64,000 nucleotides of DNA from Sulfurospirillum sp. (GTDB taxonomy: Bacteria > Campylobacterota > Campylobacteria > Campylobacterales > Sulfurospirillaceae). A program made the translations under genes and the position numbers. Positions 1-64,000 of this stretch are shown here, piece by piece; the stretch's first letter is position 1; every line of letters begins with the position of its first letter. Below the pieces are notes generated by a model. It saw only the letters and a program-made list of their open reading frames with translations, did no database searches and was not told the origin of the DNA. Where the stretch lies: positions 42,461-106,460 of the forward strand of contig JASFYR010000019.1 of assembly GCA_045047115.1 (NCBI GenBank), written 5' to 3'.

Positions 1-1
1 A

Positions 2-151
2 AAAGAGCAGATTGATGAGAAAGTTAAGGCATTGACAGAGGTAAGTCATAAGTTGGCAGAAGCTATGTATAAAAAAGATGATGCTAAAGGCGCAGAGCCT
101 AAGAAAGACTCTAAAGCAGATGATGAAATTATAGATGCAGAGGTAGAATAA
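2..151 (+). CDS. dnaK: Chaperone DnaK, C-terminal end (partial)
   Basis: Frame from nt 2 reads KEQIDEKVKALTEVSHKLAEAMYKK...DDEIIDAEVE*, the typical DnaK tail. Confidence 0.9.
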   Translation, partial: KEQIDEKVKALTEVSHKLAEAMYKKDDAKGAEPKKDSKADDEIIDAEVE

Positions 152-160
152 TACTGTATA

Positions 161-186
161 GGAGCCAATCCATTTTGATTGGCTCC
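161..186 (+). terminator. Hairpin after dnaK
   Basis: GGAGCCAATC-CATTTT-GATTGGCTCC, perfect 10-bp stem 10 nt after the stop. Confidence 0.75.
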
Positions 187-249
187 ACGATTTTAAAAAT
201 ATTTACTTAGTTTTGATAAAATAATAGAATTTTATCAAAAGGTGCCTTT

Positions 250-2052
250 ATGACAATTCAACTACTTAGAAAAATAGCCAGAGTATTAATTTTGCTATTT
301 TTTATAAATATAACTCTATATGCCGCATTTCCAAAACAAAATATTTTATCTCCGGAAGATGCTTTTAAGGTCAGCTCAGTCCAAACAGATAAAGGCGTAG
401 ATATAAAAATTAAACTTGGTGAAAAGATGTATGCTTATGACAATAAGCTTCATGTTGAATTAGTTGCACCAAAAAAAGTTTTGTTGGATAAGGAATCTAC
501 TCGTCCAAAACCTGTGAAATTTCATGAATTTATAGTGCATAGAAAAGATATAAATATAATTATACCGATGAGTGTTATCCGAAAATATGTAAAAAATGGA
601 AAATATAAAATAAAAGTTTTATATCAAGGTTGCTCAGAGCGGGGACTCTGCTATTCACCTATGAGTAATACCTATGAATATTCACTATTGAAAAAAGTCC
701 AAAACACCAAGAAGCAGAAGACAGCCAAGATAATTACTAATGTTTCCCAGGAAGATACGATAGCCCAAAGTATAAAAAACAGTAGCTTTTTTATAGTATT
801 GTTAACATTTTTCGGTTTTGGTTTACTGCTCTCTTTGACACCTTGTGTTTTTCCTATGATTCCGATACTCTCTTCGGTTATAGTTTCACAATCTGATAAA
901 AATATGAATGCTAAAAAAGCTTTTTTTCTGTCATTGGTGTATGTTTTAGCCATGTCATTGGCATACACTATAGCCGGTGTTTTGGCAGGTTTGTTTGGTG
1001 CAAATATTCAAACTGCTCTTCAAGACCCTTGGGTATTGTCTGTTTTTAGTTTGGTTTTTGTGCTTTTATCGCTCTCTATGTTTGGTTTTTATGAGATACA
1101 GATGCCCTCTTTCATTCAGTCTAAACTATCTAAAAGAAGCAACAATAACAAAGGAGGAGTCATAGGCGTTGCAATTATGGGCTTTTTGTCTGCACTGATA
1201 GTTGGACCTTGTGTGGCTGCACCACTTGCGGGAGCACTTATATATATTGGTCAAAGCGGAGATGCATTGCTAGGTGGAGCTGCATTGTTTGTTATGAGCT
1301 TAGGTATGGGAATTCCACTTTTGATTATTGGAGCGGGCGCAGGAAAGTTTATGCCTCATCCTGGAGTTTGGATGGATAATATAAAGGCAATATTTGGTGT
1401 GTTGATGCTGGCTGTTGCTATATATATGCTTTCTCGCATATTGGATTCTCAAATTACTATGCTTTTGTGGATGGCACTGTTATTGATTACTTCTGTATAC
1501 ATGGGAGCACTTGAGCCTTTAAAAGAAAACTCTTCGGGTTGGTCTAAGCTTTTTAAGGGTCTGGGCATCATTGTTTTTATATATTCTCTGTTTTTATTTG
1601 TAGGCGCAATGCGAGGCACAACAAATCCACTAAACCCACTAGAAGAAAAGAGTGCTCAAATACTTCAAATTCAAAATTCAAATATGACAGCAGAACATGC
1701 TGTATTTAAAATAGTAAAAACTTTGGATGAATTAGATAAGATTGTTAAAAATTCTAAAAAACCTGTTATGATTGATTTTTATGCTGATTGGTGTATCAGC
1801 TGTAAAGAGTTGGATGAAAAAACTTTTAAAGATGTTCAGGTAAGAAATAAAATGGATAGATTTAATTTAATAAGGATAGATGTTACAAAGAATGATTTGG
1901 AAGATAAAAAGCTTTTAAAAAGATTTAATGTTTTCGGTCCTCCTGCAATTATATTTTTCAAAAATGGCAAAGAATTAAAATCTTTAAAAGTTGTAGGATA
2001 TAAAAATGCAGAGGAATTTGCACCTCAATTAGATAAGGTATTGGCAAAATGA
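250..2052 (+). CDS. dsbD: Protein-disulfide reductase DsbD
   Basis: QGCSERGLCY N-domain, LTPCVFPMIP and VGPCVAAPL TM motifs, FYADWCISCK thioredoxin domain. Confidence 0.95.
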   Translation: MTIQLLRKIARVLILLFFINITLYAAFPKQNILSPEDAFKVSSVQTDKGVDIKIKLGEKMYAYDNKLHVELVAPKKVLLDKESTRPKPVKFHEFIVHRKDINIIIPMSVIRKYVKNGKYKIKVLYQGCSERGLCYSPMSNTYEYSLLKKVQNTKKQKTAKIITNVSQEDTIAQSIKNSSFFIVLLTFFGFGLLLSLTPCVFPMIPILSSVIVSQSDKNMNAKKAFFLSLVYVLAMSLAYTIAGVLAGLFGANIQTALQDPWVLSVFSLVFVLLSLSMFGFYEIQMPSFIQSKLSKRSNNNKGGVIGVAIMGFLSALIVGPCVAAPLAGALIYIGQSGDALLGGAALFVMSLGMGIPLLIIGAGAGKFMPHPGVWMDNIKAIFGVLMLAVAIYMLSRILDSQITMLLWMALLLITSVYMGALEPLKENSSGWSKLFKGLGIIVFIYSLFLFVGAMRGTTNPLNPLEEKSAQILQIQNSNMTAEHAVFKIVKTLDELDKIVKNSKKPVMIDFYADWCISCKELDEKTFKDVQVRNKMDRFNLIRIDVTKNDLEDKKLLKRFNVFGPPAIIFFKNGKELKSLKVVGYKNAEEFAPQLDKVLAK

Positions 2053-2339
2053 AAGTGGTTTTGATAGTTGATGTTCAGAACCTTGATGATAAGATAGTTT
2101 TTGACAAACATCTTAAAAGAGAAGGTTTTATAGGGGTTGAAGGAGAAGAGTTTGCTTATGAGGGTGAGGCACATACTCATTTGTTTAATACAAGAGCTTA
2201 TATATTGGAGGTTGTAACAAAAGCTTTAGCCAAAATCTCTTTTGATAGTTGTGGAATAATTTTCCAAATTGGTGAGAATCCTATCGAAGCATATGTCTTT
2301 AATATGGAGAAAAAAGAGTTTCTAAAAGCCAAAGTTTAA
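2049..2339 (+). CDS. Hypothetical protein
   Basis: 96-aa ORF coupled to dsbD by ATGA-type overlap. Confidence 0.75.
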   Translation: MKVVLIVDVQNLDDKIVFDKHLKREGFIGVEGEEFAYEGEAHTHLFNTRAYILEVVTKALAKISFDSCGIIFQIGENPIEAYVFNMEKKEFLKAKV

Positions 2340-2343
2340 TTTA

Positions 2344-2359
2344 TGGAACTTTTTTTGCT
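2344..2359 (+). promoter_or_regulatory. Sigma-54 (-24/-12) promoter of flgH
   Basis: TGGAACTTTTTTTGCT: GG(2345-46)-N10-GC(2357-58); rpoN is in the window. Confidence 0.8.
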
Positions 2360-2373
2360 TTAAACTATATCAA

Positions 2374-2413
2374 TAGACTTATCGCAATATATCTTTATAT
2401 CGCAACAAGTCTA
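2374..2413. repeat. 40-bp palindromic element, copy 1
   Basis: TAGACTTATCGCAATATATCTTTATATCGCAACAAGTCTA; 34/40 identical to 40605-40644. Confidence 0.8.
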
Positions 2414-2433
2414 ATAAAAATACTGAGAGAAAC

Positions 2434-3144
2434 ATGAAAAAAACCATGATATTGATTTTTGCAGCACTGCTGTTTATTGGTTGTTCGGTTCATCCTGCTG
2501 ATCCTAAAATAACTATGAAGGCTCCTGTGTATGTTGATCAGCTTCCTCCAAAAGTAAATGATACACCAAGATCAAATCCTGGAAGTCTTTTTGGACAAGG
2601 GGATAATCCTCTTTTTGCTGATTTAAAGGCTATGCACATAAATGATATAGTTACAATTGTAATAAGTGAAAACATAGCCCAAAGCTCAAAGGCAAAAAGA
2701 GATCTGACAAAAAACAGCAAAGATTCACTAGGTGGAGGATTGTTCACAAGTGGAGGCTCAAATGCTGCTGTAAATAGTATTGCAAACAAAATAAACGGCA
2801 TTACAAATATTGGTTTTCAAACAGGCTCTACAAACTCTTTTGCAGGAAGTGGTACAAATAGTAGAGATGAAAAGTTTACCACAACAATTTCTGCAAGAAT
2901 TATTAAAATACTAAATAATGGAAATTATTTTATAGAAGGCAGCAGAGAGCTTTTGCTAAATGGAGAAAAACAGATTATCCAGATAAGCGGAGTTATAAGA
3001 CCTTATGATATTGATCAAACTAATACTATTGATTCTAAATATATCGCAGATGCCAAGATACTCTATAAAACACAAGGGGATATGAATCAAAATATGAAGA
3101 AACCATGGGGTTCAAGACTTATGGAGTCAATTTGGCCTTTTTAA
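2434..3144 (+). CDS. flgH: Flagellar L-ring protein FlgH
   Basis: Lipobox LFIGC, GSLF..D.KA, NGN.FIEGSRE, SGVIRPYDI, IADAKI, terminal WPF. Confidence 0.95.
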   Translation: MKKTMILIFAALLFIGCSVHPADPKITMKAPVYVDQLPPKVNDTPRSNPGSLFGQGDNPLFADLKAMHINDIVTIVISENIAQSSKAKRDLTKNSKDSLGGGLFTSGGSNAAVNSIANKINGITNIGFQTGSTNSFAGSGTNSRDEKFTTTISARIIKILNNGNYFIEGSRELLLNGEKQIIQISGVIRPYDIDQTNTIDSKYIADAKILYKTQGDMNQNMKKPWGSRLMESIWPF

Positions 3145-4382
3145 TTTTTTACGGCTTTTGCAAGATCCCACATAGGCATAAAGATACCAAGCGCCATTAG
3201 TAAAACCATACCGGCAATAAAACCAAGAAGTATAGGCTCAATATAGCTTGAGATATTGTCAATAATCTCATTAAATCTTGATTTAAAATAATCTGTTACT
3301 TTTTCAAGCATTTTATCGAGTGTACCGCTTTGTTCGCCTGCTTGTATCATCTGGATAAGCATCCCCTCAAAAAGACCAGTTTCCCTAAATGCTTCAGTTA
3401 GAGAGATACCTCTTTGGACTGAAACATTAACGCTTGTCAGCCTCTGTTTTAAATACATATTATCCAAAGTCAATAAAGATGTTTCAAGTGCATCGGCTAT
3501 TGGGATTCCTGAACGAATTAGTTCTGTGAAAACTAAAGTAAATCTTGCCATGGTGGCATAAAATACAATATTTCCTATCAAATATATCTTAAGTATATAT
3601 TTATCATATTTCTTCTTGAACTCTTCATTATTTGCAAGCATATATTTGAAAAAAACTATAGTCAGAATTATAAACCCGAGAAGATAAAAACCATAGTTAT
3701 GTATGATATTTTCCAAAAATAGAAGTATCTTTGTTGGCAAAGGCAGTTCTGTTTTGAATTTTGAAAAAATTTCTTTGAATTTTGGAACAACATATACCAT
3801 TAAAATGGTAAAAGCGATTGCAATAGCTACCATTACTGTGATAGGGTATCTCATAGCTTTTTTAAATTTTTGTCGATTTTCTTCCATCTCTTCAAGAATT
3901 TCTGCTAATTTTTCCAAAGATTCTGACATATTTCCCGTACTCTCTCCAAGTTCAACCATAGCCAGAGTTACATCTCCCAGGTCTGTTCTGAAAGGCATCA
4001 TGGATTGTGTGAGACTAAGTCCTGAATTTAGATCATCATTGATGCTCTCAAATATATCTTTAAGGGTTTTATCAACACTTGCTTTTGCTACTTCTTTGAT
4101 ACTGTCATGTATAGATATACCAGCATTTGTCATAACGGCCAATTGCCTGATAGCCGCTATTAGAGCTTTTATATTGATTTTTTTCTTTATGATAGATTTT
4201 ACAAATTTAGCTTTAAAATCTGAAAATTTATCTTCAACAGGAGCCGAAGCAGTTTTGATATTTAAAAGAATTCCAGGTATTTTTGTTTTTGCAATCGTTA
4301 TCGCATCTCTTTTGTTTGGTGCTTTGATAACTTTTGTCTCTTTCTTGCCCTTAAATAGTGATGTTACTTCAAAATAATTCAT
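3141..4382 (-). CDS. ctsF: T2SS/T4P platform protein (GspF/PilC, CtsF-like)
   Basis: RQLAVMTNAG, GESTG, KKAMRYP, AGEQSGTLD, IEP motifs. Confidence 0.9.
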   Translation of the reverse strand: MNYFEVTSLFKGKKETKVIKAPNKRDAITIAKTKIPGILLNIKTASAPVEDKFSDFKAKFVKSIIKKKINIKALIAAIRQLAVMTNAGISIHDSIKEVAKASVDKTLKDIFESINDDLNSGLSLTQSMMPFRTDLGDVTLAMVELGESTGNMSESLEKLAEILEEMEENRQKFKKAMRYPITVMVAIAIAFTILMVYVVPKFKEIFSKFKTELPLPTKILLFLENIIHNYGFYLLGFIILTIVFFKYMLANNEEFKKKYDKYILKIYLIGNIVFYATMARFTLVFTELIRSGIPIADALETSLLTLDNMYLKQRLTSVNVSVQRGISLTEAFRETGLFEGMLIQMIQAGEQSGTLDKMLEKVTDYFKSRFNEIIDNISSYIEPILLGFIAGMVLLMALGIFMPMWDLAKAVKN

Positions 4383-6127
4383 CCTTTTGCCACCCTTACA
4401 ACTTCTTCGATAGTTGTTATGCCTTTAGAGGCCCTTAAAATTCCATCTTTGTACATATCAACAAAGCCTTCATCCAAGGCTTGTTGTTTTATCTCCTCTT
4501 TACTTCTTCCTTGTGCAATCATACTGGAAATTTTTTCACTGACTATTAAAATCTCAGAGAGCATTTCTCTCCCGATATAACCGGTTTGTGAACACTTTTC
4601 ACATCCATTTTGTTTATAAAACTGAAAATCCCTCGGAAGAAAATCCTTTATGTCCTCATAGGCAGTTTTTGGAAGAGTAATCTCTGTTTTGCAGTGTGGG
4701 CAGAGTTTACGCACAAGTCTTTGTGCCTCAATTGCAACTAAAGAACCACTAAGCAGATATGGCTCTATTCCCATATCCATAACTCTTGTAACTGCGCTTA
4801 TCGCATCATTTGTATGAAGTGTAGAAAATACCAAGTGGCCAGTCAATGCAGCTTGAACAGCAATTCGCAGAGTCTCTTGATCTCTAACTTCACCAATCAT
4901 TATAATATCCGGATCTTGTCTTAAAATTGATCTTAGAGCAGAAGCAAAAGTTAGATTTGCCTTTTCATTAACCTGGACTTGTTGTATAAGATTTAATTGG
5001 TACTCAACTGGGTCTTCAACAGTTATGATTTTGGTTTCTACATTTTTTATCGCATTTAGTGCTGCGTATAGAGTGGTGGTTTTACCGCTGCCTGTAGGAC
5101 CGGTAACAAAAATTATACCAAATGGAGCTCTCATTGCTGTGCTGAATTTTTCAAAATTATTTTTATGCATACCTAAAGATTCCAGTTTTATCATAACTTT
5201 TGATTTGTCCAAAATACGCATAACTATGGATTCTCCATGCAGTATAGGGAGTGTTGAAATTCTAAAATCATACTCTTTTCCAAGAATTGTTGCTGAAAAT
5301 CTGCCGTCTTGGGGTTTTCTTTTTTCTGCAATATCCATATTTGAAAGAAGTTTAAGGCGAGAGGCAAGAGGTGGATATATATCTTTATCAAAAATAAATG
5401 TTTCGGTAAGCATACCATCAATTCGGCTTCTGACCACACAGTTGTTTTTCGTTGGCTCTACATGTATATCACTGGCCCTGGCTAAAATTGAAGTTTTTAG
5501 TATAACCTCTATCAGTTTTAATATTCCTGAGGAATCCTGAGGATTTTCACTAGCATTTGAAGTTATCTCTTTTCTTATTTCTGCTATTAATTCTTTTATG
5601 CTGTCGCCGAGCTCTATCTTATTTATATATTTCTCTATAAGTGATGGTTCGCTTATGACTGTTTTTACAAGTTTTCTAGGAAAAATTCTCTGGATAGCCT
5701 CTTGTGCATTGAGATCAATTGGATCTTTGAATGCCACATAGACATTGATCTCATCCTCTTTTACAGGCAGTGCATGAAATTTTCTTAATTGTGCAAATGG
5801 AAGTTTTGAAACCATTCTGTGGTTTATATCGATAGAATCCAGATCAATATATATTGCGTTTAGATTTTTTGCCAACTCTTTCAAGAAGTCTTCAATGTCA
5901 ACTGCAAAATATCTATTTATGTCTTCTATTTGGATATTGCCTTTTTTGTAAAATTCTACAATCAAAAGCAAAAGATCAGATTTTTCAAAGAGGTTTCTAT
6001 CCAAAAGAATTTCATATATATCTTTATTTTTTTCTTCTGATTCATTTTTAACTATGGAAGCAGTATTTTCATCTAAAATTCTATTTTTAATTAAATAATC
6101 CAATAAAGATAGATTCATATTACTCAT
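4379..6127 (-). CDS. ctsE: T2SS/T4P assembly ATPase (GspE/PilB, CtsE-like)
   Basis: ASDIHVEP, PQDGRF, GPTGSGKTT, LRQDPD, TGHLVFSTLH, CPHC..CEKC. Confidence 0.93.
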   Translation of the reverse strand: MSNMNLSLLDYLIKNRILDENTASIVKNESEEKNKDIYEILLDRNLFEKSDLLLLIVEFYKKGNIQIEDINRYFAVDIEDFLKELAKNLNAIYIDLDSIDINHRMVSKLPFAQLRKFHALPVKEDEINVYVAFKDPIDLNAQEAIQRIFPRKLVKTVISEPSLIEKYINKIELGDSIKELIAEIRKEITSNASENPQDSSGILKLIEVILKTSILARASDIHVEPTKNNCVVRSRIDGMLTETFIFDKDIYPPLASRLKLLSNMDIAEKRKPQDGRFSATILGKEYDFRISTLPILHGESIVMRILDKSKVMIKLESLGMHKNNFEKFSTAMRAPFGIIFVTGPTGSGKTTTLYAALNAIKNVETKIITVEDPVEYQLNLIQQVQVNEKANLTFASALRSILRQDPDIIMIGEVRDQETLRIAVQAALTGHLVFSTLHTNDAISAVTRVMDMGIEPYLLSGSLVAIEAQRLVRKLCPHCKTEITLPKTAYEDIKDFLPRDFQFYKQNGCEKCSQTGYIGREMLSEILIVSEKISSMIAQGRSKEEIKQQALDEGFVDMYKDGILRASKGITTIEEVVRVAKG

Positions 6128-6131
6128 GTTG

Positions 6132-6683
6132 TTACCAATATACTCTTATTTTTATTATTTTATTATTTTTATAGGTTCTTAGATACATTTTTTTTATATT
6201 GTTTCTCTCTTCGAGGGAGAGTCTGTATTTGATAGCAATATTTTTATCATCACTAAACCAATATGATCCATTTTTTAAATCATACTCGCCTTTTACGAAT
6301 TTGTCAAAAATTTTAGATAAAATATAGTTTGTTTTAGGAAGATTTATATATGATATATCAATATTATTGCATAGTGCATAATATAGCATTTTCTTCTGAT
6401 AGAGTATAGTTGTGAAATAAGCGGCATTTTCTCTTGCCTGCTTTGTTTTGTATAGTTTGATTATCGGTAGCACCATTCTATTGACCATATCTGATTTTAG
6501 ACAAGAATCAGCAAACATATTCAAAAAATTTTCATCATTTTTAAATGCAACATACATACTGCCTGAGAGGGAACACACTTTTGCATATTTTTTATTTATA
6601 TAGAGTTTTTTGATATCATTTAAAGTATAGGCAAATGAGATATTTATAAAAATAAAACAAAAAACAAAAATTTTTTTAGTCAT
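6132..6683 (-). CDS. Exported hypothetical protein in pilus operon
   Basis: Signal peptide; coupled within the operon. Confidence 0.7.
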   Translation of the reverse strand: MTKKIFVFCFIFINISFAYTLNDIKKLYINKKYAKVCSLSGSMYVAFKNDENFLNMFADSCLKSDMVNRMVLPIIKLYKTKQARENAAYFTTILYQKKMLYYALCNNIDISYINLPKTNYILSKIFDKFVKGEYDLKNGSYWFSDDKNIAIKYRLSLEERNNIKKMYLRTYKNNKIIKIRVYW

Positions 6684-7572
6684 TTAACACTCCGTTAATT
6701 ATATCACGCAAAAGAGATTTGATATTTTCCGAACTGTTTGTTTTCAGAAAAGATCTAAGTGCTTTAACTGCATCATTTTTTTGATGTAGTCTGTATTTTG
6801 ATTTTGCAAACCAAATCCAACTTCTTTCGCTACTGCTGTCTATATCATTTGCTATAATCGACCATTTCAAAGAATTTCGATAATCCTTCTGTTGATAATA
6901 GTTTTCGCAAAGCATTAAGGCAAATACAATATCATGCGTTCTCTTAAACTTGTTGTTAAGATATTTAATTGAATCAATATCCTTCATCTCTATATTGATT
7001 TTTGGCTTTTTCTTCTCTCCATCTGTTATTGTAGCATTTTTCTTTGTATTTTTAGCTATCTTATCATTTTTTTTATTGGTTTTTGCTACTGTAATATCAT
7101 GGAATGGGTAGAAAAAGATCAAACTTCTTCTATTTGAGTGGTCTATTACAAAGGTGTTTGACGGACGAATTCTAAATACAAAATTTTCTTGTGTATTGTT
7201 CTTTTTTTTTGGTATTACAGTTTTATTTAAATCATCAGAGGAAATATATTCGCTTTTTTGGACTTTAACTGTTGTGTTTTTTTCTGCAGTTTTTATAGGT
7301 TGCTTTGATGCTAAAATGCTATTTTTTTTCAAGCTTGTATTTTGATCTTTTTTTAAAAAAAGAGTACTTATATTTTTTTCGGCAATTTTTTCTATAGGTT
7401 GCATTTTTTTGATTTGAATTTTTGATTTGTAAAAGTAAAAAATGTAGTATGTAGCAGATGAGGCAAATAGAGTAAAAAACAGAGCAATAAGAAAAGATTT
7501 GAATCTTTTCTTTAAAATGTATCTGGAATATTTTTTCTCCAAATCTGCTATATCTTTTGTGCTAAGCATCAA
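6676..7572 (-). CDS. Membrane-anchored protein with C-terminal TPR-like region (CtsX-like position)
   Basis: N-terminal TM, low-complexity linker, TPR-like helices; position next to the CtsP-like ATPase. Confidence 0.65.
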   Translation of the reverse strand: MMLSTKDIADLEKKYSRYILKKRFKSFLIALFFTLFASSATYYIFYFYKSKIQIKKMQPIEKIAEKNISTLFLKKDQNTSLKKNSILASKQPIKTAEKNTTVKVQKSEYISSDDLNKTVIPKKKNNTQENFVFRIRPSNTFVIDHSNRRSLIFFYPFHDITVAKTNKKNDKIAKNTKKNATITDGEKKKPKINIEMKDIDSIKYLNNKFKRTHDIVFALMLCENYYQQKDYRNSLKWSIIANDIDSSSERSWIWFAKSKYRLHQKNDAVKALRSFLKTNSSENIKSLLRDIINGVLND

Positions 7573-8374
7573 TCATCCCTTGCGAAATTCCTGCCATTTC
7601 AAGATATTTTATTTGTAGTGATCTTTGGTTTATTTTTGATGGATTTGAAGTATCATAGTATTCTAAAATTTCGAATAATTTAAATAAAAGTTTGTTTATA
7701 GTTCTCAGGTTGCCTTTGGTAAGTTTCATAATCATCTTTAAATGCTTCTCTTTAAATAGAGAAAGATACTCAAATTTATTGTGAAATATCAATTTTTTTT
7801 CTATATATGTTTTAACTTCTATATAGTTGGAATTTTCCAACTCAATACTCTCCCAAATACGAGTTTTAAAATAATCTTTTGCAAGAATGTCTTCTTCATC
7901 GGTCTTATGCACAGTAAAGAGGAATTTAAATTTTCTAGAATCTGCCATAAGCCTGATTTTCTCGATTAAGTCACCCGGATAAAGTTGAGATTCGTCCATG
8001 AGTACTGTGGTTGCAACTCTGTTTTTATCTAATTTTTTTGTAACTATTGATAAAAATTCATCGTAGCCACTAAATTTTGGTGCAGTTTCTTTGAAACTTT
8101 TTTTGTATAAAACTTTTAGAAATTCAATCTCATCAAAAAAAGGTCTTGGAAGAAAAATGATATTTTTCTTTTTTTTAAAATCATTATATATTTTTTGCAG
8201 AAGAAATGTTTTTCCTGTGCCTGGTTTACCGTAAAACAAGATAAGCTTTAATGGTTTGTTTATGGCCTGTATAAGCTTATCATACGCGATAGATGATTTG
8301 TCCAGATTTACATAATCAAAAACTTCACCATCTAGAAAAATATTTTTTAAATCAGAATATTGACTTTTATTCAT
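7562..8374 (-). CDS. ctsP: AAA ATPase (CtsP/ExeA/MshM-like)
   Basis: Walker A GKPGTGKT, Walker B VLMDESQ, GNLRTIN. Confidence 0.8.
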   Translation of the reverse strand: MNKSQYSDLKNIFLDGEVFDYVNLDKSSIAYDKLIQAINKPLKLILFYGKPGTGKTFLLQKIYNDFKKKKNIIFLPRPFFDEIEFLKVLYKKSFKETAPKFSGYDEFLSIVTKKLDKNRVATTVLMDESQLYPGDLIEKIRLMADSRKFKFLFTVHKTDEEDILAKDYFKTRIWESIELENSNYIEVKTYIEKKLIFHNKFEYLSLFKEKHLKMIMKLTKGNLRTINKLLFKLFEILEYYDTSNPSKINQRSLQIKYLEMAGISQGMIDA

Positions 8375-9848
8375 ACATTCTCTTGGAAAAGCCTAACTCT
8401 CTTAAAGAGGTTTTTGTTACACCGTTTACACCAATTATTTTAGGAGTTATAACAAAAATTAGCTCTTGTGAAGTCAAACTATCGCCAGTATGTTTAAAAG
8501 CATTACCCAAGATAGGGATATCACTAAGTAGAGGTACTCCGGAGTTTGCCTTCCCTTTTGAATTTGTTATTAAGCCACCTAATATTATTGTACTTCCGTT
8601 TTTTACTCTAACAACGGTAGAAAGCTTTTTCTCTGAAGTGTCAGGCGCTATTTCTCTCGGAACTGTTTGCTTTCCGTCATCCACGCTATATTTAAAATTG
8701 CTTACTGATGGATTAATTCTCAGTATTATTTCACCATTATTGGATATTTCGGGTGTTATGTTTAAGAGTACTCCTATAAATATAGAATAATTTTTATATG
8801 TTGTTATTGTAGGTGCATTTGATGTGTTGCTTGTTGAATTTTCAGGTACACGATAATTTATATTGTCTCCGACTGTTATTAGTGCTTGTTGATTGTTTAG
8901 GGTTAAAACTTTTGGACTTGAAACTGTTTTGGTGTTTCCATAAGTCTTAAGAAAATCAATTAAACCTGACATTGTAAATAAATTTTTACTTATTACGGTA
9001 TATGTATTTGTATAGTTTAGAGCTTTTAGAGGAGTTGTGCCTGTTCCATTAAGATTGAAATCTGCAGTGTTATTTAAGGATAGATTAAACTTACTCCAGT
9101 CTATACCTGTAGAACTTTTGTTTTCAAGACTCACAGAGAGTATTGATACACTGATTAAGACCTGCTTATGAAGCCTTTTTCTGAGAATTTCTATATATTT
9201 TTCAACTCTATCAAGCTGTTTTTTTGTTGCGGTTACTGTTATGATTCCAGCGCTCGAGTTTATGATTGGTTTATCGGCCTTGTATTTGTCTTCAGCAGTA
9301 TTTAAAACAGCAGTCAGTTCGTCTGATATTTTTGCCCAAAAATCAAAAGTATCATTTGATGTTATTTTATTATCACCGTTTATAGTTCTTGTTCCACCTT
9401 CAGCCATGGGGGTTGCATCTACTGAAGCATTTAATACTGCGGTTCCATTTCTAACAGATGTTATGTAGTCTATATTAAATATTTTAGTGTTCAATGAAGA
9501 AATTTTTAAAAAATTTTGATCAAATGTATAGTATAAGTCATTTTCCCCTACCAATAATTTGAAAAGTTCATTTAGTGAAAGATCTTTTATATTGACGCTG
9601 TCTAGGTTTTTTTTCAATATTTCTCTGGCAAAATCATCTTTTATAACAACTGTAAAATTACATGAATCAGCAAGTTGTGACAATAGGTCCATATTGCTTA
9701 CCTTGTCATTTGTTTTAATGGTAAATGCTCTATATTCACAAGATTTATTGTTTTTTGCAGCATAAAGAGGGAAAACTGCAAAACAAGCTAAAACTATCAG
9801 TGAAAAAAGTTTTTTGTTATTTTGACGAAAATTTGATCTTAGACTCAT
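8367..9848 (-). CDS. ctsD: Secretin (MshL/CtsD-like)
   Basis: QVLISVSI, TGIDWS, SSPKVLTLNNQQA, TIILGGLI, VPLLSDIPILGNAF, ELIFVITP. Confidence 0.9.
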   Translation of the reverse strand: MSLRSNFRQNNKKLFSLIVLACFAVFPLYAAKNNKSCEYRAFTIKTNDKVSNMDLLSQLADSCNFTVVIKDDFAREILKKNLDSVNIKDLSLNELFKLLVGENDLYYTFDQNFLKISSLNTKIFNIDYITSVRNGTAVLNASVDATPMAEGGTRTINGDNKITSNDTFDFWAKISDELTAVLNTAEDKYKADKPIINSSAGIITVTATKKQLDRVEKYIEILRKRLHKQVLISVSILSVSLENKSSTGIDWSKFNLSLNNTADFNLNGTGTTPLKALNYTNTYTVISKNLFTMSGLIDFLKTYGNTKTVSSPKVLTLNNQQALITVGDNINYRVPENSTSNTSNAPTITTYKNYSIFIGVLLNITPEISNNGEIILRINPSVSNFKYSVDDGKQTVPREIAPDTSEKKLSTVVRVKNGSTIILGGLITNSKGKANSGVPLLSDIPILGNAFKHTGDSLTSQELIFVITPKIIGVNGVTKTSLRELGFSKRMYE

Positions 9849-10269
9849 TGTCTTTCCTTATAAAAAGTTCTTTTTTTGTGTTTTGACTTCTTAATAAAAC
9901 ACTTCTTTTTTTTATTTTTATCAATCTGTACGCTCCAATTTTTGCACGCTTTTTGTACCACTTACCGTTTATCATAGCTTTCTTATTGAAAATCGCATCT
10001 AAATTATATATGATTTTTGCTTTTTTGGTCTTGTTTGTATCACCAGCCTTTTTATATATAACTACAAAAGGATTTTTGATTTTATTTATAGTTTTTGCAG
10101 CAACACCGATTCTTGTTTCGCTTATTCTTTCAAAAATTTTATTATACTGTTTTGTATTATTACCAAGATTTAAGTTTGCGCTTGAAAATAAAAAAGCCGG
10201 TAAAAAAAGTATGAAAATAAAAAGTATATTTTTAAAGTTGATTAATTTTTTCAATATTTCATCCCCCAT
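9817..10269 (-). CDS. Pilus accessory protein (PilP/MshK-like); start uncertain
   Basis: KNPF motif, AMINGKW, position before the secretin. Confidence 0.65.
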   Translation of the reverse strand: MGDEILKKLINFKNILFIFILFLPAFLFSSANLNLGNNTKQYNKIFERISETRIGVAAKTINKIKNPFVVIYKKAGDTNKTKKAKIIYNLDAIFNKKAMINGKWYKKRAKIGAYRLIKIKKRSVLLRSQNTKKELFIRKDNESKIKFSSK

Positions 10270-10898
10270 ACACCTATATTTATGTAGCCATCTACTCCAG
10301 CGGCTCCTGTTAGCTTCATTTCGTAAATATCTACTACGAGTTTGCTCTCTTCAATGGTATTTATGAATTTCATAATATTTTTAAATCTACCATTGAATTC
10401 AACTTTAAGATTCAAAATTTGTTCAATCTTCTGTAGGCTTGGTTTGTTGATTCTGTTTTTTATAATTTTGATTTTTACATGATTTTTTGCAGCTATAATT
10501 GTAATGGAATTAAGGAATTTGGCCCAATTTTGATTGTTAAACAGAAGATATGATAAATCTTTCAGTTTGTTATCAACATATGTGTTGGTGTAAGTTGTCT
10601 TTTCTAACTGTATCTTTTCACCCTCAATTTCACTTTTGGCTTTTTTTATATAAAATCTCTCATCCCCGTTTCTTGTAACAGATCTAAGATAGCTCTTCTC
10701 GTTTTGAACTTTTTTGTTAATGGAGAGTAAATTTCTTTTTGTGATTTTTAATTTTTTTTCTGTTATTGGAAACAGATATGAATATACAATAAATCCAACA
10801 AAGACAAATATCATTAAAAAAATCAGAGCAAGTTCACTCTCTTTTTTTTCGGCTAAAGTTGCATCTATCTTTTCAAATATATTTTCTGAGCTACTCAT
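10251..10898 (-). CDS. PilO-like pilus assembly protein
   Basis: N-terminal TM, coiled coil, G.FKNIMKFIN.IE. Confidence 0.75.
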   Translation of the reverse strand: MSSSENIFEKIDATLAEKKESELALIFLMIFVFVGFIVYSYLFPITEKKLKITKRNLLSINKKVQNEKSYLRSVTRNGDERFYIKKAKSEIEGEKIQLEKTTYTNTYVDNKLKDLSYLLFNNQNWAKFLNSITIIAAKNHVKIKIIKNRINKPSLQKIEQILNLKVEFNGRFKNIMKFINTIEESKLVVDIYEMKLTGAAGVDGYINIGVWGMKY

Positions 10899-12414
10899 TG
10901 ATTAATCCTATAGTTACTTTTGATATATACTTTTGTTTTTTATCAACTTTTTCTATTTTGTCAGTATTTATGTTATATTTATTGAGTGCTGTTAGATTTT
11001 TTATGAATTCTGTAATTCTTTTATCGCTTCTATTTTGTATATCAAATATGAATTTGTTATTTTTAAACTCTATGTCGTCAATTTTTGAGTTGTATTTATT
11101 TGAAATTTTAAAAAATTCAGCCAAGATAAGGGCTTTCATCGGATAGGATATCTTTTTCTTGTAAATCTCTGTAAGTAATTTTTTTCTAAACTCAAATTTA
11201 TCACTCTCTTTTTTTAAAAGGCCATCAAGTCTGTTTTTCTCCTGCTTTAGAGTAGCAAGACTGTTTTTGATAGCGGATGTCTTTTTATTAAGTTTCACAA
11301 ATGTTTTTGTCTGTTTGTCGAGCTTTAGTTGTAAAAAATAATCATATCCTGTTTGGTATGCCGGATAAGCTAAGGATAAAATTATACTGGCTGCAACTAC
11401 CCCGAGAAGTTTCCCTGATGGTCTTTTTGAAAGTGGAGGAGGGCGCCTGAAAGGTGAAAAGTTTAGACTGTCATCTTTCTCTTCAAAATATGCCTGTGCA
11501 GCCAAAATCATAAGTATGTGAATCTGATCTATATACCACTCTTTTGAGTTGATAGCTATACTAAAATTAAAATCATGTGATTCCAGGCCAAGATAGCTTT
11601 GTGCATACTCTTCAATGCCAAGAAGTTCTCCAATTTCCGAACCGATATACAATTTATCAATTGACTCAAGAGAGTATGATCTTTTTGCATATATCAAAAC
11701 ATCGTTGATATATAAAAATATCTCTCCAAAAAGTTTCATAAGATGTTGCTGATAGTCCAGATTGGTGCCTTTTAATCCTTCTCTTGTAAGAAGACTATCA
11801 AAATCTTTATCTTCAATTCTTTCACCTATTAATTCACAAAATTTTTCATTAATTTGCGTTAGAGAATAGTGTAAGGACTTTGAATATATGTATTCCCCAT
11901 CTCTGTAAATCGCAAGAAAAGCATCTTTTTTTTGAAAATAGACAAAACAATCAATTCCATCTGGCTCGATAAAAGCTTTTTTGTAGAGAGATTGCATTAA
12001 AAACGGAGTACCGGTTGCATAGTCTATGTATTTTGTATGTTTTTTTATTGGAGTGAGTCGCTCATCTACAGATGCTGCGTCTATAACAAAGACATTGAAT
12101 GTTCTGTTTTTTGTATCATTTGTCTCAGTTTCAAGATATGTAATCGAATAATTTACAGCGGAGTCAAGTCCTAGCTCATCATATACTTTTATCTCTATAG
12201 CGTCTTTTAAATCGCTCTCAGGTATATTTCTGCTCATATCAATTGCGGCAGAGATGATATCTTTTGAAGGAATATAAGAGATGATAAAAGATTCTTTTTT
12301 GCTCTTTTCAAGTTTATTGACTTTGATTTCATTTTTGGAGTATTCGTAGGAATTAAGAGTTATGGGGTCAACGGAAATGATGCTTGAAAAGTTCTTATCT
12401 TTGTTTGTCGCCAT
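10891..12414 (-). CDS. PilM/PilN-like fused pilus assembly protein
   Basis: Large cytoplasmic domain, LNF.P motif, TM, then coiled coil; first gene of the cluster. Confidence 0.65.
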   Translation of the reverse strand: MATNKDKNFSSIISVDPITLNSYEYSKNEIKVNKLEKSKKESFIISYIPSKDIISAAIDMSRNIPESDLKDAIEIKVYDELGLDSAVNYSITYLETETNDTKNRTFNVFVIDAASVDERLTPIKKHTKYIDYATGTPFLMQSLYKKAFIEPDGIDCFVYFQKKDAFLAIYRDGEYIYSKSLHYSLTQINEKFCELIGERIEDKDFDSLLTREGLKGTNLDYQQHLMKLFGEIFLYINDVLIYAKRSYSLESIDKLYIGSEIGELLGIEEYAQSYLGLESHDFNFSIAINSKEWYIDQIHILMILAAQAYFEEKDDSLNFSPFRRPPPLSKRPSGKLLGVVAASIILSLAYPAYQTGYDYFLQLKLDKQTKTFVKLNKKTSAIKNSLATLKQEKNRLDGLLKKESDKFEFRKKLLTEIYKKKISYPMKALILAEFFKISNKYNSKIDDIEFKNNKFIFDIQNRSDKRITEFIKNLTALNKYNINTDKIEKVDKKQKYISKVTIGLINE

Positions 12415-12483
12415 AATTCACAACTCCTATTTTTAAATAAATAAAGTTAATCTACGATCAATTGTACCATAAAAAATTTATTT

Positions 12484-13377
12484 TTAATCTAAAACATACC
12501 CCATTTTCTTCAAAAGTTCCCTATTTTGGCTCCATCCAGGCTTAATAGTGACAAAAATTTTCAAAAATGCCTGCTTATCAATGATTTTTTCTATCTTCTG
12601 TCTAGCCCTTCTACCAATCCTTTTAAGCGTCTGTCCGTCTTTGCCTATAATGATGCCTTTTTGACTCTTTTTTTCGACTATTATATTGGCAAATATGCGT
12701 TCAATTTCTTCATCTTCTTCGACACTGTCAATAATTACATCGGCAAAATAGGGAATCTCTTCACTTGTATTTTCGAAAATCGACTCTCTTATATATTCTT
12801 TATATATGTCTCTCATTTTTTCGGTGGTTAAAATTTCAGGATCATACAGATATGGGTGTTTTGGTATATATTTTGAAATCTCCTCGAGTATATAGCTTTG
12901 CGTAACTCCTTTTTTTATAGAAATGGGGATTAGGGATAAAAATTTATCCTGGTATTTGCTAAATTCCATTATTTTTTTGAGAACTTTTTCATTCTTGACC
13001 TGATCTGTTTTTGTGAGTAGCACCATATGAGGTGTGTTTTTGCTGTTTTTTTTCAGAAAGTCAAGATAATAGTCGATTTTGTCTGTTATGGGTGATAAAA
13101 AGAGAATCAAGTCACAATCTCCCATAGCCTTGAGTGCCTCTTCGAGCATAAATTGGTTTAACAATCTCTCTTGTTCGTGAATTCCCGGGGTATCTATGAA
13201 GATAATTTGGGTGTTTTCATGAAGTGCTATTATTTTGGATCTTCTTCTCGTGGCATTTGCCTTATGGGAGACCATAGCTATCTTTTCTCCCACAAGCCAG
13301 TTTAAAAGGGAGCTTTTGCCTGCATTTGGTCTGCCGACTACTGCTACGAAGCCGGATTTTGTATTGATATCTTGCAT
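12484..13377 (-). CDS. era: GTPase Era
   Basis: GRPNAGKS, DTPG, EEIPY, KH domain IIIGKDG. Confidence 0.96.
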   Translation of the reverse strand: MQDINTKSGFVAVVGRPNAGKSSLLNWLVGEKIAMVSHKANATRRRSKIIALHENTQIIFIDTPGIHEQERLLNQFMLEEALKAMGDCDLILFLSPITDKIDYYLDFLKKNSKNTPHMVLLTKTDQVKNEKVLKKIMEFSKYQDKFLSLIPISIKKGVTQSYILEEISKYIPKHPYLYDPEILTTEKMRDIYKEYIRESIFENTSEEIPYFADVIIDSVEEDEEIERIFANIIVEKKSQKGIIIGKDGQTLKRIGRRARQKIEKIIDKQAFLKIFVTIKPGWSQNRELLKKMGYVLD

Positions 13378-14702
13378 TAGAGAATATACCTGCTACTGTC
13401 TTCGTCCTCTACTATGGAATCTAGTTTTTCATGTACTAACTCTTTTGTTATTTTTATATTTTCTCCTGCGCGTTCATCCGCGCTAAAGCTTATGTCCTCG
13501 AGTACTTTTTCTATGACTGTATGAAGTCGTCTTGCTCCAATATCTTCCGTCTTCTCATTTGTCAGATGAGAGATTTTAGCAATTGCTTTAACTGCATCGT
13601 CTTCAAAAACAAGATCTACATTTTCAGTTTTGAGAAGCTCTTTGTACTGTTTGAGAAGAGAATTTTTTGGCTGAGTCAAAATCTTATACAAAATTTCTTC
13701 ACTTAGAGAGTTGAGCTCTACTCTGAGAGGAAATCTTCCCTGAAGCTCAGGAATCAGATCGCTTGGTTTGCTAAGATGGAAAGCTCCCGCAGAGATAAAA
13801 AGGATATGGTCAGTTTTTATGACACCGTATTTTGTATTTACATCACTTCCTTCTACTATCGGAAGCAAGTCTCTTTGTACACCCTCTTTGCTGGGGTCAC
13901 TTCTGTTTCCGGCGTGAGAGCCAACGGCGACTTTATCTATCTCATCTATAAAGATTATGCCACCATTTTCAGCTCTGTCTTTTGCCTCTATTTTTATGGC
14001 TTCAAAATCAAGCAGTTTTTCACTTGCTTCATTTTTCAGTGCCTCTTTCGCCTCTTTTACTTTGAGTGTTTTTTTGATATTTTTTTGATTGGAGCCCAAT
14101 ATTTTTATAAAAGATTCTTGGACCTTTACGACTTCGGGAGGCAGCGATGAGTCAGAGAGATCACTACTGCTGTTTGAAACTTCTATCTCTATCTCTAAAT
14201 CATCCAGTTCTCCGTCACGAAATTTTTGTCTCATCTTTCCATAGCTTCTTTGGTAGTCGCTTTTTTTCTCCTCGCTTGCGCCTTTTGGCAGAAGAGGGAG
14301 GATTTTTTCTATGATTTGTTTCTCTACATGCAGAGCTATCTGATCAGCATTTTTTTCTTTATGTTGAGCCCTGATTAGATTAACTGAAGCCATCATTAAG
14401 TCTCTCACCATCGACTCTACATCTCTTCCGACAAATCCAACTTCAGTGTATTTGCTGGCTTCAACTTTTACAAAAGGCAATCCCATCATCTTTGCCATTC
14501 TTCTTGCTATTTCTGTTTTTCCTACACCGGTTGAGCCTATCATGAGGATGTTTTTCGGCATTATCTCCTCTTGCATCTCGGTAGATAACTGCATTCTTCT
14601 ATATCTGTTTCTTAGTGCAATTGCTATGGATTTTTTTGCTTCTAGTTGTCCTATTATGTATTCGTCTAAGTATTTAACTATCTCTTTTGGAGTTAAATTC
14701 AT
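13377..14702 (-). CDS. hslU: HslU ATPase
   Basis: PKNILMIGSTGVGKTE, GVQRDLLP, ELQGRFP, GARRLH. Confidence 0.97.
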   Translation of the reverse strand: MNLTPKEIVKYLDEYIIGQLEAKKSIAIALRNRYRRMQLSTEMQEEIMPKNILMIGSTGVGKTEIARRMAKMMGLPFVKVEASKYTEVGFVGRDVESMVRDLMMASVNLIRAQHKEKNADQIALHVEKQIIEKILPLLPKGASEEKKSDYQRSYGKMRQKFRDGELDDLEIEIEVSNSSSDLSDSSLPPEVVKVQESFIKILGSNQKNIKKTLKVKEAKEALKNEASEKLLDFEAIKIEAKDRAENGGIIFIDEIDKVAVGSHAGNRSDPSKEGVQRDLLPIVEGSDVNTKYGVIKTDHILFISAGAFHLSKPSDLIPELQGRFPLRVELNSLSEEILYKILTQPKNSLLKQYKELLKTENVDLVFEDDAVKAIAKISHLTNEKTEDIGARRLHTVIEKVLEDISFSADERAGENIKITKELVHEKLDSIVEDEDSSRYIL

Positions 14703-15245
14703 CTATTTTGTTTCCTCTAAAGTATAAATTTTTATATTGTCATTTGTGTATATACAAAGTTCGCTTGCTATTTTCAGACTCTCTTTGACTAAAGTCTCTT
14801 CATCTAGACTAGAGTGTCTTTGAAGTGCTCTTGCCGCTGAAATCGCAAAGTTTCCACCGCTTCCTATGGCTGCAATCTTTTCATCTTCAGGTTCTACCAC
14901 ATCACCGTTTCCACTCAATATGAAGATATGCTTTGTATTGAGTACAATCATCATAGCTTCAAGTCTGCGAAGCATCTTGTCTTTTCTCCACTCTTTTGAA
15001 AACTCTATGACAGATTTGTAGAGATCACCTTTTTTTTGACCTAAAATTCCCTCGAACATATCAAAAAGATTGAAAGCATCAGCAGTGCTTCCCGCAAAAC
15101 CTGCTAAAATTTTCCCATTATACAGGCGCCTTATCTTTGTAGCGTTACTTTTCAGTACGCTGTTGCCAAAAGTAACTTGACCATCCCCACCTATGACTGC
15201 CTTGTCTTTGCCTTTATAGGCAAGTATGGTTGTAGCTTCAAACAT
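14703..15245 (-). CDS. hslV: HslV protease subunit
   Basis: [30 protein letters not shown]. Confidence 0.97.
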
Positions 15246-15247
15246 TC

Positions 15248-15694
15248 CTATTCTCCAACAATCTCGACAGTTAATTTAGCATGAATGCCATGTCCCAGCT
15301 TTGCAGATATATCAAATTCACCTGTCATCTTTATGGCTTTATCTATCTCTATACTCTTTTTGTCAATCTCTATATCATATTGGTTTTTCAGCTCATGTGC
15401 TATCTCATCTTTTGTTACAGCTCCAAAAAGACTGCCATTTGCACCAAGTTTTCTTTTGATTACGAGTCTAATGTCAGCCAATTTTTTTTCTATATCTTTA
15501 AGCCTTACTAATTCATCAGCTGTCTCTTTTGCTTTTCTTTTTTGTTCTGCTTCATATCTTTTTATGACATCATTTGTGGCATGTAGTGCAAAACCTTTTC
15601 CTATCAAAAAATTTCTTCCATAGCCATCTTTCACCTCTTTAATCTCACCTTTTTTGCCAAGTGATTTTACATCTTTAATCAATAAAACTTTCAT
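15248..15694 (-). CDS. rplI: 50S ribosomal protein L9
   Basis: [30 protein letters not shown]. Confidence 0.97.
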
Positions 15695-16119
15695 CTTTTC
15701 TCCTCAATATTTTTTGGTAACTTTGTATTTTTTCCTGTTTTTCCGGAATATGCAATAATTCCTTCGCTTAAATGGGCTATTTTATCAAAACCCATTCTTT
15801 TTAGTATCATCAATACCTGTTCTGTCCTGTTTCCTGTCCGGCAGTAGAGTATAATATGCTCATCTTTTATCTTTTCAAGATCTTCTATATGTCTGTGCAA
15901 TAGCGTTGTCGGATAGAGCAAATCTGTTTTATCTATACTCCTGTCGCTATACTCATAAATTTCACGAATGTCTATCAATTTAAAATCAAACTTGCCTTCT
16001 TCTTTGTATCTAAGTAACTCCTGTAAATCTTCATCTTTCACTTGAGCGCTTGAAAATACTCTTTTTTTTATCTCTTCCAAGTCATGCATCGCCATAGAAT
16101 TTTTTGTTTTTTCCGCCAA
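15691..16119 (-). CDS. Rhodanese-like domain protein (start uncertain)
   Basis: LIDIRE..EY, YCRTGNR active-site loop, HLSEGI. Confidence 0.85.
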
Positions 16120-17311
16120 TTATGAATCTAAGAGCATTTAGTTTGATGAAACCTTCCGCATCTTTTTGGTTATAAACCTCATCCTCTTCAAATGTACAAA
16201 ACTCTGCATTGAAAAGATTATTTTTTGCAGAATCTCTTCCTACTACCATTACATTGCCTTTATATAACTCAAGTCTGACAGTGCCATTTACATTTTCCTG
16301 GGATTTGTCTATGGCGGCTTGCATCATTTCACGCTCGGGTGAAAACCAAAAGCCATTGTATATGGTTTTTGCATATCTTGGCATAAGCTCGTCTTTAAAA
16401 TGTGCAGCTTCTCTATCAAGCGATATGCTCTCTATAGCTCTGTGGGCCTTTAGCATTATGGTTCCGCCGGGAGTTTCATAGCAACCACGACTTTTCATAC
16501 CTACAAAACGATTTTCAACTATATCGATTCTTCCTATGCCGTTTCTGCCACCTATTTCATTTAGGGATTCCAGCATCTTGGCAGGGCTCAATCTTACACC
16601 ATTTAGTGCAACAGGATCACCTTTTTCATACTCTATCTCTATGGTTTCTGTGTAATCGGGTGCTTCTTGCGGGCTTTTTGTCCATCTCCACATATCTTCT
16701 TCAGGTTTTGCATTTGGATCTTCAAGCACCAAACCCTCATATGAGATATGAAGTAAATTTGCATCCATGGAGTATGGAGATTTATTTCCTTTTTTCTCTA
16801 TATTTATATTGTGTTTTTTTGCATACGCCAAAAGTTTTTCGCGAGAGTTCAAATCCCACTCTCGCCAAGGTGCTATGATAGTCAAGTTTGAGTTGATGCC
16901 AAGATATCCAAGTTCAAATCTAACTTGATCGTTTCCCTTGCCTGTAGCCCCATGACTTACAGAATCAGCTCCTGTGAGTGCTGCTATCTCTGCTTGCCTT
17001 TTGGCGATAAGTGGTCTTGCTATGGAAGTTCCAAGAAGATACTCTCCCTCATATATGGCATTTGCTCTAAACATAGGAAATACATAATCTCTAACAAATT
17101 CCTCTTTGAGGTCTTCTATGAAGATATTTTCAGGTTTTATACCCATCTCTATAGCTTTTTTGCGGGCAGGTTCCAGCTCTTCACCCTGTCCCACATCGGC
17201 AGTAAATGTCACTACTTCGCAGTTAAACTCATCTTGAAGCCACTTTAAAATTATACTCGTGTCTAGTCCACCAGAATATGCAAGGACTACTTTTTTAATA
17301 TTTCGTTTGAT
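16082..17311 (-). CDS. argG: Argininosuccinate synthase; apparent ATC start at 17311
   Basis: Frame continues upstream of the ORF-track start through [37 protein letters not shown]. Confidence 0.95.
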
Positions 17312-17482
17312 GATGTATCCTTTTTAATATAAATTAAGAGGTATTTTATCAAAAAATAGTAAAAAAGTAGCTTATTTGTATAAATAACAGACCTAATAGA
17401 GTGCAAAAATCGTTCCATACAATTTGTATTTAAAAAATCTTTTGCTACAATTTTAAAAACTGATGAATATTGAGGAGTTGCT

Positions 17483-17728
17483 TTGAGGATAGATAAATTT
17501 TTAAATTGTGTGAATATAACCAAAAGAAGAGCCATTTCGGAAGATATGTGCAAAAGCGGTGTTGTGAGCATAAATGATGCCATAGTCAAACCTGCAAAAA
17601 CGGTAAAAATCGGTGATATTATCACAATAAAATATCTAAAGCATAACTCAAAATATGAAGTTTTGGAGATACCTGCTACAAAAACGATTCCAAAGACAAT
17701 GCAGTCAAAATATGTGAAGGAGCTATAA
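17483..17728 (+). CDS. S4-domain RNA-binding protein (HslR/YabO-like)
   Basis: MRIDKFL...KRR...KPAKTVKIGD; GAGG RBS before TTG. Confidence 0.88.
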   Translation: MRIDKFLNCVNITKRRAISEDMCKSGVVSINDAIVKPAKTVKIGDIITIKYLKHNSKYEVLEIPATKTIPKTMQSKYVKEL

Positions 17729-18708
17729 TGTTTGATATAGCAAAAGAGAAATTTCAAAAGATATTTGAAGACAAAATTTCAGCTGATGAGGCAAGAGAGT
17801 ATCTTGTTGAGTTGTACAACAGAGGCGAAAGTGCAGAAGAGATAGCAGCAGCCACAGAGGTGATGAGGGAACACAGCATCAAACTCATTATCCCCGGGGT
17901 TTTAAGAGAAAAACTTATAGATGTGGTAGGAACAGGCGGGGATAAAAGCAATAGTTTTAATATTTCAAGTACTGTCTCTTTGCTTCTTCCAAGCTTGGGT
18001 TGCTCTGTTGCAAAACACGGTAACAGGGCTATAACGAGCAATTCCGGTAGTGCAGATATGCTTGAAGCATTAGGTGTAAATCTAGCTCTTAAACCTGACC
18101 AGCAGTCAAAAATGTTACAAGAGTGTGGTTTTGCATTTTTATTTGCTATCAATCACCATCCTGCGATGAGATATATAATGCCAATCAGAAAGAGCTTAGC
18201 ACATCGTACCATCTTTAACATGCTGGGACCTCTTACAAATCCGGCTGGCGCCAAAAAATATCTTATAGGTGTATTTAGTGACAAATTTCTAAATAGAATC
18301 ATAGTAGGACTTAGTCTCTTAGATACCAAAAATGCGATAGCAGTGAGCAGTAGAGATGGTATGGATGAGATAAGTATATCTGATATAACCTATGCAACTA
18401 TGCTTAAAGACAACAGAACGACAGATTTTATAATTGACCCGCAAGAGTATGGTCTTAAATTATCGCCCAAAGAGGGAATTTTAGGCGGGGATGCGAAGCA
18501 AAATTCAAAGATAACATACTCAATTCTAAAAGGAGAAGAGGGTGGGGCTAGAAAAAATATAGTTCTTTTAAACGCAGCTACCGCACTTGTAGTGGATGAT
18601 AAAGCAAGAGATATAAAAGAGGGTATTGAGATGGCAAAAGAGGCGATTGATAGTGGAAAAGCTTTTGAGAAGTTGCAAGAGATTATAAAGGTTTCAAATT
18701 CACTATGA
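17728..18708 (+). CDS. trpD: Anthranilate phosphoribosyltransferase
   Basis: DVVGTGGD, NIS, KHGNR, GSADMLE, RTIFN.LGPL.NP. Confidence 0.95.
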   Translation: MFDIAKEKFQKIFEDKISADEAREYLVELYNRGESAEEIAAATEVMREHSIKLIIPGVLREKLIDVVGTGGDKSNSFNISSTVSLLLPSLGCSVAKHGNRAITSNSGSADMLEALGVNLALKPDQQSKMLQECGFAFLFAINHHPAMRYIMPIRKSLAHRTIFNMLGPLTNPAGAKKYLIGVFSDKFLNRIIVGLSLLDTKNAIAVSSRDGMDEISISDITYATMLKDNRTTDFIIDPQEYGLKLSPKEGILGGDAKQNSKITYSILKGEEGGARKNIVLLNAATALVVDDKARDIKEGIEMAKEAIDSGKAFEKLQEIIKVSNSL

Positions 18709-19127
18709 ATGAGAAAGTTTGTACCTTAGATGAGTTGGAGAGTTTTGCAAAAGAGATTGCAGAATTGGCAAAAGATTGCGGAGTTGTCTTGCTAAGAGGT
18801 GATTTGGCGAGTGGCAAGACAACATTTGTAAAAAAATTTTCAAGTGCTTTGGGACTTAGAGAAGATGTGGTATCCCCAACATTTTCGGTTCAAAACAGAT
18901 ATGGAGAAAGTCTGTATCATTACGATATTTACCAAAATGGCATAGGGGGTTTTCTCTCTTCGGGACTGCTTGAGGAATTGGATAAAGAGGGTTATCATCT
19001 GATAGAGTGGGGTGACGAAAAACTTGAAAGTGTTTTGAGAAAATATTTTATAGATTATATTGTTGTTGATATAGAAAAAAAGTCTGATGAGAGTAGAGTA
19101 TATAAGGTTAAAAAATGCATAAACTAA
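18705..19127 (+). CDS. tsaE: t6A biosynthesis ATPase TsaE
   Basis: [23 protein letters not shown]. Confidence 0.93.
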
Positions 19128-19837
19128 AAGTTGATAACTTAATAAAAATAATCAAAAAGACAAATATAATAAACGGTGTTTCACTAGAGGTAAAGAGTGG
19201 AGAAATAGTGGGACTTCTTGGTCCAAATGGTGCGGGTAAAACCACAATGTTTTATATGATATGTGGAATCATTTCACCAAATAGCGGGGAGATATATCTT
19301 GATAATAAAAACATAACAAAAATGCCCCTGCATAAAAGAGCAAAAGAGGGGGTAGGGTACCTGCCTCAAGAATCAAGCATCTTTAAAGAGCTAAGTGTCG
19401 AAGAGAATCTTCTGTTGGCGGCAGAGATTGTCTATGATAATGAGGAGGAGGCACAGCACAGGGTGGAAAAACTACTTGAGCTCTTAAATATAGAGCCAAT
19501 CAGAAAAAGAAAAGGCATAAGCCTGAGTGGTGGAGAGAGAAGAAGATGCGAGATAGCCAGATCATTGGCGAATTTTCCAAAATTCTTACTTCTCGATGAA
19601 CCTTTTGCGGGAGTTGATCCAATAGCCGTAACTGACATACAGGCTATCGTCAGAGATCTTGCAAAGCTAAATATTGGTGTGCTTATTACTGACCATAATG
19701 TAAGAGAGACTCTAGGTATATGTGACAGGGCTTATGTTATGAAAGACGGGGCTTTGCTTGCAAGTGGAAATGCCGGGGATGTTGCAAACAATAAACTGGT
19801 GAAGACACATTATCTTGGGGTTGATTTTAAATTTTAA
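19115..19837 (+). CDS. lptB: LPS export ATP-binding protein LptB
   Basis: [42 protein letters not shown]. Confidence 0.95.
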
Positions 19838-19852
19838 TAAGGAGAAAGATCT

Positions 19853-21133
19853 GTGAAATTAAGGACTAGAACAGAGCAAGCTACAAAGCAGAAGCTCTCT
19901 TCTACGCTTAGGAGTTGGCTGCCTATACTACAGTCCGATTTAGAGTCCTTACAAGAGGTACTAGAGCCTTTTGCCAAAGAAAATCCATTTATAGAGATAA
20001 AAGCTGGAAATGAAAAAGTAGAAAGGAGGTTTGAGAAAAAGAACTTTTTCCAGCAAATATCAAAAGATTCTGTTTCAGGTGTCATTGAGGCACTGACAAT
20101 AGATAAAAAATCCCTGTACGATGTACTTTATGAACAGATTAATTCTCCTCTTTTTCCTACTTCCAAATCACAAGAGATTGCTTATGAGATTATAGAAAAT
20201 TTAGATAGCGAGGGATATTTCTCCAAGGATGCTTTTGAGAAAATATCACAAAAATTTACCTGCAAATTTGAAGATGTTGACAAGATAAGAAAAAGGTTTT
20301 CAAATTTGATACCCAGCGGAGTCTGTGCTCTTGATTTTAAAGAGTCTTTTTTATTTCAATTGGATGATTTTGATTTGGATGATGAGTTGTATAGATTTAC
20401 AGTAGAGTTGATTGAAAATTTTGAATCTTTAGAATCTTATACTGCCGAGTCTTTGTTTGCAGATGCAATTAAAATTATCAAAAAATTTAAAAATCCTCCG
20501 GCTATCGAGTATTTTGAGGATAACAGACAAATTATACCTGATATTTTCATATTTAAAACAGGTGAAAATATAGAGGTGAAACTAAATGATGCGTATTATC
20601 CTGATATAGTTCTTGACACTGACGGATTGGATGATAAACACGAATTTGTATCGAGAAAAATTAAAGATGCAAAGGATCTGATTGATGCTCTCGAGATGAG
20701 AAAAGCAACACTGTATAAAATAGGGCTTTTGATAGTAGAGTATCAGTATGATTTTTTCTTTGGCAGAGCTATTGCTCCTATGAAACTCAAGGATTTGGCT
20801 ACAGAATTGAAACGAAATCCATCTACAATTTCTCGAGCAATTTCTGGTAAATATATATCTTGTAACAGGGGAGTGATTCCACTGAAGAGTTTTTTTGCAA
20901 CAGCTTTGGATATGGATGTTTCAAATAGTGCGATAAAAGAGTATATGTGCGAATTAGTAAAATACGAAGATAGAAAAAAGCCTCTTAGTGATGCTAAGAT
21001 ATTGAACTCTATCGAGAAAAAATTTGGCATAAAATTAGTTAGAAGAACTATAACAAAATACAGACAACAGTGCAATATAGCAGGTTCAAGTGAAAGAAAA
21101 AAACTATATATGCTTATTGCTTCACCTTATTAG
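19853..21133 (+). CDS. rpoN: RNA polymerase sigma-54
   Basis: ENPF, STISRA, PLSD, RpoN box VRRTITKYR. Confidence 0.95.
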   Translation: MKLRTRTEQATKQKLSSTLRSWLPILQSDLESLQEVLEPFAKENPFIEIKAGNEKVERRFEKKNFFQQISKDSVSGVIEALTIDKKSLYDVLYEQINSPLFPTSKSQEIAYEIIENLDSEGYFSKDAFEKISQKFTCKFEDVDKIRKRFSNLIPSGVCALDFKESFLFQLDDFDLDDELYRFTVELIENFESLESYTAESLFADAIKIIKKFKNPPAIEYFEDNRQIIPDIFIFKTGENIEVKLNDAYYPDIVLDTDGLDDKHEFVSRKIKDAKDLIDALEMRKATLYKIGLLIVEYQYDFFFGRAIAPMKLKDLATELKRNPSTISRAISGKYISCNRGVIPLKSFFATALDMDVSNSAIKEYMCELVKYEDRKKPLSDAKILNSIEKKFGIKLVRRTITKYRQQCNIAGSSERKKLYMLIASPY

Positions 21134-21148
21134 GCGGAGCAATAAAAA

Positions 21149-21991
21149 CTAAGCTACAGAAACTATTTTTTTTTCATATGTATGGTGAATTTTCAGCATC
21201 TCATAGGCATATTGAATCTCTTGAAATTTTTTATTATAATAAGATTTTAATGATAGGTTTGAGATGCCAAGTCTATCCGGATGATACTGTTTGACCAATT
21301 TTAAGTATCTTTCTCTGATTACTCCAAAGGAATCAACTTTTTTACATCCTAGTACATTATAGTAGTCTTCGAGTAGGTTAAAAAGTGCAAAATATCTATT
21401 TTTCCTCGATTTTTTTTCATTTAGAACTAATTTGTATGTTTCTATTTCGTCAGGATTAAAGTTGAAATTCACAAAAGAACCAAGCAATTCTCTTTGTACT
21501 AATAAATTTTCCAACAATTCAACAGTCTTATTTGAATTTGGATATATAGTCATGATTCTTGTCTTGCTTCTATAAGAAATGAGATGATTTTTAAAATAAT
21601 TTTTTAGATATGTGACTAAAATAGAAAAATTTGTTTCAAAATGAAGGAGTATGACATAGTTGTCTTCTATTTTTATTTTAATATTGACATGTTGCGTGAT
21701 TTGATTTGCTTTTAGAAGAGAGAGTTTTATATTTTTGTTGTACGAATTCTTAATTTTTTCTAGCTCTTTTTTATTTGTATTTGTATTTTTTCTTTTATAT
21801 ATCTTGCTAATTAGTTTCAGAAAGTATCTTCTTTGAACTTTTTCATCACTTTCTTTAAAAACTATAATTTTCTCTTTTTTGCCTATTTTCTTTCTAAAAT
21901 GCTTTTCTATAAGATTTTGTAAAAAATAAAATGTTTTACTATCCTCTTGAATAGTTACTGCTATCATATCTCTGGAATAAGAAATTTGCAT
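21149..21991 (-). CDS. Protein with C-terminal DnaJ domain
   Basis: DYYNVLG...YHPD...FQEIQYAYE; GGAG RBS before ATG 21991. Confidence 0.85.
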   Translation of the reverse strand: MQISYSRDMIAVTIQEDSKTFYFLQNLIEKHFRKKIGKKEKIIVFKESDEKVQRRYFLKLISKIYKRKNTNTNKKELEKIKNSYNKNIKLSLLKANQITQHVNIKIKIEDNYVILLHFETNFSILVTYLKNYFKNHLISYRSKTRIMTIYPNSNKTVELLENLLVQRELLGSFVNFNFNPDEIETYKLVLNEKKSRKNRYFALFNLLEDYYNVLGCKKVDSFGVIRERYLKLVKQYHPDRLGISNLSLKSYYNKKFQEIQYAYEMLKIHHTYEKKIVSVA

Positions 21992-22048
21992 TTTATCTCC
22001 CGTAAGGTTAGTTATTAGACTAAATAAAGCAACTTCCATTCCAAAATA

Positions 22049-22780
22049 TCAGCTCCAAAACTCCTTTTCAAAGTCATTTGGATTATTTTGTAAAATTTCA
22101 AACGGTTTAAATCTGTCTTTATAGTTCAAGCTAGGGCAATCCTTGACATAGTAACCAAGGTAAATCCATCTTAAATTAAAATTTTTAGCCAATTGGATTT
22201 GCATATAGATAGAGTACCGACCGAGAGAATATTTTGAAAAATCTGGATCATAAAAGAAGTATATCGAAGAGATTCCATCATCCATAAAATCCACCAAATC
22301 AACCGCTACAAGTCTATCATCGATATAGTATAAAATCTCTTTACCAAATTTTTTTGCTCCGGTGATATAGAGTTCATGGTAGCTCTTGGGTTTTATTTCA
22401 TAAGATTTCCAACCTTTTTTTTGCTCCATATATTTATGGTATTTTTCATAAATTTCAAGATGCTCATTGGAGATAGTAGGTTTTTGTATAGTAAATACAG
22501 TGTTTGCATTTTTTTTGATTGTTTTTTTGGCATTTTTACTGAATGCATAGTTTTTTGCATCAATTCTAAGGCTTTTACACTCATTGCATGTAGAACATTG
22601 CGGTCTGGAGTAGTAGTTTCCAAACCTTCTCCAGCCCTTTTTGATTAGTTTATCATTTAAAATACTTGGGCAATTTTCTATATATTTGTATTGCATTCTC
22701 ACAAATCTGTCTTCTAGATAAGAGCACTCGGAGTCCAGTGTTGAAAACTCTATGATTTTAGATTGAATTCTATTTGTCAA
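22049..22780 (-). CDS. ATE1-family aminoacyl-tRNA--protein transferase (Ate/Bpt)
   Basis: CSYL, GWRRFG, C..C, SIYFFYDPD, SLG, YLGYYV. Confidence 0.9.
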   Translation of the reverse strand: MTNRIQSKIIEFSTLDSECSYLEDRFVRMQYKYIENCPSILNDKLIKKGWRRFGNYYSRPQCSTCNECKSLRIDAKNYAFSKNAKKTIKKNANTVFTIQKPTISNEHLEIYEKYHKYMEQKKGWKSYEIKPKSYHELYITGAKKFGKEILYYIDDRLVAVDLVDFMDDGISSIYFFYDPDFSKYSLGRYSIYMQIQLAKNFNLRWIYLGYYVKDCPSLNYKDRFKPFEILQNNPNDFEKEFWS

Positions 22781-22943
22781 GCTTCTTTATACCACTATCT
22801 TTTATAAAATTTATAAACTCATCTTTAAGTTTTTTCTCTTTTTCTTCTTTTATATCGCTTGCTCTTTTTTCATTTTCCATCTTTTCTTGTTCAGCCATCT
22901 CTTTTTTTAGATCTTTTAATTCATCAAATAGTATATTTTGCAT
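22770..22943 (-). CDS. Small coiled-coil hypothetical protein (start uncertain)
   Basis: MQNILFDELK...EFINFIKDSGIKKLDK, overlapping the next start. Confidence 0.6.
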   Translation of the reverse strand: MQNILFDELKDLKKEMAEQEKMENEKRASDIKEEKEKKLKDEFINFIKDSGIKKLDK

Positions 22944-23071
22944 CTTTACCACCATACTGTTTTTATAACTGACATAGTGCATAAGGTCAGTTATTTGTAT
23001 TATATCCAAAAATCAATTGAATTTTGGATATAATTGTGTATTTAAACACCCACTTATGCAAGGAGAGGTTG

Positions 23072-23365
23072 ATGAAGATTATATTTAATGCATTTAGTTT
23101 TTTAAGAAAAAAATTAAAAGAACAAAATATTCCCTATGTTGAGGCTTCATTAGAGTTTCCAGATAATTTTACTCCTCAAAAAATAATAGAAAAATTTGGT
23201 TTTAAAGATTCAGAAGTAGAGGCTGTATTTATCAATAGAAAAGTACAACCAAAAGATACTCTCCTTCATGACGGAGATAGAATAGCCCTGTTGCCCCCAG
23301 GAACACCTGGTTCTTATAGGTTAATTTTAGGTATAAAAAAAATAGAAGAGAAAGACAAAAAATGA
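23072..23365 (+). CDS. MoaD/ThiS-like beta-grasp protein without terminal GG
   Basis: VFIN...LHDGDRIALLPP followed by GTPGSYR tail; AGGAGAGG RBS. Confidence 0.8.
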   Translation: MKIIFNAFSFLRKKLKEQNIPYVEASLEFPDNFTPQKIIEKFGFKDSEVEAVFINRKVQPKDTLLHDGDRIALLPPGTPGSYRLILGIKKIEEKDKK

Positions 23366-23387
23366 GCTAAAGAAGGAGGAGAGGGCT

Positions 23388-23630
23388 TTAGCCCCCTCCA
23401 ATTTTTGGAAAAACGGCAAGTATCTGTTCATCTTGCAAAACATAATCTTCTTGCATATGTCTTCCGTTGACCATCAAAACTCCGATTGGTAGTTTTCCCA
23501 AATCAAGCCCTATATCATTAAGCACATCTTTAATAGTGGAGTTTTTTGCATAACTCCTTTTTTCCACCTTGAATTTGCCCTCTCTGTATTGGGCGAAGAG
23601 TTTGACTGTTATATGTATCATCTCTGGCAT
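23388..23630 (-). CDS. MoaD/ThiS sulfur carrier
   Basis: VKLFA, MVNG, FPKIGGG C-terminus; coupled to aor. Confidence 0.88.
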   Translation of the reverse strand: MPEMIHITVKLFAQYREGKFKVEKRSYAKNSTIKDVLNDIGLDLGKLPIGVLMVNGRHMQEDYVLQDEQILAVFPKIGGG

Positions 23631-25366
23631 TAAAAATTCCAGAACTCATCTATCTCTTCATTTGTAAAGTCCCAAATAGCACCTGTTGGTGGCAAAGCCT
23701 CGTATTTCATAAACTCAGGGATTCTATCATCTGCGCTTGTAAGTCCGGCTTTTAGATTAAACTCATGCTCAATTTTGAGTATATTCTTACCAAGATTTGT
23801 TACATCGTCTCCTGTAAGTTTTGCACCAAATCTAGCATTTATCATGTCTATCAAAGCAGGTAAGCATTTCGGATCATCGAGTGCAGGAAATGCAACAAAT
23901 ATACACATACCGGTACTATCAACTGCAGCAGAGGCAATTTGTAGGTTACGAGAGAGCTCAACCTGACCATCTTTTTTGAGTGGATCGATATATCCACCAC
24001 TGTTTAGTATGTTTGTAGCAACCGCATACCCGGCTGTGTGGTCGGCACCCATAGGAGTTGTAACATAGGTGATTCCTTGACCTTTGACAGCTCTTGGCTC
24101 ATAAGCAGGGATACTTTGGTTTTTAACAACAGGGACTCTTACTAAGCCATAAAGTTTTCCAAGATTCCCGGCACCTGCTCCTATAATTCTGCCAAGTGGC
24201 GTACCGCTTGCCACATCATTTGCAAGAATCTCGTAAGCTCTTATTCCATCACCAAATTTTATAAGTCCTGCATCAACAGCTACACCAAAGGTTACTCCGG
24301 TCTCGATAGCATCAACTCCCAAATCATCCATTAAATGATCTATTTTTGCTATTTGGTCTAAATCATCGATACCAAAGTTTGCACCAAATGCCCATATCAT
24401 TTCATACTCGAAACCTGATGTCAGATACTTTCCTTCTTTATCATTATAGACTTGAGAACACTGTATGACACATCCGGCATGACAACCGTGTGTAGTTTTA
24501 CCGCCTCTTTCTTTGATATTTTCAGCCATTGTTTCACCACAGATGTCTTCGGCATTTTCTGAATTTCCTGATCTAAAGTTGTGTGACGGCAAAGCTCCTG
24601 CTTCATTGATGATGTTTACAAGTACATTCGTGCCAAATGCCGGTAAACCTTCACCACTGATTGGGTTTTCTTTAAGGGCTTGTGTAAAGATTTTACTGGC
24701 TTCTTTAAATTTTTCAGGGTCAGCTATATGAGCTTCTTTATAGTTTTCGGCATCTACAGTTATGCATTTTATCTTCTTAGAGCCCATAACAGCACCTAGT
24801 CCACCACGACCATGACTCCTTAGTTTGCCTTGAGGATCTTTGACAGATATGTTCGAAATGAGCATTTTTTGCTCACCCGGCCGTCCTATGCTCATAACAG
24901 CTACTTTTTTACTGTATTTTTCCATCATAGCATCAAGAACAGCAAAGTTGTCTTTACCTACCAACTCAGGAACAGCCTCAATCAAAACTTTCTCTTTCGT
25001 TACATGTATATGATAAAAAGTGGAGTCATCTTCAGGAATTCCCTCTATGATAAGGGCTTTTACACCAAGTTTTGCCATGATGCCGGCACTCGTGCCTCCA
25101 ACATTGCTCTCTTTGATACCGCCGGTCAAAGGACTTTTTGCGCCAAGAGAGTTTCTCCCGCTGTTTGCAGCGCTTGTTCCGGAGAGTAATCCAGGAGCAA
25201 ATACCATCTTGTTATTTGGTCCAAGAGGATGACATTCGGGATCAACTTCAGTAGCCACGACAGTAGAAGTAAGTCCTCTACCACCAAGTCCCAGCCACTC
25301 CTCTGGTACATCCTCTATCTTATAGGTAAGATTGGACATATCCACTCTGTAAATTTTGTCTGACAT
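23630..25366 (-). CDS. aor: Aldehyde:ferredoxin oxidoreductase (tungsten AOR family)
   Basis: GLGGRGL, AKSPLTGGIKES..GG, GRGGLGAVMGSKK, C..GC...C, EYE, D.LG.D, GADH. Confidence 0.92.
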   Translation of the reverse strand: MSDKIYRVDMSNLTYKIEDVPEEWLGLGGRGLTSTVVATEVDPECHPLGPNNKMVFAPGLLSGTSAANSGRNSLGAKSPLTGGIKESNVGGTSAGIMAKLGVKALIIEGIPEDDSTFYHIHVTKEKVLIEAVPELVGKDNFAVLDAMMEKYSKKVAVMSIGRPGEQKMLISNISVKDPQGKLRSHGRGGLGAVMGSKKIKCITVDAENYKEAHIADPEKFKEASKIFTQALKENPISGEGLPAFGTNVLVNIINEAGALPSHNFRSGNSENAEDICGETMAENIKERGGKTTHGCHAGCVIQCSQVYNDKEGKYLTSGFEYEMIWAFGANFGIDDLDQIAKIDHLMDDLGVDAIETGVTFGVAVDAGLIKFGDGIRAYEILANDVASGTPLGRIIGAGAGNLGKLYGLVRVPVVKNQSIPAYEPRAVKGQGITYVTTPMGADHTAGYAVATNILNSGGYIDPLKKDGQVELSRNLQIASAAVDSTGMCIFVAFPALDDPKCLPALIDMINARFGAKLTGDDVTNLGKNILKIEHEFNLKAGLTSADDRIPEFMKYEALPPTGAIWDFTNEEIDEFWNF

Positions 25367-25439
25367 ATAATCTCCTTCTATTAATTTTTATATATTATAT
25401 GTTAAATCATTTAAAAGTACATAAAAGTTGCAAAAAAAT

Positions 25440-25482
25440 TGTAAAATTAGAATATGCGATTTTTGCATATTCTAATTTTACA
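25440..25482 (-). terminator. 18-bp perfect inverted repeat after xerH
   Basis: TGTAAAATTAGAATATGC-7nt-GCATATTCTAATTTTACA, 5 nt from the xerH stop. Confidence 0.7.
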
Positions 25483-25486
25483 CACT

Positions 25487-26527
25487 TTAGTAAATATCTG
25501 TTGTCTTTTTTAACTTTTCTTTATCGAAGTGGGTATAGATTCTAGATGTATTTATATCAGCATGACCAAGTGATTCTTGCACAAGTATGAGGTCATGACT
25601 TTTTTGATAAAGCAAAGTTGCAAAAGTATGTCTTAGCATGTGAGCGCCATTTTTTTCTTTTTTAATACCGGCGCTCATCAGAATTTTTTCAACAATTCTG
25701 CTTATGTATGCCTGGGTCAGTTTTCTGCCAAATTTATTGCAAAAGAGTAGGTTGTTTTCGCAAACTCTTTTGCCTAAGTAGTTACTTAAATCATGCTCTA
25801 TTATACCTTTTTTAATCATCACAACTCTTGGTTTGTTTCCTTTGCCTCTGACTTGTATGGTATAAAAATCATCTTGGGCATATATATCTTTCAAACAGAT
25901 TCCCAAAGCTTCACCAACTCTAATTCCGGTGTAGAGTATAATTTTTATGAGCAATCTGTTTCTAGAGAGAGTTTTTGGACTGAATTTATAAGCATCTATA
26001 GCTTGAATAAATTTTTTGACTTCATCTTTTTGCATATGAGAGGGCAGTTTTTCTCCACTTTTGCCACCAAGTCCTCCCCAATTTTTCAGCTCAATCAAAA
26101 AGCTGAATTTTTCATCATTTTGCTTATCTAAGAAGCCAAAAAAGCCCAAGAGTGCTATGCGATAATTTTTCTTTGTTGCATCTGAAAGTGTTGAAGTCTC
26201 AATGGCCAAAAATTCACTCAAAAACTCTTCATCTGTCTCTTTGAGAGATTTTGCTCCATAATTTGATATATAATTGAAAAGTTTTTCAAGCGGTATAAAA
26301 TACATATGTATGCCGTTTATGCCTACATTTCTTATCTTTTTTACCAAATCTTTCAAATCTTTTAAATTCTCTACATGTAGAGTTAGATTTTGAAGATACA
26401 GAGCCAGTGCCTCTTTGTCGTTTACTTGACGGTTAGACAAGGTGGTGACTTTGTACTTGATAAATCGACTGATCCAGAAAAGAAGGGACTTTTCTATGGT
26501 ATTTTCTATATCAATGGAGTATTTCAC
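25487..26527 (-). CDS. xerH: Tyrosine recombinase XerH
   Basis: TGIRVGE, GKGNK.R, KNGAHMLRH.FAT, LGHA...SRIYTH; XerH-type N-terminus; adjacent difH site. Confidence 0.92.
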   Translation of the reverse strand: MKYSIDIENTIEKSLLFWISRFIKYKVTTLSNRQVNDKEALALYLQNLTLHVENLKDLKDLVKKIRNVGINGIHMYFIPLEKLFNYISNYGAKSLKETDEEFLSEFLAIETSTLSDATKKNYRIALLGFFGFLDKQNDEKFSFLIELKNWGGLGGKSGEKLPSHMQKDEVKKFIQAIDAYKFSPKTLSRNRLLIKIILYTGIRVGEALGICLKDIYAQDDFYTIQVRGKGNKPRVVMIKKGIIEHDLSNYLGKRVCENNLLFCNKFGRKLTQAYISRIVEKILMSAGIKKEKNGAHMLRHTFATLLYQKSHDLILVQESLGHADINTSRIYTHFDKEKLKKTTDIY

Positions 26528-26539
26528 AATATAACCTTT

Positions 26540-26569
26540 TAGTATTGGAAACTATAATTTCCAAACTAT
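26540..26569 (+). other. difH site, copy 1 (attL-like)
   Basis: TAGTATTGGAAAC-TATAAT-TTCCAAACTAT resembles H. pylori difH as recalled (TAGTTATGAAAAC-TGCACT-TTTCAAACTTT); next to xerH. Confidence 0.85.
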
Positions 26570-26830
26570 TATATCATGATAACCTTTTAAAAACTTTACA
26601 CAAAAAATAAATCTTTGCATAATCAATTACACGAGCAACAAAAAGACAGAAATAATAATAAAACGCGTAGTAAGAAGAATTTACGGCAAGATTACAACAA
26701 ATTAGGCTTTTATAATTTCTTTAAGTAAAATTGCGCTAGCAAAATAAAAGCCCTTAAATGGGCTCCTATGGCTTAAATTATACTTAATTTAGTAAAATAT
26801 GCTATAATTTCCAAAAATATAGGATGTAGC

Positions 26831-27226
26831 ATGTTATTAACAACTAAAAGTACTTTTATGCCATACTTTGATTTTTTTCAAGTTGCAAACAAAGAGTACG
26901 AAAAGAAACCATCATTTTTAAGCAAAAAAATATTATCTATCATTGCCAATAATTTACATAAGCAATATATTGAAATAGAAAAAATAATCATAGACTTAGA
27001 TAAGTACAGTGTTGATCACTTGAATTTATTGTGTGATGAACTTTATGACAGCCTTGATGAAATCAAGTTATTAAAATCAAAAATCAAAAATAGCAATAGA
27101 AATAATTTTGAATATGAAAATTTATACAACAATGCTGATGATTTGCACAACTTAATTTTAACGCTTATTGAAAAAACAACATCTAAAGAAATACACGAAC
27201 TTAAAAATAAAAACCATGCAGCCTAA
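26831..27226 (+). CDS. Hypothetical helical protein, putative antitoxin
   Basis: TGcTATAAT and AGGA upstream; overlaps the downstream toxin-like gene. Confidence 0.6.
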   Translation: MLLTTKSTFMPYFDFFQVANKEYEKKPSFLSKKILSIIANNLHKQYIEIEKIIIDLDKYSVDHLNLLCDELYDSLDEIKLLKSKIKNSNRNNFEYENLYNNADDLHNLILTLIEKTTSKEIHELKNKNHAA

Positions 27227-27515
27227 ATATGAGATTATAAAAACATCAGACTACAAGAGAACCAGTAATAAATATATCAAAAGAAGAATATTAAAGATAC
27301 AAGAGATAGAAACTTGTGTACAAAAACTAATAATAGACAAACATGATCCAAAGTTAAATTTTAAGAAGATAAACTGCAAGCAAGATAAAAACCGATATTC
27401 AATAAAAATAAACAATCAAGGATATAGAGTTCTTTTAAGCATAATTGAAAATGAAATATTTTTAAGATGTATATGTGATCACGATGAATATGACAGACGA
27501 AACAAAGATTGCTAA
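27216..27515 (+). CDS. RelE/YafQ-superfamily toxin-like protein
   Basis: 99 aa, basic; pattern P.L..KK...YSIKIN..YRVLL...L..I.DHDEY. Confidence 0.65.
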   Translation: MQPKYEIIKTSDYKRTSNKYIKRRILKIQEIETCVQKLIIDKHDPKLNFKKINCKQDKNRYSIKINNQGYRVLLSIIENEIFLRCICDHDEYDRRNKDC

Positions 27516-27713
27516 TAAATTATTCAAGCTAAAAACGAACCTTGCTACATCACCACAGTAATACTTATCATAGAAAAAATGAAACCATAAGAAGTAAAAA
27601 TGTTCTTACTGTTATCTCAATATACTTGTCGCTAGAAATCTATTTGGCTTAGGCAAAGAGAAAATAGAATTTATGAATCACTCATCCCTTCAAATAGGAA
27701 CCTTTTGCCCAAA

Positions 27714-27743
27714 AGCGGTACAAAACTATAATTTCCAAACTTT
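27714..27743 (+). other. difH site, copy 2 (attR-like, degenerate left arm)
   Basis: AGCGGTACAAAAC-TATAAT-TTCCAAACTTT. Confidence 0.75.
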
Positions 27744-27757
27744 ATAATTATATCGAC

Positions 27758-28285
27758 TTAAAGCTTAAATGTATTTATTGGTGGTGTATTGATCTTGTGT
27801 TTTTTGGGATAGTCAAAAAATAGAATTTTACCCGTTCCCTCTTTAATTTTCTTAAAACTATCTATATCAAATTCTATACAAACGATAGAACAGGTTGGCA
27901 TATTTGTTAAAATTGCACCGCTTAAAATTTCTCCGACTTCTGTAATGGTTGGGTTATGGGCTACAATAAAAACAGAGTCTATGCTCTTTTCAAGTGAGTC
28001 AAGTATATAGCGATAGGTTTGATATGAACTCTCATATAAAGAGTCTATATAGGATATTTTGGATTTCTCATAGCCTATGGTTTGTGCTATCTCTGTGGCA
28101 GTTGTCTTTGCTCTTTTGGCAGGACTTGAAATTATGAGGTCCGGCATGATAGAAAAAAATTTCAATCTTTTTGCCATAAAATCCAAGTCAGCTCTGCCTC
28201 TTTTGTTTAGTATTCTCTCGAAGTCACTTTTGCCCTCTTCTTTCCAGCTTGATTTGGCGTGTCTTATAAGGTATATTTTTTTCAT
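27758..28285 (-). CDS. sixA: Histidine phosphatase, SixA-like
   Basis: LIRHAKS, D.ER.LN.RG, SSPAKRA..T, VAHNP. Confidence 0.88.
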   Translation of the reverse strand: MKKIYLIRHAKSSWKEEGKSDFERILNKRGRADLDFMAKRLKFFSIMPDLIISSPAKRAKTTATEIAQTIGYEKSKISYIDSLYESSYQTYRYILDSLEKSIDSVFIVAHNPTITEVGEILSGAILTNMPTCSIVCIEFDIDSFKKIKEGTGKILFFDYPKKHKINTPPINTFKL

Positions 28286-28301
28286 GGTGAAATTATACAC
28301 T

Positions 28302-28583
28302 TTAGTATATAAAATTTTCCAAAATCCATTTTTTTATCAACCTTCGGTTGACTGCAAAAAACGGAAGTTCAAATCTCAGCATAGTTTCTGCTCTTTTTAT
28401 GCTGTATTCATCTTCTATGTTTAGATCATTTGCAATGCTTTGAAGCATCAAAAGCATCTGTTTGTTTGAGTTTGTATCAAATTTTTCACTCCCCTCCTCT
28501 GCAAAAAACTTAGATATATCATATGATGCACTGTCATTTTCATACTCGAACTGCAACATTTTTTCCTCTACATATAAAGCCAT
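28302..28583 (-). CDS. Hypothetical protein
   Basis: 93-aa ORF with AAGG RBS, co-oriented with sixA. Confidence 0.65.
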   Translation of the reverse strand: MALYVEEKMLQFEYENDSASYDISKFFAEEGSEKFDTNSNKQMLLMLQSIANDLNIEDEYSIKRAETMLRFELPFFAVNRRLIKKWILENFIY

Positions 28584-28647
28584 TTTTTTACCTTATGATA
28601 TAATACTTCTAGTTCAACAATTATACACAACTATTGCTGAGGAGTCT

Positions 28648-29736
28648 ATGATGTATTTTAAGAAGTGGAAAGACCACAGGGGATACACCCTAGGGGCAGA
28701 ATTGGAGGCGAGGATTCAGGATTCACAGAGTTTTGAGCTGAAAAACTACTCATCTGTTATAAGAGAGAGGTTTAGTGACGAATACAGACAAAAGATACAT
28801 CAAGAGTTTCTTGAATGTATGGTGGAGTTTGTAAGTCCGGTTTGTGAAAGCTCTTTTGAGGTTATAAGAGAACTTAAAGAGCAGATTTTATATCTCAAAG
28901 AGATAATCAAAGATGATGGTATTACCATAGCTACTTCAGGTTCACACTCCTATAAAATAGGAGCATTGGAGCATGTAAACGAAAAGAGATATGATGATTT
29001 TGCAGATGAATACGGTATATTGCTCTCCCGTTTTCATATCTGTGGTTTTCATATACATGTAGCTCTAAAATCCTCAGTAGAAGCTATGAGGGCATACAAC
29101 TTTTCACTCGAATTTCTACCCATTTTTTTAGCTCTTAGTGCAAACTCTCCATACTTTAATGGTGAAGATGCAAGGCTTTTGTCTTATCGTGCAAAGATAT
29201 TTGAGCAGCTTCCGCGAGCCGGGCAATCTAGCTATTTTGAAAATTTTTCGCAAATGAAAGAGTTATACGAAAAAATGAATCAAGCAGGCAGTGTAAAAAG
29301 TGCCAAAGATATCTGGTGGGACTTACGAATCAGTCCAAAATTTGGAACTTTGGAGATAAGGATATGTGATGCCAGTAGCGACTTTGAAAGGCTTAGGCTT
29401 TTGATTGTCTTATTTCAGGCGCTATGTCTTTTTGCTCAAAATCAAGAGCTAAGAAGAATTCCACATCAGATTTTACTGCAAAACAGATGGAATGCTTTGA
29501 GACACGGACTAGATGGACTCTTTCAAAACAATGATGTCATAACTACGGTAAGAGAGCATTTTTTAGATTTAGTAAATCGTATGGAAAAAAGTGGTATATT
29601 TTCAAAATTAGAAACCCAGGATGATATAGCCAAACTCAAAGATTTGGCTTATCGAGATGAGCTGGCAAAAAAACAACTCAAAGTCTATGAAGATACAAAA
29701 GATTTCAAAGAAGTGGAGAAACTAGGGGTATTATGA
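28648..29736 (+). CDS. YbdK-family carboxylate-amine ligase (glutamate-cysteine ligase 2)
   Basis: TLGAELE, CGFHIHV, ALSANSPY, SYR, WWDLR.SP.FGTLEIRICD; GAGGAG RBS. Confidence 0.9.
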   Translation: MMYFKKWKDHRGYTLGAELEARIQDSQSFELKNYSSVIRERFSDEYRQKIHQEFLECMVEFVSPVCESSFEVIRELKEQILYLKEIIKDDGITIATSGSHSYKIGALEHVNEKRYDDFADEYGILLSRFHICGFHIHVALKSSVEAMRAYNFSLEFLPIFLALSANSPYFNGEDARLLSYRAKIFEQLPRAGQSSYFENFSQMKELYEKMNQAGSVKSAKDIWWDLRISPKFGTLEIRICDASSDFERLRLLIVLFQALCLFAQNQELRRIPHQILLQNRWNALRHGLDGLFQNNDVITTVREHFLDLVNRMEKSGIFSKLETQDDIAKLKDLAYRDELAKKQLKVYEDTKDFKEVEKLGVL

Positions 29737-31265
29737 GCGAAAACAGACTGCAGGGTGTAATAAGCGCAGGTGATATAAATACTGCCAAAGCCGGTGAAGA
29801 GATATTGAAAAAAGGTGGCAATGCCTATGATGCCATGATAGCTTGTCTGTTGGCAGCGCCTCTTTGTGAGCCGATTCTCACCAGCCTTGGCGGAGGCGGC
29901 TTTATGCTGAGTCGCAAAAAAGACGAAGATCCTGTGGTTTATGACTTTTTTGTTGATGTTCCTCCTAAGAGTATAGAAGAGCCGGAGTTTTTCCCTGTAG
30001 ATGTTGATTTTGGTGCTACTGTGCAAGAGTTTCATATAGGATGTGGTGCAGTTGCAGTACCCGGAGTTGTAAAAGGAATATGGCAGATATATGAAGATTT
30101 GTCTTCTATGCCTATGGAAGAGCTCATAAAGCCGGCATATAGATATGCAAGCAAGGGTATCTACATCACTAAAATACAAGCTGATTTTTTAAAGCTTTTA
30201 ACTCCTATATTTACTTCAACAAAAGGCTCTCGTGATCTATATGTCAGAGATGGAAGATTGATAGATGAGAGAGATCTTTTTAAAAATGAGGATTATGCCG
30301 ATTTTTTAAAAAAGTTTGCAAAAGAGGGCTCGGATATATTTTATAAAGGTGAGGTAGCAAATAGTATAGAGATTTTGTGTGAGAAAAACAGAGGACTTTT
30401 AAATGCAAAGATTTTGAAAAGCTATAAAGTTATAAAAAAAGCCCCCCTAAAGTTCAGATATAGAGATTATGATATTTTTACCAATCCTCCCCCTTCTAGT
30501 GGTGGCATTTTGACTGCTTTTAGCTTGCTTTTACTTGAAAATGAAAAACTGGGTGGATACAGAACCAAAGAGTATTTTAATGAACTTATAGAGGCTCAAA
30601 AGATCACAGGGGATTTTAGAGCTAAGTATGTGGATGAGTTTTTGCATACAAATAATTTAAGAGATGTATTAAAAAATAACAAGCTGTTAGATAGTTTTCG
30701 AGATGAATTTAATCATAGAGTAAATATATGGGGAAACACAACTCATATCAGCATCATAGATAAAGATGGAAATGGAGCCAGTGTGACCACAACAAATGGC
30801 GAAGCAAGCGGATATATAGTGCCGGGAACCGGCATAATGCTAAACAATATGCTAGGCGAAGAGGATCTGAATCCTCATGGATTTTTTGGATGGGAGTGTG
30901 GCATAAGATTGCCTTCGATGATGGCACCAACTGCTGTATTAAAAGATGAAAAACTTCTGCTTTTGCTAGGAAGTGCCGGAAGCAATCGTATAAGAAGTGC
31001 ACTGTTGCAAACCATACTAAACTATACACATTTTGATATGTCAGTACAAGATGCTATAGATGAGCCAAGAGTTCACTATGAAGCCAATACAATCTTCACA
31101 GAGCCACCTTTGTATATAGAGCTAAAAAACTTAAATAATGCATATAAACTAAAGCAGTTTGATGCCTTGAACCTCTTTTTTGGTGGAGTTCAGGCAGTCA
31201 GCGGCGATATGGATGCAGGTGCAGACCCCAGGAGAGGCGCATCTGTGCTGAAAGTAAAACTTTAA
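29733..31265 (+). CDS. ggt: Gamma-glutamyltransferase family protein
   Basis: GGNAYDA, LGGGGF, VPG, PPPSSGG, nucleophile TTHISIID, LNN, S.MAP, ADPRRG. Confidence 0.9.
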   Translation: MSENRLQGVISAGDINTAKAGEEILKKGGNAYDAMIACLLAAPLCEPILTSLGGGGFMLSRKKDEDPVVYDFFVDVPPKSIEEPEFFPVDVDFGATVQEFHIGCGAVAVPGVVKGIWQIYEDLSSMPMEELIKPAYRYASKGIYITKIQADFLKLLTPIFTSTKGSRDLYVRDGRLIDERDLFKNEDYADFLKKFAKEGSDIFYKGEVANSIEILCEKNRGLLNAKILKSYKVIKKAPLKFRYRDYDIFTNPPPSSGGILTAFSLLLLENEKLGGYRTKEYFNELIEAQKITGDFRAKYVDEFLHTNNLRDVLKNNKLLDSFRDEFNHRVNIWGNTTHISIIDKDGNGASVTTTNGEASGYIVPGTGIMLNNMLGEEDLNPHGFFGWECGIRLPSMMAPTAVLKDEKLLLLLGSAGSNRIRSALLQTILNYTHFDMSVQDAIDEPRVHYEANTIFTEPPLYIELKNLNNAYKLKQFDALNLFFGGVQAVSGDMDAGADPRRGASVLKVKL

Positions 31266-31359
31266 TATAAGTAAATTCTAATGGTTATTATTATTTTACC
31301 ATATAATAAGTTAAATTTTGATACCATGCAACATTAAAATTTTAAAAAAGAATAAATCA

Positions 31360-32397
31360 GTGACTATTTTGAAACTATTATTTACCGTTTTTTTATCTTA
31401 TATCCTTGTAAAAAACTTGATTCGTTTTGCATACATTTTAAATTTTTTAGATATACCAAATGAGCGAAGCTATCATGTTGATGCTACACCCAGAGCCGGC
31501 GGTATAGGTTTCGTACTTTCTTTTTTTATTTCTATTCTACTCTTTAATTTTTCTTTATTTGTGGAAAACTGGTATCTGTTTGTATCTGTTTTTATGGTGT
31601 TTTTGGTTGGGGTTGTTGACGACAAGTATGAAGTATCTGCAAAATTAAAATTTATCGTTATCTTTTTTGCTGTTTTTTTACTTTGGTTTTACGGTCTGAG
31701 TATAGATACTATAGGATATTGGTTTGGACAACAAATCAATCTTGTTTGGTGGATAGCACTTCCTTTCAGTATGTTTGCACTAGCTGGTTTTACAAACGCT
31801 CTAAATCTTGTAGACGGTTTGGACGGTTTGGCTTCTTGTATATCTATTGTTATTATCATCTTTTTTGGACTCATAGGTTTAGACCATCAAGACGCACTTA
31901 TGATTGATATCTCCTTTTATACCATTGCTTCTCTTGCGGGGTTTTTGTTTTTAAATTGGAATCCTGCCAAGATTTTTATGGGAGACAGCGGGAGTTTGAC
32001 TCTTGGTTTCATCATAAGTGTACTTGCTGTTTTGAGTCTAAAGTATATCCACCCTGTATTTATTCTGTATCTTGCGGCTTTGCCTATTTTAGACACTCTT
32101 ATAGTGATGCTAAGGCGTATCCGAAGAGGAAAGTCTCCATTTTCTCCGGATAAGACTCATATACACCATATACTTGTAAAGTTTTTTGAAAATGACATTA
32201 AGAGGACAGTAGCTTTTTTGGTTGTTTTACAGACGATATTTAGCAGTATCGGTTATATGTTGCTAGAGATAGAGATTAGTGAAAGAGGTAATGTTATTCC
32301 ATTTTTTGCATTGCTTATATTTTTGATGATGTTTTTGTTGTTTTATATGATATTTACCGGTATGAAAAAACGACAAAAGTTATTAGATATAAGATAG
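31360..32397 (+). CDS. WecA/TagO-type undecaprenyl-phosphate GlcNAc-1-P transferase (start uncertain)
   Basis: DIPNERS.H, TPRAGG, GVVDD, NALNLVDGLDGLA, FMGDSGS, HIHH. Confidence 0.9.
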   Translation: MTILKLLFTVFLSYILVKNLIRFAYILNFLDIPNERSYHVDATPRAGGIGFVLSFFISILLFNFSLFVENWYLFVSVFMVFLVGVVDDKYEVSAKLKFIVIFFAVFLLWFYGLSIDTIGYWFGQQINLVWWIALPFSMFALAGFTNALNLVDGLDGLASCISIVIIIFFGLIGLDHQDALMIDISFYTIASLAGFLFLNWNPAKIFMGDSGSLTLGFIISVLAVLSLKYIHPVFILYLAALPILDTLIVMLRRIRRGKSPFSPDKTHIHHILVKFFENDIKRTVAFLVVLQTIFSSIGYMLLEIEISERGNVIPFFALLIFLMMFLLFYMIFTGMKKRQKLLDIR

Positions 32398-32481
32398 CGT
32401 TGAATTTGGTGTCTCTAATATAAATTTATGTAAATATTAGATATTATATTGTCTTATTTTATTTTTAAAGAAGGTGTTTGT

Positions 32482-35238
32482 ATGTTTAAAAAAAGTTTTT
32501 TGTTTATCACTCTGTTTTCGAGCTTGGTTTTAGCCGGAGTTTCTCAAACTCAAGTTATAAATGCTGTTAAAGCAAATCCTGCCCTTTTAAATACACCTCA
32601 GGCAAAAGCCGAGATGGCAAAAAGAGGCATAAGCAAAAGTGAAGTACTCTCCAAGATAAACAACACAACCACGGTAAATAAAAATAATACAGATGCAAAT
32701 CATGCAAAAAACAAGGTTGATTTAAAAGATAATTCAAGCCAAAACAAAGTGGTTCCAAAAAAACTTTTTAATAGCAGTGCCTCCATAAATCCACTAAAAT
32801 ATAAAGAAAACTATACACTCTTAAAAGAGATAAAATCAAAACAATCCATCAAAAAAAGAAAAAACCTCACTAGATATGGTTTAAACTTCTTTAGAAATAA
32901 AAACACTCTAAGCACAGATTCCCTGCCCGTTCCTAGCTACTATGTTCTTGGTTATGGGGATGGCGTATCCATATGGGTTTATGGTACCAAAAATGAAAAT
33001 TTTACTCTCAAAATTGACAATAACGGTAATATAAATCTACCAAAATACGGACCTCTGCATGTAGTTGGGAAGCAGTTTGGAGAGATAGAAGGATATATAA
33101 AAGAGAAGCTTAAAAACTTCTACTCAAACTCTGATGTAATTGTAAATATTTCCAGTTATTCCACTATACAGGTAAATCTTGTTGGTGATGTTGTAGCACC
33201 CGGAGTTTACAATGTAAATGCCCTATCCACAGTCAAAAATCTTCTCATAGCCTCACATGGTGTTAAAGATACGGGCAGTCTTAGAAATATAATCATTAAA
33301 AGAGACGGTAAGATTTTGGATAGTATAGATTTTTACAGACTTCTTCAAAACGGCGATGAGTCTCTAGGGATAATTCTAAGATCAAATGACACAATCTTTG
33401 TGCCAAAAGCAAATAAAATAGTATCAATTGACGGAGAAGTAAATAATCCTGCAAAATTTGAACTCAAATCAAGTGAAACACTGGCAAACCTTGTAAAATA
33501 TGCAGGCGGAATAAAAGCAAGTGCAAGCAGATATGGTTTTATAATCAACAGATACCTGCAAAATAAAAAGATGAAAACCATAGAGGTGGACTACAATAAG
33601 ATAAGAAACTTCAGATTGTTAAATAATGATAGAGTTTATGTCTACAAAATAGATAAAATTCATAAAGAGAGTGTTTATCTCTATGGCAATGTAGTAAGAC
33701 CTGGAGAAAAAGAGCTTGCAAAAAGTAGAAGTCTAAGAGATCTGTTTAAGGATGAAATTTCAAAAGTAGGCTTAAAGGGAGTATTTTTGGGCGATACCCT
33801 CTTCTCTTATGCACTCATAAAAAGCAAAACAAAAAATTTAGACACAGAGATAAAAAGCTTCAATTTATCAAATATCTTAAATGGTAAAAAAGACATAAAA
33901 CTAAACAATGATGATGAGATATATATATTTAACAAATACAACAGCAGTATAACTCCGTATATAACCGTTCACGGAATTCCCATTGTAAATCAAGGAAAAT
34001 ATAGATACTTTAACGGTATAAAGATTTCAGATATTTTAGCGCAGGCCGGAACTATTTCATACTTTAAAGACTATAGTAAGATAAAAGTTACTACTTATAA
34101 CACTAAAAACTATATGCCAAAGATATCTATTTTAACAGGCAAAGAGGCAGAAAATTTTAAATTATCCCCTTTTGATGATATAGAAGTTTATGATTACTAT
34201 GCCCAACATCATATAAAAACCATAAAAATATCCGGAGAGGTTAACTTTCCTAAAAAATACAGCTTAAATGACCATACAACACTTAAAGATGCCATAAAGA
34301 TAGCCGGAGGTTTTACTCCTAAAGCGTATAAGAGTTATTTTGAGGTACTAAGATACTACATAAAAGATAATAAAAGAGAAAAAAAACTCATAAATGTACC
34401 ATACGACAAACTTGGAACATTTGAGCTGAAAGACTATGATGAGATAACAGTGCATATCATACCAAATTGGAGAGACAGAGAGACTGTAACCGTAAAGGGC
34501 GAAGTGAACTTTCCTGGTACATATGTTATAGAATCAGGTGACAAACTCTCAGATATCATCAAAAGAGCCGGTGGTTACACAGATAAAGCATTTTTAGAAG
34601 GTGCAATTTTTACAAGAGAGTCTATAAAGAAACTCCAAAGACAAAGACTTAAACAGTCAATTGTGGAGTTAAAACAAAAAGCCATATCGCTTAGTGTAGC
34701 TCCAAATGAGGTGGGTCAAGGAAAAACAAAAGTCAACTTTATAGAACTTACAAATGCGATAGACAAGATATCTGCTGAAGCACAAAGCTTGCAGCCTATA
34801 GGAAGAATTTCCATAGCTTTAAACGAAGATATGGATAAATTTGCAAAGAGCAGATCAAATATAGTCTTAAAAGACAAAGATACCCTCACTATACCGTCTA
34901 AAAACGATACTATACTTGTAGTTGGAGAAGTTATGAGTCCAACTGCTATAGTGTATGAGAGTAATGATGTAAACTACTATATAAACAAGGCAGGTGGCTT
35001 GTCATCCGGGGCAGAGAAAAGTGGTATATATGTAGTGCATGCAAATGGAAGTGCTGAGAGATTGAGCACAGGTTGGTTTAGCGATAAAACTACTCATATA
35101 GTAAAAAGAGGTGATACTATAATAGTCCCAAAAGAACTTGTAACTCTTACAGGGCTTCAAATCACAAAAGATATATCTTCTATATTTTATCAGTTTTCTT
35201 TGACAGCCGTGGCTATGCATGCAGTAGGAGCACTATGA
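32482..35238 (+). CDS. Polysaccharide export protein with multiple SLBB domains (Wza/KpsD-like)
   Basis: Signal peptide, Y.LG.GD, repeated GEV..PG.Y and AGG motifs. Confidence 0.88.
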   Translation: MFKKSFLFITLFSSLVLAGVSQTQVINAVKANPALLNTPQAKAEMAKRGISKSEVLSKINNTTTVNKNNTDANHAKNKVDLKDNSSQNKVVPKKLFNSSASINPLKYKENYTLLKEIKSKQSIKKRKNLTRYGLNFFRNKNTLSTDSLPVPSYYVLGYGDGVSIWVYGTKNENFTLKIDNNGNINLPKYGPLHVVGKQFGEIEGYIKEKLKNFYSNSDVIVNISSYSTIQVNLVGDVVAPGVYNVNALSTVKNLLIASHGVKDTGSLRNIIIKRDGKILDSIDFYRLLQNGDESLGIILRSNDTIFVPKANKIVSIDGEVNNPAKFELKSSETLANLVKYAGGIKASASRYGFIINRYLQNKKMKTIEVDYNKIRNFRLLNNDRVYVYKIDKIHKESVYLYGNVVRPGEKELAKSRSLRDLFKDEISKVGLKGVFLGDTLFSYALIKSKTKNLDTEIKSFNLSNILNGKKDIKLNNDDEIYIFNKYNSSITPYITVHGIPIVNQGKYRYFNGIKISDILAQAGTISYFKDYSKIKVTTYNTKNYMPKISILTGKEAENFKLSPFDDIEVYDYYAQHHIKTIKISGEVNFPKKYSLNDHTTLKDAIKIAGGFTPKAYKSYFEVLRYYIKDNKREKKLINVPYDKLGTFELKDYDEITVHIIPNWRDRETVTVKGEVNFPGTYVIESGDKLSDIIKRAGGYTDKAFLEGAIFTRESIKKLQRQRLKQSIVELKQKAISLSVAPNEVGQGKTKVNFIELTNAIDKISAEAQSLQPIGRISIALNEDMDKFAKSRSNIVLKDKDTLTIPSKNDTILVVGEVMSPTAIVYESNDVNYYINKAGGLSSGAEKSGIYVVHANGSAERLSTGWFSDKTTHIVKRGDTIIVPKELVTLTGLQITKDISSIFYQFSLTAVAMHAVGAL

Positions 35239-35239
35239 T

Positions 35240-36172
35240 ATGCAAAATACCAATCAAAATACTAACTGTATAGAAGAAGACGAGATAGATTTAAGAGAGC
35301 TTTTTGCAACTATTTGGGGCAATAAATTTAAAATTATAATTTTTACATTTGTCATTACATCTTTGACTTTGATATATGTTTTGCGTTTGCCAAACAGCTA
35401 TAGATCTTCAGTGGTCCTGGCACCACAAGAACAGAGCAAAGGTGCAAGTCTTGGAGGTCTTTCTGCGCTTGCAGGTATGGCGGGAATCAATCTGGGCGGA
35501 AGTAGTATGGATGCTTATAACTCCATGAAAACCATCTTGGATAATGATGCCTTTGAAGAGATGATTATCAAAAAATACAACTTGGATAAAAAACTAACTC
35601 CGGAGTATATGGATAAAAATCTAGTATTTGCTTTTGGTTATAGGGGTATATATGATTTATTTAAATCAAAAGCTAAAAAAGATAAAAGTAAAGATGAGAT
35701 CATCTACAATACTATAAAGAGGTTAAAAAAAATAGTTTCCCTAAGCAGTGATAAAAAAAGTGGAGCTATAACATTGAGTGTTGAATTGCAAGATAGATTT
35801 TTAGCTGAAAAATTACTAGAGATATATCTCAATGAAACTACAAATTATTTGCGAAAACTTGATATGCAAGATATCAGTAAAAAACTCAAATACTATAAAA
35901 ATGAACTCTCAAACATAAGTGATATAGAACTTAAAACTCAAATCAGCCAGCTTATATCATCTTTGATACAAAAAAAGGTGCTATCTTCTGCCAGTGAGTA
36001 CTACAATGTAAGATTGATGACTAAGCCATATGTGCCTTTTATCAAAGATAAATCAAAGCCAAAAAGAGCGCTCATACTCATAGTGGCATTTATAACTTCT
36101 ATCATTTTGGCAATTTTTGGAGTCTTTTTTATCGAATTTTTAAGAAACGAAAAAGAAGAGACAAAAGGCTAG
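35240..36172 (+). CDS. wzz: Wzz/FepE chain-length determinant
   Basis: EDEIDLRELF, two TMs, KSKPKR. Confidence 0.88.
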   Translation: MQNTNQNTNCIEEDEIDLRELFATIWGNKFKIIIFTFVITSLTLIYVLRLPNSYRSSVVLAPQEQSKGASLGGLSALAGMAGINLGGSSMDAYNSMKTILDNDAFEEMIIKKYNLDKKLTPEYMDKNLVFAFGYRGIYDLFKSKAKKDKSKDEIIYNTIKRLKKIVSLSSDKKSGAITLSVELQDRFLAEKLLEIYLNETTNYLRKLDMQDISKKLKYYKNELSNISDIELKTQISQLISSLIQKKVLSSASEYYNVRLMTKPYVPFIKDKSKPKRALILIVAFITSIILAIFGVFFIEFLRNEKEETKG

Positions 36173-36185
36173 TTCATAAATTAGC

Positions 36186-37685
36186 CTAATTTATAGTTCT
36201 AAACTTATAAGAAAAGCCTACATCTACAGCCATAGTATCTAGATTTCCATCTATGGCTTTTACCTTTCCAAATGATGTCTGAACTCCAAAGCTGTTGTTT
36301 ATCTTGTACTCTGCTCCTATCATGGGTTGATATATCATACCGTTTCCTGTAGCGACACTTCCGCCACCTGCAACGCCGATTGACATCTGTGCAAATAGAT
36401 TTATCTTCTCTCCCACAGGTATTCTTCTCCCCAAACCTACTAGCCCGACTGCATAGCCTCCAGAGTGTCCGCTATACGCACCTAAAGCCTGTCCGCTTAT
36501 ATAGAAGTTTTTATCAAGGTATTTGTCGATTTTAAATCCTATTAAACTTAATGCTGAGGCATCCGAGTTCTTTCTTATACTTTTATCGCCTAGGTAGTAT
36601 TGGTTTGAGATTTCAAAGTTCCATTCATAATCTCCAAAACTTTGATAGCTCCTTAAGGGTTGTAAATTTTTGCCGATTGAGAGTGATTTGAGTCTGTAGT
36701 TAAAATCAAACTTGAGCAAAGTGGCTTTGAAATTTCCGTCAAATGCGCCTATATGACCAACCTCAAAACCAAGTGAAAATTTGTTGTTCAATTTTGCATA
36801 CAATCCGAGAGCTTCTTTGTGTATGACGCCTCCACCTGTATCAACCTTTCCTCCACCTGCGGCACCCAAAGAAGCCTTTGCATAAACACCAAAATGTCGG
36901 GTAAACGCTTTTTTGTATCCTATGCCCCCCGATACTTCAGCATATCCATCAGTACCGCCTCCTGCTGCTCCTGCTGCTTCACCAAATAAAAACAGATTTT
37001 TATCCAGCTCATAACCATACTCAAATCCTACCAGACTCATATCTTTTTTCATTGAGTTTCCAGATGTGTTTTTAACACCGCCTGGTATCATATACCTTTG
37101 CAAAGTCACAGCAAAATAGCTATCACTCCAGCCCATGTCAGTATGAGTTGATTTCATAAAATCTGATATATCATCTAATATCATAGGAGAGTTTGTATTC
37201 TTTTTATGAACAGCTTCAAAAGGTATGGATAGTTGTAAAAAAACCTGATTGCTGTCTATATTTCCGTTTGGAAATTTAACCTTGCTAAATCCAAGCCCTA
37301 CTTTGTAGCCAGAGATGGTATATAACAGCGCTATGTGAGGTCTGAGCATAAGCCCGCCACCCTGAGGTGCTGATCCGCCTCCGCCTCCGCCTGCAAATAC
37401 TCCGGCATCAAGAGAAAAATTGCGACCTAAAGTGTATTTGTATCCAGCTTCCAATCCTCCGGTGAAAAATCCGCCCCTTTGCCCCGATACTGCACTATAC
37501 ACTCCAAGACCAAGGTATGCGTGATCAAAATCATACAGATAGCCAGTACCTAATAATCCCAATTTTTCATTTCCGGGCAGAATTAAACTGTCATAAGTTA
37601 TACTATAGTGCCCTTTTTGTATAAAAAGATCACTGGACAAAAGTGACAGAGCGGTAGCAAAAGTAAAAATAAGAATTTTTTTCAT
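36186..37685 (-). CDS. Gly-rich outer-membrane beta-barrel protein with three internal repeats
   Basis: Signal peptide, alternating aromatic/Gly strands, three G.AGGG-containing modules. Confidence 0.7.
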   Translation of the reverse strand: MKKILIFTFATALSLLSSDLFIQKGHYSITYDSLILPGNEKLGLLGTGYLYDFDHAYLGLGVYSAVSGQRGGFFTGGLEAGYKYTLGRNFSLDAGVFAGGGGGGSAPQGGGLMLRPHIALLYTISGYKVGLGFSKVKFPNGNIDSNQVFLQLSIPFEAVHKKNTNSPMILDDISDFMKSTHTDMGWSDSYFAVTLQRYMIPGGVKNTSGNSMKKDMSLVGFEYGYELDKNLFLFGEAAGAAGGGTDGYAEVSGGIGYKKAFTRHFGVYAKASLGAAGGGKVDTGGGVIHKEALGLYAKLNNKFSLGFEVGHIGAFDGNFKATLLKFDFNYRLKSLSIGKNLQPLRSYQSFGDYEWNFEISNQYYLGDKSIRKNSDASALSLIGFKIDKYLDKNFYISGQALGAYSGHSGGYAVGLVGLGRRIPVGEKINLFAQMSIGVAGGGSVATGNGMIYQPMIGAEYKINNSFGVQTSFGKVKAIDGNLDTMAVDVGFSYKFRTIN

Positions 37686-37772
37686 ATCAAGCCTAGATTT
37701 TAAATATTTTCAATTAAAGACACTCATTATAACGAGAATAAAATGAGATGTGCATTAAAAATCAAAAGTTGC

Positions 37773-37827
37773 TTGACATATTAATTTATATATGATAATA
37801 TTCTCATATGAACAAAACTTCATATGA
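37773..37827 (+). promoter_or_regulatory. Sigma-70 promoter with ArsR/SmtB-type operator
   Basis: TTGACA at 37773; inverted repeat TCATATGAA-CAAAAC-TTCATATGA at 37804-37827. Confidence 0.75.
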
Positions 37828-37839
37828 AAAGGATTTGAA

Positions 37840-38046
37840 ATGAAAAAAATATTTAAAGCAAAAAACATAAGTTGCATCAACTGTGCCAATCTCATAAAAA
37901 ACTCTTTGGAGGATGATTTTGGTAAGATTGAAGTTAATCTTGATACTACTCCCAAAGAGGTAACTTTGGAGATTCCAAATGAAGAAGTTGAGGCAAAATT
38001 TAAAGCCGAAATGGAAGAGTTGGGATATGCTGTGATAGAAGATTGA
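37840..38046 (+). CDS. Heavy-metal-associated chaperone (CopZ-like)
   Basis: NISCINC, ELGY. Confidence 0.85.
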   Translation: MKKIFKAKNISCINCANLIKNSLEDDFGKIEVNLDTTPKEVTLEIPNEEVEAKFKAEMEELGYAVIED

Positions 38047-38047
38047 T

Positions 38048-38419
38048 ATGAAAGATTCAAAAAAACTCATAAGATCCTGCTGTGAAGGAATCAGCTATAT
38101 AAGTGATATAGACAGAATTTTGCCGAGTGATGATGAAATCATAAAACTTACCTATATCTTTAAAGCACTCAGTGACCCAATGCGAGCAAAGATGCTCTTT
38201 GCTCTGCTTGATTATGAGATATGTGTAGGAGAGATGTCAAATCTACTTGGTGTCTCTCAGTCTCATGTCTCTCATCAGTTCAAGATTTTGCGTAGGTATG
38301 AGATAGTGACATTTACCAAAGACAAAAAGATGTCCTTTTACAGAATTATAAATGAAGAGGTCAAAGACTTGCTTCATACAGCACTAAAAAGTATAAAACC
38401 ATGTCAAAAGAGAAAATAA
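38048..38419 (+). CDS. ArsR/SmtB-family metalloregulator
   Basis: FKALSDP.R, EICV, SQS.VSHQ..ILR; N-terminal CC. Confidence 0.9.
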   Translation: MKDSKKLIRSCCEGISYISDIDRILPSDDEIIKLTYIFKALSDPMRAKMLFALLDYEICVGEMSNLLGVSQSHVSHQFKILRRYEIVTFTKDKKMSFYRIINEEVKDLLHTALKSIKPCQKRK

Positions 38420-40575
38420 ACTTAAATATTTCCGGTATGACTTGTGTAAACTGCTCAAATGGCATACAAAAAGTTGTAAATAAACTAGATGGGCTTGAGA
38501 GTTCAAAGGTGAACTTTGCCTCAAACAGTGGTGAATTTATGATTGACTCCGATAAGCTCGATAAAGATAAACTGATAAAAAAAATCAAATCCCTTGGCTA
38601 TGGAGTGGAGGAAGATATAAAAGCACTCGAACTTGCAAAGAAAAAAGCATACACTAAACTAAGAAGACTTTTTATAGTCTCTTTGGTTTTGAGTATCTCT
38701 ATATTTTTCTTTATGTTTTTTCCTGTGCCGAATATAAATCTTTATATTATATTTACACTAGGCAGCATAGTTCAGTTTTACCCAGGAGGTAGATTTTATT
38801 CGCTTGCATTTAAAGCAGTTAGACATAAAAATTTTGATATGAATGTTTTGGTAGCACTAGGAACAAGTGCAGCATATTTTTACTCTGCCTTTGTTGTGCT
38901 CTTCCCTTCCCTCTTCCCTCCTCATTTGAGATTTGTATATTTTGATGGTGCAAGTGTCATAATCACATTTATCATTTTAGGGCGTCTTTTGGAAGAGAGA
39001 AGCAAGGCAAAAGCTACCGATTTTCTAAAAAACCTGATGAACCTAGCTCCTCTAAATGCTCAAAAGATAGAGCCAAACGGTGAGATAGTCCAGATTTTGG
39101 CAAAAGAGCTGGATATAGGAGATATTGTTTTAGTAAAACAAGGAGAAAAAATTTCAGCAGATGGGGTTGTCATAGAGGGTGGAGCTGAAATTGATACATC
39201 AATGATAACAGGTGAATCCCTGCCTGTGTATAAAACCGTGGATGACGAAGTGATAGCGGGCACTATAAATATGGCAGGTTTGTTAAAGGCAAAAGTCACA
39301 AAATTAGCAAATGACACCACGCTTTCAAAAATCATAGCTCTGCTAAATGAAGCACAGAGTAAAAGCATGCCAATAGCCAGATTTGCTGATAAGGTGGCAA
39401 ATATCTTTGTGCCTATCGTTATAGCGATATCTGTTTTGACATTTTTTGTTTGGTACTTTTTTGTCGGTGATGCTCTTGGTGCAATACTCGCTTCCATATC
39501 TGTTTTGATTATATCTTGTCCGTGTGCACTTGGACTTGCGACCCCTATCGCTATAGTGAGTGCTGTAGGAAAAGGTGCAAAAGAGGGAATTTTGATAAAA
39601 AACCCTGAAGTTTTGGAAATCATAAAAAATATAAAGTATGCGGTATTTGACAAAACAGGTACGATAACCAAAGGTGAAATAAGTGTAAAAGATATCTTTA
39701 TAGATGAAAAATATTTGGATATCTTAGGTTCTGTTGAGAGTTATAGTGAGCACCCTATATCTAAAGCTGTCACAAAATATATAAAAGACAAAAGCTTTAC
39801 ATGTAGAGCAAAAGTTGAAGATATAGAGGTCCTGCCGGGACTTGGGATAAGTGCAACAAGTGAAACTAAAAAAGTCCTTATCGGCAATGTAACTCTACTA
39901 GAAAATGCAAAAGTTGATATATCAAAAAAATATATGGAGTTTTTTCAAAAGACTATAAGTGCAGGAAATGGAGCAGTATTTGCTAGTATAGACGGTAAAT
40001 GTGTCGGGGTGATAGCCTTAGAAGACAGTATAAAAGACGGAGCTGTTGATTTAGTGAAGAAACTCAAAGACAAAGGCATAGTGCCGATTCTTTTGACAGG
40101 CGATAATGAAACAACAGCCAAAAAGATAGCTTCTGTAGTTGGCATAGAGTTGGTTTATGCAGAAGTTTTACCTGATGAAAAATATAAAGTTATAAAAGAT
40201 TTACAAAAAGATGCAAAAGTATTGTTTGTAGGTGATGGTATAAATGACTCTGTCTCTATAAAGCAAGCCGACATTGGTATTGCTCTAAATTCAGGCTCCG
40301 ACATCACTAAAGATGCAGGAGATATCATTTTGATGAACAATGAAATTATATCTGTTCTTAAGAGTATCAACCTTTCGCAAAGAGCGATGAAAACCATAAA
40401 GCAAAATCTGTTTTGGGCATTTTTTTACAATTCCATAGGCATTCCGATAGCAGCAGGAGCACTGTATCCCCTCTTTGGAATTATGTTAACCCCTGTTTAT
40501 GCAGGAATTGCTATGAGCTTTAGCTCTGTCAGTGTTGTGCTTAACTCGCTGAGGCTCAAGTTTTCTAAATTGTAA
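38401..40575 (+). CDS. copA: Cu(I)-translocating P1B-type ATPase
   Basis: GMTCVNC, TGES, CPCALGLATP, DKTGT, SEHP, GDGIND, YN and M..SS. Confidence 0.92.
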   Translation: MSKEKINLNISGMTCVNCSNGIQKVVNKLDGLESSKVNFASNSGEFMIDSDKLDKDKLIKKIKSLGYGVEEDIKALELAKKKAYTKLRRLFIVSLVLSISIFFFMFFPVPNINLYIIFTLGSIVQFYPGGRFYSLAFKAVRHKNFDMNVLVALGTSAAYFYSAFVVLFPSLFPPHLRFVYFDGASVIITFIILGRLLEERSKAKATDFLKNLMNLAPLNAQKIEPNGEIVQILAKELDIGDIVLVKQGEKISADGVVIEGGAEIDTSMITGESLPVYKTVDDEVIAGTINMAGLLKAKVTKLANDTTLSKIIALLNEAQSKSMPIARFADKVANIFVPIVIAISVLTFFVWYFFVGDALGAILASISVLIISCPCALGLATPIAIVSAVGKGAKEGILIKNPEVLEIIKNIKYAVFDKTGTITKGEISVKDIFIDEKYLDILGSVESYSEHPISKAVTKYIKDKSFTCRAKVEDIEVLPGLGISATSETKKVLIGNVTLLENAKVDISKKYMEFFQKTISAGNGAVFASIDGKCVGVIALEDSIKDGAVDLVKKLKDKGIVPILLTGDNETTAKKIASVVGIELVYAEVLPDEKYKVIKDLQKDAKVLFVGDGINDSVSIKQADIGIALNSGSDITKDAGDIILMNNEIISVLKSINLSQRAMKTIKQNLFWAFFYNSIGIPIAAGALYPLFGIMLTPVYAGIAMSFSSVSVVLNSLRLKFSKL

Positions 40576-40604
40576 ATTTTAATTTTATACAAAAAGGAGT
40601 ATAA

Positions 40605-40644
40605 TAGACTTGTTGCAATATAGGAATATATCGCAACAAGTCTA
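40605..40644. repeat. 40-bp palindromic element, copy 2
   Basis: TAGACTTGTTGCAATATAGGAATATATCGCAACAAGTCTA. Confidence 0.8.
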
Positions 40645-40684
40645 ATACAATTAGTTACTTAATATGGATTGATGAGGATTTTTT

Positions 40685-43600
40685 ATGGATAATTCTATAT
40701 TTGTCGGCATTGGTGCTAGTGCCGGCGGACTTAAGGCTTTGGAGAAGTTGGTCGAAAAACTTCCGATTGCTCTAAACAATGTATATATTATAGCACTTCA
40801 TCTTGACCCCAGCAAAAAAAGCTCTTTAGCCCAAATATTAGCAAGATGTTCAACTCTTCCTGTTGTGCAAATAGATTCACAAACAATCTTTTTGCCTAAT
40901 CACATCTACATCATACCTCCTGGCAGCAATCTTGTCTTTAGAAATAATCATTTGGTGCTAGAGGCTATATCGGGTGAGGATTTTGTATCAAGCCCAAATG
41001 TGGATATCTTATTTGAATCTTTGGCACGGTATAAAAAATCGAAATCTATGGGTATCGTACTCACAGGTTCCGGAAAAGACGGCTCAACTGGAATCAAGAG
41101 TATAAAAGACAGCGGTGGTTATACTATAGCTCAAGATCCCAAAGAGGCATACCACTCAAATATGCCACAAAATGCAATAGATACAGGCTGTATCTATAAA
41201 GTATTAAGCATAGAGCAAATCGCAAAATACCTCTCATCATCTCTTTTTATAAACAAAAGACTGCTAAATGAAAAGATTACTCCAAAGATATTAAGAACAA
41301 TAAAAAAAATTCTAAAAGATCAAGAAGGCTTAAATATAGCCAAATACAAAGATGATACGATTATGCGACGCATAAACAAAAGGATACTTCTTGTTGGAAA
41401 TAAAACACAAGAAGAGTATGCGGAGTATATAAAAAACAATCCACAAGAAGCACATTTGCTATATCAGGATATTCTGATTGGAGTAACTGCTTTTTTTAGA
41501 GATAAATCATCCTTCAAGGCACTGGAAAAAGAGCTTGGCTCTTATCTGAAAGATAAACCTCAAGATTATGAATTAAGAGTCTGGTCAATCGCATGCTCAA
41601 GCGGGGAGGAGGCATACTCTATAGCGATATTGATAGCACAAATAAGTAAGAAGATGAAGAAAAATTTTAATGTTCATATTTTTGCTACAGATATAGATGA
41701 TGAAGCACTGGATATTGCGAGAAGTGCTCATTATAGTAAAAATGCACTTGAGGGCATGGATGAAGAGTTGATTTATCAGTATTTTATCGAGACTCAAAAC
41801 GGCTATAGAGTGGTGCAGTCAATAAGGGAGCAGATTGTCTTTACTCATCACAATCTTTTGAGTGAGCCACCATTTATAAAACAGGATATCATAAGTTGCA
41901 GAAATCTTTTGATATATATAAAACCAGAAACCCAACAGGAAACTTTTACTCTTTTTCACTATGCCCTAAAAGACCACGGCATACTTTTTCTTGGTTCATC
42001 GGAATCTACACTATTGAGTGTAAGATACTTTTTAGCCCTTGATTTGGAGCATAAGATATATAAAAAAGAGAAGATGAAAAATCCCCCAAAGCTCTCTAGT
42101 CACTATTTTTCCAAACATCTTGAACAGGGTTATAAAAGCAAACCTGCTGTAATCGATAAAATCCAAACAGTTGATATCGAAGAGCAGATATCTAAAAAAA
42201 TCTTTAATTTTTTTTGCACCGGAGTGTCTATTGATCGATAAGGATTATTCCGTAGTTTATAAAAAAGGAAAATTGCCGTTTTTGAACTATAAAGATGGAT
42301 TTGTTACTCTAAATATCCTGGAAAATATAAATGAAGAACTACGCTACGATGTAACTATTTTAATCTCAAAGGCTTTTGATTCCGGCAAGGTTTGTAGGAC
42401 AAAGTTTATCGAGTTTAGTTCAAGCAGTAGCGATACCGAATTTTTGCGTATAATTGCATACCCTTTTAAAGAGATGAGTAGCGATATGCTTCTTTTGTAT
42501 TTCCAAAAGATAAGCGCAAAAGAGTTGGAGTTCAATACCCAAAATTCAGTGCTTGCAAAAGAATCTTTGGTCGTCACAAGTCTGGTTAAGCAGCTTCAAG
42601 AGATAAAAAAAGAGAATCGATTGTTGATAGATAGAATCAATGCAGACAAAGAAAACATGCAACTGCTCAATGAAGAACTCCAAAGCTCAAACGAAGAACT
42701 CCAAAGCTCAAACGAGGAGCTAGAGACTTCAAACGAAGAGTTACAAAGCTCAAACGAAGAGTTACAAGCTTCTATACTCAGTACAAAAACACTAAAACGC
42801 CAACTTTCTCTTATATTAAACTCTACACTCAATGGCATGATTGGCTTGGATTTGGATGGCAGTGTTACTTTTGTGAATGATTCTGCTATAAATATGCTTG
42901 GTTTTTCAAGAGATGAATTGATAGGCAAAGATGGACATCAGCTCTGGCACCATACAAAGTTTGACGGAAGTGTCTATCCGAAAGAGGAGTGTTCACAACA
43001 CTATGCCTTAAAAAAAGGCACTTCCAGAAGAAGCGAGGATCTGTTTTGGAAAAAAGATGGTGCATCATTTGAAGTTGAAGTTTTACAAAATCCTATAGTA
43101 GAAGATGAAGAGATAAAAGGCAGTGTGTTGTCTTTTTATGACATAACCCAAAAGAAGAGATTGGAAAAACTACTGCAACAAGAACATCAGCTTGCAGAGC
43201 TTTTTATGAGTGCTTGAGGGTACATTGGTGATGACTTTGGACTTAAATGCCAATGTAACCATGATAAATGAACAAGGTTGTAAACTTTTGAAGCTTGATT
43301 ATGATGAGGTCATCGGCAAAAATTTTATCGACAACTTTGTGCCGGGAGAGATTCGCCACGAGATAAAAAATGTCTTCAATGCTGTTATAAACAAAAGAGT
43401 CGAAATGGCATCACGCTACAATAATGAAATCATAGATGCCGAGGGTCAAAGGCATTTGATGACTTGGACAAATAATTATACTAAAGATATAAATGGAAAT
43501 ATAACAGGTATAGTTTCATCAGGATTTGATATAACAAATGAGCAAAAATTACAAAAAAAATTAGCTCAAGAGGAGAATTTGTACAGATTGACTTTTGAAG

Positions 43601-45032
43601 AGGCCGATGTGGGAATTGTACATGCTTCACTTGAGGGAAAGTGGATAGATACAAATACCTACCTTACAAATCTCCTGGGATACACAAAAGAGGAGTTTGG
43701 GAAGCTTAGCGTATCTGATATAACTCATCCTGACGATAAAGAAAATGACGATAAAATGATAAGAGACCTAAAAAGTGGCAAAATAAATAATTATCATATA
43801 GAAAAACGCTATATCCACAAAAACGGAAGTGTTATATGGGCAAATATAGCTGTAGTTCTTTTGAAAAATGAGTATGGTAAGGCTCTGTATTTTCTAAAAA
43901 TTATCAGAGATATTACCGAGCTTAAACTTTTGATGTATCAACTTGAAAGTGAAGAAGCCAAACTTAAAAATATCATAGAATTTATACCGATCCCTATCAT
44001 GATTTATGATGAGGATGGTAAAATTTTGATAGTAAACAAAGTTTTTAAAGAGAGCATAGGTTATATAAAAGATGAGATACTGGATATCGAATTTTTAGTT
44101 CAAAATATATATAAAAACGACGATAAAGAGTTCGCCAAAGAGTTTTATGATAGACCGTTTAAAACAAAAAAAATTGAAAAATGCAAGCAAGTGTTTTTCA
44201 ACAAAAAAGGTGAGAAAAAAGTAGGTATATTTAACTCTATAATGCTAAAAAACAGCTATGACAACAACAAAAAAATCGTAGTTAGTGCTATCATCGACAT
44301 TACCGAACTTCAAAATAAAGAAGAGGTTATGATTGCACAGTCCCGTCAGGCTACCATGGGTGATATGCTTGCTATGATAGCTCATCAGTGGAGACAACCG
44401 CTCTCTATCATATCCATGGTTTCAAATAATCTTCACGCAGATTTGGAGTTAGGGGAAAAGATCACCGTAAACATGCTGGGGAACTTATAAAGACGCTAGA
44501 TGAGCAGACTCAGTATCTCTCAAATACGATTGATGATTTTAGAGAATTTTTCAAGCCTGATAAAAGCAAAGAGAGCATTACTGTATCATCATTGTTTGCA
44601 AAAATAGTTACGCTGATACAAAAATCTCTCGAAAGCAATGATATAGCCCTGGAGCTTCCTAGGCAAAAAGATATAAAAATTGTTACATATCCAAATCAAC
44701 TCATTCAGGTTTTGATAAACATCATAAACAATGCAAAAGACGCTATTAAACAGAGCAATAAAAAAGACGGGTTGATACGAATCTCATTGCGCAGGGATAA
44801 AAAACATATAACCATAAGCATATGCAACAACGGCGATGAAATAGAACCCTCTATAAAAGAGAGATTGGGTCAACCATATGTAAGTACAAAATCAAAAAAC
44901 GGTACAGGACTGGGAGTCTATATGTCCAAAGTGATAGTTACAAAGCATTTGGGCGGAAATTTGTACTGGGAAAGTGATAAAAGTAAAACCTGTTTTTATA
45001 TAGAATTGCCAAACGCAGACAAAGAGTTTTAA
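40685..45032 (+). pseudogene. CheB-CheR-PAS-histidine kinase fusion split by three frameshifts
   Basis: CheB GASAGG/H/D, CheR CSSGEEAYS, NEELQSS repeats, PAS domains, AHQWRQPL, N-box, GTGLG; indels near 42208-15, 43214 and 44478-81. Confidence 0.8.
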
Positions 45033-46543
45033 TGTCTTTGTTGAAAACATTAAAAGAAAGCAGTATAGATATTAAAGTTTTGTATGTAGAAGATGACAAA
45101 GCTCTTCTTGAAAGTATTTTTAAGTATTTAAGTTTGATATTTTCATATGTACAAACGGCAGAAAATGGAAAAGAAGGTCTGGATAAATATGCCAAAGAGA
45201 GTTTTGATATAGTCATAACAGATATCAAAATGCCAAAAATGAATGGCTTGGAGATGATAGAAAAGATAAGAGAAATTAACAGTTCTCAGGAGATATTGAT
45301 AACAACTGCCTTTTCTGAAGCAAACTATCTCTCAAGAGCCATTGAGCTTGATGTGAGCGGATATATCATAAAGCCCATAAATTTTGAGAAGATAAATGCT
45401 ACCTTGCATAAGGTGGTTGCTAGAGTAAATATGTCCAAAGAAAACGAGAGATATAAAATGAAGCTTGAAGAGATGGTTGAGCAAAGAACGATGCAAAATC
45501 TTATGCTCCAAAGGGAGAAAATAGACAATTATGAGAAAACTCTTCTTTCTCTTGTTAAACTTGTTGAAAAAAGGGATACATATACCGGTGGTCACTCACA
45601 AAGAGTGGCTAACTACTCAAAATTGATAGCAAAACATATGGGTTTTTCACAAGAAGAGTGTAAGCTTATATATAAAGCCGGAATACTGCACGATATAGGC
45701 AAGATAGAGACACCGGATGCTGTACTTTTAAATCCGGGAAAATTGGATGATTTGCAATTGTCGATTATCAAGGAGCATGTTGTGACCGGTACAAGGCTGC
45801 TTGAAAATATTCCGATGTACAGCGGGCTTTCAAAAATAATTTCACAACATCATGAGAGATATGATGGAAAAGGCTATCCTTTGTGCCTTAAAAAAGATGA
45901 AATCTTGCCTTTGGCTCAAATCATGATTGTAACAGATGCCTTTGATGCCATGACTACAAACCGGATATATAAACCAAGAATCAAACTCAAAGATGCACTT
46001 ATTGAACTATCGAGATTTTCAGGAACACAGTTTCATCCCGAAGTAATTAAGTACGCAATTGAGGTTTTAAAAGATGTCAGATTGGATGAAAATATTTTTC
46101 AACTCCCCTCAAGCGATATGGAAGAGAAAAAATTTGCTTTCTTTTTCGAAGATCAGTTGACAAATGCCTATAACAAAACCTACCTTGAGTTGATTTTTGT
46201 CCAAAATAAAAATTCATATAAGAGACGATATATAAATGCCTTGCTTTTTCATAATTTTGGGAAGTATAACAGCAAGTTTGGCTGGAACAGAGGCAATATT
46301 TTTTTGAAGAATGTTGTTTCTATATTAAAGAAACATTATAATGACAGTTATATCTTTAGGCTTAATGGTGATGATTTTGTTGTGATGTCAAATGGCAAGA
46401 TACCCATAAATGTCTCTATGTTTGATGAGCTTTTGGATGAAACGGATAGAGTCTTGCATATAGAGAAAAAAACATCAACAACCAAAGAGATAAACTCGCT
46501 TGAAAAGTTAGAAAAATTTATGGACACCTCTAAAAACCCCTGA
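45032..46543 (+). CDS. Response regulator with HD-GYP and degenerate GGDEF-like domains
   Basis: YVEDD/TDIKMP/KP receiver; [27 protein letters not shown] and RLNGDDF. Confidence 0.88.
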
Positions 46544-46703
46544 ATCTCCATATATAAAAGTTACAAAATATAAATTTATGAGACCACTGCACAATGGAGT
46601 GTATCCACAGCTTTACCAGATATCGGCGGAAAAGGAGCAAAGTTTACCATTATATTATAAAATATATCATATAATATCTCTAATAAAAACACAAGGATAT
46701 GTT

Positions 46704-47969
46704 TTGTTGCATTATTTATCTATAAAAGGAAAGCAAAAGTTAAGGGGTTCAGTCTCTATATCCGGAGCTAAAAACTCAGCTTTGCCTCTCTTGGCTGCGA
46801 CTTTGCTCTCTAAAAACAAAATTACTCTATCAAATATTCCAAGCGTTGTCGATGTTAAAACTCTACTGAAATTATTAGAAAATTTAGGAGCCAAATCAAA
46901 ATTTAAAGATAGCTCTGTTACAATAGACACTACTACTGTTGAGTCGGCTTGTGCAAATTATGATATCGTGCGAAAGATGAGGGCTTCCATACTTACTCTC
47001 GGCCCTCTTTTAGCCAGGTTTGGTCACTGTGAAGTCTCGATGCCCGGAGGTTGTGCCATAGGACAAAGGCCTATAGATTTGCATCTAAAAGCACTGGAGC
47101 AGATGGGAGCTACGATAGAACTGAAGCAAGGATATGTAGTAGCAAAAGCACCGCAGGGATTAAAGGGTGCTACTATCATCTTTGATAAAGTGACTGTTAC
47201 AGGAAGTGAAAACATACTGATGGCTGCATCTCTGGCTCATGGTGTCACAAAACTTGTAAATGTTGCAAAAGAGCCTGAGGTCGTACAGCTTTGCGAAGTT
47301 TTAAGAGATGCCGGAGTCAAGATAGAGGGCATAGGAACATCAAAAATTACAATTGTAGGAAGCTACGGAGAGTTGCTGGATTTAAAAGATGTAAGAGTTA
47401 TACCCGATAGAATTGAAGCAGGCACCTATCTTTGTGCAGGGGCTATAACAAACTCAAAGATAACTATCACAGATGTGATTCCATCTCATCTTGAGTCAAT
47501 TGTGTTGAAACTTGAACAGATGGGTTTTGGTTTTGAAGAGAACGAAAACTCCATAACACTTCTGCCAGCACCTAAAATAGAAGCCAGTGATATTGAGACG
47601 AGTGAGTATCCCGGATTTCCTACAGATATGCAGGCTCAGTTTATGGCACTCTGTACGCAGGCAAGTGGTACTAGTATCATTGATGAGAGGCTTTTTGAGA
47701 ATAGATTTATGCATGTGAGTGAACTTACCCGTATGGGTGCAAACATAAAGCTCAAAGGCCACAGTGCCACTGTAGAGGGAGATATGAACCTGATAGCAGC
47801 CGATGTTATGGCTACTGATTTGCGTGCAAGTTCAGCTCTTATACTTGCTGCTCTGGTGGCAGAGGGGACAACTAAAGTGCATAGAATTTATCATTTGGAT
47901 AGAGGATATGAAAACCTGGAGGGCAAATTTTCTGCTCTTGGAGCAGATATACAAAGATTGGAAGAGTAA
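46704..47969 (+). CDS. murA: UDP-GlcNAc 1-carboxyvinyltransferase
   Basis: [34 protein letters not shown] start after AAGGA. Confidence 0.96.
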
Positions 47970-49177
47970 TGCAAAAGTTAACATCAACACCACTAAATGA
48001 AGCTATAAAATTATCACAAAATTTAGCAGACACCAAACCGCTTACACAGTGGATAACTATATCATTAGCGCTTGGAAGAGTCTTGGCATCGAAAGTAGTA
48101 TGCCAGAAAAACCTGCCATCTTTTAATAACTCGGCACTGGATGGATATGCTATTAGACACAGTGAAGCAGGAAAGAAGCTTTTTATAAAAGATACTATTT
48201 TTGCGGGTCAAAGCAAAGATGGTGATTTGGATAATGGAGAGTGTTTTAAGATAATGACAGGGGCTAAAATCCCAAAATGTGCAGATACAATTGTTGCTTT
48301 TGAAGATGCAAAATTACTCACTGATGGTTTTGTGCAGATGCCTCAAATTACAAAAAAAGGAAATGCCTTTAGAACAAAGGGAGAAGAGTTGGCAGAGGGG
48401 GAGACTCTTTTTAGCAAAGGCACCACTATAGATTCTGCTGTGTTGGCGATGCTTGCATCTCAGGGAATTTCGCAAATTCAAGTCTATAAAAAAATCACAA
48501 TAGGAGTATTTTCAACAGGTGATGAGCTAAGAGAACCATGGGAGGAGGCAACTTGTGATGAGATTTACAATGTTAACTCTAGCTCCTTGATAGCACTTTT
48601 TGCTGAGCATGGTTTTGAGGCTGATTATTGCGGGGTCATACCTGACTCCCTTGAAGAGAGTAAGAGATATTTTGCCGGGATGAAAAAATACGATGTACTT
48701 GTGACAACAGGTGGCATCAGTATGGGTGAAGCTGATTTTGTGGAAGATGCACTTCTGTACAACGGATTAAAGCCCTTGTTTCATGGAATAAATATAAAAC
48801 CGGGTCGTCCCACAATGATTGGTAAGATGGATTCTACTATAGTAGCTTCCATGCCGGGAAATCCGCTGGCTGCGTATGTAAATGCTTTTTTAATTCTTGT
48901 GCCATTACTTAAAAAACTGCAAGGTTGCTTAGAGTTTGAACATAAAATTTTAAAGGCTAAAATGGCAAAAGAGTTAAAAGTCAAGCCAAACAGGACAAAT
49001 TTGGTGCTAGGCAGATATACCAATGGTGAATTTTTTATCACGGGTGAAAACAGATATGGCTCAGGTATGATTTTGCCCATGGTGCAGAGCAATGCACTCT
49101 TGGTGATATCCGAAGAGAAAAATTTTATAGACAGAGGCGAAGAGATAAATCTAATAGTTTTTAAAGGAACTTTTTGA
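47969..49177 (+). CDS. moeA: Molybdopterin molybdenumtransferase MoeA
   Basis: GRVLA, SALDGYA, IMTGA, STGDEL, TGG.S.G..D, KPGRP, PGNP. Confidence 0.93.
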   Translation: MQKLTSTPLNEAIKLSQNLADTKPLTQWITISLALGRVLASKVVCQKNLPSFNNSALDGYAIRHSEAGKKLFIKDTIFAGQSKDGDLDNGECFKIMTGAKIPKCADTIVAFEDAKLLTDGFVQMPQITKKGNAFRTKGEELAEGETLFSKGTTIDSAVLAMLASQGISQIQVYKKITIGVFSTGDELREPWEEATCDEIYNVNSSSLIALFAEHGFEADYCGVIPDSLEESKRYFAGMKKYDVLVTTGGISMGEADFVEDALLYNGLKPLFHGINIKPGRPTMIGKMDSTIVASMPGNPLAAYVNAFLILVPLLKKLQGCLEFEHKILKAKMAKELKVKPNRTNLVLGRYTNGEFFITGENRYGSGMILPMVQSNALLVISEEKNFIDRGEEINLIVFKGTF

Positions 49178-49203
49178 TACCATTTCAAACTTCTAACAAA
49201 AGC

Positions 49204-50172
<969 letters not shown>

Positions 50173-50174
50173 TT

Positions 50175-50696
50175 ATGAAATTGACCATAGCTATAAGCGG
50201 TGCAAGCGGAGTTAGACTAGGAGAGAGATTTATAGAAAAACTACCGTGCGAGATAGAAAAATATATTATTTTTTCGCAAAATGCTAAAACAGTTTTGCAA
50301 AAAGAGGAAAATAGATTTTTTCTGGAAAATTCCGATATCTCAGCACCCACCTCTTCAGGTTCATTTGGATGTGATGCGATGATAATAGTGCCTTGCAGTA
50401 TGAATACTCTAGCAAAGATTGCTTGTGGTATAAGCGACAATCTTATCACTAGAAGTGCCTCAGTGATGATAAAAGAGAGAAAAAAACTAATCATAGCTCC
50501 TAGGGAGATGCCTTTTTCTGCGATAGCTTTGGAAAACATGCTCAAACTCTCAAGATTGGGTGTTGTGATGGCGCCACCGGTGTTAGGATACTATGCTAAA
50601 ATAGAAAATTTAGAAGATATGGAAGATTTTTTGATTGGAAAATGGTTTGATTTGTTAGGAATCAGACATAATTTATTTGAAAGGTGGAGAGGATAA
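50175..50696 (+). CDS. ubiX: Flavin prenyltransferase UbiX
   Basis: AISGASG, SSGS, PCSMNTLAKIA.G, PRE.P. Confidence 0.93.
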   Translation: MKLTIAISGASGVRLGERFIEKLPCEIEKYIIFSQNAKTVLQKEENRFFLENSDISAPTSSGSFGCDAMIIVPCSMNTLAKIACGISDNLITRSASVMIKERKKLIIAPREMPFSAIALENMLKLSRLGVVMAPPVLGYYAKIENLEDMEDFLIGKWFDLLGIRHNLFERWRG

Positions 50697-51169
50697 TGTC
50701 GAAAAAAGTGGCGATATATCCCGGTACTTTTGACCCTATTACACTAGGACACCGCTCAGTGATAAAAAGAGCTAGAAAAATTTTTGACAAGGTGATAGTT
50801 GGAGTTGCGGATTCAGGCACCAAAAAGCCTATGTATGATCTTGAAACAAGAGTTTTAATGGCAAAAGTAAGTTTAAAAGAGATGAAAGGCGTAGAGGTCT
50901 CTCCTTTTTACTCGCTTTTGGTGAATTTTTGTCAAGATCAAAATGTAAACACAATTATCAGGGGTCTTAGAGCTGTCAGCGATTTTGAGTATGAGCTACA
51001 GATGGGTTATGCCAATGCTTCAATAGACAAAAATATAGACACGATTTATCTGATGCCAAGTCTCGAACATGCCTTTATAAGCTCTACGGTCGTAAGAGAT
51101 ATAGTAAGACACAAAGGCGATGCGAGTCATCTTGTGCCTCGTGAAATTTTAGAATTTTTGGATAGATAG
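50696..51169 (+). CDS. coaD: Phosphopantetheine adenylyltransferase
   Basis: YPGTFDPIT.GH, RGLRAVSDFEYE, ISS. Confidence 0.96.
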   Translation: MSKKVAIYPGTFDPITLGHRSVIKRARKIFDKVIVGVADSGTKKPMYDLETRVLMAKVSLKEMKGVEVSPFYSLLVNFCQDQNVNTIIRGLRAVSDFEYELQMGYANASIDKNIDTIYLMPSLEHAFISSTVVRDIVRHKGDASHLVPREILEFLDR

Positions 51170-51748
51170 ATGTATGTGATATTTGAAGGAATCGATACAA
51201 CAGGAAAGAGTACGCAGATAGAGCTTTTCAAAAAAAATTTTGATGATGTGATAGCTATAAGAGAGCCTGGCGGAACAAAACTTGGTCTTAAATTAAGAGA
51301 AATTATCTTAGAGAGTGAAGAGAAGATCTCGTTCAATGCCGAGTTGTTTATGTTTTTGGCAGACAGGGCGCAAAATTTTGAAGAAAATATAAAAGATAAA
51401 AAAGATAAAATTATCATATCTGACAGAGGTATGATTTCAGGCATCTCATATGCTTTGGCAAATCATCCCTCTTTAGACAAAGATTTTTTGATTTTGATGA
51501 ACAGATTTGCACTGCAGGGGAAATTGCCGGACAAAGTAGTTTTGTTTGTCACTACAAAAGAGTTGATTCACAAACGACTCTCATCGAAAAACCACGATAA
51601 TATAGAGCTCAGAGGAATTGAGTATCTTTTAAGGGTGCAGGATTTGATGATAAGTATCTTAAATTCACTCCCGATAAAAGTTTTGAGCATCGATGCCTCA
51701 AAGCCTATAGATGATATACATAAAGAGATAAAGGGTTTTATACTATGA
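51170..51748 (+). CDS. tmk: Thymidylate kinase
   Basis: FEGID.TGKST, REPGGT, ISDR. Confidence 0.95.
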   Translation: MYVIFEGIDTTGKSTQIELFKKNFDDVIAIREPGGTKLGLKLREIILESEEKISFNAELFMFLADRAQNFEENIKDKKDKIIISDRGMISGISYALANHPSLDKDFLILMNRFALQGKLPDKVVLFVTTKELIHKRLSSKNHDNIELRGIEYLLRVQDLMISILNSLPIKVLSIDASKPIDDIHKEIKGFIL

Positions 51749-52962
51749 TACAAGCACTTAGGGGCATGAAAGATTTGTTCTCACCAGTAAGCGAGAAATA
51801 TATATATTTTATTGAAAATTGTAGCAGGATTGCTAAAAATTATGGATTTGAGTATATTGAGACTCCTATACTCGAAGAGACAGCACTTTTTAAAAGAAGT
51901 GTTGGAGAGAGCAGTGATATAGTCGGAAAAGAGATGTATCAGTTTACCGATAAAGGTGGCAACGATGTTTGCATGAGACCTGAGGGGACTGCCGGTGTTG
52001 TCAGGGCCTTTATACAACAAAAGTATGATAGAGCAGGAGTGCAAAAAAAGTTTTTTTATTATGGTCCTATGTTTAGATATGAGAGACCTCAAAAAGGCAG
52101 GCTAAGAGAATTCCATCAGTTTGGTATAGAAAGCTTTAATCAATCAAACACAAAAGAGGATGCAACTATCATACTAATGCTAAAAGAGATGTTGGATTTT
52201 TTTGGTATAGGATACAAACTAGAGCTAAACTCTTTGGGATGTAGTGAGTGTATGCCCTCATATAGAGATAATTTGGTCGAGTTTTTAAAAAATCAAGATG
52301 GTATTTGTGAGGATTGTAAAAGAAGAAGAGATACAAATCCTATAAGAGTGCTTGATTGTAAAAACAGTTCCTGTCAGGAGATATACAAGAGTGCCCCTCT
52401 TTTGATAGATAATCTATGTTCCACATGTAGAGATGATTTTGTAAAGTTAAAAGAGATACTGGATATATTTAAAGTAGAATATACCATAAATCCAAAACTT
52501 GTTCGTGGGCTTGATTACTATAATAAAACTGCATTTGAGTTTATTAGTGACGCTATAGGTGCTCAAAGTGCCATAGCAGGCGGTGGACGATATGATAAAC
52601 TTGTAGAGTATCTTGATGGAAAACCAACGAGTGGTATAGGTTTTGCTATGGGTATAGAGAGGCTTATGGAGCTTATTATTATGCCTAAGAACAAAAGAGA
52701 GGGTTACTATATAGGAGCACTTTGTGATGAGGCAAGTGAACTCTGTTTTGAGTTGGCTGTAAAAATGAGAAAAGATAAAAAAACATCACTCAACTACGAT
52801 AAAAAATCTCTAAAAGTACACCTTAAAAATGCAGATAAACAAAATGTAAGATACTGTATTTGTGTGGGAGAAGATGAACTGGCAAAAGATATGTTGTGGA
52901 TGAAGGATTTGCAAAGTAAGGAAGAGAGGCTTCTTTCTCAAGATGAACTATTAGGTTTGTGA
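51745..52962 (+). CDS. hisS: Histidyl-tRNA synthetase
   Basis: RPEGTA, FRYERPQKGR.REF.Q, RGLDYY, GGRYD. Confidence 0.97.
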   Translation: MIQALRGMKDLFSPVSEKYIYFIENCSRIAKNYGFEYIETPILEETALFKRSVGESSDIVGKEMYQFTDKGGNDVCMRPEGTAGVVRAFIQQKYDRAGVQKKFFYYGPMFRYERPQKGRLREFHQFGIESFNQSNTKEDATIILMLKEMLDFFGIGYKLELNSLGCSECMPSYRDNLVEFLKNQDGICEDCKRRRDTNPIRVLDCKNSSCQEIYKSAPLLIDNLCSTCRDDFVKLKEILDIFKVEYTINPKLVRGLDYYNKTAFEFISDAIGAQSAIAGGGRYDKLVEYLDGKPTSGIGFAMGIERLMELIIMPKNKREGYYIGALCDEASELCFELAVKMRKDKKTSLNYDKKSLKVHLKNADKQNVRYCICVGEDELAKDMLWMKDLQSKEERLLSQDELLGL

Positions 52963-52963
52963 G

Positions 52964-54790
52964 TTGAAGTACGGTATCGATATTTGGGGAAATGACAATT
53001 TTTTTATAGAAAATAAAAAAGTAAAGGTCAATTATAAAAGCAGCCCTTCTTTGGTTAAAATCACAAAAGAGATAAGAGATGGAGGGGTTAGAGGTCCTAT
53101 ACTGCTGAGGTTTCCTCATCTTATAGAAAAACAGATAGATTTGATATATGAAAAATTTAAAAATGCAAAAGATGAATTTGACTATGAGGGTTCGTTTAAC
53201 GCAGTATATCCACTTAAAGTAAATCAATATCCAAATTTTGTCAAAAATCTAGTGAGATTGGGCAAGAAGTATAACTATGGATTAGAGGCAGGAAGTAAGG
53301 CTGAACTCTTACTTGCGATGGTTTACAACAATGAAAACTCACCTATCACTGTAAACGGTTTCAAAGATAAAGAGATGATATCTCTAGGTTTTATAGCTAA
53401 AGAGATGGGGCACAATATCACTTTGATTATAGAGGGGTTGAGTGAGCTTAAAAATATTATAAAGATAAATAAAGAGAGATTTTTACAAACTCCAAATATC
53501 GGACTTCGCATCAGACTTCACAGCTCGGGCATAGGTATATGGGCAAAAAGTGGCGGTATAAACTCAAAGTTCGGCTTGACTTCGACAGAGCTTATAGAGG
53601 CTATGAATATGTTGAAAAATGCTAATTTGATAGATAAATTTAGTATGATACACTTCCATATAGGTTCTCAAATCTCAGAAATCGGACCACTAAAGAAGGC
53701 TCTAAGAGAAGCTGGAAATATATATGCTCAGCTAAAAAAGATGGGTGCTGATGGCTTAAATGCCATAAATCTCGGTGGTGGATTAGCTGTAGAGTATTCG
53801 CAACATATAGATGAGATAAAAAGAAACTATACACTAAGAGAGTATGCAAATGATGTTGTCTATCTGCTTAAAGACATATCGAGCAGTAAAAAGGTAAAAG
53901 AGCCTGATATCTATATAGAATCAGGCAGATATATAGCAGCATCCCACGCAGTTTTAGTCGCTCCTGTGTTAGAGCTTTTTTCACAAGAATACACAGAGAC
54001 AAAGCTAAAATTAAAAGATGAAAATCCACCACTCGTGCAAGAGTTGTACGAGCTGTACAATACGATAGACAGCACTTATGCCCAAGAGTATCTGCATGAC
54101 AGTATAGATCATATGAACTCTCTTTTAACTCTGTTTGATTTGGGTTATATAGATTTGGTTGATAGAAGCAATACTGAAGTGCTTGTCAATCTTATCATAA
54201 AAAAAGCTATAATCCTTCTAAAAGACAGAGACTCCAAAGAGTTGTTGCAGATACAAGACATGATACAGGAGAGGTATCTGATAAATTTTTCACTTTTTCA
54301 GAGTCTGCCGGATTTTTGGGGGATAAATCAGAATTTTCCGGTGATGCCTTTGGATAGACTTGATGAGTTGCCTACCCGTTCCGCCTCTATATGGGATATA
54401 ACCTGCGACAGTGACGGAGAGATCAGCTACAACAGAGAACAACCTCTGTTTCTGCATGAACTGGATGTGATGCAGGAGGATTATTTTCTGGGCTTTTTTT
54501 TGGTGGGGGCTTATCAAGAAGTGCTGGGTATGAAACATAATCTTTTTACACATCCCAGTGAAGCTACTGTCTTTATAGATGATAACGGATATGAGATAAA
54601 AAACTCTTTGGAGGCTCAAAGCATCATAGATATAATGGAAGATTTGGATTATGATGTTGGCGAAATTAATAAGAGATTAGCCCAAAAAATTGAGAACTCA
54701 AATTTAATAGATGATAAGGCAAAAAATTATATACTAAAAGAAATAAGTATGTTTTTAAATGATAATGGCTACTTGAAAACAATAAATTAA
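52964..54790 (+). CDS. speA: Biosynthetic arginine decarboxylase
   Basis: YPLKVNQ, GLEAGSK, HFHIGSQ, ESGR, DITCDSDG. Confidence 0.96.
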   Translation: MKYGIDIWGNDNFFIENKKVKVNYKSSPSLVKITKEIRDGGVRGPILLRFPHLIEKQIDLIYEKFKNAKDEFDYEGSFNAVYPLKVNQYPNFVKNLVRLGKKYNYGLEAGSKAELLLAMVYNNENSPITVNGFKDKEMISLGFIAKEMGHNITLIIEGLSELKNIIKINKERFLQTPNIGLRIRLHSSGIGIWAKSGGINSKFGLTSTELIEAMNMLKNANLIDKFSMIHFHIGSQISEIGPLKKALREAGNIYAQLKKMGADGLNAINLGGGLAVEYSQHIDEIKRNYTLREYANDVVYLLKDISSSKKVKEPDIYIESGRYIAASHAVLVAPVLELFSQEYTETKLKLKDENPPLVQELYELYNTIDSTYAQEYLHDSIDHMNSLLTLFDLGYIDLVDRSNTEVLVNLIIKKAIILLKDRDSKELLQIQDMIQERYLINFSLFQSLPDFWGINQNFPVMPLDRLDELPTRSASIWDITCDSDGEISYNREQPLFLHELDVMQEDYFLGFFLVGAYQEVLGMKHNLFTHPSEATVFIDDNGYEIKNSLEAQSIIDIMEDLDYDVGEINKRLAQKIENSNLIDDKAKNYILKEISMFLNDNGYLKTIN

Positions 54791-54803
54791 AGGAAAAAGT
54801 GTA

Positions 54804-55526
54804 ATGACAAGCAAGATTGGTTTATGGCAACAGATAAGAGAGGATTTTGCACAACCTCTCAAAAATGATCCTGCCATAAACTCTAAAGTAGAGCTATTTT
54901 TCAACTACCCTGGAGTTTGGGCGATTGTAAACTATAGAGTTGCAAATATCATATATAAAAGAGGATTTAAAAGGATAGCTAGAGCATTGATGGGGCTTAG
55001 CCAATTTATTACAAATATAGACATTCACCCTGCTGCCACTATAGGAAGAAGGGTTTTTTTAGATCACGCTTTTGGTGTAGTCATCGGAGAAACGGCTATT
55101 GTAGAAAATGATATATTGATTTATCAAGGGGTAACTCTTGGCGGAGTAAATCTAAACAGGGGTCAAAAGAGACATCCCACAGTGCAAAGTGGCAGTGTTA
55201 TAGGGGCCGGGGCCAAAGTTTTGGGAAATATAACTATAGGCTCAAACTCACGCATAGGCTCAAACTCTGTAGTTATATCAGATGTACCGAGTAATACAAC
55301 AGCTGTAGGCATACCGGCAAGAGTCATAAAAAAAGGAAGAAATAAAGACCCGATGGCTCACAACAAGATACCCGATATCAATAAGGAGCTTTTTTTATAT
55401 CTGTTTAAGAGGGTTAAGGCACTTGAAACTGCTGTAAATTCACAGCATCATGATAAAAGTTTATTGGAAGCGGATATAGAACTAGAAACAATTTACAAAC
55501 AATTTTTGAAATCAGTAAAGGAATAA
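54804..55526 (+). CDS. cysE: Serine O-acetyltransferase
   Basis: DPA, YPG, DIHPAA, VIGET, QGVTLGG, RHP, VGIPAR. Confidence 0.95.
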   Translation: MTSKIGLWQQIREDFAQPLKNDPAINSKVELFFNYPGVWAIVNYRVANIIYKRGFKRIARALMGLSQFITNIDIHPAATIGRRVFLDHAFGVVIGETAIVENDILIYQGVTLGGVNLNRGQKRHPTVQSGSVIGAGAKVLGNITIGSNSRIGSNSVVISDVPSNTTAVGIPARVIKKGRNKDPMAHNKIPDINKELFLYLFKRVKALETAVNSQHHDKSLLEADIELETIYKQFLKSVKE

Positions 55527-55529
55527 AAC

Positions 55530-56696
55530 ATGTTATCAAAAAGGATACAGTCACTCTCAGAGTCTATGACTCTGGCAATCACGGCTTTGGCAAAACAGAT
55601 GAAAGCAGATGGCAGGGATGTTATAAGTTTCTCAGCAGGTGAGCCTGATTTTGATACGCCACAAATTATAAAAAACGAAGCTATAAGAGCTTTGATGGAC
55701 GGTTTTACCAAATATACAGCAGTTGCAGGATGTCCGGAAGTAATATCTGCGGTAAAAGTGAAGCTTAGAAAAGAAAATAATCTTATATATGATGCCGGAG
55801 ATATCATTGTTAATGTTGGTGCAAAGCAGTCTCTTTTCAATCTGACTCAAGCTTTGATTGATGAGGGTGATGAGGTGATAGTCCCGGCTCCATACTGGGT
55901 TACTTATCCTGAAATCATAAAATATTCTGGCGGAAAGATAGTTGAGATACAGACTGATGACTCAACAAGTTTCAAGATAACCCCGCAACAATTAAGAGAT
56001 GCCATTACAGACAAAACTAAGCTTTTGATTTTAAACTCTCCATCAAATCCGACAGGTTCGGTATATACAAAAGATGAACTAAAAGGCTTGGCTGATGTGC
56101 TAAAAGGTACAAATGTACTTGTAGCTTCTGATGAAATGTATGAAAAACTAGTGTATGACGGGTTGAAATTTACTTCTACGGCCAGTATCAGCGAAGATAT
56201 GTATAAAAGAACTATAACAATCAATGGACTTAGTAAATCTGTAGCTATGACAGGATGGAGATTTGGCTATATGGCTTGTCCTATCAGAGAGTTGACTGCC
56301 AGTATGAAAAAACTTCAGAGCCAAAGCACATCAAACATAAATTCAATTACACAAAAAGCTTCAATTCCGGCACTTTTAGGTGAGGCAGATAAGGATATAG
56401 AAGATATGAGAGTTCAGTTTGAAAAAAGAAGAGATATAGCAGTTGAGCTTTTTACTGCAATAGATGGACTAAGTGTTATAAATCCAAGTGGAGCCTTTTA
56501 TCTTTTTGTAAATATCAAGAATTTTACAGATAATTCACTCGATTTTTGCAAAAGACTTCTGGAAGAAAAAGGCGTGGCTACGGTTCCTGGTATCGGCTTT
56601 GGGAGTGAAGGTTACTTCAGGTTTTCTTTTGCAACAGATGAAAAAAGCATAAGAGAGGGAATTTCTCGTATCAAAGATTTTGTAGAAAAAAAGTAA
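55530..56696 (+). CDS. aspB: Aspartate aminotransferase (class I PLP)
   Basis: GEPDF, NSPSNPTG, DEMY, SKSVAMTGWRFG. Confidence 0.9.
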   Translation: MLSKRIQSLSESMTLAITALAKQMKADGRDVISFSAGEPDFDTPQIIKNEAIRALMDGFTKYTAVAGCPEVISAVKVKLRKENNLIYDAGDIIVNVGAKQSLFNLTQALIDEGDEVIVPAPYWVTYPEIIKYSGGKIVEIQTDDSTSFKITPQQLRDAITDKTKLLILNSPSNPTGSVYTKDELKGLADVLKGTNVLVASDEMYEKLVYDGLKFTSTASISEDMYKRTITINGLSKSVAMTGWRFGYMACPIRELTASMKKLQSQSTSNINSITQKASIPALLGEADKDIEDMRVQFEKRRDIAVELFTAIDGLSVINPSGAFYLFVNIKNFTDNSLDFCKRLLEEKGVATVPGIGFGSEGYFRFSFATDEKSIREGISRIKDFVEKK

Positions 56697-56704
56697 AATC
56701 AAAG

Positions 56705-56729
56705 CTGACAAGCAAGATTTGCTTGTCAG
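56705..56729. terminator. Hairpin between convergent aspB and amrS
   Basis: CTGACAAGCAA-GAT-TTGCTTGTCAG. Confidence 0.75.
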
Positions 56730-57715
56730 TTCCATATGCCCTCTATCGCCGAGTTGCATTTTGGACAGTGCCCGGCAAGCATACTGTTTTTAATCAAAGA
56801 AAATCCTTTTCTGTCTATCAAAAGTTCTCCGCAATGCGGACAAAGCGTATCTTTATCAGTAGGCACATTTCCAAGATACACATAGTATAGTCCTGTCTTC
56901 TTGGCAATCTTGTATGCTCTTTGCAGGGTTTGCAGGGTTGTGTCTTTGTGGTCTTTCATCTTGTAATCTGCATGAAAAGCACTCAGGTGCCAAGGTATAT
57001 GTCTGCCTAATTTTTCTGCTATGAATATAGCCATTTCTTCTATATCTCTGTCACTGTCATTTTCATTTTCTATCAGCAAGGTAGTAATTTCAACCCATAT
57101 GCCATTATGAACCATCATCTCAATAGTCTCTTTGACCGATTCAAGCCCACCTTTTAAGATTTTTTTATAGTAATCTTCATTCCAGCTTTTCAGATCTATA
57201 TTTGCAGCATCCAGCCAGACTGACATATCTTCTATAACTTCGGGAGATTCAAAACCATTGCTGATAAAGAGATTTTTCAGACCATTTTTTCTGGCAATCA
57301 TACCTATATCTTTGGCATATGGGTAGAAAATTGTTGGCTCATTGTAGGTGTAGGCAATTGATTTACAACGATGCTCAAGTGCCAAATCAACCATTTGTTG
57401 AGGATTTACTTCTATAGACTTGTTTATATTTTTTTCTTGAGATATATCCCAATTTTGGCAAAATGGGCATTGAAAATTACAGCCAACAGTTCCAAAAGAG
57501 AGAGCCTTGGTTCCAGGAAGCACATGGTATAGAGGTTTTTTCTCGATTGGATCAATATTTAGTGCGACAGGATGCCCGTAAACTAGAGTTTTAAGTTCTC
57601 CGTTGACATTTTTATTTACTCCGCATATGCCAACTTGCCCATCTTTTAGTTTGCAGTAGTGACGACAAAGTAAGCAAGTGATTCTATTTTTTTTATCTGT
57701 TTTGAAGTATTTCAT
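56726..57715 (-). CDS. amrS: AmmeMemoRadiSam-system radical SAM enzyme
   Basis: C.LC..YC, DPIEKKPLYH, GCNFQCPFCQN, YTYNEP, C-terminal CPHC/CPKC. Confidence 0.88.
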   Translation of the reverse strand: MKYFKTDKKNRITCLLCRHYCKLKDGQVGICGVNKNVNGELKTLVYGHPVALNIDPIEKKPLYHVLPGTKALSFGTVGCNFQCPFCQNWDISQEKNINKSIEVNPQQMVDLALEHRCKSIAYTYNEPTIFYPYAKDIGMIARKNGLKNLFISNGFESPEVIEDMSVWLDAANIDLKSWNEDYYKKILKGGLESVKETIEMMVHNGIWVEITTLLIENENDSDRDIEEMAIFIAEKLGRHIPWHLSAFHADYKMKDHKDTTLQTLQRAYKIAKKTGLYYVYLGNVPTDKDTLCPHCGELLIDRKGFSLIKNSMLAGHCPKCNSAIEGIWN

Positions 57716-57792
57716 CTTGACCACCTTTATCTAAGATAGATTTGATGTTTATAATCTACCACATAAGAGATAAAAAGTCAAGATGTAGATAA

Positions 57793-57824
57793 TTTTAAGA
57801 GGCTTACTAGCTAGCCTCTTAAAA
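57793..57824 (-). terminator. Terminator hairpin of the ilv-lpxD operon
   Basis: TTTTAAGAGGCT-8nt-AGCCTCTTAAAA. Confidence 0.75.
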
Positions 57825-57830
57825 AAGATT

Positions 57831-58073
57831 TTATTTGTTGCCAAATCTCTCTTTTGCTTCATTTAAAGCAGTTATTAGCTCATCAAGATTTTCATAAGGT
57901 ATATGAGCTTTCCAATCAGGTTCACCCGAGTCCTTCTTTAGTGATATACCAATGCTTACAACAGGAAAGGAACCATCACCATAAGGCTCCTCCAAATGTG
58001 ATACAGAAATTGCTCCGTTTTTTGTGTCTGCCAAATGAAAAGTTTTTATAACTGTATTGTTTTTTCCACTCAT
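57831..58073 (-). CDS. Hypothetical protein (80 aa)
   Basis: AAGGAG RBS before ATG 58073; follows lpxD. Confidence 0.7.
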   Translation of the reverse strand: MSGKNNTVIKTFHLADTKNGAISVSHLEEPYGDGSFPVVSIGISLKKDSGEPDWKAHIPYENLDELITALNEAKERFGNK

Positions 58074-58084
58074 CTTTTTCTCCT

Positions 58085-59035
58085 TTAAATTTTTTTTGTT
58101 ATTTTTGTTATTTTTGCCTGTTTTTTCAGCCACTCTTTTTGCAACATGAGAGGAAAACCTCCATAGGTCTTTCCGCCCTCTAGTTTTTTGGTGACACCGC
58201 CTCTTGCTGCAACAACTGCAAAATCACCGATACTGAGGTGTCCTGCGGTAGCACTTTGACCTCCCATTATAACATTTCTGCCCAATTTTGTCGAGCCAGA
58301 AAGTCCGGCTTGGGAGACTATTATACAATGCTCACCTAGTTCACAATTATGTCCAATTTGTACCAGATTATCTATTTTTGTACCTTTTTTGATAATTGTT
58401 GAGCCTATAGGTGCTCGATCTATCGTACTGTTTGCTCCAATCTCTACATTATCTTCAAGTATAGTATCTCCATTGTGATATATCTTTATATGTTCACCTG
58501 CTTTTGTATGAGCATAACCAAAACCATCACTTCCGATGACGGCACCTGCTTGAAGTATGCAATTTGAGCCTATCTGCGTATCTCCATATATGACAACGCC
58601 TGGATAGATGATGCTGTTTTTTCTTATCTTGACATTTTGCCCGATAGTTACATTCGGATATATAGTTACACCTTCTTCTACTGTGCTGTTACTGCCGATT
58701 TGTACATTTGTTCCTATTTTTGCATATTTACTTATATCTGGTTTTGTACTAAAGTCAAATGATTTCCTGGCAAAATATTTACTTAAAATTGCAAAGCAGA
58801 GATGAGGATCTTCACATGTAAGAGCGATAGAACTTTTTGGAGTTATATTTATAAACTTTTTTGTTGTCAGGATAACTTTGGCTTTTGTCTCTTTTAGCTT
58901 TTGTGTAAGTTTTGGGTTGTCAAAAAAGACTATATTTTCTTCACTTGCATCTTCAAGCATGGAGAATGATTTTATCTTAAAATCATCCCCTTTATATTCT
59001 AAGTTTAATATTTTGACTATCTGACTCAGTTTCAT
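58085..59035 (-). CDS. lpxD: UDP-3-O-acylglucosamine N-acyltransferase
   Basis: Hexapeptide repeats, [27 protein letters not shown]. Confidence 0.95.
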
Positions 59036-59523
59036 CAGACATCCATAGCTACTGATCCGCTTCTTACCATATCTGTCGGATTGTATTTTTTTATCGCTTG
59101 CAAGAAGTTGTCTATCCTCTTTGAATTGTCTGCAACCACAACCACTATAAAATCAGCACCACTGTTTGCGATAGTGCCATTATATGCTTTTAGCATAGCA
59201 TCTAGCCCATTAAAGTCTTCATTTAGAGGTATTTTTACAAGAGCCATCTCTTTTTCCACAAATTCACCCGATTCTATAACTTTGTATGTAGGTATGAGTT
59301 TGTGTAACTGCTTAACAATCTGCTCCAAAACTCTCTCATCTCCACGCGTAACGATAGTGAGTCTTGAAAAATCTGTTTCAGGCACAGGGGCAACAGTAAG
59401 CGAGTCTATATTGTACCCTCTTCCTGCAAACAGTCCTGAGATTCTAGAGAGAACACCATCTTCATTTGTAACAATTACAGATAAAACTCTTCTTATCTCT
59501 GTTTTTTGTTTATTGTCTCTCAT
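59035..59523 (-). CDS. ilvH: Acetolactate synthase small subunit
   Basis: [29 protein letters not shown]. Confidence 0.94.
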
Positions 59524-59526
59524 AAT

Positions 59527-61221
59527 CTACTCCTTATACTCTAGAATCATATTATAAAGTGTGCCACCAGCCGGAACCATCGGTAAAACATCCTCCAGTC
59601 TGTCAACATTTACATCTATCATGCAGACTAGATTGCTCTGTACAGCTTTTTCAAGTGCTTCATCAAACTCTTCTTTTGTTTCTACTCTAAAACCGAGTCC
59701 GCCAAAACTCTGAGCTAGTTTAACAAAATCAGGCTGTGCATTGCTTAGGTCTGTAGAAGCATATCTTTTGTCGTAGAAAAATGTCTGCCACTGCCTTACC
59801 ATGCCTAAGTATCCATTGTTTAGTATGATATTTATAACAGGTATCTTAGACTCATAAGCTGTCATTAGCTCTTGGATATTCATCAAGATTGAGCCATCAC
59901 CTGTTATATTGACTGAGATCATATCAGGTTTGGCTTTTTTGACTCCTATGGCTGCTGGAAAACCAAAGCCCATAGTTCCCAAACCCCCGCTTGTTATAAA
60001 TTGCCTTGGTCTGTCAAACGGATAAAATTGAGCTGTCCACATCTGATGTTGACCAACATCTGTAGAGATGATAGCCTTTTTTCCAAGTGTTTCTCCGACT
60101 CTTTGTATGACCCATTGGGGCTTTATATTGTTTTTGTCATCACTATACTCTAGCGGATGAATTTCATCATATCTTTTTAGTAAATCTCTCCAAGATTGAT
60201 ATTTGGTAGAGTCAATTTTCTCTTTTGCCAACGGCATCATATCCGTTAAGACATTTTTTAAATCTCCAACAATCGGGTAGTCAATATCAACAATCTTGCC
60301 TATGCTGCTAGGATCTATATCTACATGTATAACTTTCGCATGTTTTGCAAATTCACTCAGTTTTCCAGTAACTCTATCATCAAATCTAGGACCAAAAGCT
60401 ATCATAAGATCTGCTTCGCTCATCGCCATATTTGCACTGTAGCATCCATGCATACCGACCATGCCCAAAAGAAGAGGATTTTTATCTCCCAAAACTCCTC
60501 TTGCCATCAGTGTTTCAACAGCAGGGATACCTGAGATTTCAGCAAATTCACGAACCAATTCACTAGCTCCCGAGTTTACAGCTCCACCACCGATATATAA
60601 GATAGGTCGATTAGAGTTTGCAATTGCATCTACAACTTTTTTTATTTGTCTGCTGTTTCCCTTGTACGTCGGCTTATATGTTCTCATTGTTATTTTTTCG
60701 GGATAGACAAAGGCAGCAACTTGAGCTGTGACATCTTTTGGTATATCTACATGCACAGGCCCCGGTCTTCCGCTTTTTGCTATATAAAAAGCCTCTTTGA
60801 GTATGCGCGGCAGATCTTTTGCATCTTTTACAAGATAGTTGTGTTTGACACACGGTCTGCTTATACCAACTGCATCAATCTCCTGAAATGCATCAGTTCC
60901 TATCATAGTGATTGGCACTTGACCGCTTATGACAACCATAGGGATAGAGTCTATATATGCATTTGCCAAACCGGTAACTGCATTTGTAAATCCAGGTCCA
61001 CTTGTCACAAAAGCAACTCCAACTTCTCCGCTGGCTCTTGCATATCCATCTGCTGCATGAATTGCGGCTTGTTCGTGTCTTGTGAGTATGTGCTCAAAAT
61101 AGTTTTGTTTATATACTTCATCATAAACATTCATAATAGCGCCGCCAGGATAGCCAAAGACAACGCTAACATTCTCCCTTCGCAGTGCTTCGATAACCAT
61201 TTGGGAACCGTTTAAATCCAT
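59527..61221 (-). CDS. ilvI: Acetolactate synthase large subunit
   Basis: FGYPGGA, RHEQ, TSGPG, DVGQHQMW, GDGS...NN. Confidence 0.95.
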   Translation of the reverse strand: MDLNGSQMVIEALRRENVSVVFGYPGGAIMNVYDEVYKQNYFEHILTRHEQAAIHAADGYARASGEVGVAFVTSGPGFTNAVTGLANAYIDSIPMVVISGQVPITMIGTDAFQEIDAVGISRPCVKHNYLVKDAKDLPRILKEAFYIAKSGRPGPVHVDIPKDVTAQVAAFVYPEKITMRTYKPTYKGNSRQIKKVVDAIANSNRPILYIGGGAVNSGASELVREFAEISGIPAVETLMARGVLGDKNPLLLGMVGMHGCYSANMAMSEADLMIAFGPRFDDRVTGKLSEFAKHAKVIHVDIDPSSIGKIVDIDYPIVGDLKNVLTDMMPLAKEKIDSTKYQSWRDLLKRYDEIHPLEYSDDKNNIKPQWVIQRVGETLGKKAIISTDVGQHQMWTAQFYPFDRPRQFITSGGLGTMGFGFPAAIGVKKAKPDMISVNITGDGSILMNIQELMTAYESKIPVINIILNNGYLGMVRQWQTFFYDKRYASTDLSNAQPDFVKLAQSFGGLGFRVETKEEFDEALEKAVQSNLVCMIDVNVDRLEDVLPMVPAGGTLYNMILEYKE

Positions 61222-61258
61222 GACTTCTCCTTTCGTATTTGTTTAATTTTTTTTCAAA

Positions 61259-61342
61259 AGCTAATTTGCAAAACTATAATTTGTGAGACTCAGACCAAAG
61301 TGAGGATTTGTCCTCTAAAGATTATAGTTTTGCAAATTAGCT
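61259..61342. repeat. 84-bp element with 22-bp perfect terminal inverted repeats
   Basis: AGCTAATTTGCAAAACTATAAT-40nt-ATTATAGTTTTGCAAATTAGCT. Confidence 0.8.
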
Positions 61343-61380
61343 GATAAAAGGGGGTTATTATATCTAATAAAAGCTTTAAT

Positions 61381-62088
61381 TTAATTGGCATTGGATAAAA
61401 AATCTTCTATATCAAAAATAATCTCATCTATAGCCTGTGTAACCGATTTGTAAAGAACTTTTGAGTAGAGACTGTCATCGATGGCAGAGCTTGGCTCAAG
61501 ATTGTTAAGGATTGATTTTTTGATTTTGTTGTTCAAAAATATGTCTGTATTTATAACATTGCCACTTGTTCCTATGACTACAAGCATTTCGCAGTTTTGC
61601 ATATTGTGATATAAATCTGCATATCTTGGTGCCGGTTCACCAAAAAATACGATGTTTGGTCTGAGATAATGGGAACATTTTGGACAAATTTTATAACTGT
61701 TTTTTTGTGCCTCGTAGCCTATGTTTTGTTTGTATGAGCAATACTCACAACATATTTCTTTTAAAAACCCATGAAGATGCAAGACATCCTTGCAACCTGC
61801 TTTTTCAAACATATCATCAACATTTTGCGTGATTATTTTTATCTCTTTTGGATATTTTTCTGCAATAGCAGCTAACATCTTATGCGCACTATTCGGTGTT
61901 TTGTCTTTTATATCTTCTCTTCTTTTGTCGTAAAAATCTATAGTCTCATCTCTGTTAGTCTCAAGGCATCCTGCACTACAGATGTCCTCTATCTCGTACT
62001 TCTCCCAAAGCCCCCCGGTATCTCTAAAAGTAGATATCCCGCTAGGCGCACTTATGCCAGCTCCACTAAAAATAACAACTTTTGCCAT
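61381..62088 (-). CDS. cobB: Sirtuin NAD-dependent deacylase
   Basis: GAGISA.SGI.TFR, TQNVD, HLHG, RP.IVFFGE, GTS. Confidence 0.92.
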   Translation of the reverse strand: MAKVVIFSGAGISAPSGISTFRDTGGLWEKYEIEDICSAGCLETNRDETIDFYDKRREDIKDKTPNSAHKMLAAIAEKYPKEIKIITQNVDDMFEKAGCKDVLHLHGFLKEICCEYCSYKQNIGYEAQKNSYKICPKCSHYLRPNIVFFGEPAPRYADLYHNMQNCEMLVVIGTSGNVINTDIFLNNKIKKSILNNLEPSSAIDDSLYSKVLYKSVTQAIDEIIFDIEDFLSNAN

Positions 62089-62090
62089 AA

Positions 62091-62984
62091 TTATACCTCT
62101 CCCCCCTCTTTACACATAGAGAGTGCAACACCCTCTCTTAATCCGTCATCAATTACAATAGATTCGTCAAAACCTATCTCTTTCATAAGGTTTGTAACTA
62201 TCAAGATACCAGTTTTGATAAGCTCGCTTCTTCCCGTGCCACAATATCTCTCCTGCTCACTCCTGCTCATAGAGAGTATCATATCATATGCTTTTTTAAA
62301 ATCTTCTACATGTAGAGTTTTTCCATTTACTTTTTCGTGATTGTAGTGTTTGTAGTCCATATCTTGTAAAAAGGCGCAAACTGTTGTAGGAGTACCGGCA
62401 GTTGCGATGAGAAAATCAGGTTTTTTATGCTTTTTTGAAAACCTTACCAAAGGCTTTAACTCCTCTTTTATACCGCTTAAAAGATTTTGTTCATACCTCT
62501 CATAAACATTTAAAATTCCAAAAGGAAAACTTTTAGTGCTTATATTGTTGTCTTTTACATAGCTTAACTCGGTAGAGCCTCCTCCTAAATCAAAAATCGC
62601 AAAATTATCGCCTTTTATGCCCATATTTTTGAGCGATGTTTTTACTCCCAGAATTGTGTATCTTGCTTCCAAAACACCATCTATAATCTCAAAATTCAAT
62701 CCACATCTCTCTTTTATAATTTTTAACACTTTGGCAGAGTTTTTTGCAACTCTTAGGGCTTGAGTGGCTACACATTTTGTTTTATCACTTTCAAAATTTA
62801 TGATTTTTGAGGCATCTTTTAGGGCATTTAAGATATTTTGTATAGACTCTTCACTGATGAGCCCAGTTTTTTGTAAGTTTTTGCCTGTCTTTACAATTCT
62901 CTCAAATTCATTTATTCTCTTCTTGCTGCGGCAGTCAATTTGTACTATTCTTATAGTGTTTGATCCCAAATCACATCCTGTCAT
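62091..62984 (-). CDS. ppx: Ppx/GppA phosphatase family protein
   Basis: DLGSN, ATQALR.A.N, DLGGGSTE, GT.T, GLREG. Confidence 0.88.
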   Translation of the reverse strand: MTGCDLGSNTIRIVQIDCRSKKRINEFERIVKTGKNLQKTGLISEESIQNILNALKDASKIINFESDKTKCVATQALRVAKNSAKVLKIIKERCGLNFEIIDGVLEARYTILGVKTSLKNMGIKGDNFAIFDLGGGSTELSYVKDNNISTKSFPFGILNVYERYEQNLLSGIKEELKPLVRFSKKHKKPDFLIATAGTPTTVCAFLQDMDYKHYNHEKVNGKTLHVEDFKKAYDMILSMSRSEQERYCGTGRSELIKTGILIVTNLMKEIGFDESIVIDDGLREGVALSMCKEGGEV

Positions 62985-63099
62985 CTCTCTTTTATCCTCC
63001 TTAAATATACCTTTTGGTATTATATCAAATATTAAATTTATAACTGATCTTACGCACTATATCATATTTAGTCAGTGGGTAATAATAAGGAGTTTGGAA

Positions 63100-63879
63100 A
63101 TGTTTTTAGGTGTAAATATCGATCATATTGCAGTTTTAAGAGAGGCTAGAAAAATAAATGATCCAGATCCATTGGATGCTGTATCTCTTGTTAAAAGAGC
63201 CGGAGCAGATCAGATAACCATACATCTGCGTGAAGACAGGAGGCATATAAATGATTATGATGCAAAGAGAATCATAGAAAACTCACAGCTTCCTGTAAAT
63301 CTTGAGTGTGCCATAGATGATGAAATCATACAAAAAGTCATAGAGTTAATGCCACACCGTGCAACGATAGTACCGGAAAAGAGAGAAGAAGTGACAACAG
63401 AGGGCGGATTGGATGTTGTAAAAAACTACAAAATTTTACAAAATGTGGCTAAAAAACTACAAAAAAACGGTATAGAAGTCTCTTTGTTTATAGATCCGAA
63501 TCCTAGAGCAATAGAGTTATCAAAAGATATTGGAGCCGAATGGATAGAGCTTCATACCGGTTTATATTCAAATATATATGCGATGTTGTTCTCAAATCTT
63601 TCCTATACCAAGCACAGTATAAAAGAGTTAGAGTTATCGCGAGGTGAACTCAAGAGAGCGTTAAAAAAGGCACTTCTTGATTTGGCAGATTCTACAGCTT
63701 ATGCAAACAGTTTGGGTTTGAAGGTAGCTGCAGGACATGGATTGAATTATCAAAATGTAAAAGAGATATGCAAAATTGATGGTATAGTGGAGTTAAATAT
63801 AGGTCAATGTATCATAGCAAGATCAGTTTTTATTGGCTTTGAAAAAGCTGTAGTTGATATGCTGGAGTTGATAAAATAG
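63100..63879 (+). CDS. pdxJ: Pyridoxine 5'-phosphate synthase
   Basis: LGVNIDH, HLREDRRH, TTEGGLD, ELHTG, AGHGL, ELNIG; AAGGAG RBS. Confidence 0.96.
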   Translation: MFLGVNIDHIAVLREARKINDPDPLDAVSLVKRAGADQITIHLREDRRHINDYDAKRIIENSQLPVNLECAIDDEIIQKVIELMPHRATIVPEKREEVTTEGGLDVVKNYKILQNVAKKLQKNGIEVSLFIDPNPRAIELSKDIGAEWIELHTGLYSNIYAMLFSNLSYTKHSIKELELSRGELKRALKKALLDLADSTAYANSLGLKVAAGHGLNYQNVKEICKIDGIVELNIGQCIIARSVFIGFEKAVVDMLELIK

Positions 63880-63901
63880 CTTCTGTTGTGTGGATAAAGC
63901 A

Positions 63902-64000
63902 TATATTCTCGCCAAGGGCGTAGCATGAGTGCGAGGAATTTAAAAGGTCTGTTGAGATAGTATATTCTCGCCAAGGGCGTAGCATGAGTGCGAGGAATTT
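63902..64000. repeat. Two identical 40-nt direct repeats, period 59, cut by the window end
   Basis: TATATTCTCGCCAAGGGCGTAGCATGAGTGCGAGGAATTT at 63902-63941 and 63961-64000. Confidence 0.85.

Follow-up and report, generated by a model that had tools for sequence, protein, structure and literature searches.

A probable XerH-integrated cassette at difH of Sulfurospirillum, carrying a toxin–antitoxin-like gene pair

The window analyzed here, a 64,000-nucleotide stretch of Sulfurospirillum sp. DNA, carries on its reverse strand xerH (25487–26527), which encodes the single Xer tyrosine recombinase of the host (346 amino acids, with matches to Pfam Phage_int_SAM_6 and Phage_integrase), and a gene for a SixA-like histidine phosphatase (27758–28300; Pfam His_Phos_1). 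Between these two host flanks lie two direct repeats on the forward strand, 1,174 bp apart, which the first-pass annotation had already recognized and which were confirmed in both position and orientation—that is, an intact difH (site 1, or attL; 26541–26567) and a degenerate difH (site 2, or attR; 27715–27741). The xerH orthologs of congeners are 75–85% identical and have difH beside them; a single Xer recombinase of approximately 350 amino acids with difH near its gene is the arrangement of the XerH/difH system. A perfect 18-bp inverted repeat was also observed at 25440–25482, downstream of xerH and upstream of an aldehyde oxidoreductase gene.

By the parsing scheme used for difH, with an 11-bp left arm, 6-bp center, and 10-bp right arm (PMC5241119), site 1 reads AGTATTGGAAA-CTATAA-TTTCCAAACT (left arm 26541–26551, spacer 26552–26557, right arm 26558–26567) and site 2 reads GCGGTACAAAA-CTATAA-TTTCCAAACT, with 7 of 11 left-arm bases altered and the spacer and right arm the same as in site 1. 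The spacer had been taken to be TATAAT, but the true spacer, CTATAA, lies one base further left, in the palindrome TTGGAAA-CTATAA-TTTCCAA. The earlier argument that a hybrid of the two copies would be the most consensus-like site adds nothing, since the 10-bp right arms are identical, site 1 is already a full consensus, and the copies differ on this side only outside the arm. Relative to difH of C. fetus (PMC2731167, Table 2), site 1 is mismatched at the first arm base and at one symmetric base pair, and the difH of site 1 is conserved beside or near xerH in eight congeners with 0–3 mismatches. XerH has been reported to read the inner five bases of each arm specifically (PMC5241119), with a G-C pair at the fifth-innermost arm position reported to be important; the fifth-innermost left-arm G is replaced by C in site 2.

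An exact 19-mer is common to both sites, against an expectation of ~5e-8 per 1.2 kb for the base composition of the window, and no further copy with up to 2 mismatches was found elsewhere in the 2.14-Mb assembly. As a control, other genomes were scanned for the difH pattern, which occurs at no fewer than 120 loci, and the first 80 of these were read over 1.15 Mb, up to 10 kb on each side of difH. Among the 76 loci with a full difH, a direct half-copy was found at one (233 bp from difH) and an inverted half-copy at none. Furthermore, at 38 metagenome loci with this exact difH, neither a copy of the spacer plus right arm nor orfA or orfB, described below, was detected. The direct difH repeat is real and uncommon.

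In agreement with the first-pass annotation, only two credible ORFs were found between the sites, neither of them integrase- or rep-like: orfA (26831–27226) and orfB (27216–27515), both on the forward strand and overlapping by 11 nt. The 26% GC content of the cassette ranks within the bottom 1.2% of 4,206 genome windows. Searches of 60 family genomes and 427 fetched loci yielded short A+T-rich matches to the cassette DNA at most, and no free phage or plasmid relatives were found in viral and plasmid collections.

The 99-amino-acid product of orfB is a putative toxin, predicted by AlphaFold2 (pLDDT 90.8) to adopt a RelE/YoeB/YafQ fold, with YoeB, YafQ, and HigB as the best Foldseek matches (E 1.5e-5, TM up to 0.75) and RelE/YafQ/ParE proteins as its Atlas neighbors. 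The predicted structure thus places orfB with the RelE-fold toxins, as a putative ribosome-dependent RNase. The protein is basic (23 Lys and Arg versus 14 Asp and Glu) and falls below every curated cut-off of Pfam and NCBIfam, with its homolog in genome G302 passing the Pfam ParE_like cut-off; 34 distant relatives were recovered with E-values up to 0.001. R71, H89, Y92, C54, and C99 are conserved in at least 90% of 29 alignment rows, and the conserved C54 and terminal C99 of the family could form a disulfide or a metal site.

The 131-amino-acid product of orfA is a helical putative antitoxin with no Pfam family at cut-off, no Atlas feature match at 0.9 or above, and no match to the RelB, YefM, DinJ, HigA, or ParD families of known antitoxins. 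A profile search with orfA recovered 41 proteins, and its identity to the closest partner proteins at orfB-family loci is 23–30% in the alignment. At all 15 distinct loci with an orfB homolog (at least 60 bits), a co-oriented gene for 109–159 amino acids lies directly upstream. The predicted complex of orfB with orfA scored 0.84, compared with 0.01 for the best of three controls, with the runs agreeing in at least 97% of contacts and the partner modelled at a pLDDT of 82 or higher. Of 157 solved complexes, 116 attained the threshold applied to this score, as did 2 of 215 mismatched pairs, counts that are only approximate for our own alignments. The predicted interface takes in partner positions 117 and 120, both nearly invariant in the alignment. 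These predictions support binding of orfA to orfB and, with the partner present at every locus, point to an adjacent toxin-binding antitoxin. By fold, gene context, and complex prediction, the pair behaves as the toxin–antitoxin (TA)-like pair that had been proposed, and the cassette would define a TA family whose antitoxin belongs to no known family.

An extended −10 box upstream of orfA (26800–26808, forward strand) resembles part of a third difH and is best read as the promoter of the orfA-orfB operon. Either TATGCTATAAT or TATGATATAAT was found upstream of the orfA-partner homologs at four loci (L070, L071, L073, and L074), none of them at difH; a third partial site at 26790–26816, considered as a tandem att, was rejected on the grounds that it matches this conserved promoter of the operon family. 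Because 14 of the 15 strong orfB-family loci are without difH nearby (2–20 kb read), the pair is, judging from these loci, general mobile cargo. A PADLOC search for defence systems gave a weak PD-Lambda-2_A match alone (E 0.006).

Several observations were made elsewhere in the source genome (G000). Small TA-like genes, which by inspection are Phd/YefM-, YoeB/RelE-, and PIN-like, are clustered at C8:133500–136200, and Cas-like genes, type I-F by inspection, lie at C16:1011–7420; a crude finder detected no CRISPR arrays in this assembly. An inovirus with its own putative integrase occupies tRNA-Sec with a duplicated tRNA end (C29:316–12660) and is a possible helper.

Among 13 further genomes of the genus, eight had a readable difH together with the sequence to its right. 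The empty single-difH allele that the first-pass annotation had suggested looking for was found in G011 and G012, in which the end of the sixA-like gene directly follows xerH and difH, with flanks ~74–77% identical. The alignment of G012 with the window breaks off after site 1 and restarts at 27722, inside site 2. A 3,787-bp island at difH of G052, from the same family, ends at the difH core in comparison with the exact empty sisters G043 and G020 (flanks 88–91% identical). Both comparisons show a single dif with the junction in the dif core; neither a free circle nor an empty allele of the same species was seen. Site 1 and its flank share 40 identical nt with the single difH region of G009, and site 1 with its flanks looks native. 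Four of the eight congeners (G003, G004, G005, and G009; 4–19 kb read) and three metagenome loci (L252, L253, and L258) carry other genes to the right of difH with no second copy, indicating that the interval also gains genes otherwise, or loses attR. In G007 and G013, a 9.2-kb prophage lies between an intact difH and a direct, left-arm-altered copy.

Alternative cargo at the site, which was likewise to be looked for, was found between intact and degenerate difH in six other genomes. Across the seven clean pairs, including that of the window, the left arm is changed at 2–9 of 11 positions, the spacer at 0–1 (the single mismatch belonging to G007), and the right arm at none, the searches having been built on the spacer plus right arm and so favoring the left-arm-altered polarity. 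These elements comprise the integrase-less, double-jelly-roll-type prophages of G013 (L051:854–10040; 9,159 bp), G007 (L052:810–10051; 9,214 bp; one lineage with that of G013), and G416 (L234:6946–16926; 9,954 bp), all at difH; the G052 island; a plasmid-like element of G106 at difH beside xerH (L278:2217–19207; 16,964 bp), with Rep3, relaxase, ParA, primase, and TrbM genes and YafQ near attR, which is a GGI-like case for XerH; and a Rep_trans element of G421 between difH-like sites (L277:37–2105; 2,042 bp). The G421 site lies within the rep reading frame, such that single-copy integration would split rep, and the contig end looks like a second tandem copy.

A 15-nt pattern matched 125 of 401 genomes of the phylum, with a same-strand pair within 20 kb in five of them, namely the source genome, G007, G013, G106, and G421. 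Other candidates were set aside: G254 as a clean pair (imperfect left site, and a serine resolvase carried), the second pattern matches of G009 and G001 (away from xerH), and the G050 pair (two matches on separate contigs). In G176, two complete difH on different contigs (L281:31, L281:423; L280:5433), together with an inverted variant at a contig end, suggest an unassembled element. The 17 ORFs of the G013 element and 128 ORFs from eight further elements gave no match to a tyrosine recombinase family, and the cassette and the parallel elements, with G254 excluded from the count, carry no integrase of their own. None of the elements matched an XafT-like activator family.

The genes of the G007/G013 prophage include those for an HTH replication protein, a packaging-type ATPase, a PM2 P2-type capsid candidate, and a putative lysin, the last being our reading of a protein listed by PHROGs as of unknown function. 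The double-jelly-roll call is based on Pfam: P2_C is below cut-off in G013 and G007 and above it in the 43% identical G311 protein, and the G302 capsid candidate has P2_N plus P2_C. For the G013 candidate, a single-sequence fold gave a pLDDT of 33, and a sequence search of the PDB was without match. In a sample of 401 genomes of the phylum, 8 encode the packaging-type ATPase, and all six elements bearing it on long contigs are at a dif site—at difH in G007, G013, and G416, next to xerH in G254, where a single site is clear, and at an XerCD-type dif in G302 and G311, the far-end copy having a degenerate XerD arm; the contigs of G367 and G378 are too short to show element ends. The G302 prophage carries the same gene pair as the cassette, after the putative lysin gene. 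Found both at XerCD-type dif and at difH, the prophage lineage has switched recombinase systems.

The opposite polarity was also observed, with the elements of L251, L103, and L284 on the left-arm side of an intact difH. L251 (1024–1834), a metagenome contig with a host flank that matches the empty G012 allele exactly, and L249 both have a replication gene of the prophage type to the left of an intact difH, opposite in polarity to the window. In low-GC hosts, inoviruses and elements related to them border directly on an intact difH (L103, L284, L285, and L351), each starting with a winged-HTH gene, and L285 has one difH flanked by two mirror-image element copies. On a tailed-phage contig (L283:8476), a complete difH lies between the terminase and early genes, as it does on L100, L254, L257, L260, and L275; the 20 kb of L283 that was read showed no tyrosine recombinase, and its difH may be an attP or a multimer resolution site of the phage genome. 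Among plasmid and phage records, a search for difH-like sites yielded no Campylobacterota element at a credible level; an intergenic 35-nt stretch of a Clostridium perfringens plasmid (NZ_KT020842.1:3534–3569) matches the difH region at 89% (E 3e-3). Overall, difH is probably a general landing pad for integrase-less elements of the Campylobacterota, among them double-jelly-roll phages, inoviruses, plasmids, and rolling-circle mini-elements.

The promoter of xerH bears on how the cassette arrived. An extended −10 box, TGATATAAT, facing xerH in the left end of the cassette (26568–26576, reverse strand) is the presumed xerH promoter, and a TATAAT box in the host flank to the right of attR (27747–27752, reverse strand) would be the displaced native −10 element, such that a box lies on the right side of both sites. 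The gap between difH and the xerH start is 13 nt here, and in 10 of 10 other loci with a gap of 12–19 nt, an xerH-facing TATAAT lies 0–5 nt to the right of difH; an exact TGnTATAAT arises in 1.3% of shuffles of the 45 nt. Given this position of the box, insertion at this difH would separate xerH from its presumed promoter. In G007 and G013, the gap is 49–50 nt and the TATAAT lies between difH and xerH, with none at the phage end. Either the element would have brought a replacement xerH promoter, or the host acquired no more than the right end of an element, next to a native site 1 and flank.

The first-pass annotation had further expected the cumulative GC skew to flip near 26.5–27.7 kb. No flip was observed within 37 kb to the right of difH on this 106-kb contig (C19), in either the raw skew or that at four-fold degenerate sites; the expected coincidence was found in the complete congener G013, with the skew switch between 1.24 and 1.26 Mb and difH at 1.239 Mb.

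The 1,174-bp unit was probably put into the chromosomal difH by the host XerH in the manner of an IMEX. The locus has the two direct dif-derived sites of such an integration, one of them intact, and the earlier proposal of IMEX-like integration is supported by the empty alleles, the alternative cargo, and the evidence for a TA pair. A circular DNA would have borne an attachment site composed of the altered left arm, the CTATAA spacer, and the intact right arm, and crossover in the spacer would regenerate a full difH beside xerH, leaving the copy with the dead left arm at the far end. With the full difH regenerated there, dimer resolution would be kept. The −10 box at the left end of the cassette would take the place of the normal xerH promoter, allowing xerH to stay expressed, and orfA-orfB may act as a type II TA module that penalizes loss of the unit or serves in abortive phage defence.

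The left arm would be the one best bound and first cleaved by XerH, and with this arm dead, excision by XerH/FtsK would not occur readily. In H. pylori, the left arm of difH shows tighter XerH binding and first cleavage, is needed for recombination, and has been modelled as the XerD side (PMC5241119); XerH recombination there requires FtsK and is impaired by the difH mutations tested (PMC3325230). A dead left arm at attR would block excision in the way suggested for TLC and GGI. Against this mechanism counts the reported binding of both arms alike by C. jejuni XerH (review PMC5357621). Integration through a dead arm might proceed by a right-arm-first exchange resolved by replication or with an unrecognised activator, or the arm may have decayed after integration; the spacer mismatch of G007 would fit a right-arm-first exchange or later arm decay.

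Among the rival explanations, the one that survives best, itself improbable, is that a right-end fragment comprising the TA genes, attR, and the sixA flank arrived as linear DNA by transformation from a relative's XerH-integrated element. Entry would have been by homologous recombination in sixA and illegitimate recombination just right of the native promoter, so that XerH made only the donor's junction. The flank of site 1 is indeed host-like, as its identity with G009 shows, the −10 box lies on the right of both sites, no recognisable element-type left end is present in the cassette, and TA genes are found at the attR end elsewhere (this pair in G302, YafQ in G106). However, elements may themselves carry host-like right flanks, as 17 identical nt follow both sites in G416 and ~30 similar nt in G106, and an extra rare event is required. 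It is very unlikely that site 2 serves XerH as a regulatory half-site or arose by local duplication, with independent entry of the TA pair into a hotspot: the interval does acquire genes without second sites, and one of the 76 control loci does have a half-copy, but site 2 lies between two convergent gene ends rather than 5′ of a gene, it matches site 1 only across the recombination core, and prophages and plasmids are bracketed by the same intact/degenerate anatomy. Chance repetition in A+T-rich DNA, where partial matches containing TATAAT are common and most of 115 viral-contig matches to the 16-nt core were due to chance, is effectively refuted by the genome-unique 19-mer, its low expectation, and the control loci.

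Integration by XerH being the preferred reading, the nature of what was integrated can be weighed. Without a rep gene, origin, or transfer gene, the unit would be non-autonomous. The lack of a rep or transfer gene makes a shrunken remnant of a larger XerH-targeting element, which has close to an even chance of being correct, likelier than a minimal helper-dependent circle, which is possible but unlikely; as to fit, the remnant accounts for the data equally as well as a 1,174-bp unit moving as such. Somewhat more doubtful still is the full proposal that the unit is a minimal, still mobile element of a homotetrameric Xer system—with one dead arm, no XafT, the xerH promoter replaced, and a toxin with a new antitoxin family—within a general set of elements using difH as a landing pad.

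Small cargo between Xer sites, often TA pairs, is also characteristic of the pdif modules of Acinetobacter plasmids, whose XerCD sites are plasmid-borne and usually inverted, whereas the sites of the window are direct, chromosomal, and of XerH type. In TLC and GGI, degenerate XerD arms have been proposed to block FtsK-driven excision (PMC5357621; bioRxiv 10.1101/2021.09.09.459576). The TLC satellite and GGI resemble the window unit in having no integrase, in regenerating an intact dif at one end, and in keeping at the other end the central region and one arm, the first-cleaving arm being lost. They differ in using a XerC/XerD heterotetramer rather than one protein, XerH, on both arms, and in what they encode, which is Rep and XafT in TLC, a type IV secretion system in GGI, and only the TA-like pair in the window unit, neither ORF of which matches XafT or Rep. 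An attP of CTX type, in which single-stranded DNA folds back at two inverted dif-like sites, was rejected, there being no inverted dif-like site in the cassette and no such hairpin in the folded junction.

The dif-type double-jelly-roll prophages and inoviruses of Vibrio are integrase-less and small, with a full or one-armed attP, and toward the lysis end of the tailless prophages lies a variable locus for cargo, frequently TA pairs (PMC12715192; PMC11630473). The prophages of G302 and G311 fit this pattern, with that of G302 holding the cassette's own gene pair. The Vibrio prophages use XerCD/dif, whereas the related elements of G007, G013, and G416 are at difH and without a P15/XafT family match; the window unit, unlike the Vibrio prophages, has no phage genes. 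LME-1 of Legionella pneumophila is an IMEX of the single recombinase XerL (bioRxiv 10.1101/2021.09.12.459815) and, as described there, is likewise a stable element that exploits a single-recombinase dif and is flanked by a wild-type and a modified copy; it differs in its recombinase and site, in having three substitutions rather than a dead arm, and in that its dif is far from the xer gene, hence the absence of promoter displacement. With respect to the cargo, RelE/YoeB/YafQ/HigB modules share the toxin fold, the small overlapping operon, the antitoxin-like gene in first position, and the basic toxin, but differ in that orfB has two conserved cysteines and a helical partner of 110–160 amino acids outside RelB/YefM/DinJ/HigA.

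IMEXs are known for XerCD, including double-jelly-roll phages (PMC12715192). Tailless and filamentous phages of Sulfurimonas have been described without mention of Xer in the main account (PMC11531552), the supplements of which may list some difH elements. No description of an element integrated at difH, or of an IMEX of XerH, was found in full-text searches, whose coverage takes in few subscription journals, and the set of difH-targeting elements is apparently undescribed. The cassette itself is likely to be a real XerH-type integrated element, extending the range of IMEXs, and is of value mainly because it points to this wider set and to a family of TA modules whose antitoxin matches no known family. 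For XerH-difH, structures have been solved and an E. coli assay is available (PMC5241119); together with the natural attP variants, these make homotetramer hijacking and dead-arm integration without XafT testable. The biology of IMEXs was established with XerC/XerD, in which each arm is read by a protein of its own. The loci described here indicate that elements also exploit the XerH system of Campylobacter, Helicobacter, Arcobacter, and related environmental bacteria, and that the arm they disable is the one given the XerD role by structural work, even though one protein reads both.
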